A DNA stretch of 63,668 nt, the filler included, from Olpidium bornovanus S191 (Eukaryota; Fungi; Olpidiomycota): assembly GCA_017911155.1 (NCBI GenBank). It is 33 parts of 33 records of this genome, joined end to end, with 100 filler letters (N's around TTAATTAATTAA, not from the genome) between each part and the next. Parts side by side here need not be neighbours in the genome. Positions count along the whole stretch, not along the records: positions 33,045 to 36,591 come from JAEFCI010011407.1; 32 more parts are not named here. One strand, given 5' to 3'. Both the position numbers and the translations under genes were made by a program. The notes beneath the pieces were generated by a model that had not been told where the DNA came from, searched no databases, and worked only from the letters and a program-made list of their open reading frames with translations. Below are positions 1 to 63,668 of the stretch, piece after piece. Position 1 is the stretch's first letter; each line of letters begins with the position of its first letter.

Positions 1-72
1 CATGGGTAAGTATATGCGAGGGAGGAAATACCAGGGGACTCTAACAGGGGGAACAATGATGGCGGCGCGTAC

Positions 73-912
73 ATTTGAATTGTCGCAGGCAATCATCTCC
101 CCGAAAGAAGGCGTGTTGCATATGCAGTACCTGCGTGGTTCATATGTGCAATCAATAGAAAGTTCCGCGGCAAAGGTGCGGATAGCCGAACCCACAAAAC
201 TCGACGCGAAGGCAAACAACAATACTTACCGTCTTTGGTCTTCGTCATTGACTGCCACTGGCGGCGCTAGTGCCATCAGCGGACACACAACAACGGAGGC
301 ACGAGACACCGTGGCCAAGCACAGAGTTATAATGCATACGGTCGCGACGACGCACCGTCTTCTGTCGGCACATCTGTTTCGCCGAGCAGCTGGAGATGCG
401 AGTCCAGCTTAGCGATGTGTCTCGACATCTGGGCCCGCACGCGAAAAGTAATTGCGGCACTTCGCATTTCAAACTTCTTTGTCCAGATTGGCAGCCGGCG
501 CGGTCCCCAATTTCGAAGCGAGCGTCGAAAAAGAGAATGTTCTGCCTTCGTGGACATCGTCCTCACCAGCTCGCACATTTGTTTGGTGACCTTCTCCTTC
601 TGCTCGCACTTCCGCAACACGACTACGAACGCGCGGTCGACCTCGGCGCGGCGCGTTTCGTTCTCCGCTTGCTCGGCTGCCGACCGCGGGTTCGTCAAGA
701 GGGAAATGCGATGGAGGTGCTCGCGCCGCCTGGTGCAAAGGCTCCGGTTCATCTCTGTGGCGGAACAACGGGAATCTCGCTGTACTCGTCAGTTTTTTCC
801 CCTCTGTAAATTCATCAAGCCAGCAGAGACGCCGGCGCACCTCGAAACGTCTCGTCCATATATTTGAGATCGATCAGGTTTCGCCGTATGTCCTTTGGTA
901 GAGTTTCCAGCA
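73..912 (-). CDS. ING-family (inhibitor of growth) PHD finger protein, partial, spliced
   Basis: Exon LETLPKDIRRNLIDLKYMDETFR matches the ING N-terminal helix, followed by EQKEKVTKQMCEL..RHIAKLDSHL. Exon 73-130 (AG..GT flanked) encodes YCICNTPSFGEMIACDNSN, the ING-type PHD finger. Confidence 0.88.
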
Positions 913-1002
913 CTGCAGTGGATGCAGACGAACGTTTCCCTTTCAGCAATCCCAACGATCTGACGGATCCGCTGCCTATTTTCGACTCCCACCGCACCCC
1001 CC

Positions 1003-1046
<44 letters not shown>

Positions 1047-1048
1047 CG

Positions 1049-1107
<59 letters not shown>

Positions 1108-1128
1108 CCCCTCGCCCCCCCCCCCCCC

Positions 1129-1228
1129 NNNNNNNNNNNNNNNNNNNNNNNNNNNNNNNNNNNNNNNNNNNNTTAATTAATTAANNNNNNNNNNNNNNNN
1201 NNNNNNNNNNNNNNNNNNNNNNNNNNNN
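1129..1228. other. Artificial contig linker (first of 32 identical ones): 44 N + TTAATTAATTAA + 44 N
   Basis: An identical 100-nt block recurs 32 times. TTAATTAATTAA gives stops in all six frames, a standard pseudomolecule spacer. Confidence 0.99.
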
Positions 1229-2036
1229 CATGTCGAAGGAAACCTTGACGTGGGATTGGGCACCGAGGTTATAAACCTCGGTGGGCAGCACACGGGAAAT
1301 GATGCTGACCAGGTTGGCCGAGTCAGTCAGGTCACCGTAGTGCAGCACCATCCTGGGCTCTGCGACGGTACGAAAATTGAATATGCAAGGCAAAGGAGCA
1401 AATATGATCAAGCAAAAAGCAATCATTTTAGAAATCAACGGCAAAATAGGCAGAAAGAAGAAAATGTAAACTACGGAAAAAAAGAAGGGAAAACTGCACT
1501 CGCGGAAAACTCACTTCCAACGTGCTGATCTTTGTACAAGTGTTCAATGCGGCCAGTGTTGAAGGATGACGAGCGTCGAATAATGCCGTGGACAGTGTAT
1601 CCCTTCTCCAGAAGGAACTCCGTAAGGTAACTGCCGTCTTGTCCCGTGATACCTAGCGGCGCAAATGCCAAATGTGGGTGGGTGAGGGGGGGGGAATGGT
1701 GAGAATTGGCGTTGGCATCCGCGATAAGCCCGAACGACCGACCGCACCCGGCGCGTAACACGTCGTGGAACACGCAAAAACCTCTGCCGACGGTGACGTG
1801 CGTGGGCAAGGGGGGGGGGGGGTTTACGGGTTTTGGGGGGGTTTTTTTTTCGAACGCGCCGCAGCAGCCCCTTTCCTCCTGCACACCACCATCCCGCCCG
1901 GTTTTCGCTCACCGGTGATGAGCGCGACCTTCCTGGCCCGGTATTCCTCGGGAGTCATCTTGAGGGCGCCGATCATGTTGTCTATGTCGACGATCGTCTT
2001 GGCCGCGGTGGCCGCGGAGTTTTTGCCGGCCATCAT
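1229..2036 (-). CDS. gmd: GDP-mannose 4,6-dehydratase, 5' part (exons 2036-1913, 1652-1515, 1359-1229)
   Basis: Spliced translation [47 protein letters not shown]...[12 protein letters not shown]...[17 protein letters not shown]; GT-AG introns. Confidence 0.97.
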
Positions 2037-2238
2037 TTTTTTTGTTTCGTCCCCTTTTCCTGTTTCTCCTTATTACGGTCGCGCACGAGAGTTCCACGGC
2101 CGCGCACAGAGGTGTAGGTGGTGGGGGGAAGCCGAGGAGGGCGGGCGCGTGGCGGGCCGACGGGAGGCGCGTCGCCTCTCAGAGAAAGAGATGAGACGCG
2201 CGCGTGAGAGAGGGGACGGGAGGGCGGGGGGGGGGGGG

Positions 2239-2327
<89 letters not shown>

Positions 2328-3672
2328 GGACGCGGGGAGAAGAGAGAGCGAGAGAGAGAAGAGAGAGGGATGGAGAGAGAGAGCGAGAGAGAGAGGAAGA
2401 GAGAGAGAGAGAGAGGGAGAGCGCAGAACGAGGAGCGCGTCGCTCGGATTCGGCGTGTTGCTCGAAAACGGCGGCGGGGAGGGAGGGGGCGCGCGCGTGC
2501 GCGTGTGCGGGGGAAGAGACGGAGGGGAGGCGGGGCAACCCTCCTTCCTTCCCGCTCCGGACGCAGCCCCAGCCCAGCCCGGCCGGCCGGTCAGCCAAAG
2601 GGAACACGCGCTAGGCTCGCATGAAAAGAGCCTCCCCCCGTTGCCAAAAATGGAACCGCATGCTTGTTCATTTCTTCCTTATGCAGGTAACCCCCTCCCT
2701 ACCCCCGCCCCGCCCCAGGGTCTACTGGTAAAATCAAAGAACACGTGATGTAGGCGTGTCTTGATATATCACACGATTTCAAATGGGGGATATTTGATGC
2801 AGTTGGGTGTTCGCTTTAGGCCAGGGAAGCCCGAGGAGCCACACGTGTTCATGACAATTGTTCTGTGGGAAAACCCGAGGGGGTGAGGGGGGGAAGGGAG
2901 GACCTTGTGTTTAGGACTGCCAGCAGGTGGAAGAAAGGGCAAAAACAACAGAAAGCACGTCCGTCCGCGNNNNNNNNNNNNNNNNNNNNNNNNNNNNNNN
3001 NNNNNNNNNNNNNTTAATTAATTAANNNNNNNNNNNNNNNNNNNNNNNNNNNNNNNNNNNNNNNNNNNNCATGGTAAGCAGACGTGGTCCCTTTCCTAGA
3101 GTGGAAAGAGGCAGTACGACGGAATCAATGCAGAGGTATGTTGTCTCCACGTCTCACTGGTGTAGAATCACTCCGAATAACTTTACTTTTTTTTCTGACT
3201 TATTTCATCTGCCTTACCGGTTTCATTCTTGGCCATTCTTCTCGCTCCGTAAGGACGAATCCTTTCTCCACGAATCAGCGAATCCTGCGAATTCGCAGGA
3301 GGGAATATTTTAGCATGATCAATGGCGTTCGCTGACGATTGCTTACACGATTTTTGCACGTTAAGCGCGCTTTCCACGTTTCTGCATATGGTTCCAAGTT
3401 AATCAAACACCAAAAGCTGGAATTGGCATGCACAGATTACCAACTTTAAGTTAATTATCTGTGACGACTTCAACCGACTCGTGTGACTTGGACTTTGGCT
3501 TTGGCTGCAGAGCGAAGTCATGCAGGTACAGTAAGTTTCATGCTTTCCTTACTGACCTGTTCTGGTGCGACACTAAGAATGGCAAACAGAACGTAATTGC
3601 AGTGCACGAAAAGATTGCCGCCAGCCATGAGAAGTTTGCGGCCAGCCATGAGATGTTCCTCAATATGTGTGC

Positions 3673-4351
3673 TGTGGCACTGCCCCGACCGCCCGCTGAA
3701 GCCCTTAGTCGGGCGGCGGTAAGCTCGGAGGGACGACGGTCACGAGCCCCGTGCCCCCGCCCCCCCCCCACAACAAATCTCCGAGCCCCGAGCCTTCCCC
3801 CCCCCGGAACCCCGCGTGTACAAACGGCCCGCCAACGCACTCCCGCGCGGAGACCAGCGAGACGGAAGGGTCCAACCAGCGACCATGGGTGTCGCAGCGC
3901 GCGCCCTTCGCCGTTGCGCATACTCGTCCGCACCGGACGATATCCGGCGTACGGCGCCTTGCAGCTCCGGGCGAGCGCCTGGCGTGCGGCGCCCCATGCG
4001 CGCGCACACTGCGCTGCGTGGTGCGGCCCGCGCCGCCTTCCCATCAGGTGTGGCGAGCCCCCCCCGGCACGTGGCCGCCCACTTAGGGGGCCCACACGGG
4101 AGGCCCGCACGCTCGGTGCCCGCATGGTGTTGCCGCATGAGACTGTTTCAGCGGAACCCCACACGGCGCGCCCCGCCCGGAGCGCCTCGCCCGGAGCGCC
4201 CCGCCCGGAGCGCCCCGCCCGGAGCGCCCCACATGACGCGTCCCGCACAACAAGCCCACACACGATGAGAGTGCAGTTGCGCTCACACCCACGCTATGTG
4301 TATATAAGGCGTGCTTCAGTGTCCTAGAATGTAGACTCATAGTCAAACATA
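3673..4351 (+). mobile_element. Possible LTR (5' portion), truncated by contig end
   Basis: Begins TGTGGCAC, has a GC-rich body with a tandem array and TATATAA at 4301-4307. No 3' terminus is visible. Confidence 0.3.
4168..4230. repeat. Tandem repeat, 4.5 x 14-nt GCGCCCCGCCCGGA
   Basis: Units at 4168, 4182 (one substitution), 4196, 4210 and a partial unit at 4224. Confidence 0.95.
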
Positions 4352-4451
4352 NNNNNNNNNNNNNNNNNNNNNNNNNNNNNNNNNNNNNNNNNNNNTTAAT
4401 TAATTAANNNNNNNNNNNNNNNNNNNNNNNNNNNNNNNNNNNNNNNNNNNN

Positions 4452-5231
4452 CATGAATATGGCATAGTCTTTCACGTTGGCGACCAGCAATTTCACTAGA
4501 TTGTTCTCGCGGATATCGCCCTCAAGGGCGCTCAACCGGTTCACGGACTCGGTCATGTCTTCCAGTTGGCACACAAGGAAACGCACGTCATCCTGCACGA
4601 GCACGGGAGAAGCGCAGACCTTCCAATGGCACTCCTTCCCGTTCCAGAGCACGCGGAAAGGCCCGACGGTAGCCGGTAGTTTGTTTTCGATGACGAAGCG
4701 ATAGTTCTCCAAAACCGTCTCCAGGTGATTCCCGAAAGCTCGGTTGAGGGGGATGGAGGCAAAGTGGCTTCCAATCACCTCGCTGGAGCCTGTGGGATCC
4801 TGTGCCGCGAGCTCCGTGTAGACCTTGTTTGCGTCGTGGACAGTAAGGTACGGCGTCAGCAGCAGTGAAGGCAGAGGGAGAAGGGCGAACACCTCCTGAT
4901 AGATTCCGGCGGCCAAGGTCGTTGCTCTGCTACCGCCGGGGTCACAATAGCTGCTGCTGCCATACAGCTCCAGAGGAAAATAGCAGTTTGGCGGGGTGCC
5001 GAGCTGTTTCATCGCCTCCGTGACCTCAACAACACGGACGGCCGGCCGGGCCGCGGCCGCCTGAACGTTCGCCTGAATACCAGCGGGTGCCGGCTCAGAC
5101 CGGTAGAAGGGCGGCGGAGACGGCGGCCGCAACGGTTGCAGCATTGGCGACCGTAGGGAACCGCTCCTCTGGCCCGGTGACCGGGGCGGCACGGGCGTCA
5201 TTGCCTTCACGGCCAGTCCCCCGTTCCACAT
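4452..5231 (-). CDS. PAS-domain sensor histidine kinase (two-component), N-terminal part, 3' truncated
   Basis: Intronless ORF with a PAS-like segment (WKVCASPVLVQDDVRFLVCQLEDMTE) followed by KLLVANVKDYAIFM, the typical start of a PAS domain in hybrid histidine kinases. The kinase domain lies beyond the contig end. Confidence 0.72.
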
Positions 5232-5835
5232 CGTTTGCGCCGCTCTTGCCAGCCCTCTAACGGACTTTGGCGAGCTTGCGGTTGGGCGGGCGCCGAGCGG
5301 CGCGACGCTCTTACGAGAGCGGCGGGGTGGATTACGACGGCCAAAGGCGAAAAAAACAAACGATACTCGGGGGAAATTTGTGACTTTAGTGAGCTCCCCG
5401 ACGCCCCGCGATCCCCACAACGCATTACCCCAGCAAATTCGGCTCAGTAAAAAAGCTGCTCGGCCGCAGTCGCCTCGTAGCAGGCGCGGCAGACGGACGA
5501 CAGGAGCAGACGGCCGTCGGCAGCCGACAAAACCGATCCGCGTAGAAATCCGACGGTGCGGTGTGCCCAGGCGGGCGGAAGTTCATCAACCCCAAAACGG
5601 CACGTGCGACATGGGTCATGCCCTGGAGACCGACCAAGTAAACCGCCAACCACCAAAACTTCATGGTTTGGGTCTACCACATCAATAGATAAACCTATTA
5701 TTTATGCGCGGTGTCCATCGGGGTGCCCGATGATGCATGTGCGAGGGAGGGAAGAGGAAGGGGGGGGGGGGGGGGGAATTGCGTTGAAGGGAGGCAAAAA
5801 AACAACAAAACTAACAGAGCACGGCGGTGGGGATT

Positions 5836-6372
5836 TTATCTGCTGAAGTATTTCACACCGATCTCACCTAAACCAACGAGCTTTCGACGCAGAAAACGCA
5901 GAACATCATGTTAGCATGAATCAACAGGAATTTATTCCATCACCGCAAGGTTAAAGCGTTTCCAAGACTCACAACAGCGACAACAATTCTTAAACGTGGG
6001 TTTCCACGACGGTGTCGTTGCAACATTGAACGCAATTTATCAGCAGCTGGCAGTTTGACAAATGAAGCGCTATTGGAATAAAAAAATGATAGCAAGCACA
6101 CCTACAGCCAAATGACAATCCAATTCAAATAGACCATGTGGGAATTCGACATATGTTCTGAAAAAACAGTAAACGTCAATTTCGTGTGGTTTTCCGTCCT
6201 CTCCTTCCGTGGGCCGACGGGGGCAGCGCCTGGCGCGACGGCTGCAAGTGGCGGCCGCAACGTATGATGGCAACAATATAAAAATGGATACCTCGTAACA
6301 TGTCCAATAGATCCGAAATGACAGCACAGCGGTCATTCAGAAGTTTCGCTCTTTGTCGTATTTCCAGGTAAC
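5836..6372 (-). CDS. RMD1/RMD8 (DUF155) family protein, 3' end, four exons including a 16-nt microexon
   Basis: Spliced translation YLEIRQRAKLLNDRCAVISDLLDMLR-EHMSNSHMVYLNWIVIWL-IVVAV-LVGLGEIGVKYFSR* matches the DUF155 C-terminus. Confidence 0.85.
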
Positions 6373-6778
6373 CTAAACGATCCAACACCGTGAACGGAGT
6401 GGTTGAATGATAATTCAAANNNNNNNNNNNNNNNNNNNNNNNNNNNNNNNNNNNNNNNNNNNNTTAATTAATTAANNNNNNNNNNNNNNNNNNNNNNNNN
6501 NNNNNNNNNNNNNNNNNNNAAAAAAAAAAAAGAGGAGGCAAATTTGGAAGGAATTGGTGTACATGAGACGGGAAGACAAGGAAAAAAGAATTAAAGGAAC
6601 AAACCGCACGCAAAAGATGGAGAAGCAGGCGCCCGGGTCGTTTCCGGTTTTCTATCGCGCACGACCAGAAGACTAACGCATTTCTACGCCCAAACTCTTC
6701 CCGTCAAAAGGCCCCCTCTTCCCACCCCGCAGGCCGCCCGCGCACGCAATCGTCCCGGCCCCTACGTGCCGTTTTTTT

Positions 6779-8423
6779 TTATTCGTCAAGCACCGCGATG
6801 TCCTTGGGTACGCCCCACACCTCGAGCGCGAGGCACTCGAAGTCCTCGCACACGGCCGGGGGCGCGCCGTCCGCCACCTCCGAAACCGCCAGCGGCTCGT
6901 TGTCATAAGTGGGGACGGTCGCCGAGTGTCCGCGGGTGAACTCCTGGTCCAGCCAGAGCCCAAATTTGCCGTTGCTGGAAAGGAATTTAAGAAAAAAATT
7001 TTGCCGTGACGGTTCAGCCATCCTCCTCGAGCAGGCGGAGGGGGGGGATAGGCCGCCCGCAAGAAGGAAGGCCGGCGAGAAGGAAGGCCGGCGAGAACGT
7101 TCAGAGACGGCGCGCGTTCGACGTACCCGCCCCCGATGCCAAAGAAGGTTTGCTCCGCGATCATGAAATCTGGCGTTTTCAAGAGGGAGGAAAAAGGGGG
7201 GGGGCCGGGGGGCCGGTGGGAGGGACCGGCGCGTGCGGGGTTGCGCGCGCGCATTGTGAGTTTTCGCCCGCCTGGAAATTTTTATCCGCTTTCCCGCCGA
7301 AAAAAACGTACTGCGTTTTGGCCAGCGAACGTCGAAAACGACCGGCAAGACTCACAATCGTTCCGCCCGGTCCACGGAAACACGCGCACCCCCGTGGCTA
7401 CATTGGCTTTCTTCACGTTGATCGCCTTCCACAGGAAGCTGCCCGATTGAGGAAGACAATCCAAGTCCAAGGTGGGCAAAGAGGCAGGATGAGGGTGGGG
7501 GAAAAATCGCGCGACCGGAGGGGGAGGGAGGACATAACCGACCAGGTAGGAAACGAGGAACGGGCCGCACACACACACACCTCTCACCCGTGCCGTAATA
7601 TTTGCCGAAGTGCTTGGGGTTTGCCGCTTTCAACGGCTCGTTCAGGTACGCACCGAAAATCTGTTTCAAGCAGCAATGGGTGAAAACGCGAACGTGATTT
7701 GCGGCGAAAATGAGCTTACGAAGTTTCAACCCGTCGGAAGAGCAAAACGGGCGGCTTCGTTTTCTTGGGAAGCGCCCGACCGGCACCCGACACACATTCT
7801 CCTTGGTGTCTTTCACCGCCAGTATCAGCGCCCACTTCCCGGCAACTTTGTCGTACATTGTCGACAAGCTGATCCCGTGCTGTTCGAGCGAATACAGCAG
7901 GCGCCACCGCTCTTCCAGCCGCTGTCGGGGCGGCAGGCTTTCTCGAAGCTGCGCGGGCATCGTTTCCAGAAAAATATGCCAGTCAGTCGCAAACGCGGGA
8001 CGGACCGGCGCGGCGCTCGGCAAAAACGGGGAAAACTGGTAGCGAAAAAGCCGCTCGGGTACGTTTTGGTGTGACAGTATAAAAACAAAAAAAGCCTGCT
8101 GAACTTTCCGCACCGTGTTAGCAATGTCCTCGGTCAGAATCTCCTCGGCACCAGGGTTCCTGCCTTCCAGCCGCACAGCCGGCAGCGACTTGAGATCCAC
8201 GAGGCTGTGCGTGGAGAACAACGCGCTCCCGCTCAGGGGCCGCCTCAGCTCGATCTCGGCGAAGTCCGTCTCGCATTCACCTTCGTCGGTGTCCTTGTCG
8301 CTGCTCCCGTCCGACGGACTGTCGATTTGAGCTCGATGGCCCGCGGTGTAGACGGATCCCGTCGAGTAGCGGCGCCTCCGCCGCCAGGCGGCGCTCATCC
8401 CGAGAGTGAGGATGTCCGTCATG
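6779..8423 (-). CDS. OXR1: TLDc-domain oxidation resistance protein (OXR1-like), 5' truncated, spliced
   Basis: WRLLYSLEQHGISLSTMY, IFGAYLNEPL, YYGTGE, YPWTGRND, FFGIGGG, KFGLWLDQEFTRGHSATVPTYDNEPL, FECLALEVW are the TLDc signature segments, in order. Confidence 0.93.
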
Positions 8424-8523
8424 NNNNNNNNNNNNNNNNNNNNNNNNNNNNNNNNNNNNNNNNNNNNTTAATTAATTAANNNNNNNNNNNNNNNNNNNNN
8501 NNNNNNNNNNNNNNNNNNNNNNN

Positions 8524-9953
8524 TCATGGAGTTGGCGGTGTACGAGCCCGGGTCTTGACACACGCCGCAGACTGGGGGGGGGGGGTAGTGGTCGCAGTGG
8601 TGGTGGTAGAAAAAGAAAAAAATTAGTTTGAAACCGTTCTTGTGACATTCGCCTTCCACACCTCACATCCCCCCCCCCACACAAACACACACACGCACAC
8701 GCACACACAAGGCCGAGCGCACGCAAAAAAAAAAAAAAACAAAAGAACAATTTTCCGCGGCGCAGGCGGGGCGCCGAAAGCCACCCACAGAGCTGCAGCA
8801 CCGGCCGTTCCCGCTCTTCGACTTTTTCCTTTATGAACATCGTGAGGTTGAGGCGGGGAAGCTTACAAGCGAAGCCGTACCCTTTGTAATCACAGCCGTG
8901 TTTGCTGGGAAAGCGGGGGGAGGTGGGAGGGGAGAATGGAGAGAAGAGAAAGGCAAAAAAAGCGAACAATTTAAAAAAAAAAAGGTCGACGTTCGTTTTC
9001 CGCTCCCCGCCGGTGACATTTTACACTTTCTGTAAACCATCCTTTTTTTTTTGTGGAGGTCGACTCACTTGCACAACGTCCGCTTTCCCCAGGGCCCCGG
9101 CCTCCAGTTGACGCCCTCGGTAGTCCCGCAGTAGCGGCACCAGTCCACGCGGCTGCTGGTGAGCGTCTCGAAGATGGTTGGCCGGAGGGTGGGCCGAGGG
9201 GAATTCCGCAGACCGCCGCCCGCTCTGACGGCGGCGTTCAACGCCTCCGACGCGACGTGGGCGGCCGCCTCGTCGGACGACTCTTCCGAGGCCAGGCCCG
9301 GGGCGGCTGCGATCGCTTTGGTTTTGATCCTGGCCGGCGCGGCGGACTTTTGGGCCGCCGCCTGCCTGTGGTTCGGGGCGACGCGGACCGCGGCCTGAGC
9401 CGAGCGGGATTCATCGCGCGCGTCCTCCGCCGCCTCGGCGTCCGGCGAAGCCTCCGGCTTAAAAGGGACCCGCCTGTGGGCGCCGCAAGAATCGCGGCCC
9501 TCGCCGCCGGCGGAGCCCTCGTTCGCGGGCCGCTCCGGCCGGTCGGCCCGGGTCTCGGGTGCCGCCGCGGGGCGGCCGGCTCCGTTCTCGCCGTCACCTC
9601 CGGTGGGCTCGTCGTCGTCATCGCCATCCGACGGCCCTTCGTCGGTGGTTTCCGCTGCGGCCGGCTCCGGGCCCGCCCAGGCGCCGCGGCCGCGAGCCGG
9701 GCGTTCGTCGCCGGAGCCGTCACTCGATTCGCGGCCTTCGCGGGTTTTGCCGGCGCCGACTCCCGGACGCATCCTTTTGCGCGGGTCGGAAGACGGCTCC
9801 GCGGCCGGGTCGCACTCGGGGCCTAAAGACGCCATGGCCTCGTAGTGCTGGCGCCACGTGATGACTGTGTCGCACACGTCGGTCAGCCGGCGCGCGTTCG
9901 GCCTCCGGGACGCGCGGTCGAGAGTTCGCCGGCGTCGGATCTGCCGGTCCGGA
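8524..9953 (-). CDS. GATA-type zinc finger plus PHD-like finger protein, partial
   Basis: WCRYCGTTEGVNWRPGPWGKRTLC/NKHGCDYKGYGF spans an intron (donor next to 9069). A later exon reads FCGVCQDPGSYTANSM, the start of a second Cys finger. Confidence 0.85.
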
Positions 9954-10409
9954 NNNNNNNNNNNNNNNNNNNNNNNNNNNNNNNNNNNNNNNNNNNNTTA
10001 ATTAATTAANNNNNNNNNNNNNNNNNNNNNNNNNNNNNNNNNNNNNNNNNNNNACTGCCTACCTCCAGTGCGTCCGCAGACTTTATCACGCACGGAAAGT
10101 GTTCGCCTTCGTTCGTTTCCTTTGTCCGGGTTCCGGGCCGCAGTGTCCGCGGGTGGGTTCGAACGATATCATGCCGTTGGCGCGTTTCTGTTGCGCGAGA
10201 ACCGTTGGGGAAAGTTTTTTTTTTGATGTGCTTTTTCTTTCCAAAGGCCGCACTCGCGTTTGCCAGAGTTCCGAGGGGGGCAAAAAACCCTGCGCTGGTC
10301 ACAGCCAGCGTAAACGCGACGCGGCGTCTTTTTTTCCCTTTCCTGCCTTCGTTTTTTCCAGGTCTCGGCTCCACTTCTCCCGCCCGCCCGCAACAAAGAA
10401 AAAAGAATG

Positions 10410-10415
10410 AAAAAA
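10410..10415 (-). terminator. RNA polymerase III T-tract terminator of tRNA-Glu
   Basis: A TTTTTT run directly 3' of the tRNA on the minus strand. Confidence 0.75.
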
Positions 10416-10416
10416 G

Positions 10417-10488
10417 CTCCGAATCGGGGAATCGAACCCCGGCCGTCCCGGTGAGAGCGGGAAATCCTAGCCACTGGACCAATTCGGA
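10417..10488 (-). tRNA. tRNA-Glu (anticodon CTC), 72 nt, intronless
   Basis: Minus strand TCCGAATTGGTCCAGTGGCTAGGATTTCCCGCT-CTC-ACCGGGACGGCCGGGGTTCGATTCCCCGATTCGGAG. Acceptor, D, anticodon and T arms all pair. Confidence 0.97.
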
Positions 10489-11365
10489 TTTGATGCGCTG
10501 TTGTTCTAAACGCCGATATGAGCCAATATTATGCAATGTAAACCCAAACCAACCTGCGACGAGCCCCGTGTTTTGCGCTGACGGCGCCTGCGGGCGCCGG
10601 TTTGGCCGCTTCTCTCCTTCAACGGCGAAAGGCGAAGGCGCCGCTTGCTTTCTCCAAATCTTCGAACCGCCGCGACCGGGGGAGCGAGCGATACCGGTCG
10701 GCAGCATAGGTCGTCGTCGCCTGAGACGGACCGTCTGCTGAGCCAGCCTGCCGCAGCGGTCGTTGCATGCGGTCCCCCGGCACCATGTATTCTATGTCCG
10801 CGGTCAGGGCGGGCTTTCGCAGCACCGCCAGCGGGGCATCTCTGCCTGCCGCGGCTGCCAGCCGTTCCAACTGGCAACGTCAGAGGCAAAGCCTGCGCTG
10901 CAACTGTCATAGGAATCAGCGGCGGGGGCCGGCTGCCTGCCCGCTTGACCGATGTGCATGCGCTGATTGTCTTCCCCGGCGAAGATGATCTTGGCCAGGG
11001 CAACCCCGTCCTTTTCCGAATCATGGTCAAGTTTTTGGGTTCTGATCTTCAGGTGGTCTGATATATTCAGCCAGCCTTCGTTCCCTCAGCCGGAGACGCA
11101 TCTGCAAGTTCCAACACACATTGTTCTTTCCAACCTTGCACAGCTCAGGCGGTGACAAGTTCAGGCGGTGACGAGACTGCGGGTATGCGACGGTGATGGC
11201 TTCGCGGTGACGACAGAACGCGGGTTGGTCCTCCATTGAGGCGCGTCAGTTTCTTTGTGCTCATGNNNNNNNNNNNNNNNNNNNNNNNNNNNNNNNNNNN
11301 NNNNNNNNNTTAATTAATTAANNNNNNNNNNNNNNNNNNNNNNNNNNNNNNNNNNNNNNNNNNNN

Positions 11366-12424
11366 ACCAGAAAACCTGTACTTCTTGATGATCCGCATTA
11401 GCTTGGACACGTCGTGGACCTCGCTGACGAAATTGCGCAGCACGTCGCCGGCCTCGTGCTTCTTCATCTCGCGCCTCAGCTTCATGAACCTCCTGAAGAC
11501 CTTGCCGATGACGTTGAACGCGGCGATCTTGGCTACCTCGATCCCGGCTTGCCGATGGTGTCTCCACGCCTTCTGGATGACGCGCGACGCTCGATCGTAC
11601 CGCATGTTCTCGACCTGCGAACGGCAAGCCTCCTTTTTTTTTTTCCCCGCGCATTACATAATTTCGTTGCGATGTGAATCATAAGAATTCCGTAGGTGAT
11701 TATTCAACCCGGCGAGGGAGGGACACCCTCCCGAAACGCAAACCTTTTTTTGTGCGTTCTTTTTCAGAAAGCCAAGACGCGGAAACAAACCTCCAAACGT
11801 TTTTTTATAAGGTACAGCTTGCTACCGAGGGTCATGAGGATACTCCACCTGCGTTGGATGGCCATGACCCGGAATTGTTGTTCTTTTAATTGGCGAGCGT
11901 GACGTTCCTGAAATGATAGACGGTTGTTGATCAAAATCAGACGGGAATGTGCGTGCTCGGGAGGAGGGGTGGGGGGGGAGGGAGGGACCCTCCAGCAATT
12001 TTGCAACGTTGGTAGAAATTCTCGGTTACTTCCGGGGGAATGTTTGCTTCACCTGGCCTATTATCGCCTCCCTCTGCTCTAAAGCTTCCAACTTGCGCTG
12101 TAATCTTTCGCCGTCCACCAGTTTTTTCTTTTGTCTGACGACGACAATGTGATCTGCGTGGGCTGCAGCCTGTCGGGGTGTGACATGACCGTGGCGGCCC
12201 AACAACAACGCGGTAGGTGAGGGGTATCTCCGGGTGTGCGTTTCCATCAACCCCGGGTTTCTCACCACGGGTCCCAACGAGAAGCATTAACCGTAGTTTC
12301 GTACAACGGATAGTATGGCTTTCCGCTGCATCTCGGGAGAGCATTGACCGACCAACTTGATGTTGTCGCGGATGACGTTCCGGTGGTGCACAACTTTCTC
12401 GGCGTCCTCCGCCCTGTATTGAGC
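11366..12424 (-). CDS. IQ-motif/coiled-coil protein, partial, possibly flagellum-associated
   Basis: Four GT-AG exons give QYRAEDAEKVVHHRNVIRDNIKL / ..ERLQRKLEALEQREAIIGQ / ..MAIQRRWSILMTLG.. / ..RASRVIQKAWRHHR..IIKKYRF, which contain IQxxWR-type motifs. The flagellar role is inference. Confidence 0.5.
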
Positions 12425-12515
12425 TGGGCGGCGGCGCCGGAGGTGACAATCAGAATTTTACCAGACCGCCTGGCAATTCGAAAGCGGCCGTCCGGGCGGC
12501 GCGGGGGGGAGGGAG

Positions 12516-12573
<58 letters not shown>

Positions 12574-13663
12574 NNNNNNNNNNNNNNNNNNNNNNNNNNN
12601 NNNNNNNNNNNNNNNNNTTAATTAATTAANNNNNNNNNNNNNNNNNNNNNNNNNNNNNNNNNNNNNNNNNNNNCATGTGTCCGCGGGCGGATTTGCCGCG
12701 TGTCCCGCTGTGTGGGAATGCCAGGCGTATGTGGCCCGGAGTGTGGAGCTCCGCGTGTGTGGAAACACCACACGTGTGGGACTCCCACGCGGTATTTTCC
12801 GGGGGGAAGAGTTACGTGGTGTGGAAAGATTTTTGTGAGTTTATTTGTTTTTGTTTTTTCTTGTTTTCAGTTTATTTGTTTATTTTTCGTTTTCTTTTGC
12901 TTTTGTACTTTTGGTTTTCTTTTATGGTTTTTTGGTTTGTTTTTTGGTTTCTTTTTTGGTTTGTTTTTAAATTTGTTCTTTTTTGGTTGTTTTTTTGTTT
13001 TTTGTTTTTGTTTTTTTTGGATTTTGATTCTTTTTTTCCGTCAGATGGTCCTTAAGCTCTCAGCCTGACGCGGACGCGGGGCTTCGGACGCCGGACGCAG
13101 TCTCTTTCCTGATTGGTTTTGGAGTAGGGGAGACGTGGGTTGCGTGCGAAACAACCCCCGATCCCCCAACCCCCCACCTCACCCCCCGTTGTTGGAGACT
13201 CGTCGTAGTGCCAATTTGGCACTTTAAAGTCCTGAAGAAAATTCCGCCCGCGCTGTCAGAGCGCCGCAGCGCGTGGCATTTTTAAAAACTCTTTCCGCTG
13301 TGCCAAATTCGACACAATCATGAGCCAATTTTCTCCTGTGAGGAAAAGCTCCACGGTGCTGGGCGGTCGATCGCCGATGCTCGTGTTGTGTTGGGCGTGA
13401 GCGCCTTCGCTCGCGTTTTCCGGGGAGGAAATAAGAAAAAAAAAATTGCTCGCGCGGGGCCTCGAAACCGGCCGCTGGCAAAGGTTCGTGTCTCATCGTT
13501 TTCGGCGGCCCCCCCCCCCTTCCCCGACCTCCCTACCCCCTCTCTCCCCCCCTGCCCACCAGTGGGGTTGCTGGCTGAAACGCCCTCTTTCTTTTCCCAT
13601 TTTTTCTTTCTCTTTCCCCCGAAACCGAAAGGAAGCCTCCTGCGATCTCCGCCCAATTGGAAG

Positions 13664-13742
13664 ATGATCAGCCCGTCAAGATTGTACTACCGCATGTCCG
13701 ACGGCGGCCCGTCAATCTTACGCGAAGTCCTAGAACCCAGAG
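13664..13742 (+). CDS. Single exon resembling the N-terminus of a TTLL2-like tubulin glutamylase
   Basis: MISPSRLYYRMSDGGPSILREVLEPRG followed by a gtgag donor. It resembles the F/Y-R-x(4)-P-x-L(L/V)-R-x-V-L-x-x-R-G-W stretch of TTLL2; short, from memory only. Confidence 0.3.
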
Positions 13743-16065
13743 GTGAGACGTGCCTTTGTGAATCGTGCCGACGTGAGCCGTGCCTCGCGGACTCCCACCT
13801 TCCCGCCCCTCCGCCCCTTCCCCCACTGAGCACGGACGTTTGCGCAACGTTCGCAGGNNNNNNNNNNNNNNNNNNNNNNNNNNNNNNNNNNNNNNNNNNN
13901 NTTAATTAATTAANNNNNNNNNNNNNNNNNNNNNNNNNNNNNNNNNNNNNNNNNNNNGCAACGGCACTCCCGCCTCGTCCCACCGACTTTGGGTTTTTAC
14001 AGTATGCTGACAACTCAAAAACAGACGTTCACTTCGGACATAAATTATACCTCGGGGGCAATCTACACTTTCATGGAAGCGTGGAGCCCGGTGACCGCCG
14101 CCCTCAACAGCGCGCGGTCGGCCGGTATAACGATCTCACGCAAACAGCTACGGTACGCGTCGATCGTAATTTCCCGGAAATTTTCTTTGCTTTCTGGGAA
14201 AGCATCGACCCCGAGGTTATAATTAACAATTTTCCGGGCCCCTTCCACCCCAGATATATTGGGTCTGGGATGGCGACCGCCATCGTCTCGAGAGTGTCGG
14301 GTATGGTTTTCCTAACACGCGGCCCTCTCCTTCGCTCTTCCGAAGGGGTGAGAGAGAAAGAAAGAGGGAATTATGTCAGCACCCGTCCGCGCGGGTGACG
14401 AGATTAGCAAGCGGGCATCGTGGGATAGCAAAACCTGGAAACCTTCTACGGGGTCCTGGCTCGCGCAGTGCGGGTCAGAGGAATCGGACGCGCGATGGGG
14501 GCGGGAGCCCCGCCGGAGTCGGCGGGAGACCCCGGGGAAGCGGCCGCGTCGGAGGCGGTATTCGGCAGGGGGCCTCCGCGGTGGCTGTCGGGCCCACGCC
14601 GGTGTCCTCGGAATGTGGCAGCGTCACTGAAGAAAAAACAGAAACCAGAAAACGCGGGAACGGTAACAGACACCATAACACGCACCTTGGGACAAAGAGC
14701 ATGAACAAGCACGCTTCCGGGATAACATCGGCGTCAGTGTTCGCACCTCTCCCACCGTCTCATGCTCTCTACAGCCAACTTGCAATTTGGAAGCATAGAT
14801 GTGCATGTTTCAGACGTCTTTATACCGAGAGCGCAATCTTTATTTGTACTTTGTCTGAACGAGGAATCGAATGCGGCAACCGCCGCCCCCAAAAGGGGCG
14901 CAGTCGCCGTTTCTGATATTACGCCCCTGAAACAGCTGCGACAGCTTAGACCGTTATGTTTGGGAAGGCTTCCACCGTCTTGGCTAGACCCGTACTGCCT
15001 CACGCGGTCCTTCCTGATGCAGGGGTCGCGTTATTATCAAGTGCGCCCCTGCATAAAAAGCCCCCGAAAGAAAACTCGAGAAGCTTAAGTCGGTTGCGGT
15101 TCGTCCGTGAAGTAGAGGCGGGCTGTCGGAGTTTGTTGCGGGATGTGCTCAGATTCCGAATCCGTGGGCTTGATGCGGACAACAAGGGTGTGGTTGCCGG
15201 CAACCGATTCCGCTCACCTGAGGGGGGAGTTGGTCGATGTAGGCGGGAAGCCGGCGGAGTCAATCTTTTGGCTGACGAAGGTATTGTCGGCGATGAGCTC
15301 GGTGCCGAGGCTGGATGAGAGTTTGGGCGGCGTCAATAGCATCGCCGCCGCCTCTGATTATTTTTATTCCTTTCAGATATTCTGTTTTTGTGGCATGCCG
15401 AAGCTTTCCACTCACAGAATCAGAGGCATGCGTTTCACGCGTTGAGGAACTCACACAGAAGTTCCGCCTGGTGTGGGAAGCGCTCGTAAGTCATTGTAAT
15501 TGGACACCATCGCGGCCGGCGGCGTTTTAGCTGTTTGTTACGCTCGTGGCTCCATCGGACCGGGTCCGGTTGTCAATTGGAAGTCTGGGCAGGGGGCCTG
15601 CCCTGTCCTGCGTTGTGAAGCAGTTTCCTCCGGCATTTTGTGATGATCTGCACCGCTGCCGGTCTTATCGAATCCCACCATTCAATGAATTCCGACGGGC
15701 CGCTCTTACACCGACGGGGAGGCGTCCTCCCCCCCCCCCCCCCCCCCTCCCCCCCCCCCCCCCCCCGGGAACCCAAGCCCGAGAACACCGCCCCCCCCCC
15801 AGGGAAGGGGGGGGGGGGGGGGAGGAGGGGGCGGCACGACCTCCTGTAGGCAAAAAAAAAACGTTGCTTACTAGCGAGAGATCCCCCCCGTGTCCTCGTC
15901 GTTCCGTCCGCCGGCTGCCGTGTCGCTTTGTTCCGCCCGCCCGCTCGCTTCCCGGGCGGTTTANNNNNNNNNNNNNNNNNNNNNNNNNNNNNNNNNNNNN
16001 NNNNNNNTTAATTAATTAANNNNNNNNNNNNNNNNNNNNNNNNNNNNNNNNNNNNNNNNNNNNCC

Positions 16066-17351
16066 ATGGCCGCCATATCCGAGGCCGTGGAGCTGCGGTC
16101 GGAGGATTTGAAATTCCTGGACATCACATCGCGCCTCTGGGGCGTCGCGGACATCACCGTCAAGGCAGAAGTAAATTTTCTCCCTCTCTCAAATTCCGGA
16201 TCGAGCCGGCTCAACTTCGCGGGGCCTGGCTGTCCCGAAACGGCAAAAGTTTATATTTTCCGTGACAAATCGCTTTTGCAGATGACTCGCAGCAACAACG
16301 CGGCAGCTGACCTGACGCAGGACGTGGAGAAGTTTTCCAGCCATATAGTTTACGTAAGGTCTTAATGATCTGTCCACACGTCTGTGCTTTGGGGGAGGAG
16401 GAGTGGTTCTTTCCCGCTACCCCCTGACATTGAACGGTCTCTCGCGCCGCTTGCGGCGCGTACAGCCGCATGTGGACACCGACGAGGAACGGCTTAGCCG
16501 GGTTCTCCAGGAGTGCGAACGCGCTCGACTGAGCATCCATGCTCGGGGAATGTATCTGAGCTGCTTCACGGGAGCTCCGCCGTCAACCCCTTCTCCGGAC
16601 ACGGGACTCTCCCCAAACGTGCTTCAGGTGTCTTTTGACGCCTGGAAGGAAAGCCAAAAATCTTTGCACTACGCCAAGAGTTCCAGAAGGTTTTTTTTTT
16701 TTTTTTTTTTTCCTACTTTCCTTATCCTTTTCCTTTTTTCTCTTTTTCTTTCTCTTTTCTTTTCTTTTTTTTTTTATCACGTGCGGGGGCAAAGCCGAAC
16801 TGTCTGTCAAGTTTTTGGGGGGTTTTCGCTTACAAACGCAAAACGGACAATTGCAATCAGGCAGCGAGCGAAGTCTTCGGCGGAACACGCAAAAAGAGCG
16901 GCCTCGGCAACGTCCGCTTTGAAGTCAGGAGCGAGAGAAAGGTATATAAAAAGGGGGAGAGGTGGAACCAATCGAAACGACGTAGGGCGGAAGGAATTGA
17001 ACCCGAATGTGGCAATTCAGATAACTTTTATTGACCTTCGAAAGTCCCGTTGCTCAAGCGCCGACATGAACTCGGAGAATTTTAGGGAGATTTCGCAGAG
17101 GGCTCTTGACGTCGCTTTGCAATCGGTGTTACAAGCCGGTGAGGTACGTAAGAAACAAAGAGAGCAAACACCGCGCTCTGAAGAAACGCAAGCCCTCTCT
17201 CACCTTCCATCAGGATTTTTTCAGAAAAAAGGGCATCAGGCCCATACACTGTAGCGAGCGGGTGCCGCCCAACCTACCCGCGTTCACGGCGTCAGCGACG
17301 GAGCACGCGGGGCAGTTGAGGGCCAAATACGAGGGCTATCGCAAACAACAG
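16066..17351 (+). CDS. Hypothetical spliced protein, partial
   Basis: Several helical-looking exons flanked by polypyrimidine-AG and GT sites (e.g. DEERLSRVLQECERARL, NFREISQRALDVALQSVLQA). No family recognised. Confidence 0.4.
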
Positions 17352-17708
17352 GTCGCGAGTACGTGGGTTTGGCATTCCCCTCCTATCAGTTCCTCCCCCC
17401 CCCCTCTCCTCTCTCCCCGCGATGGCCGCTCTCCGTGGGATGTCTAGCCACGGTCCGAATTTTGCAAACGCGCTTCCCGTCTTCCGCTTTTTTTTTTTTT
17501 TTTTTTTTTTTTTGCGGCCGTCTTTCGTGCAGATTTTCGGGAACAGCTGGCGCGCCTGTGGAACGCGTCTGGTGCCCTCTGCGAAAACATGAAGATCACG
17601 TGATTGGCNNNNNNNNNNNNNNNNNNNNNNNNNNNNNNNNNNNNNNNNNNNNTTAATTAATTAANNNNNNNNNNNNNNNNNNNNNNNNNNNNNNNNNNNN
17701 NNNNNNNN

Positions 17709-18557
17709 CATGGCCGGCGACGCGGGACCTGTTACTCCATCGAAATCGGCCATTGTAATATCGTCGGGAAGGCTTCCGAGCTGCCTTGCAAGAAGGGCCG
17801 TTTCTTCAAAATATTTGTTTAATATCGCGCGATGGGCACCCAGCTCCTGTTGTCAAAAAAATCTACGATTTTTGAGCCTTAGCGGTGAAAGATTAACTTC
17901 GACAGAATATTCAGCAGGAGAAACCCCCGACCTTGTTTAGTTTAATGTGCACTTGACGCAGACTGTCGAAGTGCTTGATCGGTGTGCATTGTGTTGGGGT
18001 TGCCAACAGGAACTGATCCGCATTATAGCCTAAGGTAGATGCTGTGCGGTGAATAGAACCCTGGCGCACAGACGTCTTAATAGCAAGGAAGCATGGGAGT
18101 TCGGGTCACGAACAAAAACAGGCAAAACTGCCCAACCTACCGTGAGGTCTTCATTGATTGCAACAAGGGTTCGCCGGTCGCGGATGGCGGCGTCCAGCAG
18201 GGAGTCAAGGCTATGCATAACGTCCTGGGCGATTTCGAAAAGCGCGGTGAGGCCGACAGATAACAACTGAAACGCGACGAGACACGCGACGAGACACGCG
18301 GCGCGCACAAGGTACTTCTGCCGGAGCCACGTTTCGGCATCTTCCTGCACCGAAAACGGAGGGGATTCTGCGGAGACTGCTGCGTCGGGGCCCGCGCCTG
18401 GAAAAGCGTGCGGCGGCCGAGGTGGCGGTGACGCGCGGTCGGTTCGCCGCCCCTGCGACCCCGGCGGGAGCGCCCCGCGCGTCGGCTGGCCTGATCCGGC
18501 CAGGTAGCTCTCGTAAACGCTCTGCAGGACGGCGAGCCTCGTTGATATGCCGTCCAT
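17709..18557 (-). CDS. Helical coiled-coil protein, 5' part, possibly MAP65/Ase1/PRC1 family
   Basis: Five GT-AG exons: MDGISTRLAVLQSVYESYL..LFEIAQDVMHSLDSLLDAAIRDRRTLVAINEDLT-GSIHRTASTLG..SLRQVHIKLNK-ELGAHRAILNKYFEETALLARQLG. The pattern is reminiscent of the PRC1 N-terminus. Confidence 0.35.
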
Positions 18558-18718
18558 GGCGTTCCGGTGGCGCTGGCGGCGGCGGCGGCGGCGGCGGGCC
18601 AAAAGGTTTTCGCGTTGGAGCAACAGGCGCCTCCCCGCCTCCCCCCGCCTTCTCCCGCCGGTTCCGCAGCGGATGAGAAACCGCCGGGGCGGCGGATCAC
18701 CCCCCCCCCCCCCCCCCC

Positions 18719-18777
<59 letters not shown>

Positions 18778-19333
18778 CGGGATTATGGACAGACCAACAC
18801 GTCATCGGTCGATTGCGGCACGCGAAAGGGAAAAACAGTCGTCGGCTGTCGGTTTTTTCGTGGTTGGGCGCGCTCTCGAGACTCCAAACAATCATCTCTG
18901 GTGCCGGCGGACGTTCGGAACCCGGCTTCGCAGCGAAAAAAAAAAAAAAAAAAAAAACTCGGACGCCGGTCCCTAAGTCCTTTGTGGAACTCGGAGAAAC
19001 GAAAAGAGACCGGGCTCCCTCTTCGACGGACGCTCCCGCCGCAAATTCTTGGTGCGGCCGGAGAATCCGCGGAGTCATAAGTTTGGCGGTTCCGGGAGCG
19101 CGTTTCGGACGAAAAATTCTGCGCCGGGGGAGAAAACGACCCGAAATCTGGGAAACCCCCCCCCCCCCCCCCGGGGCGCCGAGAGAAGAAATTTTTGTTT
19201 TTTTTTTTCGCCCTGCCTGTTAACAGCCCTCCCCCCCACCAATACACAACACACCAGCTCCGAAACGGAAACCGCCCGAAAAAGTCCCAAGCAGTAAAAA
19301 AAATTTTCTCACTGCCGCTACGTCGACGATGCG

Positions 19334-19367
<34 letters not shown>

Positions 19368-21587
19368 CCGGGGGCCAGCACCGGGAATTTCCTCCAAAAG
19401 TCAAATGATTCCAAGCAGGGCAACCGTCGGCGCCGGAACGGCCTTGAGCTCCGAGGAGGAGAGAGGGGGGGAGGGGGCGTGGTGCGGCCCCAGAATCAAA
19501 GAATCAATCCGTTTCGACATTTCGACAGAAGGGGGCCGGAAGCGCGGAACGCGTGGGCCCCTGGTTTGGATTCTGCCTGGAAAAGCGCGCGGAGCTCCGA
19601 TCCTGCGCTTTCTCGCTCGATGGTAGGGGCCTATCAATCAAAAAGATTTCAAATCAAACAGCCTTTGAATAAAAATTTCTGAACATTTTTGGTCGAGCTG
19701 GGCAAAGATTTGTTGAGCGGAAGGAAAAATCTTGATCGAGCCGGGCAAATTGTTAGATGGGAACCGTCGGGTCTGGTCAACTGGAGCATGCTGCCGTAGA
19801 CCCCTGATTGCAAGGCAATCGACGCGGAATATGGATTTCTGTGCGAAATGCAAATCGACGGATACGTTCGTGGAATTCGATTTCCGTGCGAATTTTCGTA
19901 GATGGCNNNNNNNNNNNNNNNNNNNNNNNNNNNNNNNNNNNNNNNNNNNNTTAATTAATTAANNNNNNNNNNNNNNNNNNNNNNNNNNNNNNNNNNNNNN
20001 NNNNNNTTGTCTAAACTCGACATTTGCGCACGTTATCGTTGGAGAGTGCTTCTCGCTTCCGCTTTCCTTTTTCTTTTATTATTTCGGAGCGTTTAAGCGC
20101 CGGAAGCCGGGCGTTGGTTCGGGCATGTGACCCTTCGGGCGTTGCCAAAAGCCAAAACGAGCTCGGGTTGCTTCCCGGAAAAACGGTGCTTTAGTTAACC
20201 GGTCAGATCCGGGAATTTCGGCAGTGATTCATCCGGCTTTTAACCGTGATCTAAATTGCATCCCCCTCCCCCTCCCGCCGCCCTTTTCTCCTCTCCGCCC
20301 CAGAATTGTCTCGCGGTGCACTTTCTGCATTGTGCGAGGGTGCAAGTTTAGGCCGCGCGTTGATGCACGGAGGGCGGTTGGCCTCGAAGCGGGATTCCGC
20401 AGATGGGCCGCGTGCTCGCCGCGATCCCGATTTTTCATTTATCCACGTCGATGGATGGCCTGCGCGAGCTCGTTTCGGGGCAAAAGCTCGCTTTGGCCCG
20501 TTCGCGTGAAAAGCGTTACGAGCGCAAAACGGAACTGTCGGCGACTCGTCTTCCGCGTCTCCCGACTGAGCCTTGATGACAGTGCACGGGGCCGGGAGCA
20601 GGGGCGTGGGGGCCCGGGTGGGCGGCGAGGTTGCATTTGATTTTTTTTTTTCTTCAGGTAAGAGCAGAGCAAAACGTAACAGGTGCCAAAAGGAAGCGGG
20701 GTGCTTGCTCCCCCGTAATCCCGCTCCGTTCATCACCTCGGAAGGATAATCCCACAGGAAAGGGACTCGGTCATCGCAGTTTTTACCGGCAAAAATCTAT
20801 ATCGTGCTCCGGACGGCACTGTACTTGGGCGTGGCGATGCACTCGGCGGCGACGTCAGAGATTAGCCCAGCGCAGCGCAGCGAGGGGTAGCGTGTTCCGT
20901 TGCCTGCGATGCACAAAGCTAGATCGGACCGGAGCAAAAAAAAAAGAGCGGCGCGGACCCCCCCCCCCCCAAAAAAAAAAAAAAAAAAAAAACCGGGGGG
21001 CCGGTCTGGGGAAAAAAAAAAGGGGGAAAGGGAAAAAAANNNNNNNNNNNNNNNNNNNNNNNNNNNNNNNNNNNNNNNNNNNNTTAATTAATTAANNNNN
21101 NNNNNNNNNNNNNNNNNNNNNNNNNNNNNNNNNNNNNNNATCGTCAGGTCAATTGTTCCAAGCCCGCTTGCAAGTCCTACTGCCTTGGCGTATTTCATTA
21201 TCTCGCTTTCCGCATTGGTGATGGGCCCTTGCTCCCCTTAGCAATCGCGGACATCTCATGCATATTCTGGCCGCGAGTCCTGGCCGGCCGATTGCGCCTC
21301 GGGCAAGACCGCTAGTGTAGGCAGCAAGAGCCTGCCAGTTGCCATCACTGCTGTGCTGCACATGGTTGAGGCGACTCCGCATCCTAGTGTAATGAAGGAG
21401 CATCCAACTTCGAGTGCTCGCAGTGCAACTTGTGCGTCGCTGTACCCTTCTCTGTCGGACGCGATTCTTGCCTCAATGTCGAACCACACAGTGCGGCGGA
21501 AGGCAGGTTACGCAGCAGCGGGGACCACGGGGAGAGAGAAAAAGGAGCCGTGTTTGCCGACGTGACGCGGGGGGTGGGGGGGGTGGG

Positions 21588-21967
21588 TGAAGGCCCCCCT
21601 TCTGCAAGTCGCGCGCGCCTCTCTACCAAGCTGTGTATTCCCGCCGAGTTATAATATAACGCCCGCCCAAGTCCGCCGGGACCTTCCCGGAACAGAACTT
21701 TTTGATTGCTGTGACGACCGGGTCACCAAAAAAAAAAAAAAAAAAAAAAGGTACGTAGAAACCCGCGTGGCTCCTATAGGAATCACCCGTTCCCCCCTTT
21801 TTCCTCCCCTTGTAGAAGCGCCACAACCGTTGCAGTATAAAAGGGGCTTGTAATCCCGTATGTAGAAGTTCTACAAGATAGCGAACAGCTCAAAACAGAA
21901 AGCTCCTGCCCGTCTTCCCGTCCCCGTTCGGCCACCTGCCACGCTCTGTGGAAGTAGAAATCCTTCA
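21588..21967 (+). mobile_element. LTR (380 nt) of a retrotransposon
   Basis: Termini TGAAGG...CCTTCA form a 6-nt inverted repeat with TG..CA ends. TATAAAA at 21836-21842, and a G-rich PPT-like run lies immediately upstream. No TSD seen. Confidence 0.65.
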
Positions 21968-22085
21968 GGCAAGGGGGGGGGGGGGGGGGGGAGGGGGGGG
22001 GGGGGGGCGGATCTGGAAAAGCGGGAGGAAAGCACGTCGGAAAAAAAAAAGTTCGCGGGGTTTTTTTTTTTTTTTTTTTTTTTTC

Positions 22086-22200
22086 CCCGAACCGTTTGAA
22101 ATTAGGTTAGGGTCTACAGGAGTTCTCTTTTTTTTTTCCGCCTTCGCCGTCACCCCACGTGATACCGTAACACCCACGCCACGTGGCCCGTAACCCGTCC
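22086..22200. repeat. Interspersed repeat copy A (probable DNA-transposon terminus)
   Basis: Shares an identical 23-mer TTAGGTTAGGGTCTACAGGAGTT (22102-22124) and downstream CCACGTG/CGTAAC motifs with 46618-46710 on a different contig. Confidence 0.8.
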
Positions 22201-22277
22201 GCACTGACCATTTCACCGCCAGCTTTCAGCATCGGTGGTGGTGGTGGGGGGGGGGGGGGGGGGGGGGGGCCCGCGCG

Positions 22278-22347
<70 letters not shown>

Positions 22348-22557
22348 GTGTGTGTGTGTGGGGGAAAGNNNNNNNNNNNNNNNNNNNNNNNNNNNNNNNN
22401 NNNNNNNNNNNNTTAATTAATTAANNNNNNNNNNNNNNNNNNNNNNNNNNNNNNNNNNNNNNNNNNNNCATGAGCAGTTGTCGCCGTCTGCTAACTTCCT
22501 TTTTTTGTTTTCCCTTATTTTGTTGGTTTTTTTTTCCCTCCCTCCCGTCTGGCCCGG

Positions 22558-23456
22558 ATGAAAACAGCAGCGCTGGCGCGCGGCCGGGAGGCCGCCCGAA
22601 AGGAGTGTGTGGACAGCTTCCGAAAGCCGCTCTCGCGTTTGGTAAACGGCGACGGCGGCGTCGCGCAACCGCTGCCGCGGCCGGATCGGTACACGCCGTG
22701 GCAGTCGCCGGGGCAACAACCCAGAAAGGTCTTTTCCGCGCAGGAGGCCTTGCTGGTCGTCGACTACTTCTGCAAAAGGTGGAAAAGGACGGAGGAGGGA
22801 GGCGTCTTTGTTTTTTTCTTTTTTTTTCCTTTCTTTCCGTCGTCTTCCCCCACGCGCTCATCTCCCTCTGTTGCGGGAGGAGAAGCAGGAGGAGACAGAG
22901 AAAGAAAAAAGCTCGCCTTTTTCGGCTCAAAATTCGCTGCGTCACCCCCTTCCCGTTGGTGTGCTCAGCTACATTCAGCACATCCGGCTGATCGAATGCG
23001 CTTTCACTCAACATCAAGCCGTTGACACCAAAGCGCGACGATTGTCCCTGGAAAAGGTCGCGGTCCCTCCCCCTCTGTCGACGGGAATGCCCGAGGAGCA
23101 TTGGCTCGAGCACCTGAAGCAGGAGGAGGAGCGGCGGCAAATGGAGGCTGCGGAGGTGTGTTCGTGCGCGTGTGTGCGCGGGCGCGGGCGCGGGCGCGGG
23201 TGCGCGTGTTTCTCTCCAACTAACTCCTCTGCCACCATCCGCAGCAGCAGGCGCGGTTGCAGGCGCTGCAGGAGGAAGCGCTCCTCGCGAGCTATCGCAA
23301 TAAGGAAGTGAAGTTCCAAGACGAGAATGACGGCGCGCACGTTTCGACATCGACCGGTAACGTGAGACAAACGTCCGTCCTGTTTTCTCCCGCTCCCCGA
23401 ATCCCGACAAAAAAACGGCAGGGAGGACCAGGCATTACCCTCCCTCCCTCTTAACT

Positions 23457-23487
<31 letters not shown>

Positions 23488-23843
23488 TGTTTTTCGGGGC
23501 CTCAGCCGTGCCGTACCAGCCCTACCAGCAGCCGATGCCGCCGCCTCCGGTCTTACCAGAGGACCGGCCGATGCGGTCAACGTCCGACGTCACGTCCTTG
23601 GCTGTCTCTGTCGCCTCGTCCCACCTGGATGCCCTCACCGCCCACTTCCAGGGCTACCTCCAGCACGACCACCGCCAACACGTGGAGCGGCTGCAGAGGG
23701 TCCAGGAGATGGCCAAGAAAGACCCGACGAGCGGCGCGTCACCGGCCCCGTCCGCGCCAGCGCCCGGGGCCGAGAAAGCGGCTTCGCCCGCGCCGGCCGG
23801 AAAGACGAGGGTAAAGAGCGCCAAGGACAGCCCTGGCAAGTGA
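22558..23843 (+). CDS. Flagellar C1a-32 (CLAMP)/CABCOCO1-like protein, 5' truncated, spliced
   Basis: Spliced KVFSAQEALLVVDYFCK-SYIQHIRLIECAFTQHQ..LSLEKVAVPPPLSTGM matches the recalled family pattern FS..E...I.DY...TY..H..LY...FT..Q....L.+E....P.PL.EG. It ends in a coiled coil and a low-complexity tail. Confidence 0.6.
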
Positions 23844-24519
23844 CAAATTGTCGACGGCTGCCTTCGGCGGCGGGGGAGGGGAGGGGGGGGAGGAGGGCGT
23901 GTGGAGGCGTCCTGCGCGTGGCCGGCATCGGAAGAGAAGTTTCGTCGGGGCGCACGCGCGTTGACGTGCGCAGGAGGAGAAAAGAAAAAAAAAACGGATA
24001 CCTCACGGAGAAAACCCGGTGAAGGCGTGGGGTTGGGAGGGCCTGGGGGGAAGGGGACGGTTGGCTCTCGCTTGCATTTTTTGTTGGGTTAGGAGAGAGA
24101 AAGAGTCACGCAGCGGCCTAAGAATAAATTTGTGAGAGAAGGAACGTCGGAAAGAGAGGCGGTGGCGCGTGGGAGAGAAGGGGCGGCGGGAATGTGGAGG
24201 AGGCACAAGGAGACGGGGCAAGGGGTAGGAGGAGGTGGCGGCGGCGGCGGAAGAGAGAGGGCGTCGGCCTGCCGCTCTCGCTGCTGTTCGCCGGCGGTGC
24301 CGGTGGCTGCGGCTGCTGCTGCTTGGGTGTTGTAATAACGCGCGCGACGGGGCGGCGAGAGAGCGCGCGCGGCGGCTCAAAACCCAAACGCGACGGGCCG
24401 CAGGCACGGAGAGAAGCGCGCCCGCGCCTTCTTCTCTCTCTCTTCCGCAGCTCACCCGAGGAGGAGAGCGAGAGAGAGAGCGCAGCTCTTTTGGGGAGGA
24501 CGGAAAAGGATCCGAGAAG

Positions 24520-24760
24520 GAGACCGACGGAGAGAAAGACGGAGACGGAAAGACGCAGAGTGAGACGGAGAGGGAGAGTGCAGAGAGAGAGCAGAGAGAG
24601 GCAGACAGACAGAGAGAGAGAGAAAGACAGACAGAGACAGACAGAGAGAGAGAGACAGGCAGAGACAGAGAGTGAGAGACAGAGTGGGGAAAAAAAAAAC
24701 CAGAGAAAAGACGAGAGTCAGAGAGACCGTGAGAGAGACTGAGAGAGGAAGTCAGAAGGG
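24520..24760. repeat. Degenerate (AG)n/AGAC purine-rich microsatellite
   Basis: Long GAGA/GACA low-complexity tract. Confidence 0.8.
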
Positions 24761-25635
24761 CTATAACAGCTGGCGGCTGGGGTGCTGGCTCGCCAACTGG
24801 CTGCCTGTCCGAACCCGTCTGCCTGCCTGTCTAGAAGGCGTTCGGGACCGCGCGCGCGCGCGAGAGAGAGAGAGCAGAGAGTGGCAAAGAGGCGGCCCAA
24901 GCGGACAACCGGAGACGGAGACAGGTACGTTATCCTGAACCTCCTCTTTCTCTCTCCTCCATCTCTCCACGCACCCCTCGTGTGCTACACATGGGGGATG
25001 ATCTTGGCTGCGCGGTCCTCCACCTGTTTTTGCTTCCGTCTCCCCTTCCTCCGCCGCGCACCCGCGCGCGCACGCACACGCACGGCCCGCCCCTTTTCAT
25101 GCCACCTACCCCTTTTAAGCTTTCTCTCCGCGACGCGGTGCTCGCTGTTTCCTTCTTTCAATTTGCTTCTACCGGCATTTTACTCCGGGGACCCCCGCCC
25201 CCCCGCCACTGCGCCACCCGTCACGCCCGCGTTCGACCGCTTGCCTTCGCTGCTCGTCGCCCGCTTCCGTGGCAACCCCGCGCCTTGCTGCGCAAAACCC
25301 GTCCCGGTCCGCCCCGCCGGCTTCCCCGACGCCCACCCTTCCCCCACCTGCCTCCCGTCGACGCGTCCGGCCCTGCTCGCTCGCGCTGCCCTTCTCGCCT
25401 CGGACTCTGGTGTGCACCGGGCGTCGTGGGTGGGGGTGGTGTGTGTGTGTGGGGGGGGCCGGTGGTGTTGATGCGTTACACGCAAACGTCCCTTTTTCCC
25501 GGACTTCGAAAACGAAAACGCAGAACGCTACTGCTATATCCGCATAATCCCTTTCTCTATCTCTCTTTATCTTTGTTCTGACCGGTTTTTTGTTCCTTGC
25601 GAGGTTTTGACTCGGTCAACGTCAATCTGTTCGGG

Positions 25636-27885
25636 ATGCCGGGGACGGTCGGGAGGGCGATCGGCCCCGCCGGCGCCGAGCGTGACCCGGAATCCGAAAG
25701 CGCGACGACGTTTGAGTCCGTCATGTCTCTGGCGGACGAGTTCGACTATGAGGTCATTGGCGACACTCTTGACCTCAGGAAGCCGAGGGTGAGTTGCGAT
25801 AATCCTGACCTCAGGAAGCCGTGGGCGAGTTGCGGTGCTATTGATAACTGGAGGCCAAAGGTGAGCACGAAAGCGTTTTCGACGACTTTGAGAGGTATTT
25901 AGTTCTGCGAATTCACCAAACAGGCGTCGACCAACGACGCCGCCGGCGGAGCGAAAATTGGCCGTGCCACCCCTGACGACCGACCTCTGGAATCCTTCTT
26001 GGACCGTCGTCCGAAGGCGGCTGACCAGAAGAATACGCCGCGTACGCCACGGCATGCGGCCAAGGATTTCCCAAAACACGTGTCCGCTGCCGCCGCCGTG
26101 GCCGAAAACGTTGACCGCTCGGACCACGCGGGCGAGAAAAATGTCAACCACGTCGAAAAATGCGGCGCTGGTCCTGTCGCTTCGCAGACCTTGTCGGACG
26201 AAGTGAAACCCGAAGTCCAGGCCCTGGCGATCGGGAATAGAACGGATAAAACCGAGGCCGAAAGTGTGCCGCCCGAAAATGGTCGCGGTCCCAGGGACAA
26301 GCAGAGTTCCGTCGGAGGCCGCCTATTCGCTGGGTGCCGCCGCTGGAAGTACGCCACGCCGCTCACTTGTCTGACGGCCATTCGCGACGGGGCCGCTTGC
26401 CTCCCCGGTTTTACGTTGCCCATACCCACGCCGCTGGCGTTGTACGCGACGCATTTCGCCCTTGTTCCAATCCTGGGAATACTGCTCCTACTTGGCGCGC
26501 AGATGTACCGCTGGGCCGCCGTGGCTCCCCCTGCTACCGAAGTCGTCTCATTGGTCGGCCGGGACGAGTTTGTTCCCATCACTGTCATCGCGATTTCTGC
26601 CCAGCGCGCTGTTCGCGAGAACGAGCAGCCAAAGGCGTTCCCGGTGGCACAGATCGATGATGCCGCCAGGCCGGCGCACTGGACGAGTTACGCCGATGGT
26701 CTACGGGAAGCGGCTCAGATCAATTTTCGGCATATTTGGACGTCGCTTGGCGCGGGAGAGTCGCAGTGGCTTCGAGAGGTGCTCCGGTATTTGGCACCGT
26801 TGAGCGGAGCCGGTCGAGACGCCGGCGACAAAGCTCTTGCCTGGGCCGCCGAAACAGGAAATGTGGCACGGCGCTGGACAAGAGAGAGCACGGAAACAGC
26901 GCGCGTGTATTACGAAGCGGTCAAGGAAGTGGCCGGCCGAATCGGCGGGGGGAGCGAGCAGCGAGAAAGAGGGGGGGCGCCCGTTGCCTGCGGGCCCGGT
27001 AACTACTTTGGCTCCGATCAGCTCTCGCAGGCGCTCTGGGACGCCGCCGCAGCGACGATCCGCAGGGCCGAGTGTTGGACGAGGTCCGCGGCGCGCGCGA
27101 CGAGAGACTACTATGAGGGCTGCCGGGATGCTTACGGGCTCTTTGCCGGCAGGCGCGACCACACCGATTGGGCCTTTGCAGTGTGGGGAGAGATCGCCAG
27201 CTACTTCCGAGCGAAGTCGGAGATGTTCGCGAACCTTCCGAGTGCACTGTACCGGCATTCCGAAAGAATTTGGTTTGCGGCGGCGAAGCCGGTAGTGAAC
27301 TGGGCTTCCCAGGTGGCTTCCGACCTGGAAAAGGCCAAACAGACCTTGCAGAAATGGAGGGGATGGGATCGCATTACGCTGAACGTATCTTCCTTAGCAG
27401 GGAAGTGGAATATCGGCAAGACGGTCTCGCGGGATTCGAAAGCGGTGCACGTCGAGAACGATGTCGGGAACCGGGAGGGCGCGCGCCCCGTGCTGGCCAG
27501 GTACACCCGGTGGATGGAGGCGCCGATCGCCACGATTCTGTCGGATCTGTCGCGCCGCTCGGCCGCGCAGCAGGTCGCCCGCGGCACGTCGTACCGGGTG
27601 CGGGAGTTCGCGGACGGCGCGCTCGCGCGCGTCCACCTCGGCAAAGAGTGGATGCGCCGCGTCTGGGCCCAAACGTTCGGCGCGACGGAAACGTCCCTGT
27701 CGGGCCCCGGCCGCCCAGCCCGCCGGCGGGAGCACGCGGGCGAAGGGAAAGGGCCGTTTGCGCGGACGCGACGGGAGAGCGGCAAGGGCCTCGGACCGGA
27801 AAACCCGGAACATCGGTCGAGGCGCGCCGCGTTCGCGGACGGCGTCCAGGCCGCGTTCGCTGCGATCGTCGGAGGCCTGTTCTGA
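25636..27885 (+). CDS. Hypothetical membrane-anchored protein, about 700 aa (short exon 1, exon 2 = 25903-27885)
   Basis: The 628-aa ORF stays open back to a tttag acceptor at 25902, with in-phase donors at 25789 and 25861. One hydrophobic segment: LALYATHFALVPILGILLLLGAQMY. No family recognised. Confidence 0.6.
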
Positions 27886-27970
27886 AAACGCGGGATCGCA
27901 AGGGCGGCGAGGGGGAGGGAGGGGGGGGGCATTTTCCAGCGAGCGGTGGTCAGGGAAACAGAGGGAACCC

Positions 27971-28002
<32 letters not shown>

Positions 28003-28780
28003 GAAGCAAATATCAGGGTGCGCGGCCGGGGCCTCGCCCCACGGGCCACCCGCGAAGGAACNNNNNNNNNNNNNNNNNNNNNNNNNNNNNNNNNNNNNNN
28101 NNNNNTTAATTAATTAANNNNNNNNNNNNNNNNNNNNNNNNNNNNNNNNNNNNNNNNNNNNCATGGTAAGCACATATAATTCGTCCATCTTCAAATATTC
28201 GATTACAGCTTTGTCTACGCACCTCGTAATACCACTCTCGAAACGGGAGGCTGCTGGTTATCGCGAGCCAGTTGCGGTGAACTTCAAAATCTGTGGATCG
28301 ACTTAACGGAGAACACGGGAGTCACGGTTCATCCCTGCTCTTCCCTTGACAAGTTTGGGTCTACGGTCCACGCACCAGGGACTCACTATGCGGGCACCAG
28401 TAGGAGCTTGACGATGACGCTGAGAGCAAGCATATTCCACTCGACGCCCGGTCGTCGCGATTCCATCCTGTGACGCGGTCCCGCGGGACTCCAAACGCCG
28501 TGCTTTCCTTGACCACAGTCTGGGTTTCCGAACGTCGCCTGCGCGTTCGAAAGAGGGAGCGAGACGGCGCAAGCCCGCTACGCCGGAGATGTCGCGATGC
28601 GCAAACTCGGTGACTCGATTCGGCCGGTGCACGACGAACACTGGGAGGGGTATCGTCTTTCCGATCGGGATCGATAGTCCCCCAGCGCGTCGACGTGGGA
28701 CAGTCGGCGTCCAAAGTTGTCGTCTCGAGAGTCCCGCTCTGGCAGCCGGACACTCCCACGCGTTCTCCCGGCCTGTCCTT

Positions 28781-28819
<39 letters not shown>

Positions 28820-29622
28820 CTTTTTCCCTTCGTCTCCGCAGCCGGGAGAAAGTAGGCGGCGAGCCTACGAAACCTCGTGGGGGGAAGACAGGTAACAACC
28901 GACAACGGCGGTCCTGCGGCTCGCGGACAACGCACACTCCCGCCTCCTCCCCGCTTTCCACGTCGTGTCCCGCGTCCCTCTCCCTATGCGGTCTGCCGCT
29001 GCCTGACGGCGACGCCGCACCGGACCCGAACTTCTTTCCGCCTGTTTCCACCCGCGCAGGCGACCCACCCACTGCCGCAGACGGCATCGCCACCCTCGGC
29101 CTACCTCAGCAATATACCTCCGCTGTTTTTGGTTCCTTGGATCACGGTCTCCGATCCCTCTCTTCCGTCTCCGTCGCGTACGCCCTTCCCTTTTCGCCTT
29201 GTTATTCCGCTTTGCCAGGTTGCGACCGCCTCCAGAATGCGCCACCACCAAGCGGGTACCGTTGATGCGCAGGCCACCGCGGCCCCTGCTGGTCCAGGAT
29301 TACGGCTTTGCACGCTGGCTTTCCGAATAGTAGGACGCTCAAGAATGCAGGTACCGCAATCTCGTCACATAGCGCTACTTTCCAGAAAACCCCATGCATA
29401 AACCATGAACAGTTGCTGTCCGTACCGTTCGGCGAGGTCGGTAAATTAAGATGAACTCTAAAACTAGTCCGCCGGGCCAACAAGGACTCCGGGCAAGGAG
29501 GTCGACGCAGAGAAACTTGTGANNNNNNNNNNNNNNNNNNNNNNNNNNNNNNNNNNNNNNNNNNNNTTAATTAATTAANNNNNNNNNNNNNNNNNNNNNN
29601 NNNNNNNNNNNNNNNNNNNNNN

Positions 29623-31141
29623 CATGTACAAAGGGATGAACCCCCGTCAAACCGCCGCCGCCCTCCTCCAGAGGGCGTCGTAGGAGTCCGGCGCTTCGGT
29701 GTACACGACTAGGTAAACGGCCCTTTTGGCCGATTGCGGCACTGTGATTGTGAATCGGCCGTTTCCGAACCGACGTAGGGCGTCGTGCGCTTCGCATCCG
29801 GCCCGAGCCGCCTGTGGCAAAGACGTCGGCCAGTCCTCTAGGACCGCTGAACGGCACGGCACCTCGAGGACCAGCGGGACCGAGTCCGCCGCCACGGTGA
29901 CATGGTAATCGCGCCTGGTGGGTGACGCTGAGACTGTGAGCACGCCGCGGCCCAGCGAGGACCAGTACTCTGGGTCGTCGCAGAGGACGTACAGCTTGCA
30001 CCGGCTCTCCATCAAGCAAACGCGCCCGGCAGGCGACGCCTTTGCTAGTGGAAAGAACGTCGTCGTCGTCGAGTAGGGTGAGCCAGGCACGAACGGACAC
30101 GAAAGCGCCTGCTCCGCGCCTTCCACCGGGGCCGAGCAGAGGATGTGGAGCGTGGAGCTGTCACCGCTTGCTCGATGAAGCTCCCCCCCCCGAAGACGGA
30201 AGCGAGGGGAGAGGCGGGTCTGCCCTCTGCCCCGAGGGCAGCCTGGAACAGTCCTCAAGGTTTCCCGTCGTGCCCTCTGTCGCTAGGGTGGCGAGGACGA
30301 CCTGGCCCCGTACACTTTCGAACAGGTTTCGTGCGTCCGCCTCCGAACCGCACTCGATCATATACCGGGCCGTGCGGCCGCCGTTTAGCGCGAACCAAAC
30401 CAACACGGTGGCCGGCTCCTTAATCGCCGCTTCGGTGGACGGCTGGATCCAGGCGTTGAGAATCTGTCGTTCGTTTTCGCTATCGTCGTCCTGGTCATTA
30501 GCCACGGAATCCCGACCCGGCCGGTGTGCCGTTGTGACGACGCTAGCGTTGAACTGGGAGGATCTCCAACTGTCAAACGCCAAAGAAACATCGTTTGCGT
30601 CCGCTTCCCGCTGAACCTGCGTTTCCTCCTTCGGGCTTTGATTGACGGTGGCGACCAAGCACGCCCGTCCGACAGCCGTTCGCTTCACCTCGACTCGGCT
30701 TTCTCCGCCCTTGAAGGTCTGCCACACCGGTTCCCGCCACACGCTGACAGCGCAGTTCCCCGTCCGGCACACGAGGCCGACGATGGAGTTATTCGCGGAC
30801 ATTCGGGTGACCTCGGCGGCCGGTGCGAGTGGCGTGGCCTGCGAGGACGGCCGCGGTAGGGGGGGACCGAGGCAACCTGGCAATGACACAGGCATCGAAA
30901 CGACCATCGAGCGCGAGAACGCTGGCGTCGACCTCTGTTCGCCGCTGCCTCCTTTCGCGTTGAAAAGGCGTGTCATCAACGGAAACGTTGCGGACAGTGG
31001 GGGGACGAGCAGGTCTGTCGACTTCACCGCTGTGGTCGTCAAAGCCGAAGAGAGGCTTGGTGAAGAAACCACGCGGTGTTGGAATAGCGCAGGTGGTTTA
31101 GCAGCGAAAATTTCTGGCTTGGACTTCTGATTATAAAGCAT
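29623..31141 (-). CDS. Protein with two PH-like (EVH1/RanBD superfamily) domains, partial
   Basis: CAVSVWREPVWQTF...RYMIECGSEADARNLFESV and CKLYVLCDDPEYWSSLGRGVLTVS show the beta-sandwich plus terminal helix pattern of PH-like folds. Confidence 0.4.
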
Positions 31142-33044
31142 GCGATGGAACTATCAGTTATCGCAATATGTCTTGCCAGAAAATTTGATTCTGTTGGCAA
31201 CGGCTCTTCCACACTCCTGTGCTTACTGCGTCTTTTCTGCCATGCAAGATCGCCTTCTTCATTCCCGTTATCCACCCTCCCCCCCCGGCGTTCTTGCGAG
31301 AAGCCGCCTTGAGGGAACCGTCATTCTCGTCGCAGCGCCCGTCGCCGCCGTCCGAGTGCCGNNNNNNNNNNNNNNNNNNNNNNNNNNNNNNNNNNNNNNN
31401 NNNNNTTAATTAATTAANNNNNNNNNNNNNNNNNNNNNNNNNNNNNNNNNNNNNNNNNNNNTCCTCGGTTTCCGAACGGCAATATGAGGCATCGGGAGGG
31501 ACGGCAACTCAACGGTCGTCCGAGAATTCCGCCGTTACAAAGAGAAACGTGGAATCCCTGCATCGATCGTCGGAAGCCATGAAGTAGTTGACAAGCCTAA
31601 GATCCGAGCTTTCGAGCTAAACGTACGAGCCCACCGGAAGTAGCTTGGCTTCGCTCTGGAGCCTTTCTGAAAGCGCCGACTTAACTATTTGGCTGTGATC
31701 CGGGACCGCAAGCAGGATTTCCGTTCAGTGCGGCGAGCTTGGCCTCTTTCACGTCTCGATCGCGCGCTGCCGAGCGGCAGGCGAGCGTTTCGATGTTTCG
31801 AGAATCAGGACCTGAACCAGAACAGTCGGCCGAGCATGAAGCTCAAGCGCAAACGCCGGACGTGGAGCGGCGTTAAGAGGAATTTCGACGAATTGCAAGC
31901 AGCTCAGGACGCGAGCGAATGACCAAAGAGGACAAGCAGCCGGACGTGGTATCGCGATTCGACGAGGCGAGGCGGTTGCTTGGCAAGCTGCGTGATCAAG
32001 CTGACGACCCTTACGAAGTTTTTTCTCAAGCTTACGGCAGCTGGGCGATGCTTCGTGACGACGAAGAATATATACCGCCCGTCCAACCGCAGTTTCTGCA
32101 GACGTCGCCGGCAGCGGCAGGAGTGGCCGGCGGTGTCCAAAATTATGGGACGCACTCAGCGGCTCGGAATCCACCTTACCACTTCGGGATTGCGGCAAGT
32201 CCTTTGTTGGATCGGGAACTCAGGACATAAAACCGCCCAGTACCGGCGTGGATGTACATCAGCCGGGCGAAATTCCATCGCTTCAGACGTCTCACGTCCT
32301 TGGTGTGACAGAGCGGGACCCCCGATCGTCAAGGCCACATGAACAAGCAGGGGGCGGCATGGCACTTGACGCTACGCCCGGGACACCGCGCTCCAGACTC
32401 GCTTCCGATTGGCAAATTCAACCTGCGCTCCACATGAGCCTGGAACAGCAACGTGGCGCAGTGGAGCTCACAAAGATCGAGGAAAGAACCGGGGTGGCGG
32501 ATCATTCAACCACAGCTCCACCTTCGCTTCTCGGGCAAAGAGCTGGGGTGTTTTTTTTAAAGAACTCTCGAAAGCCGCCGAAGCGGGCTTGGAAACACGA
32601 CAGCAGAATCTGAGACACTCAGCGGGGATCATTGGAGATGGCGATGAGGCGCGCTTAGCCCTTCTGCCCACGTCCACGAGCCGCCTCACCCCAGGCATGA
32701 GATACACAAAGCTTGCGCCGAACTTGTCTGCGGCCTAGTCTAGGACGCGGTGAGGGCTTTCATGCTGTCACGACGGCTCCGGAAAGCAGGCTGGCGCCAG
32801 CCTGGAGGCAGGCCCGGCAGTTACATGAGCTGGCTCCACATTCCCATATCGCCATTTCTGGTCACTAAACAGGGCGCAGAACGTCCCCTTCGAGACGGAT
32901 TTGCCAGGATGCATTTGCAACGGGCATTGAACACGGCGAAGGAANNNNNNNNNNNNNNNNNNNNNNNNNNNNNNNNNNNNNNNNNNNNTTAATTAATTAA
33001 NNNNNNNNNNNNNNNNNNNNNNNNNNNNNNNNNNNNNNNNNNNN

Positions 33045-34539
33045 ATGGAAAACCCCGGTGGCATCCCCGCCGTCGACGCAGCGCTTCTCGGACAGGTCTG
33101 CTATGACTCGGGCCACGTCCGAGACTGTCGGCACCGGCCGCGCTTTTCAGCAAACAGAAACATGGCGCTCTCCCCGATGCGCGCGTCCGCGAAGCCTTTC
33201 CGGTTAAACGTACCGTTCGTGGGATACCGGATAGCGTAGTCGTCCATCTTCACGGGCGCACGCTTCTGTCGGCGGATTCACCAAAAGGCATAATTGACAA
33301 ATCGCGGACAAAAAAAGCTTGTAGATTGACGGCAGCGTGCGGCGAGCGCGTGCGGACTACCTTCACCGCAGTAATCAGGATGTTGACCGCAGACTCGTCT
33401 TCCGATTCCGCCTCCCCGTAGAGTACCGGGACCCGGAGCACGGCGGCGTTCGCGTGCGCGCGCAAAACGGCTTCCTCCCCGCGGAGCTTGCTCAGACCGT
33501 AAAAATTCAGCGGGTTCGGTTTCGCATCCACCTCGTACGGGGCATTCTGAAAAATCGGGAAGCAAAACGTCGGAAAGGAAGGTATCAGACGGTCAGATTC
33601 GAGGAAGGTCGAGAAGGGGGTGCGGCGCATAAAAGCGGAGTGGAACGAAAGCGGCCACGCCCGGTCTCTCCGGAGACGAGGTACCTCACCTTGCCATCGA
33701 AGACGTAATCCGTCGATATGTATATCAAAAACGTCTTCTTGGAAGAGCCCGCGCAGATTTCCGCCAGGCTTTCCGGAACCGCAACGTTAAGCTGGAACGC
33801 CCCCCACACACCCACGCCGCGAGTTTCTCAGCGCGCTGACGTCCGCGTACAGATTCAGATTCTCCTTCCCGAAGGGCTTGCTACCTTTAACACGTCGTCG
33901 CGACGGTTTTCGCACACGTCCGGGCGCCGTTCCGCTGCGCAGTGGACGAGTACTGCGAAAACCCGACGGCTTGAGCCGCGGAGCGACGAGCTTCCGAACC
34001 GGGGCGGGCCACAAAGCACAAACAAGCGTACCGTCGGGGCTGACACTGTTGACGAGCTCCTTGACGGCTTCACGGTCCGTCAGGTCGAACCGCACCAGGG
34101 GATGTCTGGGGCGGGAAAGCGCAAGGCCGACAACTGCGGGGATCGGCCGAAGACAGGCGGCCAAAAAAAAAAAAAAAAAAAAAAATGACGGAATTTGGAT
34201 TCGCGTCCACGGCCGGCGGCGCGTTTTGACAAAAACGAAGGAAAACGACGGCATTTTGGGTCCTGCGAATTTTTTTAACGGGAGGTGCAACGTACCGTTG
34301 TGGTGCCGGCGCTCGAACTCATTGAAACCCGCTCTGCCGAGCAAGCCGCTGGATCAAAAAGCGGACGATTTCGATTTTAATAACCCCCCCCCCCCCGCCC
34401 CCAACCCTCCTCCCGCCCGCGCTCCACTCTCCCTCCTCTCCATTCCCTCCCCCTCCCCCGCAATAAAAGCGCTCGGGAGCAACCTGGCGCCAGTCACGAG
34501 GACGGTAAGCCGCGCCGAGTCCGAGAGCGGCGGCGCCAT
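33045..34539 (-). CDS. MAT2B / RmlD-like (dTDP-4-dehydrorhamnose reductase family) SDR, 3' truncated, multi-exon
   Basis: TVLVTG..GRA, DLTD, VHCAAERRPDVCE, LNV, LIYISTDYVFDG, PYEVDAKPNPLNFYGLSKLRGE (YxxxK), LRVPVLYG, DDYAIRYPTN, DVARVI. Confidence 0.92.
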
Positions 34540-35329
34540 CACGCCCCGCCCACAAACGCGTCAAAAAGAGCTGGTGGGAGCGGCGTGTCGGGGAAGGGCG
34601 GGGCGGGCGTTTTCCCGGCGTGCGGAGATTTGACGGCTTGGGTGTGGCGTCGGCCAAGGGTGTCGCGTAAACAGGCTCAAATACCGACGGAGAGTGCACG
34701 GATGCGAAGACAAGAAGGCGAAAGAGCGGAGTGAAGGTGAAGCAGAAGCGGAAGGTGAAGCAGAGCTTTGTTTTCTTGTTTACTTCCACGAAACTATAGG
34801 ACGCCCATCCAGTCTATTTACTACTAGCCCTTTTATGGCGCGGAAGGGCTGCAGGGAAAGGGGGGGGGAGGGGGAGGGGGAGGTTCTTTTCGCACTTGTG
34901 CTGCGCCTGCATTCTCTGATTCCCCACCTCATTAGGCGAGAAAAGAAAATTGTATATTCATAGAGCTACCTGTCCTTCGTGGTCGCGCCAAATTTCTTTC
35001 TTTTATCCGCCTCTTAGAAACTTTTCTTCCCGGGAAAAACGCAATGCCCTTTTCAGGCTTTTCGCACCCCTTGAGCATCTCCTAGAATTTTGTGAATGTC
35101 ACCTTCTCCAGAGGTTTGGTGATTATGTCCGCGGGATTTTGCAGATGCCATTCACTCAATGGCAATCACTTTGTCCGCGATGCATTTGCGGAGATGGTGG
35201 TACCGAACGTCGATATGCCTTTCAGCGTGCTGACATCCTTTGCTGGTTATATGATACCTTCGCTCGTTTTATGGTACCATTGTTGTTTATGTACAGCTTC
35301 GTCTCCTCTTTGAACGCCGGTCCCGTCTA

Positions 35330-36170
35330 TTGCCTCGAGGACCGATCAAAGCCATAGGGTTTCTTGCCCGGCCATCGATCCTGACACGTTTTGTGACACA
35401 CTCCGGGTCGCACTCACACAAGGAACCGCTGGCTTTTTGGAAAATTTGCAGATGTTGGTTAAACTTGGTAGGAAGGAAATCCTACCAAGTTTCATCTGCA
35501 CCACCTGGTGTCGGGCGTTCATATGCAAAGAAATTAGTAGATCATCAAGGTTTCAGTAAGGATGTGAGAAAATTCATTAGCCACAATGAATATCACGATA
35601 TTGACACTGTAAATTGTCACCCTGTAATCCTTTGTCAACTATTTGCAATGTGTGACATTGCTGTTCCTGGAAGACTTTCTGAATATTGTAAAGACAGAGA
35701 CACCATTACTCAAAAGTACAATTTCAAAAAAGAAGACCTACTTATTTGTATAAGCAAAGATACCTTTAAATCATTCATTGCTTTTTTTATCAAATGTAAA
35801 TAACGCAATTTATTCTTTACTTGTGCCAGCATTAAAAACAACACCGGCATTATTTGGCCATATTTTGGAATATGTATCATCTGTGAGGTCGAGGTCATTG
35901 GAGTGGCTAGTTTGTCCTTCACTGGCTAAACAAGATATTACAAAGAAAAACCAAAATGGAGAGTTTGTTGCACTTGTGTGTCAAACAATCGAGAACTTGA
36001 TTTTGTTATATACCAGTTCTTTGTAGATGAGGGTTTTGATGTACTAGTATTTGATGGTGTTATGATTAAAAAAAGAAAACAAGTTATCTTTTTCCATTCT
36101 TGAGAAATGTTTTGAAAAAGTGTTAGAAGAAACGAATCTTAACATTACCCTGGCTGAAAAAGGCCTGTGA
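35330..36170 (+). pseudogene. TV-Pol (transposon-viral family-A DNA polymerase/primase-like), frameshifted relic
   Basis: In order across frames: GRSYAK..QGFSKDVRKFI..YHDIDTVNCHPVILCQL (motif A, 35597-35623), LSEYCKDRD, NGEFVALVCQTIENLIL (about 35955-36005), DEGFDVLVFDGVMI (motif C, FDG at 36050-36058), LEKCFEKVLEETNLNITLAEK. Intronless and AT-rich. Confidence 0.8.
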
Positions 36171-36591
36171 GCCTTCAAAAAAGTTTGTTAATGATGCACA
36201 AATTCAGCATGAGTTACCATCTGTTACACAAGATGAACATTTTGACCCGATGCTTGCTGTCAACCTGTATGGAGAAAGTGCAGTGCCATTCATTCATTAC
36301 ATGAACTGCTTTTTTGCCAATTACGCACGATGATTCAGCCTGGTTTTGCTTCCGGCGTAGCCCAAATGAGCCGTACTATTTTGCGTGACAAACAGACTTC
36401 ACGTGAAGTATTTGAACAGTTCAGAATTGCAGTTAAACCCAACCAAATACTGCCAGTTTTTGATATATGGAGTTTGTCTCCTGAAATGAAAACTTATGAG
36501 AAAATTGTGTTTGGCTCTTCTTATCAGTGATGGGATAAATCTAGACCTGTTCTGTGGGTTCAAGGCAGAACTGGTATTGATGAGATGCATG
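36171..36591 (+). pseudogene. Start of the D5-like/SF3 helicase module that follows TV-Pol, decayed and cut by the contig end
   Basis: HYMNCFFA, FDIWSLSPEMKTYEKIVF and NLDLFCGFKAE resemble the W..P....Y..IVF.P..N.F.GF.A stretch upstream of viral SF3 helicases. Walker motifs would lie beyond 36591. Confidence 0.6.
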
Positions 36592-36691
36592 NNNNNNNNN
36601 NNNNNNNNNNNNNNNNNNNNNNNNNNNNNNNNNNNTTAATTAATTAANNNNNNNNNNNNNNNNNNNNNNNNNNNNNNNNNNNNNNNNNNNN

Positions 36692-38060
36692 ACCACCACG
36701 CCCAGGCGTCCCCGAGGTCCGGGTTGAGCTTCACGGCCTTCTGGAACCAGCCGCGGGCCTTTTCGTATTTGCGCTCCTGCCAGAACAGCCGCGCCACCGT
36801 GATGAAGACATGGGGGTCGTTGTCGCACTTTTTGAGCGCGTCCACCGACTTCGAGCGCCGCTGGTTACGCTGTTCGAGCAGGATGGCTTCCGACCACACC
36901 AGGCCCGAGTTGGGGCATTCCTGCAAGGCTGTATGTGTGAAAACGGCGCGCGCGGTCAGCATTCCTTTTTTTCTTTTTTTTTTATTCTTTTTTGTCCGGT
37001 ATCCCGCAGGCAAATTTGGCAGATACGGCCCCCCATCATCAAATATTTACGCGTCAACCCCTCCCCCCCCCTCCTCCTCCTCCTCATCCTCCCCCAGACA
37101 ACTTGCCTTTCGCGGTCAATGCCTTTGCAATAGTCGTGTTTCCTGCCCTGTTCTCCACGCGAATCGCCTCCACCCACATTTCTGGCACTTTGGGATTGAG
37201 AAGGCGGCCTCTTTCCAGGATAGCGCGGGCCTTTACGAGCATCCCTGTCAACTCCTCCAGCCGGCTGGAAAGAAGCCAGAGAGGAATGCTCTTCGGGCAG
37301 GCCTTGAGGCCTTTCGAGTACGCCTCGCGCGCCGAGGCTACGTCGCCGTGGTGCTCGTGGTGGATTTGGCCGCGGATTATGTGCAGCTTGTGGAAATTCG
37401 GGTACTTCACCAGCGCCTCGTCGAGCAGCTTGAGCGCCTCGTCGTAGTGGCCCAGTTGCCTCTCGAGAACAACCGATTTCATCCATACGCGCTGGGCATC
37501 CGAAGCGCGCTCTCGAGCGTGCTGCAAGAGCGTCCGAGCCCGCTCGTGTTGACCGGTCTCCCACTCGAGCTTCACTGCCGCCAGCCAGATCTGCTCGCTT
37601 TCCGGGTTCACCTTGAACGCCTCGGTGAGGATAGCCTGCGCGCCAGGAACGTCGCCGGCCAACCACCTCTCCTTGGCTCCCATGAGCCAAAACATCTCGG
37701 CCCTTGGGCAGAACTTGACTGCTCGCTGGAGCAGCTCATCGAGAGAATGTCTGGAGAGAGTGACCACGGATCAGCCGCCGGAACTTCACACAAACGTGAC
37801 CGACTAACTTTTCGAATTCATTTAAATCACCTTGTTCCATGCTGTTTCTCCAGAAACGCCGCCCGTCTCCACAAGCCTTTCTTACTCGGGAACACTTTGA
37901 GCGCATGCGCGTAGATCGCCCGCGCCGTCTCTATGCTGCCATGACTGATGGCGCTCTCCGCGTCGTCAACCCAGGTTTTCTTGGCATCTTCATCCAGCAC
38001 GTTGAGAGCGACGGTCAGCCGAACGACGGTCTGGCACGTGACTACAAATCCTTGCTTTTC
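36692..38060 (-). CDS. PRP6: Pre-mRNA splicing factor PRP6 (U5-102K), internal/C-terminal HAT-TPR region
   Basis: [117 protein letters not shown]. Confidence 0.98.
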
Positions 38061-41000
38061 NNNNNNNNNNNNNNNNNNNNNNNNNNNNNNNNNNNNNNNN
38101 NNNNTTAATTAATTAANNNNNNNNNNNNNNNNNNNNNNNNNNNNNNNNNNNNNNNNNNNNCCCCCCCCCCACCCCCACCCCTTCTCCCCGCGCGCGACGC
38201 CGCGTGCCGGCTATAGCCTCGCTCTCCGCCTCACGCGACGGCGAGCGCCGGCTCCGGCTTGCTCTTGTCTGCAAGGACGATTTCGGCCCAGCTCTACAGA
38301 ATTTATTTTTTTTTTTTTCCGCACTCCGCCTCACTCGACAGCGAGCGCCGGCTCCCACTTGCTTTTGTGCGCAAGAATGATTCCGGCCCTTGTCTCTTTT
38401 CTTTTTCCATTTTTCCCCTCTCTTTTTCTGCCTGGAGTTTCGTTTGTGCGGTTGACACCGCGGTGTCCTCTCTTGCGTTAAATAATTATATCAATTGACT
38501 ATCTTTTCGACCGGATGCATCATTTTCAACATTTTAATGTATTTAGTAGCCACCTGAAAAACACGCAAAGTAAAATCTGGATCAAAACAAGCTCTATTTC
38601 AATGTTTGGATCTTTTTTAATAACCTTTTTCTCCTCTTTTGTTGATAGTCTAGTGTACCTATTTTGTCTCACGAAAATGAAGAAGAAGGGGGGTGGGTCT
38701 TTCGCTCCATTCGAAAAACGAAAACGCGCTTTTTCCTTTGTCTTTAGAAGAATCCAAAGATTGAAAGTTTTTCAGATTTTCGATTTTTTAATTCCACGTA
38801 AACTTCTTCGTTAGCAACTATGAATTTTACCGGAAACTGCCTAAAGCAATGCAAATAAGTAATTCGCGCGCCAGTTTTTATGTTTTGGCGAGAAAGTCCC
38901 TCTGGTTATTCTGCAAACCAGAATCACTGCACCACGTAGTCGACGAATTCGCGAACATCTTTTTCGTTATTGTCGAAAGCGTACTGCATTAAGGATGCCG
39001 TTGCGTGCATTAGCCGGGCCTAAGCACGCCGGCTGCCGCACCGTCGCCGAATCTGACTTGTAAAATTCTAATATGCGCGCATATTATAATTCAAAGTACG
39101 CTCGGTTCCGTGTATTTGAGGCAAAACCACAGAACAGGAAATCGAATGTGATACAGAGGATAGTAGAGAAATGAAATGTGGCCCGGACGCCAGCGCCGTT
39201 GTCCATAACGTCGAAACTTCCGCTACCCGCAAAAATCCCGCCGAGATACAAACCATACGTTGCCAAAAAAAAAATCACGTTCCGCGCGCAAAGTGCAAAA
39301 AGCCGCCGGTCAATTTGGCCCTTGTGTTCATCATCGTGGGTGTTAGTACGGACGGCGGCATTTCTCCGATGGCTGTGTTGGCATCTGTACAGGCATCTGT
39401 ACATTCCCATTGCAGGATCGAGGCTATCATAGGCGTGGCTTTGTCGGACGACTGGCATCTCGTGCTCGTGCGGCCGATGTGACACTGCCAATGAGATGGG
39501 CCGTAACTTGATCATCTTACCTCTCCTGTCTTTCCGAGCGCTTAACTCTTTTTTGGGTTTACGGTCTTTTGCTAGCATCTGCAGCCGCTTTGCAGCATAT
39601 CGCCTGATCGCCGATGTGAATGACACATAAATGCAAAGAAACATCTGGATAGCGACGCCATTTATTGGATTTGTCTTTCTGGATTTCGCGGCGCGCGGGT
39701 GTCCTGGGCTTTTACCTCTTCAAGCGTCGCCGACGGATACCGCAAATGATCCCCCTTGTGGGGTTCGACGGCGGATTCCGCAGACGATTGCCGCTGTAGA
39801 ATTTGGCGACGGGTCCCCGGCTACGCAATGTTCTGAAGCAAAAATTTTATTTTCTTTTCTGTTTCTGCCTGCAGAGGCCGAGACACTGACACCCCGCACC
39901 GGCAACGGACAATCACGTCGCGCCACTTGCCAGGAAGGAACTTCACCAAACGCAAAGCGCTCGCGCTGCCTCCCGGCAACTATCTGTTTGCGTTCTTCAG
40001 ATGTTGTTCTCGCAATCATGGCATAGACTCGAAGGCTTTATCTTTTTTTTGACGAGTTCCGTTCACAGCGTACTTTTCCTTTTTTTCTATATTTTGTTTT
40101 TGACATTTTGCCGCGTTTTCTTTTTTTCACATTTTGCNNNNNNNNNNNNNNNNNNNNNNNNNNNNNNNNNNNNNNNNNNNNTTAATTAATTAANNNNNNN
40201 NNNNNNNNNNNNNNNNNNNNNNNNNNNNNNNNNNNNNCATGCAAATACGTTCCTTATGTAAAAATACGAACTTTTTTATTCCCCTCAATGTTTTAGAAAT
40301 TGCAAATCTCTAGTGAACATCTTTCCTCTTGTTTAAAAAGAAAAAGCCCCTGCACCTTGCTACAAAAAAAAGAAAGAAAATGCCTTAGTAGCTTTGCAGG
40401 AAAAAATTATGATGCGGGTCGACGGACAAAGAAGAAAGAGCCACGAAAGAGAGACCGGAGATATCGGTTGGAATGAACCAAAGGCCGTTTTTGCAGCGCG
40501 CTAGGCGGACACGCGTGGGGGATGGGGGGGAGACGTTCGGGCTTCTTTCGCCGACACTACTCCGCAATTTATTGCCGCGCGGTTCACCCGGGCGGTGCAG
40601 GCGCTGTTGCGCCGGCCCGCTTCTTTCGCACGCTCGTTCCGTCGGGCGTCGCGACCGTGACTCACGCGGCGGGTTGCCCGGGAGACTCGCCGCACCCTGA
40701 CGGGGCTTGCCGCAAAAGGCGCGGCCCCAAACCTAAAGCTCACGGCCGGGGGGATTCGCCGGAATTTACCTTTTTTTGCAAACAGCTCTCAGAAATACTG
40801 CGGCAGGGCGCCGGAGCGGAGGGAGAGGAGCGGCGGGGGGGGAGGGGATGACGTGGGGGGGAAGGGCGGCGAGAATCCCGCGACAGTTGCCTTTGGAGCG
40901 GGCCGGCAGGGCTGGCCGCCCGGCCTGCCGGAGTAGCGAGCAACGGCAGCGGCAACTTCCCGTGCCGCCGGTTCCGAACACCGGCGCGGGGCGCGCGGGT

Positions 41001-41208
41001 GCATGCCCGCGCGCGTCTTGCGCTCCCGCGCGCGCGCGCGCTGTCCTTCGCGTGCCGATGTTCGCCTCTTCTCCCACACACTTTCGCCAGTCCGGACACG
41101 TGACATTCACGTGCCATGATTTTTCCGCGAGCCCGTCGCCGCTCCAGGGACGTGCGCGGGCCCGCAGCAGAACAAAACGCGAAAGCCGCCCGTGCCGCCC
41201 GCGCGAAG

Positions 41209-41249
<41 letters not shown>

Positions 41250-43128
41250 GGGCGCGCGCGGGCGTTTTTGGCCCGGCGCGGGGGAGAGGGGGGGGGGGGG
41301 GGGGGGGGGAAGGGAATGGGGAGGAAGAGAAAAAGAGGCTGGCGTGCGAACGGGAGGCTCTGATGCCGCGTTAATGAACCACAAGAAGTATAAAAGAAAA
41401 AAGAAAAAAAAAAATAAAACCGAANNNNNNNNNNNNNNNNNNNNNNNNNNNNNNNNNNNNNNNNNNNNTTAATTAATTAANNNNNNNNNNNNNNNNNNNN
41501 NNNNNNNNNNNNNNNNNNNNNNNNCATGACTCGGGTCGGTTGGCCAGTATTTGCGGCGTCGGACAGGAAAGTGGCGGAGTTTTGAGCGGACTGCTGTCCC
41601 CCCGGATGTCGTCGTCGTCCTCTCGGACGTCTGAGACGATTCGATTTCGCGAGCACAAAGAAGCACAACGGGCTGCGGAGTTTTCGTTCACTTCGGTGAA
41701 TGGCGACGGGAAAAACCGACGATCCGGGGAAGGGCGTGTTTTTGCGTGTGCGTGTGTGTGTATGGAACTAGTTCCCTGCCGGCTACGTTTTGACAGGCGA
41801 AGCAACTTCCGTTGTTTTCCTCTTGTCGACCGTGGACCGTGTAATAGTTTCGCGGAGGTGCCACGAGGGGTCGCTCCCACGGGATTTTCTTCAAGTGCAC
41901 TTTTCCGCGAATTGGGCGTTCTTGCCCTCCCTGCGCGCTGCAGTCCTTTAATTACACTTCGGGCCTGAAAATCTTTGATTCCGAAGTTGTTTGCGCGCGT
42001 CTCGGTTTCGAGTCACTCCTCCCCCACCCCCTGCGCGCGGCGAGCTGATCGTCATATCTCCCGTCAAGACAGCCTAGCCACGCACTGCTGGCCATAAATA
42101 TTTGAAAGAGCAGGACTACAAATATAAAAAAAGAAGAAGAGCCGCTTCTGAGATCTGAAAGGGTTCTGCACGCTTCGCCTCGCAGCTCCGTCGACGACCC
42201 TGGAGCCGATCAAGGCAGCGGGCAGCGCTCTCGTTGCTTGGGGTGTGCGATGTTGTGCACCGGGGAAAAATTTCCTCCAGTTGAGAATCGGCTTTTGGAA
42301 CTCTGATTGGTCAATCTCTCTGACACACACACACACTCTCTCTCTCTCTCCCTGTCTCTCTTTTTTGATAACGCGCTCCTTGAAACAAACTGCGGGGAAG
42401 CGCCTTGGTAAAGGCGCCTGCGGTTCTTTTGCCGCGTCGAACGCGTGCGGGAGCGACGTTGCCTCTGCCACGTGAATTTCGCGCGATCACAGCCGTGATA
42501 TCCGAAAACGCCTGGACCTCTTGTTTCAGAATTCCGGCGTTTATGATGGGGGCGGCCTTGTGACTTTTTGTCGCCGTATATATTTATCGCCCCGCTTTTG
42601 GATTTAAATGCTTGTTTGGGGGGGGGTGCTTTCGCTGCTTGTCCCCTATTTGTGACTTTTTTTTTAATAAAAAATTTCTTTGCAACCAGCGGGAATGTGA
42701 GTGCGATTTATTTGGAACAGGTAGTCTCCCTCACAATCCGCGCGCATGTAAAAAGGAGGTGAGCGGCTAAGTGGACCCGCGAAACGGAACGCACGGCGGG
42801 ACCACTACGCAGATAAAGCGCCAAGCGCCTCGGCGTGCCGAACGCGGCCCTCCGACCGGAGTATCNNNNNNNNNNNNNNNNNNNNNNNNNNNNNNNNNNN
42901 NNNNNNNNNTTAATTAATTAANNNNNNNNNNNNNNNNNNNNNNNNNNNNNNNNNNNNNNNNNNNNCCCCCCCCCCCTCTCGCCTGCAGTGTGGGCCCCGG
43001 CAGGAAGAGGCCCCGGCGCGCGGGGGACGAGGGGAGAAAGGCGGGTGAGGGCCCACGGGGGCGGAAGTGCGCGCGAGAGGAGCGGCGGACCCGCAAAACA
43101 AAAAAAAAAAAAAAAGAAAAAAAAAATA

Positions 43129-44008
43129 ATGAGCAACAAGACCGGCCCGAAGAAGTCGCAGGCGCACCGGAACAGCTTCGCGTACAGCGCGGCGCTGCAC
43201 TCCGCCGCGCAGAAGAAGATCGCGGCGCTGCCGGCGTCCGGCCTGCTGTGCGCGCGCTGCGCGGACATCGTGCGGTGGAGGAAGCAGTTCGGCAAGTACA
43301 GGCCGCTCTCCGCCCCGAAGAAGTGCGTGGCCTGCCAGCGGAAGGCCGTCAGGGACGCGTACCACGTTCTGTGCGACGCGTGCGCCGCCGGCGCGAGGTG
43401 CGCGAAGTGCCGCGCGCCGGCGCCGCTTGCCGCGGAAGTCCGCCGCGCGACGGACGGCGGCGCTGCCGTCGTCGTTTCGCCGAGGTAAAGCCCGGGTCTC
43501 CCTTTCTCCTTTTCTCTCTCTCTCTCTCTCTTTTTTTTTTTTTTTTTTTTTCTCTTTCAATCCCTGCGCGGGATTGGTTCGCAGGTGGGCGTCGGGAACT
43601 GGGACACACCCGACCGGCCCGGCGCGCGGCGCGCAACCCGAAAGACTCACCCGCGCCCGCATCCCGCGCTCAAAACCAAAAAAAAAAAAAAAAAAAAAAC
43701 CAAGCGCGACGGCCGGCAAGGCGGAGGATGCGGCGGCGGCGAAGCTGCGGCAGGCCAGGCTGCTGGCCGCCTGCACGGAGAGGCAGCGGCGGAGCTACCG
43801 GAGGAAGCTGGACCGGGGCGACCCGGCCGAAATCGCGCGGTTCGAGAAGAAGCTGCAGGGCGGCGGCGGCGGCGGCGGCGGCAGCGGCAGCGACGAGGAG
43901 GAGGAGGACGACGAGGAGGAGGACGACGGCGAGGAGGAGGACGACTGTTCCGACCCGGAATCCGGTTCCGAATGCGGAGAGGGAGTGGCGAAGGCCGAGC
44001 GGCGGTGA
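43129..44008 (+). CDS. C9orf85 homolog (DUF2039), two exons, acidic tail
   Basis: KKSQAHRNSFAY..LLCARCADIVRWRKQFGKYRPLSAPKKCVACQRKAVRDAYHVLCDACA..CAKC; exon 2 has ERQRRSYRRKL and a poly-D/E tail. Confidence 0.9.
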
Positions 44009-44055
44009 CGGAGGGAGGGAAGTGGAAAGAGGGGGAGAGCGAGCGAGAGAGAGCG

Positions 44056-44090
<35 letters not shown>

Positions 44091-44476
44091 AAACGAGTCG
44101 CTGCCGGTTTTTTTTTTTTTTTGGAGGAGGCTTGCCGCCGAATTCCGTCCTCTTTCACGGCTTTGTTCTTTTTTTAATTTATCCCTGCGCGATTCTGCGG
44201 AATACCTCAACCGGGGCGGACAAAACTGCTGCATACGGCGGTCGCCGCCGTTGTGGTTTTTTTTTTTTCCCTCCCCCGCCACCGCCGACAAAAAGAAAAA
44301 AAACTAAACCAACTCTATTTCGAGGATCACGACATAAATACATTCTATGAGCGAGAGATCTAAAATCTCGCGCGCCGCCCCGGAAATTCGGACCACAAAA
44401 AGGCGCTGAAAACATTAGAAAGGGGAGGAGGAAGATGGGACGGCAGGGCCGGATATTCGCGAGGGAAGAGCTTCCC

Positions 44477-44507
<31 letters not shown>

Positions 44508-44803
44508 GGGGGGGGGGGGGGGGGGGGGGGGGGGGGAGGAAACAAAAACGGGAATCATCAAACTTTTGGAATGTAATTTGTTTCCCCCCACCCCGCAGCT
44601 TCGCGGCAGGAGAGAAACAGAAAAGAAAAGCCCACGAAAAAAAAAGGACCCCCCCGGGGGACTGCGCGCCGCACCGGAATAAGGCACGGAAGCTCTGACG
44701 AAATTTGGCAGATCCGAGAGGCGTCCGCTGATGGTCCGTTGCCACGTCTCGTTTTCTGAAAAGCGCCGGCGAAGCGGGAGAGGAGGGAGAAAAAGGGAGA
44801 GAG

Positions 44804-44847
<44 letters not shown>

Positions 44848-45979
44848 CCCGGGGGGCCCCCCCCACCANNNNNNNNNNNNNNNNNNNNNNNNNNNNNNNN
44901 NNNNNNNNNNNNTTAATTAATTAANNNNNNNNNNNNNNNNNNNNNNNNNNNNNNNNNNNNNNNNNNNNACCAGCGTGGCCGCCGGCAGGAAGGCAGGTGA
45001 GTTTTTCTGCCTTGTGCGCCAGTGGGCTTAACGGTGCGTTGCCGGCTGTGCAGACCGCAGGCTTATGCTTTCAGCGCCCGCCCCCATGTCCGTTTCGCGC
45101 GCGCACCTTTTTTTTTTTTTTTTTTTTGGCCCCGCGAGGAACTCTTCCTCCTCGTGCGTGCGCGTGTGGAGACTGGTAACGGCGTCTCCTGCAAACCACG
45201 CCTGCTCCCACCCGCCCCTCCTCCCGCTCGCACCGAGCCGGCTGGCGGTCCGTCTTGGCCTGAACTGGGACACGGGACAACGACAAAAAAAAGGAAACAA
45301 AAAAAAGAAAAAAAAAAAGAGGAGTGGGGAGGGGAAATGAAAAAGACGAGAAAGACGGATTTTTTTTTGACAGCCGCCGGCGTACGTTTTGTACTGGCTT
45401 CTTATTTATTTCTTTATTTATTTATTTATTTATTTATTTGTTTTGGAGGGAAGGGGGTGGTGCCGGCAAGCGGGGGATTCGACTGAAAAGAAAAAAAAAA
45501 AAAAAAAAAAAAAAAAACCCAACGCCCGCCCCCCCTTCCTTCCTTTCCGGGTTCCCTTAAGGCAAACAACTCAACACGCCGTCCCCCGCACCCCTCCGCC
45601 GCTTCGCCCCCCGCCCCGTGGCATCCCGCCTCCAGCATTTCCCTTCTCCCCTCCCACACCCTCCCGCCGCCGCGTTTTCCGCTTCTCACCGTCGGTCGCG
45701 GGCTTTCCTCGCCGCTCCGCCTAGCTACCGCCGCAAATCTCTGAGAAGTCAGGGGCAAGCGCCCGGGCGCGTCGCGTCGCCCCGCACGCCAAAACAAAAA
45801 GTCAAGAATAAGAAAGCCCGTCGCGCGGCCGCAGAGGTGACTGACGAGAAACACGAGGCCGGCAGCAGCAGCGGGCACCGTGCTGCCGAGAGGACAGGTT
45901 TTTTCACAAGGCGGCGTTCCGGTTGCAAGCCAAGCCTCGAGGAAGCCGGCGACGAAACCCAGGCAAAACGGGGCGCGCG

Positions 45980-46013
<34 letters not shown>

Positions 46014-46617
46014 TGGGGGGGCTNNNNNNNNNNNNNNNNNNNNNNNNNNNNNNNNNNNNNNNNNNNNTTAATTAATTAANNNNNNNNNNNNNNNNNNNNN
46101 NNNNNNNNNNNNNNNNNNNNNNNCATGCCCGGGGCAATGCCCGGCGCAACCATCCCCGGTGCAATTATTATCTATGATGTTTACGGCATTTGTTATTACG
46201 CCCTTTACGACGTTTACGACGTTGGTTTATGACGTTTGTGACGTTTATGATGGATTCAATTTGCGAAGCAAGGGCCAGCGCCAAAGCGGAGATTCGCCGA
46301 GTCCTAGGACCCACAGATTCCCGAATTTGCAGGATCCCGGAATATGCCAGAAATTTGTGGATTCCTGTGATTTGCAGATTCAGGGGATTTGTAAATGCAG
46401 AAAGGAAAGAAAAAAGGAGAAAGATGGAGAGAGGGAAAAAGAGAATAAGAAAAGGAGAGAACGAGAGAGAGAGGCTTGGCAAAATTTGCTGAATTTTGAC
46501 AGAGTAAGGCTTGGGTCCGCCGCGTGGGTCGACTTTTTTACTCCATGGTTAATTATTCCCCGTGAAAACGGCTGCAAGAAACCAGTGCCGTGTCGCCGCT
46601 TCTTGGTGGTTTTTATT

Positions 46618-46710
46618 CCCGAACCGTTAGGTTAGGGTCTACAGGAGTTTTTTTCGCTTTCGCAGTCACGCCACGTGACCGTAACCCTTACCCCACGTGA
46701 CCGTAACCAC
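46618..46710. repeat. Interspersed repeat copy B (probable DNA-transposon terminus)
   Basis: Identical 23-mer at 46627-46649 plus two CCACGTGACCGTAAC units; matches copy A at 22086-22200. Confidence 0.8.
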
Positions 46711-47725
46711 CCTACATGTCGGTTCGGGTCCGCCGCGAAGTCGGCTTACTCCATTTTATTCGGCGTCATGGCCTGTCCCTCCTCCCCCCCCTCCGCACAA
46801 CGAAGCAGAAGGACAACAGGCGCGGGGCCACACACATCCCGGGATGCCTTCCGCCCACGGTTGCCGCGCGTTCCTGTCGCGCGTCGGCCCACCCGGCAGT
46901 GCCGCGACCGCTGGGCCCAATCCGGCGCGACGCTGCGCGCCCTTGACGCTTGCGACAGCCGTGGTTCGGGCCTCACGAGCGTCGGCAACGCCGCATTTTG
47001 GGACGAGCTGCCTCGGCAGGACGATCTCGACGAGAGCCGTGGGCCCATCGTGGAGGGGAGCGCTGCCCGGAAACCGGGCATCGGGGTTATGCGTAACCGC
47101 CTTGAACACCGCGACAACATTTTGGCATTTGCCTGGTGTCAGGCCACCGACTGCTAACGTCCTGACAGGTGGGCTCCAAGTAAAGTTGTGGCAAAGAGGC
47201 GCGGCCTGTTTGTCGCAGCGTTTGGAGTGCCTCTACTACTATAGCGTTGAGTAGCTCACTGTCTTGCCTGCTGACCTTTGCAAAACCTTTGGCAGCGTTC
47301 ACTCAAACACGTTCGGCCACTAAGAAGGCGTCCGGGTTCACCCGGAGCAGAAGACGTTCACGCGGAAAGCACTATGGGCGCAAGCGCGGACAAAGTACTT
47401 TACTCATTTTTTGCATATGCGCATTTGGGTTGGCGTGTATGAAACGCGCGTTGGAGATGAATTTGGCTTGTTAGTTAATCCGCTCTCGGGGTCCTTTTCG
47501 CAGACGAGTACGTTCACGCCGGCTACGCGCTGGTTAAGCAAAGAGTGGTGAGGTACCATGCAGGGCATAACGTAAGTGCGCCGCCCGTGTGAAAAGTGCA
47601 CGCATATGACGCAAATACGGCCATGNNNNNNNNNNNNNNNNNNNNNNNNNNNNNNNNNNNNNNNNNNNNTTAATTAATTAANNNNNNNNNNNNNNNNNNN
47701 NNNNNNNNNNNNNNNNNNNNNNNNN

Positions 47726-49201
47726 CTGTGACCATGGAGGTTAACGACACGTTTGTCTCCGCTCTTCCGCAAGAAGCCCGTGAGGAAGTCGAAGGAGGCC
47801 ACCGGGGGAGCCCAGGCTAGAGGAGCGGAGCGCGCGGGAGGCAGCAGGAGAGGCTGTACGATCAGTCTCCTGGGCGCGCATACCTGGGGAAGCGGGAACC
47901 TACGAACAGTCTGAAAGAGCTGGCGGGCCAGCACCGCCTCTTGCGCCGCCCCGAGGGCACCATGACAAACGCCTCCGAGCTATCCTGGACGACCTGAAGA
48001 AGGCCGGAAGGGAACAAAGGGCTGCAGCCAGAGCCAAGAGAATGGCTACGCGGACGAGTGACACGCTCGGCCAAAGGGTGCCGAGGGCGACAGCCGCGGC
48101 CACCGGCGGTGGTCGACGATCCTCACGTTGTCCATGGACGCCGAGCGTCGAGCCTTGGGAATCGAGTGGCTTGATCGTTTGGAGGCGTCTGCCGCCGCTT
48201 ACTCGTTCATGACCTACAGGTACCGCGCCTACCTGCCGCCTCCACTTCGTTGACACTTCATGGGGCATCGACGCGTAGTCAACACCTTTACAGCGGAACG
48301 ACAGAAGGCGTTGCCGCCCGGAGCTTACCGGGAATGGCTGCGCGGTGACGACGACCAGCCTTTCAACACAGACGAAGAGGCATATGCAGACGGGACGAAG
48401 GCGAATGACCCACCGAACACAGGTCGGTGGTGGTGGACCAACAGAGACATCGGTCAGTTCCGGCCGGACGTGCCGGGGTAGCGCCCAACATGAAGCTCAA
48501 CATTGCGGGCCGGTCATCGGCTGCCAGAAGACGTTGGACGTCAACAGCAGGCGCAAAAGTCCGCATCTTCCACGACAAGCGCATGCCGCAGGAGGTCCCG
48601 GGCGACTCCGTCAGCGACGGAATCGCGGATTACGGTTCCCACCATGTGTTAGCACGTAATTAGCTATGGCCGCATTTACGTCTCGGCTGTTGTTCTTTTT
48701 TCTCTTTCCTTTCCTTTAGTTTCTCTTTTCTCTTCTCTGCTCTTTCCTCCTTGCTTATTCATTCTCAAAGTTCGCAACATATCCCTCGACTACGCGGGGA
48801 ATGTCGCGAGGGGGCGGGTTGTCGGGCAATTTCTTGCCCTGGCGGCCGGGGCGCCCGAACGGAGCTCTTTGTATTCCCCCTCCCCTCGTTCGAAAAACCC
48901 CCCCTCAGAACGAACACCCACACCAATATAATAAACAAAACGAAGGAACCTTCGAGCGGGCAGCGAACGTTTGGTCCGGACGCCGTGCGACTGTGACCCT
49001 CCAACAACGGAGGGTTGGAACGCTCCTCGGGTTCGAGAACTTTGGCTGGACGCCCGTACGATCGAAGACTCCTTCGAAGGCCTGCAGAGAGCGAGCGTGC
49101 ACGACAGCATAGAAGTCCCTTGCCGCCCGGCAGCGATAGAGCCTCGGGCTATCCTTAACAGCAACCTGCGAACTCACGTCGGGTCGAGTTAATACCCGAC
49201 A
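47726..49201 (+). mobile_element. 3' end of an LTR retrotransposon: decayed ORF, pyrimidine-rich 3' UTR, PPT and 3' LTR (48820-49201, 382 nt)
   Basis: LTR termini TGTCGGG...CCCGACA form a 7-nt inverted repeat. A purine-rich GAGGGGGCGGG lies at 48808-48818 just upstream, and AATAAA at 48930-48935. The upstream reading frame has in-frame stops and a frameshift. Confidence 0.7.
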
Positions 49202-50057
49202 GCGGATGACGACGCGGCGACGGGCGCGGGGGACGACGCGGCCGAACGAACAGCGGAGTTCGACAGGTTTGACGGCGGCGGGTGAGCGGTGCGGGTCGCC
49301 GTGACGTGGGGCGACAGCGGCAGCGGCGTCGCGCCTTTACGGCGTCGACGACGCGGCGAGGGCATCGTCAACGGCTGTCGTCGACGGCAAAAGCAATGGA
49401 GCAAACAAAGACGAATGCGCAGGGAGCAAAAATAAGCTCAGTGAGCAAAAATAAGCTCAAAACACAAACGCGGGCTCAAAAACAAACGCGGCGCGGGCAG
49501 AGCGGCGCAGCGGGGACGGAGCGGCGGGGGCGGGGCGGCGGGAGCGGCGTGGCGGGGCCGAGCAGCAGAAAGCGACGGGAAAGCGGCGTTTCGAAGACGA
49601 GGCAAAAACGGGCGTCGTGTCGGCGACGAAAACGAACGAACGCAAGCGCGGAAACGAATGCAAGCGCAAAAACAAGCGGAAAAACAAGCGCAAAAACGGG
49701 TGCTGCGGCGGAACGATGGTGGAATGACGCAGAAAAAGTGCTGCGAAAACAGCCAAACGCAGCGGCGCAGGAAGCAAAGCGCGCGGCGTCAAATGCGAAA
49801 AACGACGACGCGGTTTTCGTTGGCCAAAACCAACGCGGCGGCGGGCCGAGCACGGGCGCGGCGGGAGCCGAACGCGGGCGTGGCGGAGGCGGCGCGCGGG
49901 CGCGACGGAGGGCGAAGCGCTGGCACAGCGGAGGGCAAAGCGCGAGGGCAAAGCGCGGGAGCTGGTCGAAAGGGAGGCTGGTCGAAAGGGATGGTTCTTC
50001 CTCGGATTCCCCACTTTGTAGTGAGACGTCAAAGGGAGGAAGGACTTCGGAGTTTAT

Positions 50058-51093
50058 TCAGATGTGCCCGGGGGTCCGACTGGCTATATAGGTACAGGTC
50101 ACGTGCCATTCGAGGCCGAACACTACAGAAGCCTTTCCATTTGAGCAAAAGTCCCAGAGTTCCATCTTCATTGAGGTGATGTGCCAGAACTCGTTCAAAG
50201 AGGAATTCATTAGAATCTCCATCATCCGGCTTCTCATCCAGTTGCGAGATGTCAAACGGCGCATAATGTTTAGTGTCTTTGGCGTGGTAATTGCATCAGG
50301 GTCCAAAGGAGTAGAAACCAGATGGCAGTTCGCATAATTCCTTGTTGGCAATAAGCGCATGATATACTGTTCTTGATCCACAGTGACTCCTCCTTGATGT
50401 GTAGACACCCACATGCCAAGAATTTGAGTCAAAGGACCACCTAGGGACAATTCAAATTCCTTTGCCAACTGGTTTTTGAGATGTTCCAAAGACTCAAGAT
50501 GTGGCCCGACAATTACAAGATCATCCACGTACACAGCAAGAAGAGTGACAACCTGGTCTTGAGATCGGCGAACATAAAGACATGGCTTGTGGGAAACCTG
50601 ATCAAACTGCAGATTTTTGAGTTTTTTATCGATTTCACGGTTCCACACGTGTGCCGATTGGCGGAGACCATAAATGGCTTTATTTAACTTCCAAACATGC
50701 GTCGAATAATTGTGGGGCAGGCCAGTTGCTGTCTCTGGTTGCTACGTATAGACATCGTGATGCAGCGGCGCTTGTGAATAGGCCGTAACAACATTATGGC
50801 CGCGGATGTGCCAACAGCGAGACGTGGCCAAGGCGATCATCAGTCTCAATGCAGAGTGTGCAACAACAGGTGCAAAAGTCTCATCAAAATCAACATTCTC
50901 AGCTTGCGTGAATCCCTGAGTGTTCAGTTGTACGTTGCGTTTGGTCGGAACCCCACAATGTATTACTACTAGTATGCCTCTGAAACACACATTCTCAGCT
51001 TGCGTGAATCCCCGAGTGTTCAGTTGTACGTTGCGTTTGGTCGGAACCCCACAATGTATTACTACTAGTACGCCTCTGAAACGCGTAAAATAC
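50058..51093 (-). mobile_element. Ty1/copia reverse transcriptase (RVT_2) pseudogene
   Basis: QGFTQAENVDFDETFAPV, TAYSQAPL..VYT*QP, WKLNKAIYGLRQSAHVWN, PCLY, LAVYVDDLVI, LGM..V.QEQYI, STPLDP. In-frame stop and decayed ends. Confidence 0.95.
50893..51082. repeat. 96-nt tandem duplication at the 5' break of the copia RT
   Basis: Copies start at 50893 and 50989 with two internal substitutions. Confidence 0.95.
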
Positions 51094-51193
51094 NNNNNNN
51101 NNNNNNNNNNNNNNNNNNNNNNNNNNNNNNNNNNNNNTTAATTAATTAANNNNNNNNNNNNNNNNNNNNNNNNNNNNNNNNNNNNNNNNNNNN

Positions 51194-52929
51194 CAGCCCT
51201 GCTCCCACCGATTTTCGCGACATTGCCCGTGGTTCAGATAGTCTCGCGACGTCGCTCGCTTCCGCGGCAAAGGCCGCAAAAGCGGCCAGCGCCATCGACG
51301 AGCTGGCGGGCATGGTGGACGCGGCGCAAAACTTGACCGCTGTGGGCCTGTACGTTGCCTGGGTGTCGCTGTCCGCTGAAATCTTGACCGAGTACAGTCG
51401 GAGCGGTGGGCCCTTGGCCCTCCGGGCAAGGGCTCGCCTCTTAACGGGGCTGCGAGAGTTTGCGCTACACGCTGACAGAACGTGGGTCGCCCACGTAACG
51501 TCAATCTTCAAGAAAGCTTGCCTCGTACACTCTGCCTCGACGATATCCCCCCAGGTTCGGGCGTTTGTCCAGCGGCGCACTGCGCGCAGTCCGTCGGTTG
51601 TTAACAGCGTGCGCCGTCTTGTCAAAGGTCTTATCAAACAAGAAACACGTCGGAAAATTTTCCTCGAATTGGCGGGCGAGCTTGGTCACGGAGTGCTTAT
51701 CGTGAAGAGCGGGAGTTGCTCGTATCGGTCATGGCAACAAGTAATCGCAGGGCGCCGCCGGTCACGCCACCACGTACTGCGCGCAGTACGACGCTTGTGC
51801 TGATAGTTTTCGGTTTTGGATCAGATGTCAAACAAGACCAGGGCGCGGACGTTGGAGTACTTCCGGACTAATATAAGGAGAGCGGGAGGCGGTCAGGGCG
51901 CTTTTCACGCAGCCGGCCGTGGTTCAGACCGCAGAATCTCTGTTTTACGTTGTCAGCGGGAATCCCCCGGGAACATTGGCGCGGTTTGACGGTGGCGCGC
52001 CCGCCCGCGCCATTTTCGCCCCGAACGACGACGACGACGACGGCGGCGACGTCGCGCTACGCATTAACCGCCGCTTAACGTTACTGGCGGCCGGCCCCCC
52101 AACGACCAAAGCCCCTTCAACTGTAAGGGTGCTACACAAGTTCCTCGGGGACACCATGGCAGCCGTAAGGAGCCTCCTGATAGCCTCGAGGATGCTGATC
52201 TACGACCGGCAAAAAACTGCGGCCCACTATACCCTACCAGCCGGCTGCGCTCGTTAAGAGAATGACGTTCATGGCAGAAAGGGAGTACATCTCCCTAGTC
52301 GCCGAGTACCTAAATGGAGCAGAGGGGGTGAGTGACGCCGCCCACGAGTCGCTGATGGAGGCAGCCATCCTCTACAAGTGAATTTTAGCTAAAATCATGC
52401 TCTGGTCAGCCTCAGGTCCCGAATCGCCGACAAACAACCCCACCTTACAACCGTCCCCCTGTTTACCTCACTGGCCAGATTGGTTATGCGGGAGACCGAC
52501 AGCTTAGCCATTGTAGCCAAGGCCACCGTGGCCCCGTAGGACTTCGCGAAGGAGGCTCACACAGCGTGTTCAATTCCAGGGCAAAGATCCCACGTCTTGC
52601 CAGCGAACAGTGTGCTGAGCAGGGTCGGGATGCTGACAGGAGGTTCTCCGTGGTTGCGACCCGTTGTATACGAAACGACGTTCGGGGAGTGGTTTGAGGT
52701 CCCGACGACCGGCGAGAAGCGAAGGCTGCCGGACCCGCCGGTCGAGAAAAGAGCTCTCGACGACGCAATCCGAGCGCTGACGGAGAATGGGCCTCGCGTC
52801 ATTACCGGCCATTCCGACGAGTCCGTGCGCGACATGTTCGCGGCGACTTCCTCGATTATTTACGTCGGTGGCGACTTTCCCCTCTACGACACATTCGCAA
52901 ACAGGCAGGCGCCCGTGTTGTTTGTGTAA
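51194..52929 (+). pseudogene. Cluster of three tightly packed, intronless, disrupted ORFs (virus-like)
   Basis: ORF A is open 51195-51803. ORF B runs 51825-52257 with one frameshift. ORF C runs 52262-52929 with TGA at 52379, a frameshift and TAG at 52537. Spacers are 21 and 4 nt. No family recognised. Confidence 0.45.
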
Positions 52930-53716
52930 TCTGATAAGCAGCAAATCGTATANNNNNNNNNNNNNNNNNNNNNNNNNNNNNNNNNNNNNNNNNNNNTTAA
53001 TTAATTAANNNNNNNNNNNNNNNNNNNNNNNNNNNNNNNNNNNNNNNNNNNNCATGCAGGGTGATCTGGCAGGATAAACGGTGCCATTGATGCAGTGAGC
53101 TTAGGCTTGGCAGGTGTTTCAGGTTAAACTGCGCCGTTCCCCGGCAGTGCGTTTTAGCCCCAATAAACATCAGAATAAAATGCCAGGGGCATCTATTTTC
53201 CCTGTGCTTATCCTAAATTCAAAACTTACCCTATGTATGTTCGGGAGATCCCAGGACGAAAACCTTGGTAAAAATACCAGGGTAGCTCTGGCATTCGACG
53301 CTTTCCGCCTCCCCCTCTCCCCTCTCCTACCTCCAATATTCACGCCTCACATAGAGTAGCAAGAACAACGCATCGCTGCGCCGTCTCGCTCCCCGACGGA
53401 AAACCACCGCGCGCACTAAAAAAACGCTTGCGGTTGTCGACCTCGGCGAAAAACCCTTCGAGCGGTCCGCTGAGGCGAGCGTCGTCCCTTCCCCCCGTTT
53501 CCCGTCGTCCCTTCCCCCCGTTTCCCGTCGTCGTCGTCGTCGTCGTCGTTCGTTCTGTTTGTTCGCCGTCGTGGACAGAGAGAGAGAGACAGAAAGAAAA
53601 TACAAGCAAACCCCTCTGAGAGCTGCGCGGAGAGAGAATTCGTTCCCTTCATCTCCAGTTGGGCAAAACGGGACCTTGGAGTCTCCGTGCCGCTCACCTC
53701 AGCGACGTTATCCGTG

Positions 53717-54904
53717 ATGCTGTTCGCCAGACGGAACAGCGGCGCCAGGGGAGCGCTGGCGGGGATGGCCGCGATCGTCCTGGCGCACGCGGCTGCGGCC
53801 TCGGCCTCGCTCCACAGCAGCGCGTGGACGGCGAACGCACCGACGGGCCACCGGCTGGAGTGGATCGCAGCCCTGTCAAACCACTCGAAACTGTCAGTCC
53901 CGGATGGGGAGCTCCTGGCTCCCCTTCTGGTGCCCCGCGTGGCTGGCACGCCCGGGAACGCCAAGGTCCGCGCCTTCATCGCCGACCACTTTCGGAAGCT
54001 CGGCTGGGCCGTCCAGCTGGACAACTTCACGGATGCCACGCCGCCCGCCGGGGCGACGGTCGAGTTCGCGAACGTGATCGCGACGAAAGCCCCCGGAGCC
54101 AAAAAACGCCTGGTGCTCGCTGCGCACTACGACTCTAAATACTTCCCACCGCCGGACGAGGACAAGTTCATCGGAGCGACAGACTCGGCCGTGCCGTGCG
54201 CGATCCTCCTTGATCTGGCCGCCACCCTCAACGATCTGCTAGACGCTCGCGCGGTCGATCGCACGCTGCAGATGATCTTCTTCGACGGGGAGGAAGCGTT
54301 CGTTGAGTGGACAGACACGGATTCCTTATACGGCTCCCGGTGTGTCTTACCTTTTTTCAATTTCTTTTCTTCAGTCGCGCTCATCTTGACGAGGGTGCCT
54401 CGAAATACGGTTGACCACGCGAGCGTCCGGGCCGCAGACACCTAGCCGCGAAATGGGGTTCCACCTTTGTCGCTCCAGACGACAGCGCGCAGTTCGGCTC
54501 GGATTCCCTGCTGGACTCGATAGAAGTCTTCGTCCTCCTGGACCTCCTGGGCGCCAGAAGCCCGTCGATCTTAAACATGCAACCCCTCACCACACATTAT
54601 TATCAGGCACTGAATGAGACGGAACTGTCATTGGCGGCTGCAGGTCTCCTAGCGACTCACGTATCTGCAACAGGGAACGTCACCACAGCAGGAGTAGCAG
54701 ACCGGAGAATTGGCGGCAAGAAATACGAGCCCTGCTTCAAAATCGGCTCGCCCATTTCTATTGAAGACGACCACGTACCGTTTGCGAATAAGGGTGTGTC
54801 CGTCGTCCACATCATTAACTTTCCCTTTCCGCCCGAGTGGCACAAGCTCACGGTGAGCAACGACTTCTTTCTGGCCCATCTTTCCGTGGCGGCCAGGAAC
54901 CATG
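53717..54904 (+). CDS. QPCT: Glutaminyl-peptide cyclotransferase (peptidase M28 fold), 3' truncated
   Basis: Signal/anchor, LLVPRVAGTPGN, RLVLAAHYDSK, FIGATDSAVPCA, QMIFFDGEEAF..DSLYGSR/HLA, VLLDLLGA, IEDDHVPF..GVSVVHII..FPPEWHK. Confidence 0.96.
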
Positions 54905-55380
54905 NNNNNNNNNNNNNNNNNNNNNNNNNNNNNNNNNNNNNNNNNNNNTTAATTAATTAANNNNNNNNNNNNNNNNNNNNNNNNNNNNNNNNNNNNNNNN
55001 NNNNGTTTGTTAACTAGGTTCCTCTGGCACTATTTTATATGACGGTGACTAAAGGGTCTATGCAGGGGCAACTCGGGGGCTTGTGCGCTCGGTGCCCCTT
55101 TTTCCTACAACCCTTTTCCCCCATGCATTTGCCCCCTTTGCACCTACGCCCCCCCTTTGCCCCCCCCCTCTTGCCTCCCCTTCCCCTCTTCCCCTCCCTT
55201 CCCCCCCCCCTTTCGCCGCACCCGCCCGCGTCCCCGGGCCAACTGCGGCGGAAAAAAACCAAACAAAGCAGAAAATAAAACAAAAAAAAAAATTTAGAAG
55301 GGGGGGAAATGGGGACACGAAACCCCGCCGCGTCGCCCCTGCCCCGGAATAACCACAACACCGGCCCTGCCCCCTGATTC

Positions 55381-55580
55381 TCTTCCTTCGCGGCACCGGG
55401 AATAAAGAGGCCTTCTCTGCGACCAACCTTACCTCCCCCCCCAAGAAGAAAAAAAAGAAAGAAAGAAAAAACCCACGTGCGCCATCCGCCATCTTCCCTC
55501 GCGGCACCGAGGATAAAGAGGCCTTCTCTGCGAGCAACCTTACCTTCCCCCCCCCCAAAAAAAAAAGAAAAAAAAAAAAA
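55381..55580. repeat. Imperfect direct repeat, about 111-nt period
   Basis: TCTTCC(T/C)TCGCGGCACCG..ATAAAGAGGCCTTCTCTGCGA(C/G)CAACCTTACC occurs at 55381 and 55492. Confidence 0.9.
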
Positions 55581-56063
55581 AATGCCCGCCGGCTCCGCCG
55601 CACCCGCCCTTGCCGCCCTGGTCGGCCCACCTCGCCGCCAACCCCGCGCAGGATCCGGGATGCCGCGCCTCGTCCGCGTCTTTGCCGCCGGCCTCTGCTG
55701 CGCCGTCGCCGTCGCCGTCGCAGTCCCGGTGCGTCCTCGTACGGGACCTTCTCCATCAGGATTGCTCCCTGCCGGGGTGTCCGTCCTGGAATTTCTGCCC
55801 TCGGATTCCCAGCTCGGCGGTGAGAGAGTGAGAGAGGGTGAGGGAACGACAGGCAAGTTTTGTGAATTGTTCCAGGCCGGGTCGGCCTGCGGGCCCAGGT
55901 GCCGTGTGCTCTCGAGACCGTGAGGGATAGCGACGCTTAATACCGATGATTACCCTTTTGTTTATCTCGCTGTTTAATACGTTTTCTCGGATTTCGACAT
56001 ACGCTCCGTTCCACCGGACGGCGAGTAGAAGAAATGATATTACGTAGGAGTGATTACAAAGGG

Positions 56064-56254
56064 GGCCTCTGCCGCGAGGGGGTTGCGGGAGGGGAAGGGG
56101 CGAGCTTCAGTGGCCTCTGCCGCGAGGGGGTTGCGGGAGGGGAAGGGGCGAGCTTCAGTGCCGGGGATTGGATAAAGCATTTGTGCCAGATTCTTGTTCG
56201 AAAAAAACTGTGCCGGGTATTGGATAAAGCATTTGTGCCAGATTCTTGTTCGAA
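56064..56254. repeat. Two abutting tandem duplications (2 x 48 nt, then 52-nt period)
   Basis: Perfect 48-nt copies at 56064 and 56112; GTGCCGGG.ATTGGATAAAGCATTTGTGCCAGATTCTTGTTCGAA at 56158 and 56210. Confidence 0.95.
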
Positions 56255-56295
56255 TTTTTAACTCTTTTTTTAACTCTTTTTTTCTGGTTTTTCAG

Positions 56296-57087
56296 CTATA
56301 GTTGAACTTTTCTCGCAAGTATTCGATGCCGTCGTCGCGGAAACGGAAGGCGATATTCCGGACGCAGCATTTGATAGATACGTGCAGACTGTTCGAAAGC
56401 TGATGCCGGTCGTACCCCCCGCCGCTGATCAGGCTGCGTGGTGGGGCACACCCTCCGGTAAGCGGAGGAGCGGCGCGCGCGATGGGGGCCGGACGGTGGA
56501 TCCAAACCAGTAACCCCAATTTTTTGCTTACGCGGTTTCCCCGTTGTTCATATGCAGCCGACAGAGTGCACCGGGTGCTCCACTTCTGTGCGTCGTCGGA
56601 CGGATGCCACGTATTCACAGGCTGCGCCTCTAACTCTCATAGAAGCGGCACTATAGTGAGTCATCCCGCTTTGGACGGCCGAGTGTACGAGCAGTACGAG
56701 CAGTACAGGTAAGCAAGGCGAGAGAGCGAGGTCACCGTGTCCTTTTTGCCCGCGAAAAGTAAAAAACCTGAGTTTTTGCGTGCCTTCCGTGCTGACCGAT
56801 CCAGCGAACAAAGCCTCCTGGTGCAACAAAGGGCCGTGGATGCGGTTAGTTTGAACCTACAACCCGACGAAAGCCAGCAGGCGGTTGAGCGTTCGATGCT
56901 TTCGCATATAAGTCGCGACCTTGGCACGGACAGATTTTTCCTGAAAGACATCATCAGTGAATGGAAGAAGTTGGTGGCCAACGGGAGTCCGGACGAGATC
57001 TTCCTTCGAAAGCGGATAAACTCCAGTCGGCGGAGGTTGTCGAAAAGGAAAAGGTTGTCCGAGAACCTGTCTATGATATTAAGATAA
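56296..57087 (+). CDS. Hypothetical spliced protein, partial (three exons)
   Basis: ttttcag/IVELFSQVFDAVV..WWGTPS/gtaagc; cag/GCASNSH..YEQY/gtaagc; cag/SEQSLLVQQRAVD..FFLKDIISEWKKL. Phases are compatible. Confidence 0.5.
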
Positions 57088-57882
57088 GTCAGTTGGTCGG
57101 AAGGCCGTCGGCACACGAGGCCTACGGGGCGATCACTGAGCAGTTTTCTACATGANNNNNNNNNNNNNNNNNNNNNNNNNNNNNNNNNNNNNNNNNNNNT
57201 TAATTAATTAANNNNNNNNNNNNNNNNNNNNNNNNNNNNNNNNNNNNNNNNNNNNCGGGCACACCGGGCGTTATGCGTAGTATGGAGTATAACGCAACAC
57301 TCCTCGCTCAAGTGAACGGGGTAAATACGGGAGTGAATAAGGTAAAGATAGATATGAAGACCCGCCAAGCGGCATGACGGTCATGACCATGGTTCTCGTG
57401 ACTCATGGATGTCAGTCTCATTAAAAACCTTGTAGTGCGCGGGCAACCCGATGGGACAATCCCGGCATGGAAAAAAGTACAGACCTACTCGATGTCATTG
57501 CCGGAAAACCCTGTAGGAAAAAAATAGGCTTTGACATGGCAGTAGTTTGCATTCGCCACACCTCCGGCAACTCGTAAAGCACCAGAAGTTGTAGAAGAGG
57601 AATCCCCTGTGCCGGGAGAGGGGGGGGGCGGGCCGGGGCGGAAGGTGGGGGGGGGGCGATTTTGACTGCATTTTTGTGACCGACCTTTTCTGCGAATTTT
57701 TTTTTGGCCTCTTCCCCATTCTTTTAATCGGGGCGCAAACGAAAAAAAAGAAAATACTTTTCGGCTGTTAAACCGCAGCGATATACTTGAAGGACCTGAC
57801 CTTCATCAACGACGGCTCTCTCTCTCTCTCTCGCTCCATCTCTCATCTCTCTCCCTCTCACCCCCCCCCCCCCCCCCCCCCC

Positions 57883-57935
<53 letters not shown>

Positions 57936-57952
57936 TCCCTCTCTCTCCCCAC

Positions 57953-58888
57953 TAGGCTTCCTATCCGTACCCAAACCCGCGGGTTTTACCCGGGGGTATG
58001 GGTACGGGTTTGCGTGATGGGGGTCGGGTATGGGTACGGGTTTCGGGTGACGGGTACCCGTGATACCCGTGGGTACCCGAGTCAAACAGCGGGAAAATAA
58101 TCACCAACGCCCAACACCCCTTTCACCCAACACACCAACACCAGTGACACACCCAGCAGTCAGCGATCCATCGTTCCCATTAAGGCGGGCTGCCAAAAGG
58201 GGCCGCGAATGGGAGCTCGGGGCTTCTTTATTGCACGGAGATGGTTGTTCAGCTTCGGGGCGGCTCGGGGAAGATGCGAGAGTAGGGGAGATGGAGGTAG
58301 CCGGTGGTGGGTTCTGTTTTCCCGTCGTCCGTGCCGGCGGAGTGTCCTGTTTACCGGTCACGGCGGCAGCGCCGGTGAGAGGGGTGGCGCTATTTCTAAG
58401 GGGGGGCTATCACCGCCGGCGAGTCGGGAACCACCCGCGACAACACCCCGGCGGCACAGTCTGCCACTCTGGAGCACCCAACGGCGGCGCGGCGGCATAC
58501 CTGTGACAACACTACCCACAGCGGCACAGTCCGCCGGCGGCGGCACAGCCCGTGACACCCATCCACCCGTCCATCCCATCCATCCGTTCATCCCATCCTT
58601 TACATCCATCCTTACATGGCAATGGAAGAGATTTTCCCAGATGACAGCGTTAGTCAGTCTAGCACCCACTTTAATGGAGCAACTGCAGGCAATCCAGGGA
58701 AAAGACCAGCAAATGATAGGACAGTGACAATGCACAGAGCACTGCAAGTGTGTCTTCGAAGAAAAGACATGTCGGCAAATATCTGCACAACTTCTAAAAA
58801 CTTGGGACAACCAAAGACAACAAAGATGTTGACGTAACGGAATGGAAGTGTATGGCCGAGATTGGCAAAACCAGTACTGGCGAAAGTC
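57953..58888 (+). mobile_element. Probable hAT-like DNA transposon, left end and decayed transposase start
   Basis: Begins TAGGC, then dense GGGTA(C/T)GGG/ACCCG subterminal repeats (57960-58080). Downstream CpG-poor ORF remnant MEEIFPDDSVSQSS. No catalytic domain visible. Confidence 0.4.
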
Positions 58889-59923
58889 NNNNNNNNNNNN
58901 NNNNNNNNNNNNNNNNNNNNNNNNNNNNNNNNTTAATTAATTAANNNNNNNNNNNNNNNNNNNNNNNNNNNNNNNNNNNNNNNNNNNNAATGCAAACGCA
59001 AACGGCGTACAGTTTGTCGACCCGAACCCTACAGTTCCACATACCCGTAATGCTACTGATACCCTCGTCAAGGCTCTCGTCCCTACCCCCTCCACGAGCT
59101 TGACGCATGGAATTGATTGTTGTCAAACTCCCCGCACCAACCCTTGGCCCGTCCCCTTTCTTCGTTTTCCTCCTCATCTGTCTCAATACATCTGCTCTGC
59201 CAGTTGGCAAGTTCATAGTCCGATGCAGTATCGTCGAGCCGAGCTCTGGGTTTCTCTTATTTGGCGACTCTGGCCATGGGGGAAAAAGTGGGGTTACACC
59301 TTGCACACACCCACACGCGTTCCTTTTGCACACAAATACTGCTTGCGACCTTTTCCCTCTAGTTAGACTTCCACGAGTGATGGCAAAACTTTAGCCACAC
59401 CGCCACCCCTTTTGTATAAATTCGATTCGCCGTTTCTGGCAAAAACAAGCCAATGCCATCGGGGCCGTCTTACGCATAATATCTCATCGTAACTCGGCAG
59501 GATAGGATTGAAGCGTAAAACCAAGCCTTCTAATTGCATCTCGAGTCGGAGCGCCGCTTATGTTTGAACGGATTCAAACATCAGAGGTAAGGCGGAAAAC
59601 TCCCGGGCTAACGGAACAAGGAATCGACCGGCAAAGCGTTACGATACAAACGTAACATTGCGAAGGCTTGTTGAGCGAAGCAAGCGCCGTACACGTTGTT
59701 TTTCCGACACCCTCGTCATGTTGACATCGCCAGGTCTGGACCATTGGCAAAAATTTCTCGGGCAATGCCTAAAACCATGCGCCGAAGTACCTTGTTGCAG
59801 TTTTCACCTGCCAGACACGAGAGCGGCTTACACGTTGGAGGCCGAGAGCATGGACAAAAAATTCAGGGCAACTTCTATCGGAACACGACGTCTGAATTCA
59901 TGGTTTGATCCCAACTGCCGGGT

Positions 59924-60716
59924 TTAATTGTACGCGCTCCACTCCAGCCAGGAGCCCTTATAATTTCGGACTCTTCGGCAAGGCAAGAACCGTGGGAAAT
60001 CCATAAGAACCCGCCCACCCGCATTTTTCTCGAAACAAATGCAACCACATTCTCTTGACGTTCCTACCTTGTATAGCCGGCAGCCAGCGCCAGACTGGCG
60101 GCGATGTGGCTTCTGACTCCCGATCGGCAGTAGAAGACGATGTTGTCTTCGCTGTCCGGCCGCGCGAAACCGTAAATGTCCTGAAAATCTTCGTCCGTCA
60201 CGAGCGACGGGTCAAGGGCCGCCTGCAGCTCCGGAAAGGGCAGCAATTTCGCAGTAGGTATCACGCCGTGGGCGGTCTCGTCTGGGTTCCGCACGTCGAT
60301 GAGCGTGACCTTGTCGGCGGATCCCTTGCTTCCGCGGGAAAAAGGGAAAACGTTAACACCAGCGGAGACAGGCATGATCCCCCCCCCTCCCCTGGAAAGC
60401 CTGTACTCACCTCGCCAGCTCGGAGAGCAAGCTTCAGGTCCGCCAACGATATTGTCTTCACGTGTTTCTCCTCGAGGGGCGTCACCGCTTCGGAGCCGTA
60501 GGGTGGCCCGACGGCTTTGCAGGCAGCGGAGTTTGTGGCTCGGAACCGTTGCCGGGGTTCCGGGGGCCGCCAAAGAGGACGCCCTCCAATTTCGGCGCGC
60601 GGGGCAACCGCCTTCGAGCTCTGCAGATCAACTGCGGCGGATGTTCGCCGCGCGCAGATTGCGGCTGTTCGCGCAATGGCGACGCCGATGTGGGGGAGTT
60701 CCGCGCCGCCGAGCAT
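59924..60716 (-). CDS. Single-domain rhodanese (thiosulfate sulfurtransferase, RDL1/RDL2-like), three exons, probable mitochondrial presequence
   Basis: [63 protein letters not shown]. Catalytic CRSGVRS loop; last exon 59972-59924. Confidence 0.93.
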
Positions 60717-60942
60717 CCCGGCGTGCGGCGGCGGAGCGGCAGGCGCCAATGCACGCGGGGGCCCTGTTCCGGCGGACGGGCGCCCGAAATATCCTCCCCG
60801 CTCCTCCTCCGCGTGCGGCGCCCCGTGCGCTTCCCGGCCGCCGCAGCCAGCACGCACAGCAAGCAGTACGCCGGTCGCCGACGCCACTTCCCCCAACTCT
60901 CCGCGCGGTCGCTCCACGGCGCTGCCGCCGTCGACAACGCGT

Positions 60943-62551
60943 ATGCGTGCGCTGCTCGCTTCGGCAGCTTGCAGCGCACGGGGGTGCCCGCTGTGCGGCA
61001 TGCCAACGCCGCTTTCAACCGCGGTGGCGCGGCGTCATTCCAGCGGCCGCGCGTCTTCAACGCCACGCGTGCCAGCTGCCGACAATTCACGGCCAGATGC
61101 TTTGTTTCCTCGGCGTGTCCTTTCTGGCATCCAGCCGACGGGCGCGCCGCATCTCGGGAACTACCTCGGGGCGTTGCGAAACTGGCAACGGCTGCAGACT
61201 GAGCCAGGTGACCCCTCCGGGCCGTCGCTGTACATGATCGCCGACCTGCACGCCCTCACGCTTCCGCAGGATCCTGCGGTGTTGCGGAAGTCTTGCGTCG
61301 AAGCCACCGCCACCCTCCTCGCGTGCGGGATAGATCCCGGAAGGAGCATTTTGTTCCGGCAAAGCATGGTAGGAAGCTCAAACGGGGGAATGCGTGGACC
61401 GAACTCGTGTGAAACGGAATTCAAACCCTCACACATCCTCTCCTGGTAAACGGTGGGTGGCTGCGAGCACGCAGGTTCCGCAACATGCCGAACTGTCCTG
61501 GATTTTCACATGCATGACTCCCGTGGGGTGGTTGAGTAACATGAACCAATGGAAGGTAACACGAAGGCTTGTCGCGGCAGTTTATTCGTTTCCCGCCGTA
61601 CTTTTTGTCGCCTTCTTCCTGCACGTACTCGTGAAGTTAAAAAAGTCTTTATGAAACTGCTGTGAATGATTTGCACCAACGCAGTTTTGCTTTATCCGTG
61701 ACGCAGGCAAAACTTGATGCCATGCAAGGACCCAGGGGAATCGCGAAGATGGACGTCAACTGTCATCTATCACTAGGTCTGTTCGGGTATCCCGTCTTAC
61801 AGGCAGCTGATGTTCTTCTGTATAAGTACGTCGGCAATTCGGCGGCGTTTTCGTCACACCCTAGCTACCCACTCATCGTGTTAAGCTGTTTGATTTTTGA
61901 ATCCTTTCCAGGGCGACGGATGTTCCGGTAGGCGAGGACCAGACGCAACACCTGCAGCTGGCGCGGGATATAGGCCGGAGGTTCAACCAGAAGTGCAAAA
62001 CAGCGGTGTTTCCAATGCCGTCCGCATTAATATGTATGCATCCGGTAACCGATTATTTGGGGGAAGCTGGAGGACGTTCAACACTAACCGCGCCATCAAA
62101 CCTCCCGTTTGCCGCCTCAGCGGAATCCAAGCGGATAATGTCCTTGAAGCATCCAGAGGTGAAGATGTCTAAGTCCGCTCCAGCCGATAACACACGGATC
62201 AACCTCTCTGACTCACCCGACGTAATCCGCAAAAAGATACGCGGGGCTGTGACTGACCTAGAAAAGGGCGTGGCTTTCGATCCAGAAAAGCGCTGCGGCC
62301 TGGCAAACCTTTTGCGGATTTACGCCGCCGTCACAGATCGCACGCCGGAGCAAGTGGTCGAGGAGTACGCAGATTGCGACTCGCTGGCACGATTCAAGGA
62401 CGGTCTGGTGGCCGTCCTGATCGATCGACTCGGTCCAATTCAGAAGGAGATGGAGAGGCTTGCTGCGGACAGGAGCTACGTCGAGGGGGTTCTCCTAGGC
62501 GGTTCTCACGCCGCAATGGAGATTGCCGGTCGGACGATGGATGAGGTCATG
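60943..62551 (+). CDS. MSW1: Mitochondrial tryptophanyl-tRNA synthetase, 3' truncated, five exons
   Basis: [19 protein letters not shown] (HIGH-like), [53 protein letters not shown]. Confidence 0.98.
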
Positions 62552-62651
62552 NNNNNNNNNNNNNNNNNNNNNNNNNNNNNNNNNNNNNNNNNNNNTTAAT
62601 TAATTAANNNNNNNNNNNNNNNNNNNNNNNNNNNNNNNNNNNNNNNNNNNN

Positions 62652-62694
<43 letters not shown>

Positions 62695-62904
62695 CGGCAG
62701 GCGCAAGAAAGAATCTCGTGAAGCGAAAAAAAAAAGGAGAGATCCGCGGCCGGCCTTTCCGACGGTCTCGACGGGTTGTGTTCCGGGACGGGGAGGGACG
62801 GCCGTTTTCCCGGACGCGGACCAGTCCAAATTCCGGGAAAGTTTGGCAAGAAAAAAAAACCCCCGCGCGTGCGCCGGGCCCCGGGCCCGTCCCCCTCCCC
62901 CCCT

Positions 62905-62936
<32 letters not shown>

Positions 62937-62937
62937 T

Positions 62938-63085
62938 TGTTGGCGCAACGGTCGCCCGCTCCTTCCTCTCTCTCTCTGCTTCCTTTTTTTGTGTTTGTGG
63001 CTGCGGTATATTTACTAAACGGTACGCCGTAGGCGTATACAGTGTATATATAAGCCTTAATAAATGGAATTTTGACTCATACCCC

Positions 63086-63116
<31 letters not shown>

Positions 63117-63424
63117 ATGCGCGCGCGCACCGCCGGACTCTCCTGCGCAAGCACGGCCGACCGACCGGCCCCCGGAGGCGGGGATTTTTCGGCGCGCGCG
63201 TTGGGGGGGAAGAGGGCGGGGGGGGGGGAAGTGCGTGTCGAAAATAAAGGGGGAGGCTGAGCAGCACGAGCACTGCGCACGCCAAAAAGTCCCTGTTACC
63301 CCTTTGTAGAGTCCCTAGTTTCCCGTCATATAAAACAGGCCGGGAGTAGATAGCGGCGCAACGCCCCGAATACAATACAGAAAACCCCTTCCACTTCTTC
63401 TCCTTCGGCTTCCGGGAATCAACA
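62938..63424 (+). mobile_element. Probable LTR (about 487 nt)
   Basis: TGTTG...CAACA termini and TATAAAA at 63329-63335. It has the same CCCCT(T)TGTAGA..TATAAAA..GATAGCG..ACAGAAA layout as the LTR at 21588-21967. The 5' boundary is uncertain. Confidence 0.45.
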
Positions 63425-63668
63425 GTGCGAGGCGCTTTTTTGCTCCACCTGGGCCCCCCCTTCGTCGCGCGAGCCGCAGCGGGAAGGGGAGGGGAGGGGA
63501 GGGGAGGGGAGGGGGGGGGGGGGGGGGGGGGGGGGGGAGGGGGGGGGGGGGAAAAAGGGGGACAAGAAGTTCGTCGGGTTTCGGGGGGGAAAGGAAGGAT
63601 GGTTGTGAGCCCGGCGGCCAATCCGGGAAGTTGTTTTTGCATTCCGATCGTCATTTAGAGGCTTTCAG

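Follow-up and report, generated by a model that had tools for sequence, protein, structure and literature searches.

TV-Pol is a family A DNA polymerase type defined by a thumb, an arginine hairpin, two palm aspartates and an RxxxK motif (Iyer et al., 2008; PMC2579912), and PolA-S3H fusions are described as common in virophages as well as in Polinton-like viruses (PLVs) (PMC3671162; PMC11071308). Among early-diverging fungi, integrated PLVs have been reported in Spizellomyces punctatus and Allomyces (Bellas and Sommaruga, 2021; PMC7805220), and A32 ATPases in numerous chytrids (bioRxiv 10.64898/2026.06.19.733378). From Powellomyces, six MELD viruses are described whose non-PolB replicases vary, with a figure legend that includes PolA and S3H (Starrett et al., 2021; PMC8502044). 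The initial annotation of the locus analysed here, which called it a decayed TV-Pol-SF3 helicase module, thus overstated the case when it described such elements as poorly documented in this host group, given that they are reported from Spizellomyces, Allomyces and Powellomyces as well as from many genomes of chytrids. It was also mistaken in listing Tlr1 as a carrier of the TV-Pol-SF3 fusion, as the helicase of this transposon is of the SF1 type and is accompanied by a family B domain (PMC5499653).

The locus lies in a 63,668-nucleotide stretch of Olpidium bornovanus S191 DNA (the window), which consists of 33 small contigs joined by 100-base N linkers, each of which puts a stop into every one of the six frames; contigs that flank a linker are not true neighbours. 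The viral fragment forms the right end of the 3.5-kb contig at 33045-36591, whose end truncates the gene. It is a broken, truncated TV-Pol-SF3 helicase gene, probably left by a Polinton-like virus that integrated in an early-diverging fungus, and is likely functionless. The features that matter to this reading are:

33045..34846, minus strand: 5' part of a MAT2B/RmlD-like host gene with seven GT-AG introns (Pfam RmlD_sub_bind, 6.5e-13; human MAT2B, 2e-13)
34933..35446, minus strand: repeated element, now decayed, that separates the host gene from the viral fragment and probably represents a Ty1/copia pol gene at its RNase H end
35447..35500, no strand assigned: fold-back hairpin (21 bp, 6-nt bulge, 6-nt loop) that marks the viral fragment's left end
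35480..36167, plus strand: TV-Pol (family A polymerase-like) domain with its 5' end missing and three frameshifts, placed by homologues, profile and alignment to the relative P0031
36168..36577, plus strand: a linker together with the N-terminal part of an SF3 helicase module of the NrS-1/D5 type, with four frameshifts, placed by alignment to P0031 and profile
36692..38060, minus strand: Prp6/PRP1 splicing factor fragment, on the contig next to 33045-36591

The viral fragment and a spliced host gene share one contig: all seven MAT2B-like introns are spliced out in contigs from public sequencing runs, which match the window without indels and reach 34846. Contigs from three runs (X1, X3 and X5) also match the 50 bases at 33050-33100 with unrelated sequence on both flanks, perhaps because of a paralogue or repeat. 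The Prp6 fragment is 64-68% identical to proteins of Neocallimastix, Jimgerdemannia, Basidiobolus and Rhizophlyctis, a similarity by which the host is placed as an early-diverging fungus; no flagellar genes were found by Pfam in 282 window ORFs (138 of 197 long and 144 of 864 short ones).

Across 35480-36577, the window encodes the first ~410-residue stretch of a TV-Pol-SF3 helicase fusion, spread over seven frameshifts. When the 104-residue first fragment was used as a phmmer query against 1.84 billion proteins, 273 homologues were recovered at E 0.001 or better (best 1.6e-14). Domain scans of 36 of the 150 listed homologues placed D5_N and/or DUF5906 in 32, a PIF1 helicase in one and no domain match in three, and Pfam DNA_pol_A matched neither these 36 relatives nor the window fragments. 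A profile built from 40 relatives detected three window pieces (122, 34.7 and 9.8 bits), the latter two of which lie downstream and outside the original query. In a frameshift-aware alignment to 151 proteins, P0031 scored highest (408, with 121 of 323 aligned residues identical), followed by P0029, P0098 and P0070; 20 shuffles scored against P0031 gave a mean of 36 (+/- 3) and a maximum of 42, so the viral homology is not due to chance. The polymerase part aligns to P0031 residues 66-267, and the N-terminal part of the NrS-1/D5 module is present and colinear behind it (E 9e-6, probability 83% for the helicase-side piece against a 4-sequence profile). The contig ends at P0031 residue 410, and Walker A lies at residue 464, i.e. 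~55 codons further. The proposed TV-Pol identity is borne out by homologues, by structure models of relatives and by colinearity, and the same evidence backs fusion to an SF3 helicase, of which only the part ahead of the absent Walker A and B motifs is present.

The seven raw fragments had no match in Pfam or PHROGs at E 1, a word-indexed protein search with the first fragment had no match among 39 candidates, and IMG/VR scans with the fragment, P0005, P0031 or alignment A4 yielded no confirmed match, while P0098 and alignment A7 gave short, weak matches only. Alignment A4 had 0 of 593 matches confirmed in JGI metagenomes, and residues 1-420 of P0031 as a query added 2 further relatives only. 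In the Atlas, the nearest clusters are without name, one being mostly Preplasmiviricota, and the recognition score was below threshold.

Structure models of P0031 and P0006, which serve as stand-ins for the window's own sequence, agree with this identity. In the P0031 AlphaFold model (mean pLDDT 75), residues 4-269 match Klenow (Z 12.9, rmsd 3.8, 253 aligned), Pol theta (Z 12.5) and other family A enzymes, and residues 304-724 match the NrS-1 helicase 6k9c (Z 22.7) as well as SaPI5 and poxvirus D5 proteins; among viral models, matches over its full length include the replication proteins of the Qinghai Lake virophage (E 1e-25) and Zamilon (7e-24). For P0006, modelled as the domain alone (pLDDT 92), 31 matches reach E 0.001 or better, and family A polymerases head this list. 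These models predict a family A palm with thumb and fingers and without a fused exonuclease. The domain of ~265 aa, its fusion to SF3, the lack of a DNA_pol_A match and the absence of introns set it apart from cellular Pol I, theta and gamma, polymerases of 600 aa or more with an exonuclease domain, and the gene clusters with polymerases of the viral type, not with cellular ones.

The diagnostic residues of TV-Pol are mostly in place. The hairpin arginine is invariant in 40 relatives (R60) and is found in the window as GR at 35513, the palm aspartates D87/D89 and D224 are invariant in the same relatives, and the motif A (DID..N.HP) and motif C (FDG) signatures named in the initial annotation both occur in the window with their aspartates kept. 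Of the RxxxK motif, the lysine is kept and the arginine is absent, and the fingers are short. By a crude pattern count, R...K occurs in 2 of 17 clade members versus 74 of 182 other proteins, and this loss marks a subfamily rather than decay, because intact relatives share it. As judged from its sequence, the gene is a short-finger variant of TV-Pol, predicted to work like TV-Pol.

The peptides quoted in the initial annotation were all recovered at their positions in the three plus-strand frames, and the AT-rich block it described is evident as 24-44% GC in 100-nt bins across 35440-36591. Its start at 35330 needs revision, as viral homology begins near 35470-35480 and 35330-35447 belongs to another, opposite-strand element. 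The GC content of 35480-36591 (36.5%) is below that of all 127 sliding 1.1-kb windows of the other contigs (minimum 44%), and the viral fragment is without introns. Alignment to P0031 with a clade profile covers residues 66-410 with no in-frame stop and places the seven breaks near 35796, 36008, 36069, 36169, 36320, 36378 and 36523; the first ~50 codons of the gene, where the N-terminal thumb helices would be expected, are absent at the copia join. The 0 stops in 355 codons compare with ~2.8 expected (P ~0.06, range 0.00-0.35), an expectation derived from the indel/substitution ratio of the copia pair described below, and 4 of the 7 breaks are near homopolymer runs versus a background of 22% (P ~0.05). 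A stop-free reading with seven frameshifts and a homopolymer bias fits assembly error as well as it fits decay; many apparent lesions of endogenous viral elements are reported to be assembly artefacts (Bellas et al., 2023; PMC10120064). The CpG observed/expected ratio of the viral fragment is 0.43 and its TpG ratio 1.44, compared with a median CpG ratio of 0.91 in 40 relatives of like GC. This loss fits methylation-driven decay, yet depletion is missing from the neighbouring copia piece (1.07) and is also seen in some free relatives (0.21-0.29). Independent coverage of 35425-36591 was absent from the 8 runs searched of 24 listed, which does not amount to silence or absence of the element.

The segment between the host gene and the viral fragment carries, in three frames, motifs that we take to be those of a copia RNase H. 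Its probable assignment to the RNase H end of a Ty1/copia element comes from these motifs; Pfam, the Atlas, the window's other copia piece and the literature gave no support. That other piece, at 50061-50741 on the minus strand of the window, is a copia-type reverse transcriptase fragment (Pfam RVT_2, 1.5e-30) that ends before RNase H. A soil-metagenome contig carries a diverged version of 34933-35349 that differs by 36 substitutions and 4 indels, and on another contig there is an identical piece up to 35144. The hairpin that follows the segment contains a perfect 13-bp inverted repeat and has a predicted stability of -19.2 kcal/mol as DNA (z -6.3; 0 of 200 shuffles were as stable). Its right arm is viral coding sequence that encodes the strand before the conserved arginine. 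A viral terminal palindrome, for which a bioRxiv report (10.64898/2026.07.28.741278) served as the source of comparison, was also considered as the origin of the hairpin and ruled out, since the right arm lies within the coding region and is not followed by a terminal repeat. In the 8 runs, the copia-virus join is spanned by neither an independent read nor an independent contig.

Phylogenetic analysis of 211 domains (283 of 322 were long enough, then thinned at 75% identity) places the window in an 18-member clade with a FastTree support of only 0.69; in a 48-sequence subset chosen around the window, SH-aLRT values were 92 for this clade and 93 for an inner group of 15. The 17 other members are one protein from a bacterial MAG, nine without a name, and seven chytrid proteins from five species: KAI8916797 (Powellomyces), KAI9091430 (Phlyctochytrium), KAI9017265 (Gaertneriomyces), KAJ3288762, KAJ3279618 and KAJ3263532 (Borealophlyctis), and KAJ3001258 (Thoreauomyces). 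Three of the chytrid members are on contigs of 0.25-1.96 Mb, and none of 13 proteins looked up outside the clade is named as fungal. The helicase type varies among close TV-Pol domains, with D5_N in the Borealophlyctis protein P0029 and NrS-1 in P0070 (Phlyctochytrium) and P0098 (Powellomyces); together with P0122, these proteins suggest helicase swapping inside the chytrid clade. Other arrangements were seen at two metagenomic loci (L092:153-3823 and L084:91-3739), where a TV-Pol-SF3 gene is head-to-head with a separate PIF1/SF1 helicase gene, and in P0149, where an SF1 helicase is fused ahead of a TV-Pol-like stretch. No published description of the chytrid TV-Pol clade was found in literature that did not extend to subscription papers, bioRxiv supplements and some figures, and supplements or figures may already include it; one supplement of Starrett et al. 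(2021) contains no match to the clade.

The class of virus is suggested by the neighbour genes of relatives. Within the clade, the MAG member (locus L161, 17-kb contig JAOBWH010000204.1) has an A32 ATPase gene directly upstream of its TV-Pol gene (Pfam 5.7e-8, above the cut-off) and two S74 fibre (fibre-chaperone) genes. Genes without a name at this locus are presumed to encode capsid, penton and tyrosine recombinase; the presumed capsid and recombinase had no family match. This is the single own-clade locus behind the argument for a Polinton-like layout. The layout, at L161:1-12722, is deposited inside an Ilumatobacteraceae MAG, and a near-identical protein occurs in a Saccharibacteria MAG; the locus is probably mis-binned eukaryotic virus DNA. 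Among 160 further loci from IMG/VR and JGI metagenomes (the best 80 of 146 and the best 80 of 483, respectively), none is in the clade or scores above 231. With our own iterated profiles, an A32-like ATPase or capsid was found in 45 of the 71 related loci of at least 10 kb and an integrase in 23 of the 71. In the sister group, neither a capsid nor an ATPase was found at any of 9 loci, some of which resemble giant-virus DNA: L001 is in a giant-virus MAG bin and L083 has a ligase, a methylase and EsV-1-7 repeats. A Polinton-like virus is therefore likely rather than firm as the class, and of the initial assignment to a PLV or virophage the first part survives, by way of relatives, whereas the virophage part has no specific support, as it is only the replication protein that resembles those of virophages. 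The window itself contains no capsid, penton, ATPase or integrase gene and no other copy of the element by blastn or tblastn with all ORFs of loci L001-L160, and no terminal inverted repeat is present on contig 33045-36591, where the element is bounded on its left by the probable rearrangement join and is cut on its right.

From these data a sequence of events can be proposed. In the intact virus, as predicted by Iyer et al. (2008), the genome would be primed and copied by the family A domain, with the D5/NrS-1-type helicase serving to unwind it. By analogy with relatives, integration would probably have used a tyrosine recombinase or an RVE integrase. A later rearrangement would have removed the first ~50 codons and joined the gene head-to-head to the probable copia remnant; the hairpin is compatible with fold-back-primed repair synthesis at a break, either in the cell or during amplification. 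Small indels would have accumulated after this rearrangement.

Competing accounts were considered. The join could be an artefact in which virus DNA, free or integrated elsewhere, became fused to a host contig during amplification or assembly, leaving the hairpin as a template-switch scar. Inverted joins are typical of amplification chimeras, and this one has its fold-back exactly at the join, is bridged in 0 of 8 runs and occurs in a highly fragmented assembly (33 contigs in 64 kb). However, the gene of a free virus would be expected to be intact, whereas this one has seven frameshifts and CpG loss; moreover, the host and copia parts equal independent data letter for letter to 35144, and relatives are resident in chytrid chromosomes, so that we regard a chimera as unlikely. 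The frameshifts raise a separate question, as some or all of them could be errors of sequencing or of the consensus at a contig end that has low coverage or is present in several copies, in which case the integrated element would be younger and more intact. The absence of stops, the four breaks near homopolymers, the intact catalytic residues and the artefact lesions of Bellas et al. (2023) all point that way. Against this, ~2 kb of the same contig, homopolymers included, is free of indels relative to other runs, three breaks are away from runs and the copia join has cost the gene its 5' end, which together make a younger element very improbable.

The gene could also stem from a giant virus (of the Nucleocytoviricota, e.g. 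Mycodnaviridae) or from a mobile element that carries TV-Pol but has no capsid. Integration of giant viruses in zoosporic fungi has been reported (PMC13533422), bacterial replicative transposons also carry TV-Pol (PMC2579912), and the sister loci L001 and L083 lack capsid and ATPase matches. In contrast, the own-clade locus is Polinton-like, with an A32 ATPase on a 17-kb contig, an ATPase or capsid occurs in the majority of long related loci, and cultured phages, among the best 25 of 220 matches, match the helicase half of P0031 only; we regard either source as unlikely. A broken gene from an integrated Polinton-like virus is the reading we retain as the most likely.

Taken alone, this broken gene at the end of a contig reveals no new mechanism, yet with it the list of hosts of mid-size DNA viruses grows by one early-diverging fungus. 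What is most worth following is the chytrid-rich clade and its short fingers: seven unannotated chytrid proteins are now tied to one TV-Pol clade that can be used as a probe for whole fungal proviruses, and the short-finger subfamily is a testable case of the smallest size of a family A polymerase. As a tentative extension, with the odds against it, there might be a fungus-infecting PLV lineage in at least five chytrid genera plus this host, with a minimal family A enzyme of ~265 residues that, having lost the nucleotide-binding RxxxK arginine of its fingers, would likely use a rebuilt active site or be mainly a primase, and perhaps with a near-intact provirus past the contig end.

Compared with known systems, the gene is closest in plan to the replication proteins of Sputnik (V13), Zamilon, the Organic Lake and Qinghai Lake virophages and many PLVs, which have the same PolA fold N-terminal to an SF3 helicase (PMC2579912; PMC3671162). 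It shares with them the arginine hairpin, the two palm aspartates and the lack of an exonuclease, and its intact relatives are about 700-900 aa; it differs from them in its short fingers, the absent RxxxK arginine, a helicase of the NrS-1/DUF5906 type, its truncated and frameshifted state and its position in a separate, chytrid-rich clade. Like the PLV and MELD viruses of chytrids, it represents genes of mid-size DNA viruses in early-diverging fungi, but those are whole elements with capsid genes, here compared by their descriptions only, whereas the window holds a lone broken gene. The Powellomyces and Phlyctochytrium proteins belong to the same TV-Pol clade and also align through the helicase-proximal part; unlike the window gene, the chytrid members of this clade are annotated open reading frames, those of Borealophlyctis with a D5_N-type helicase.
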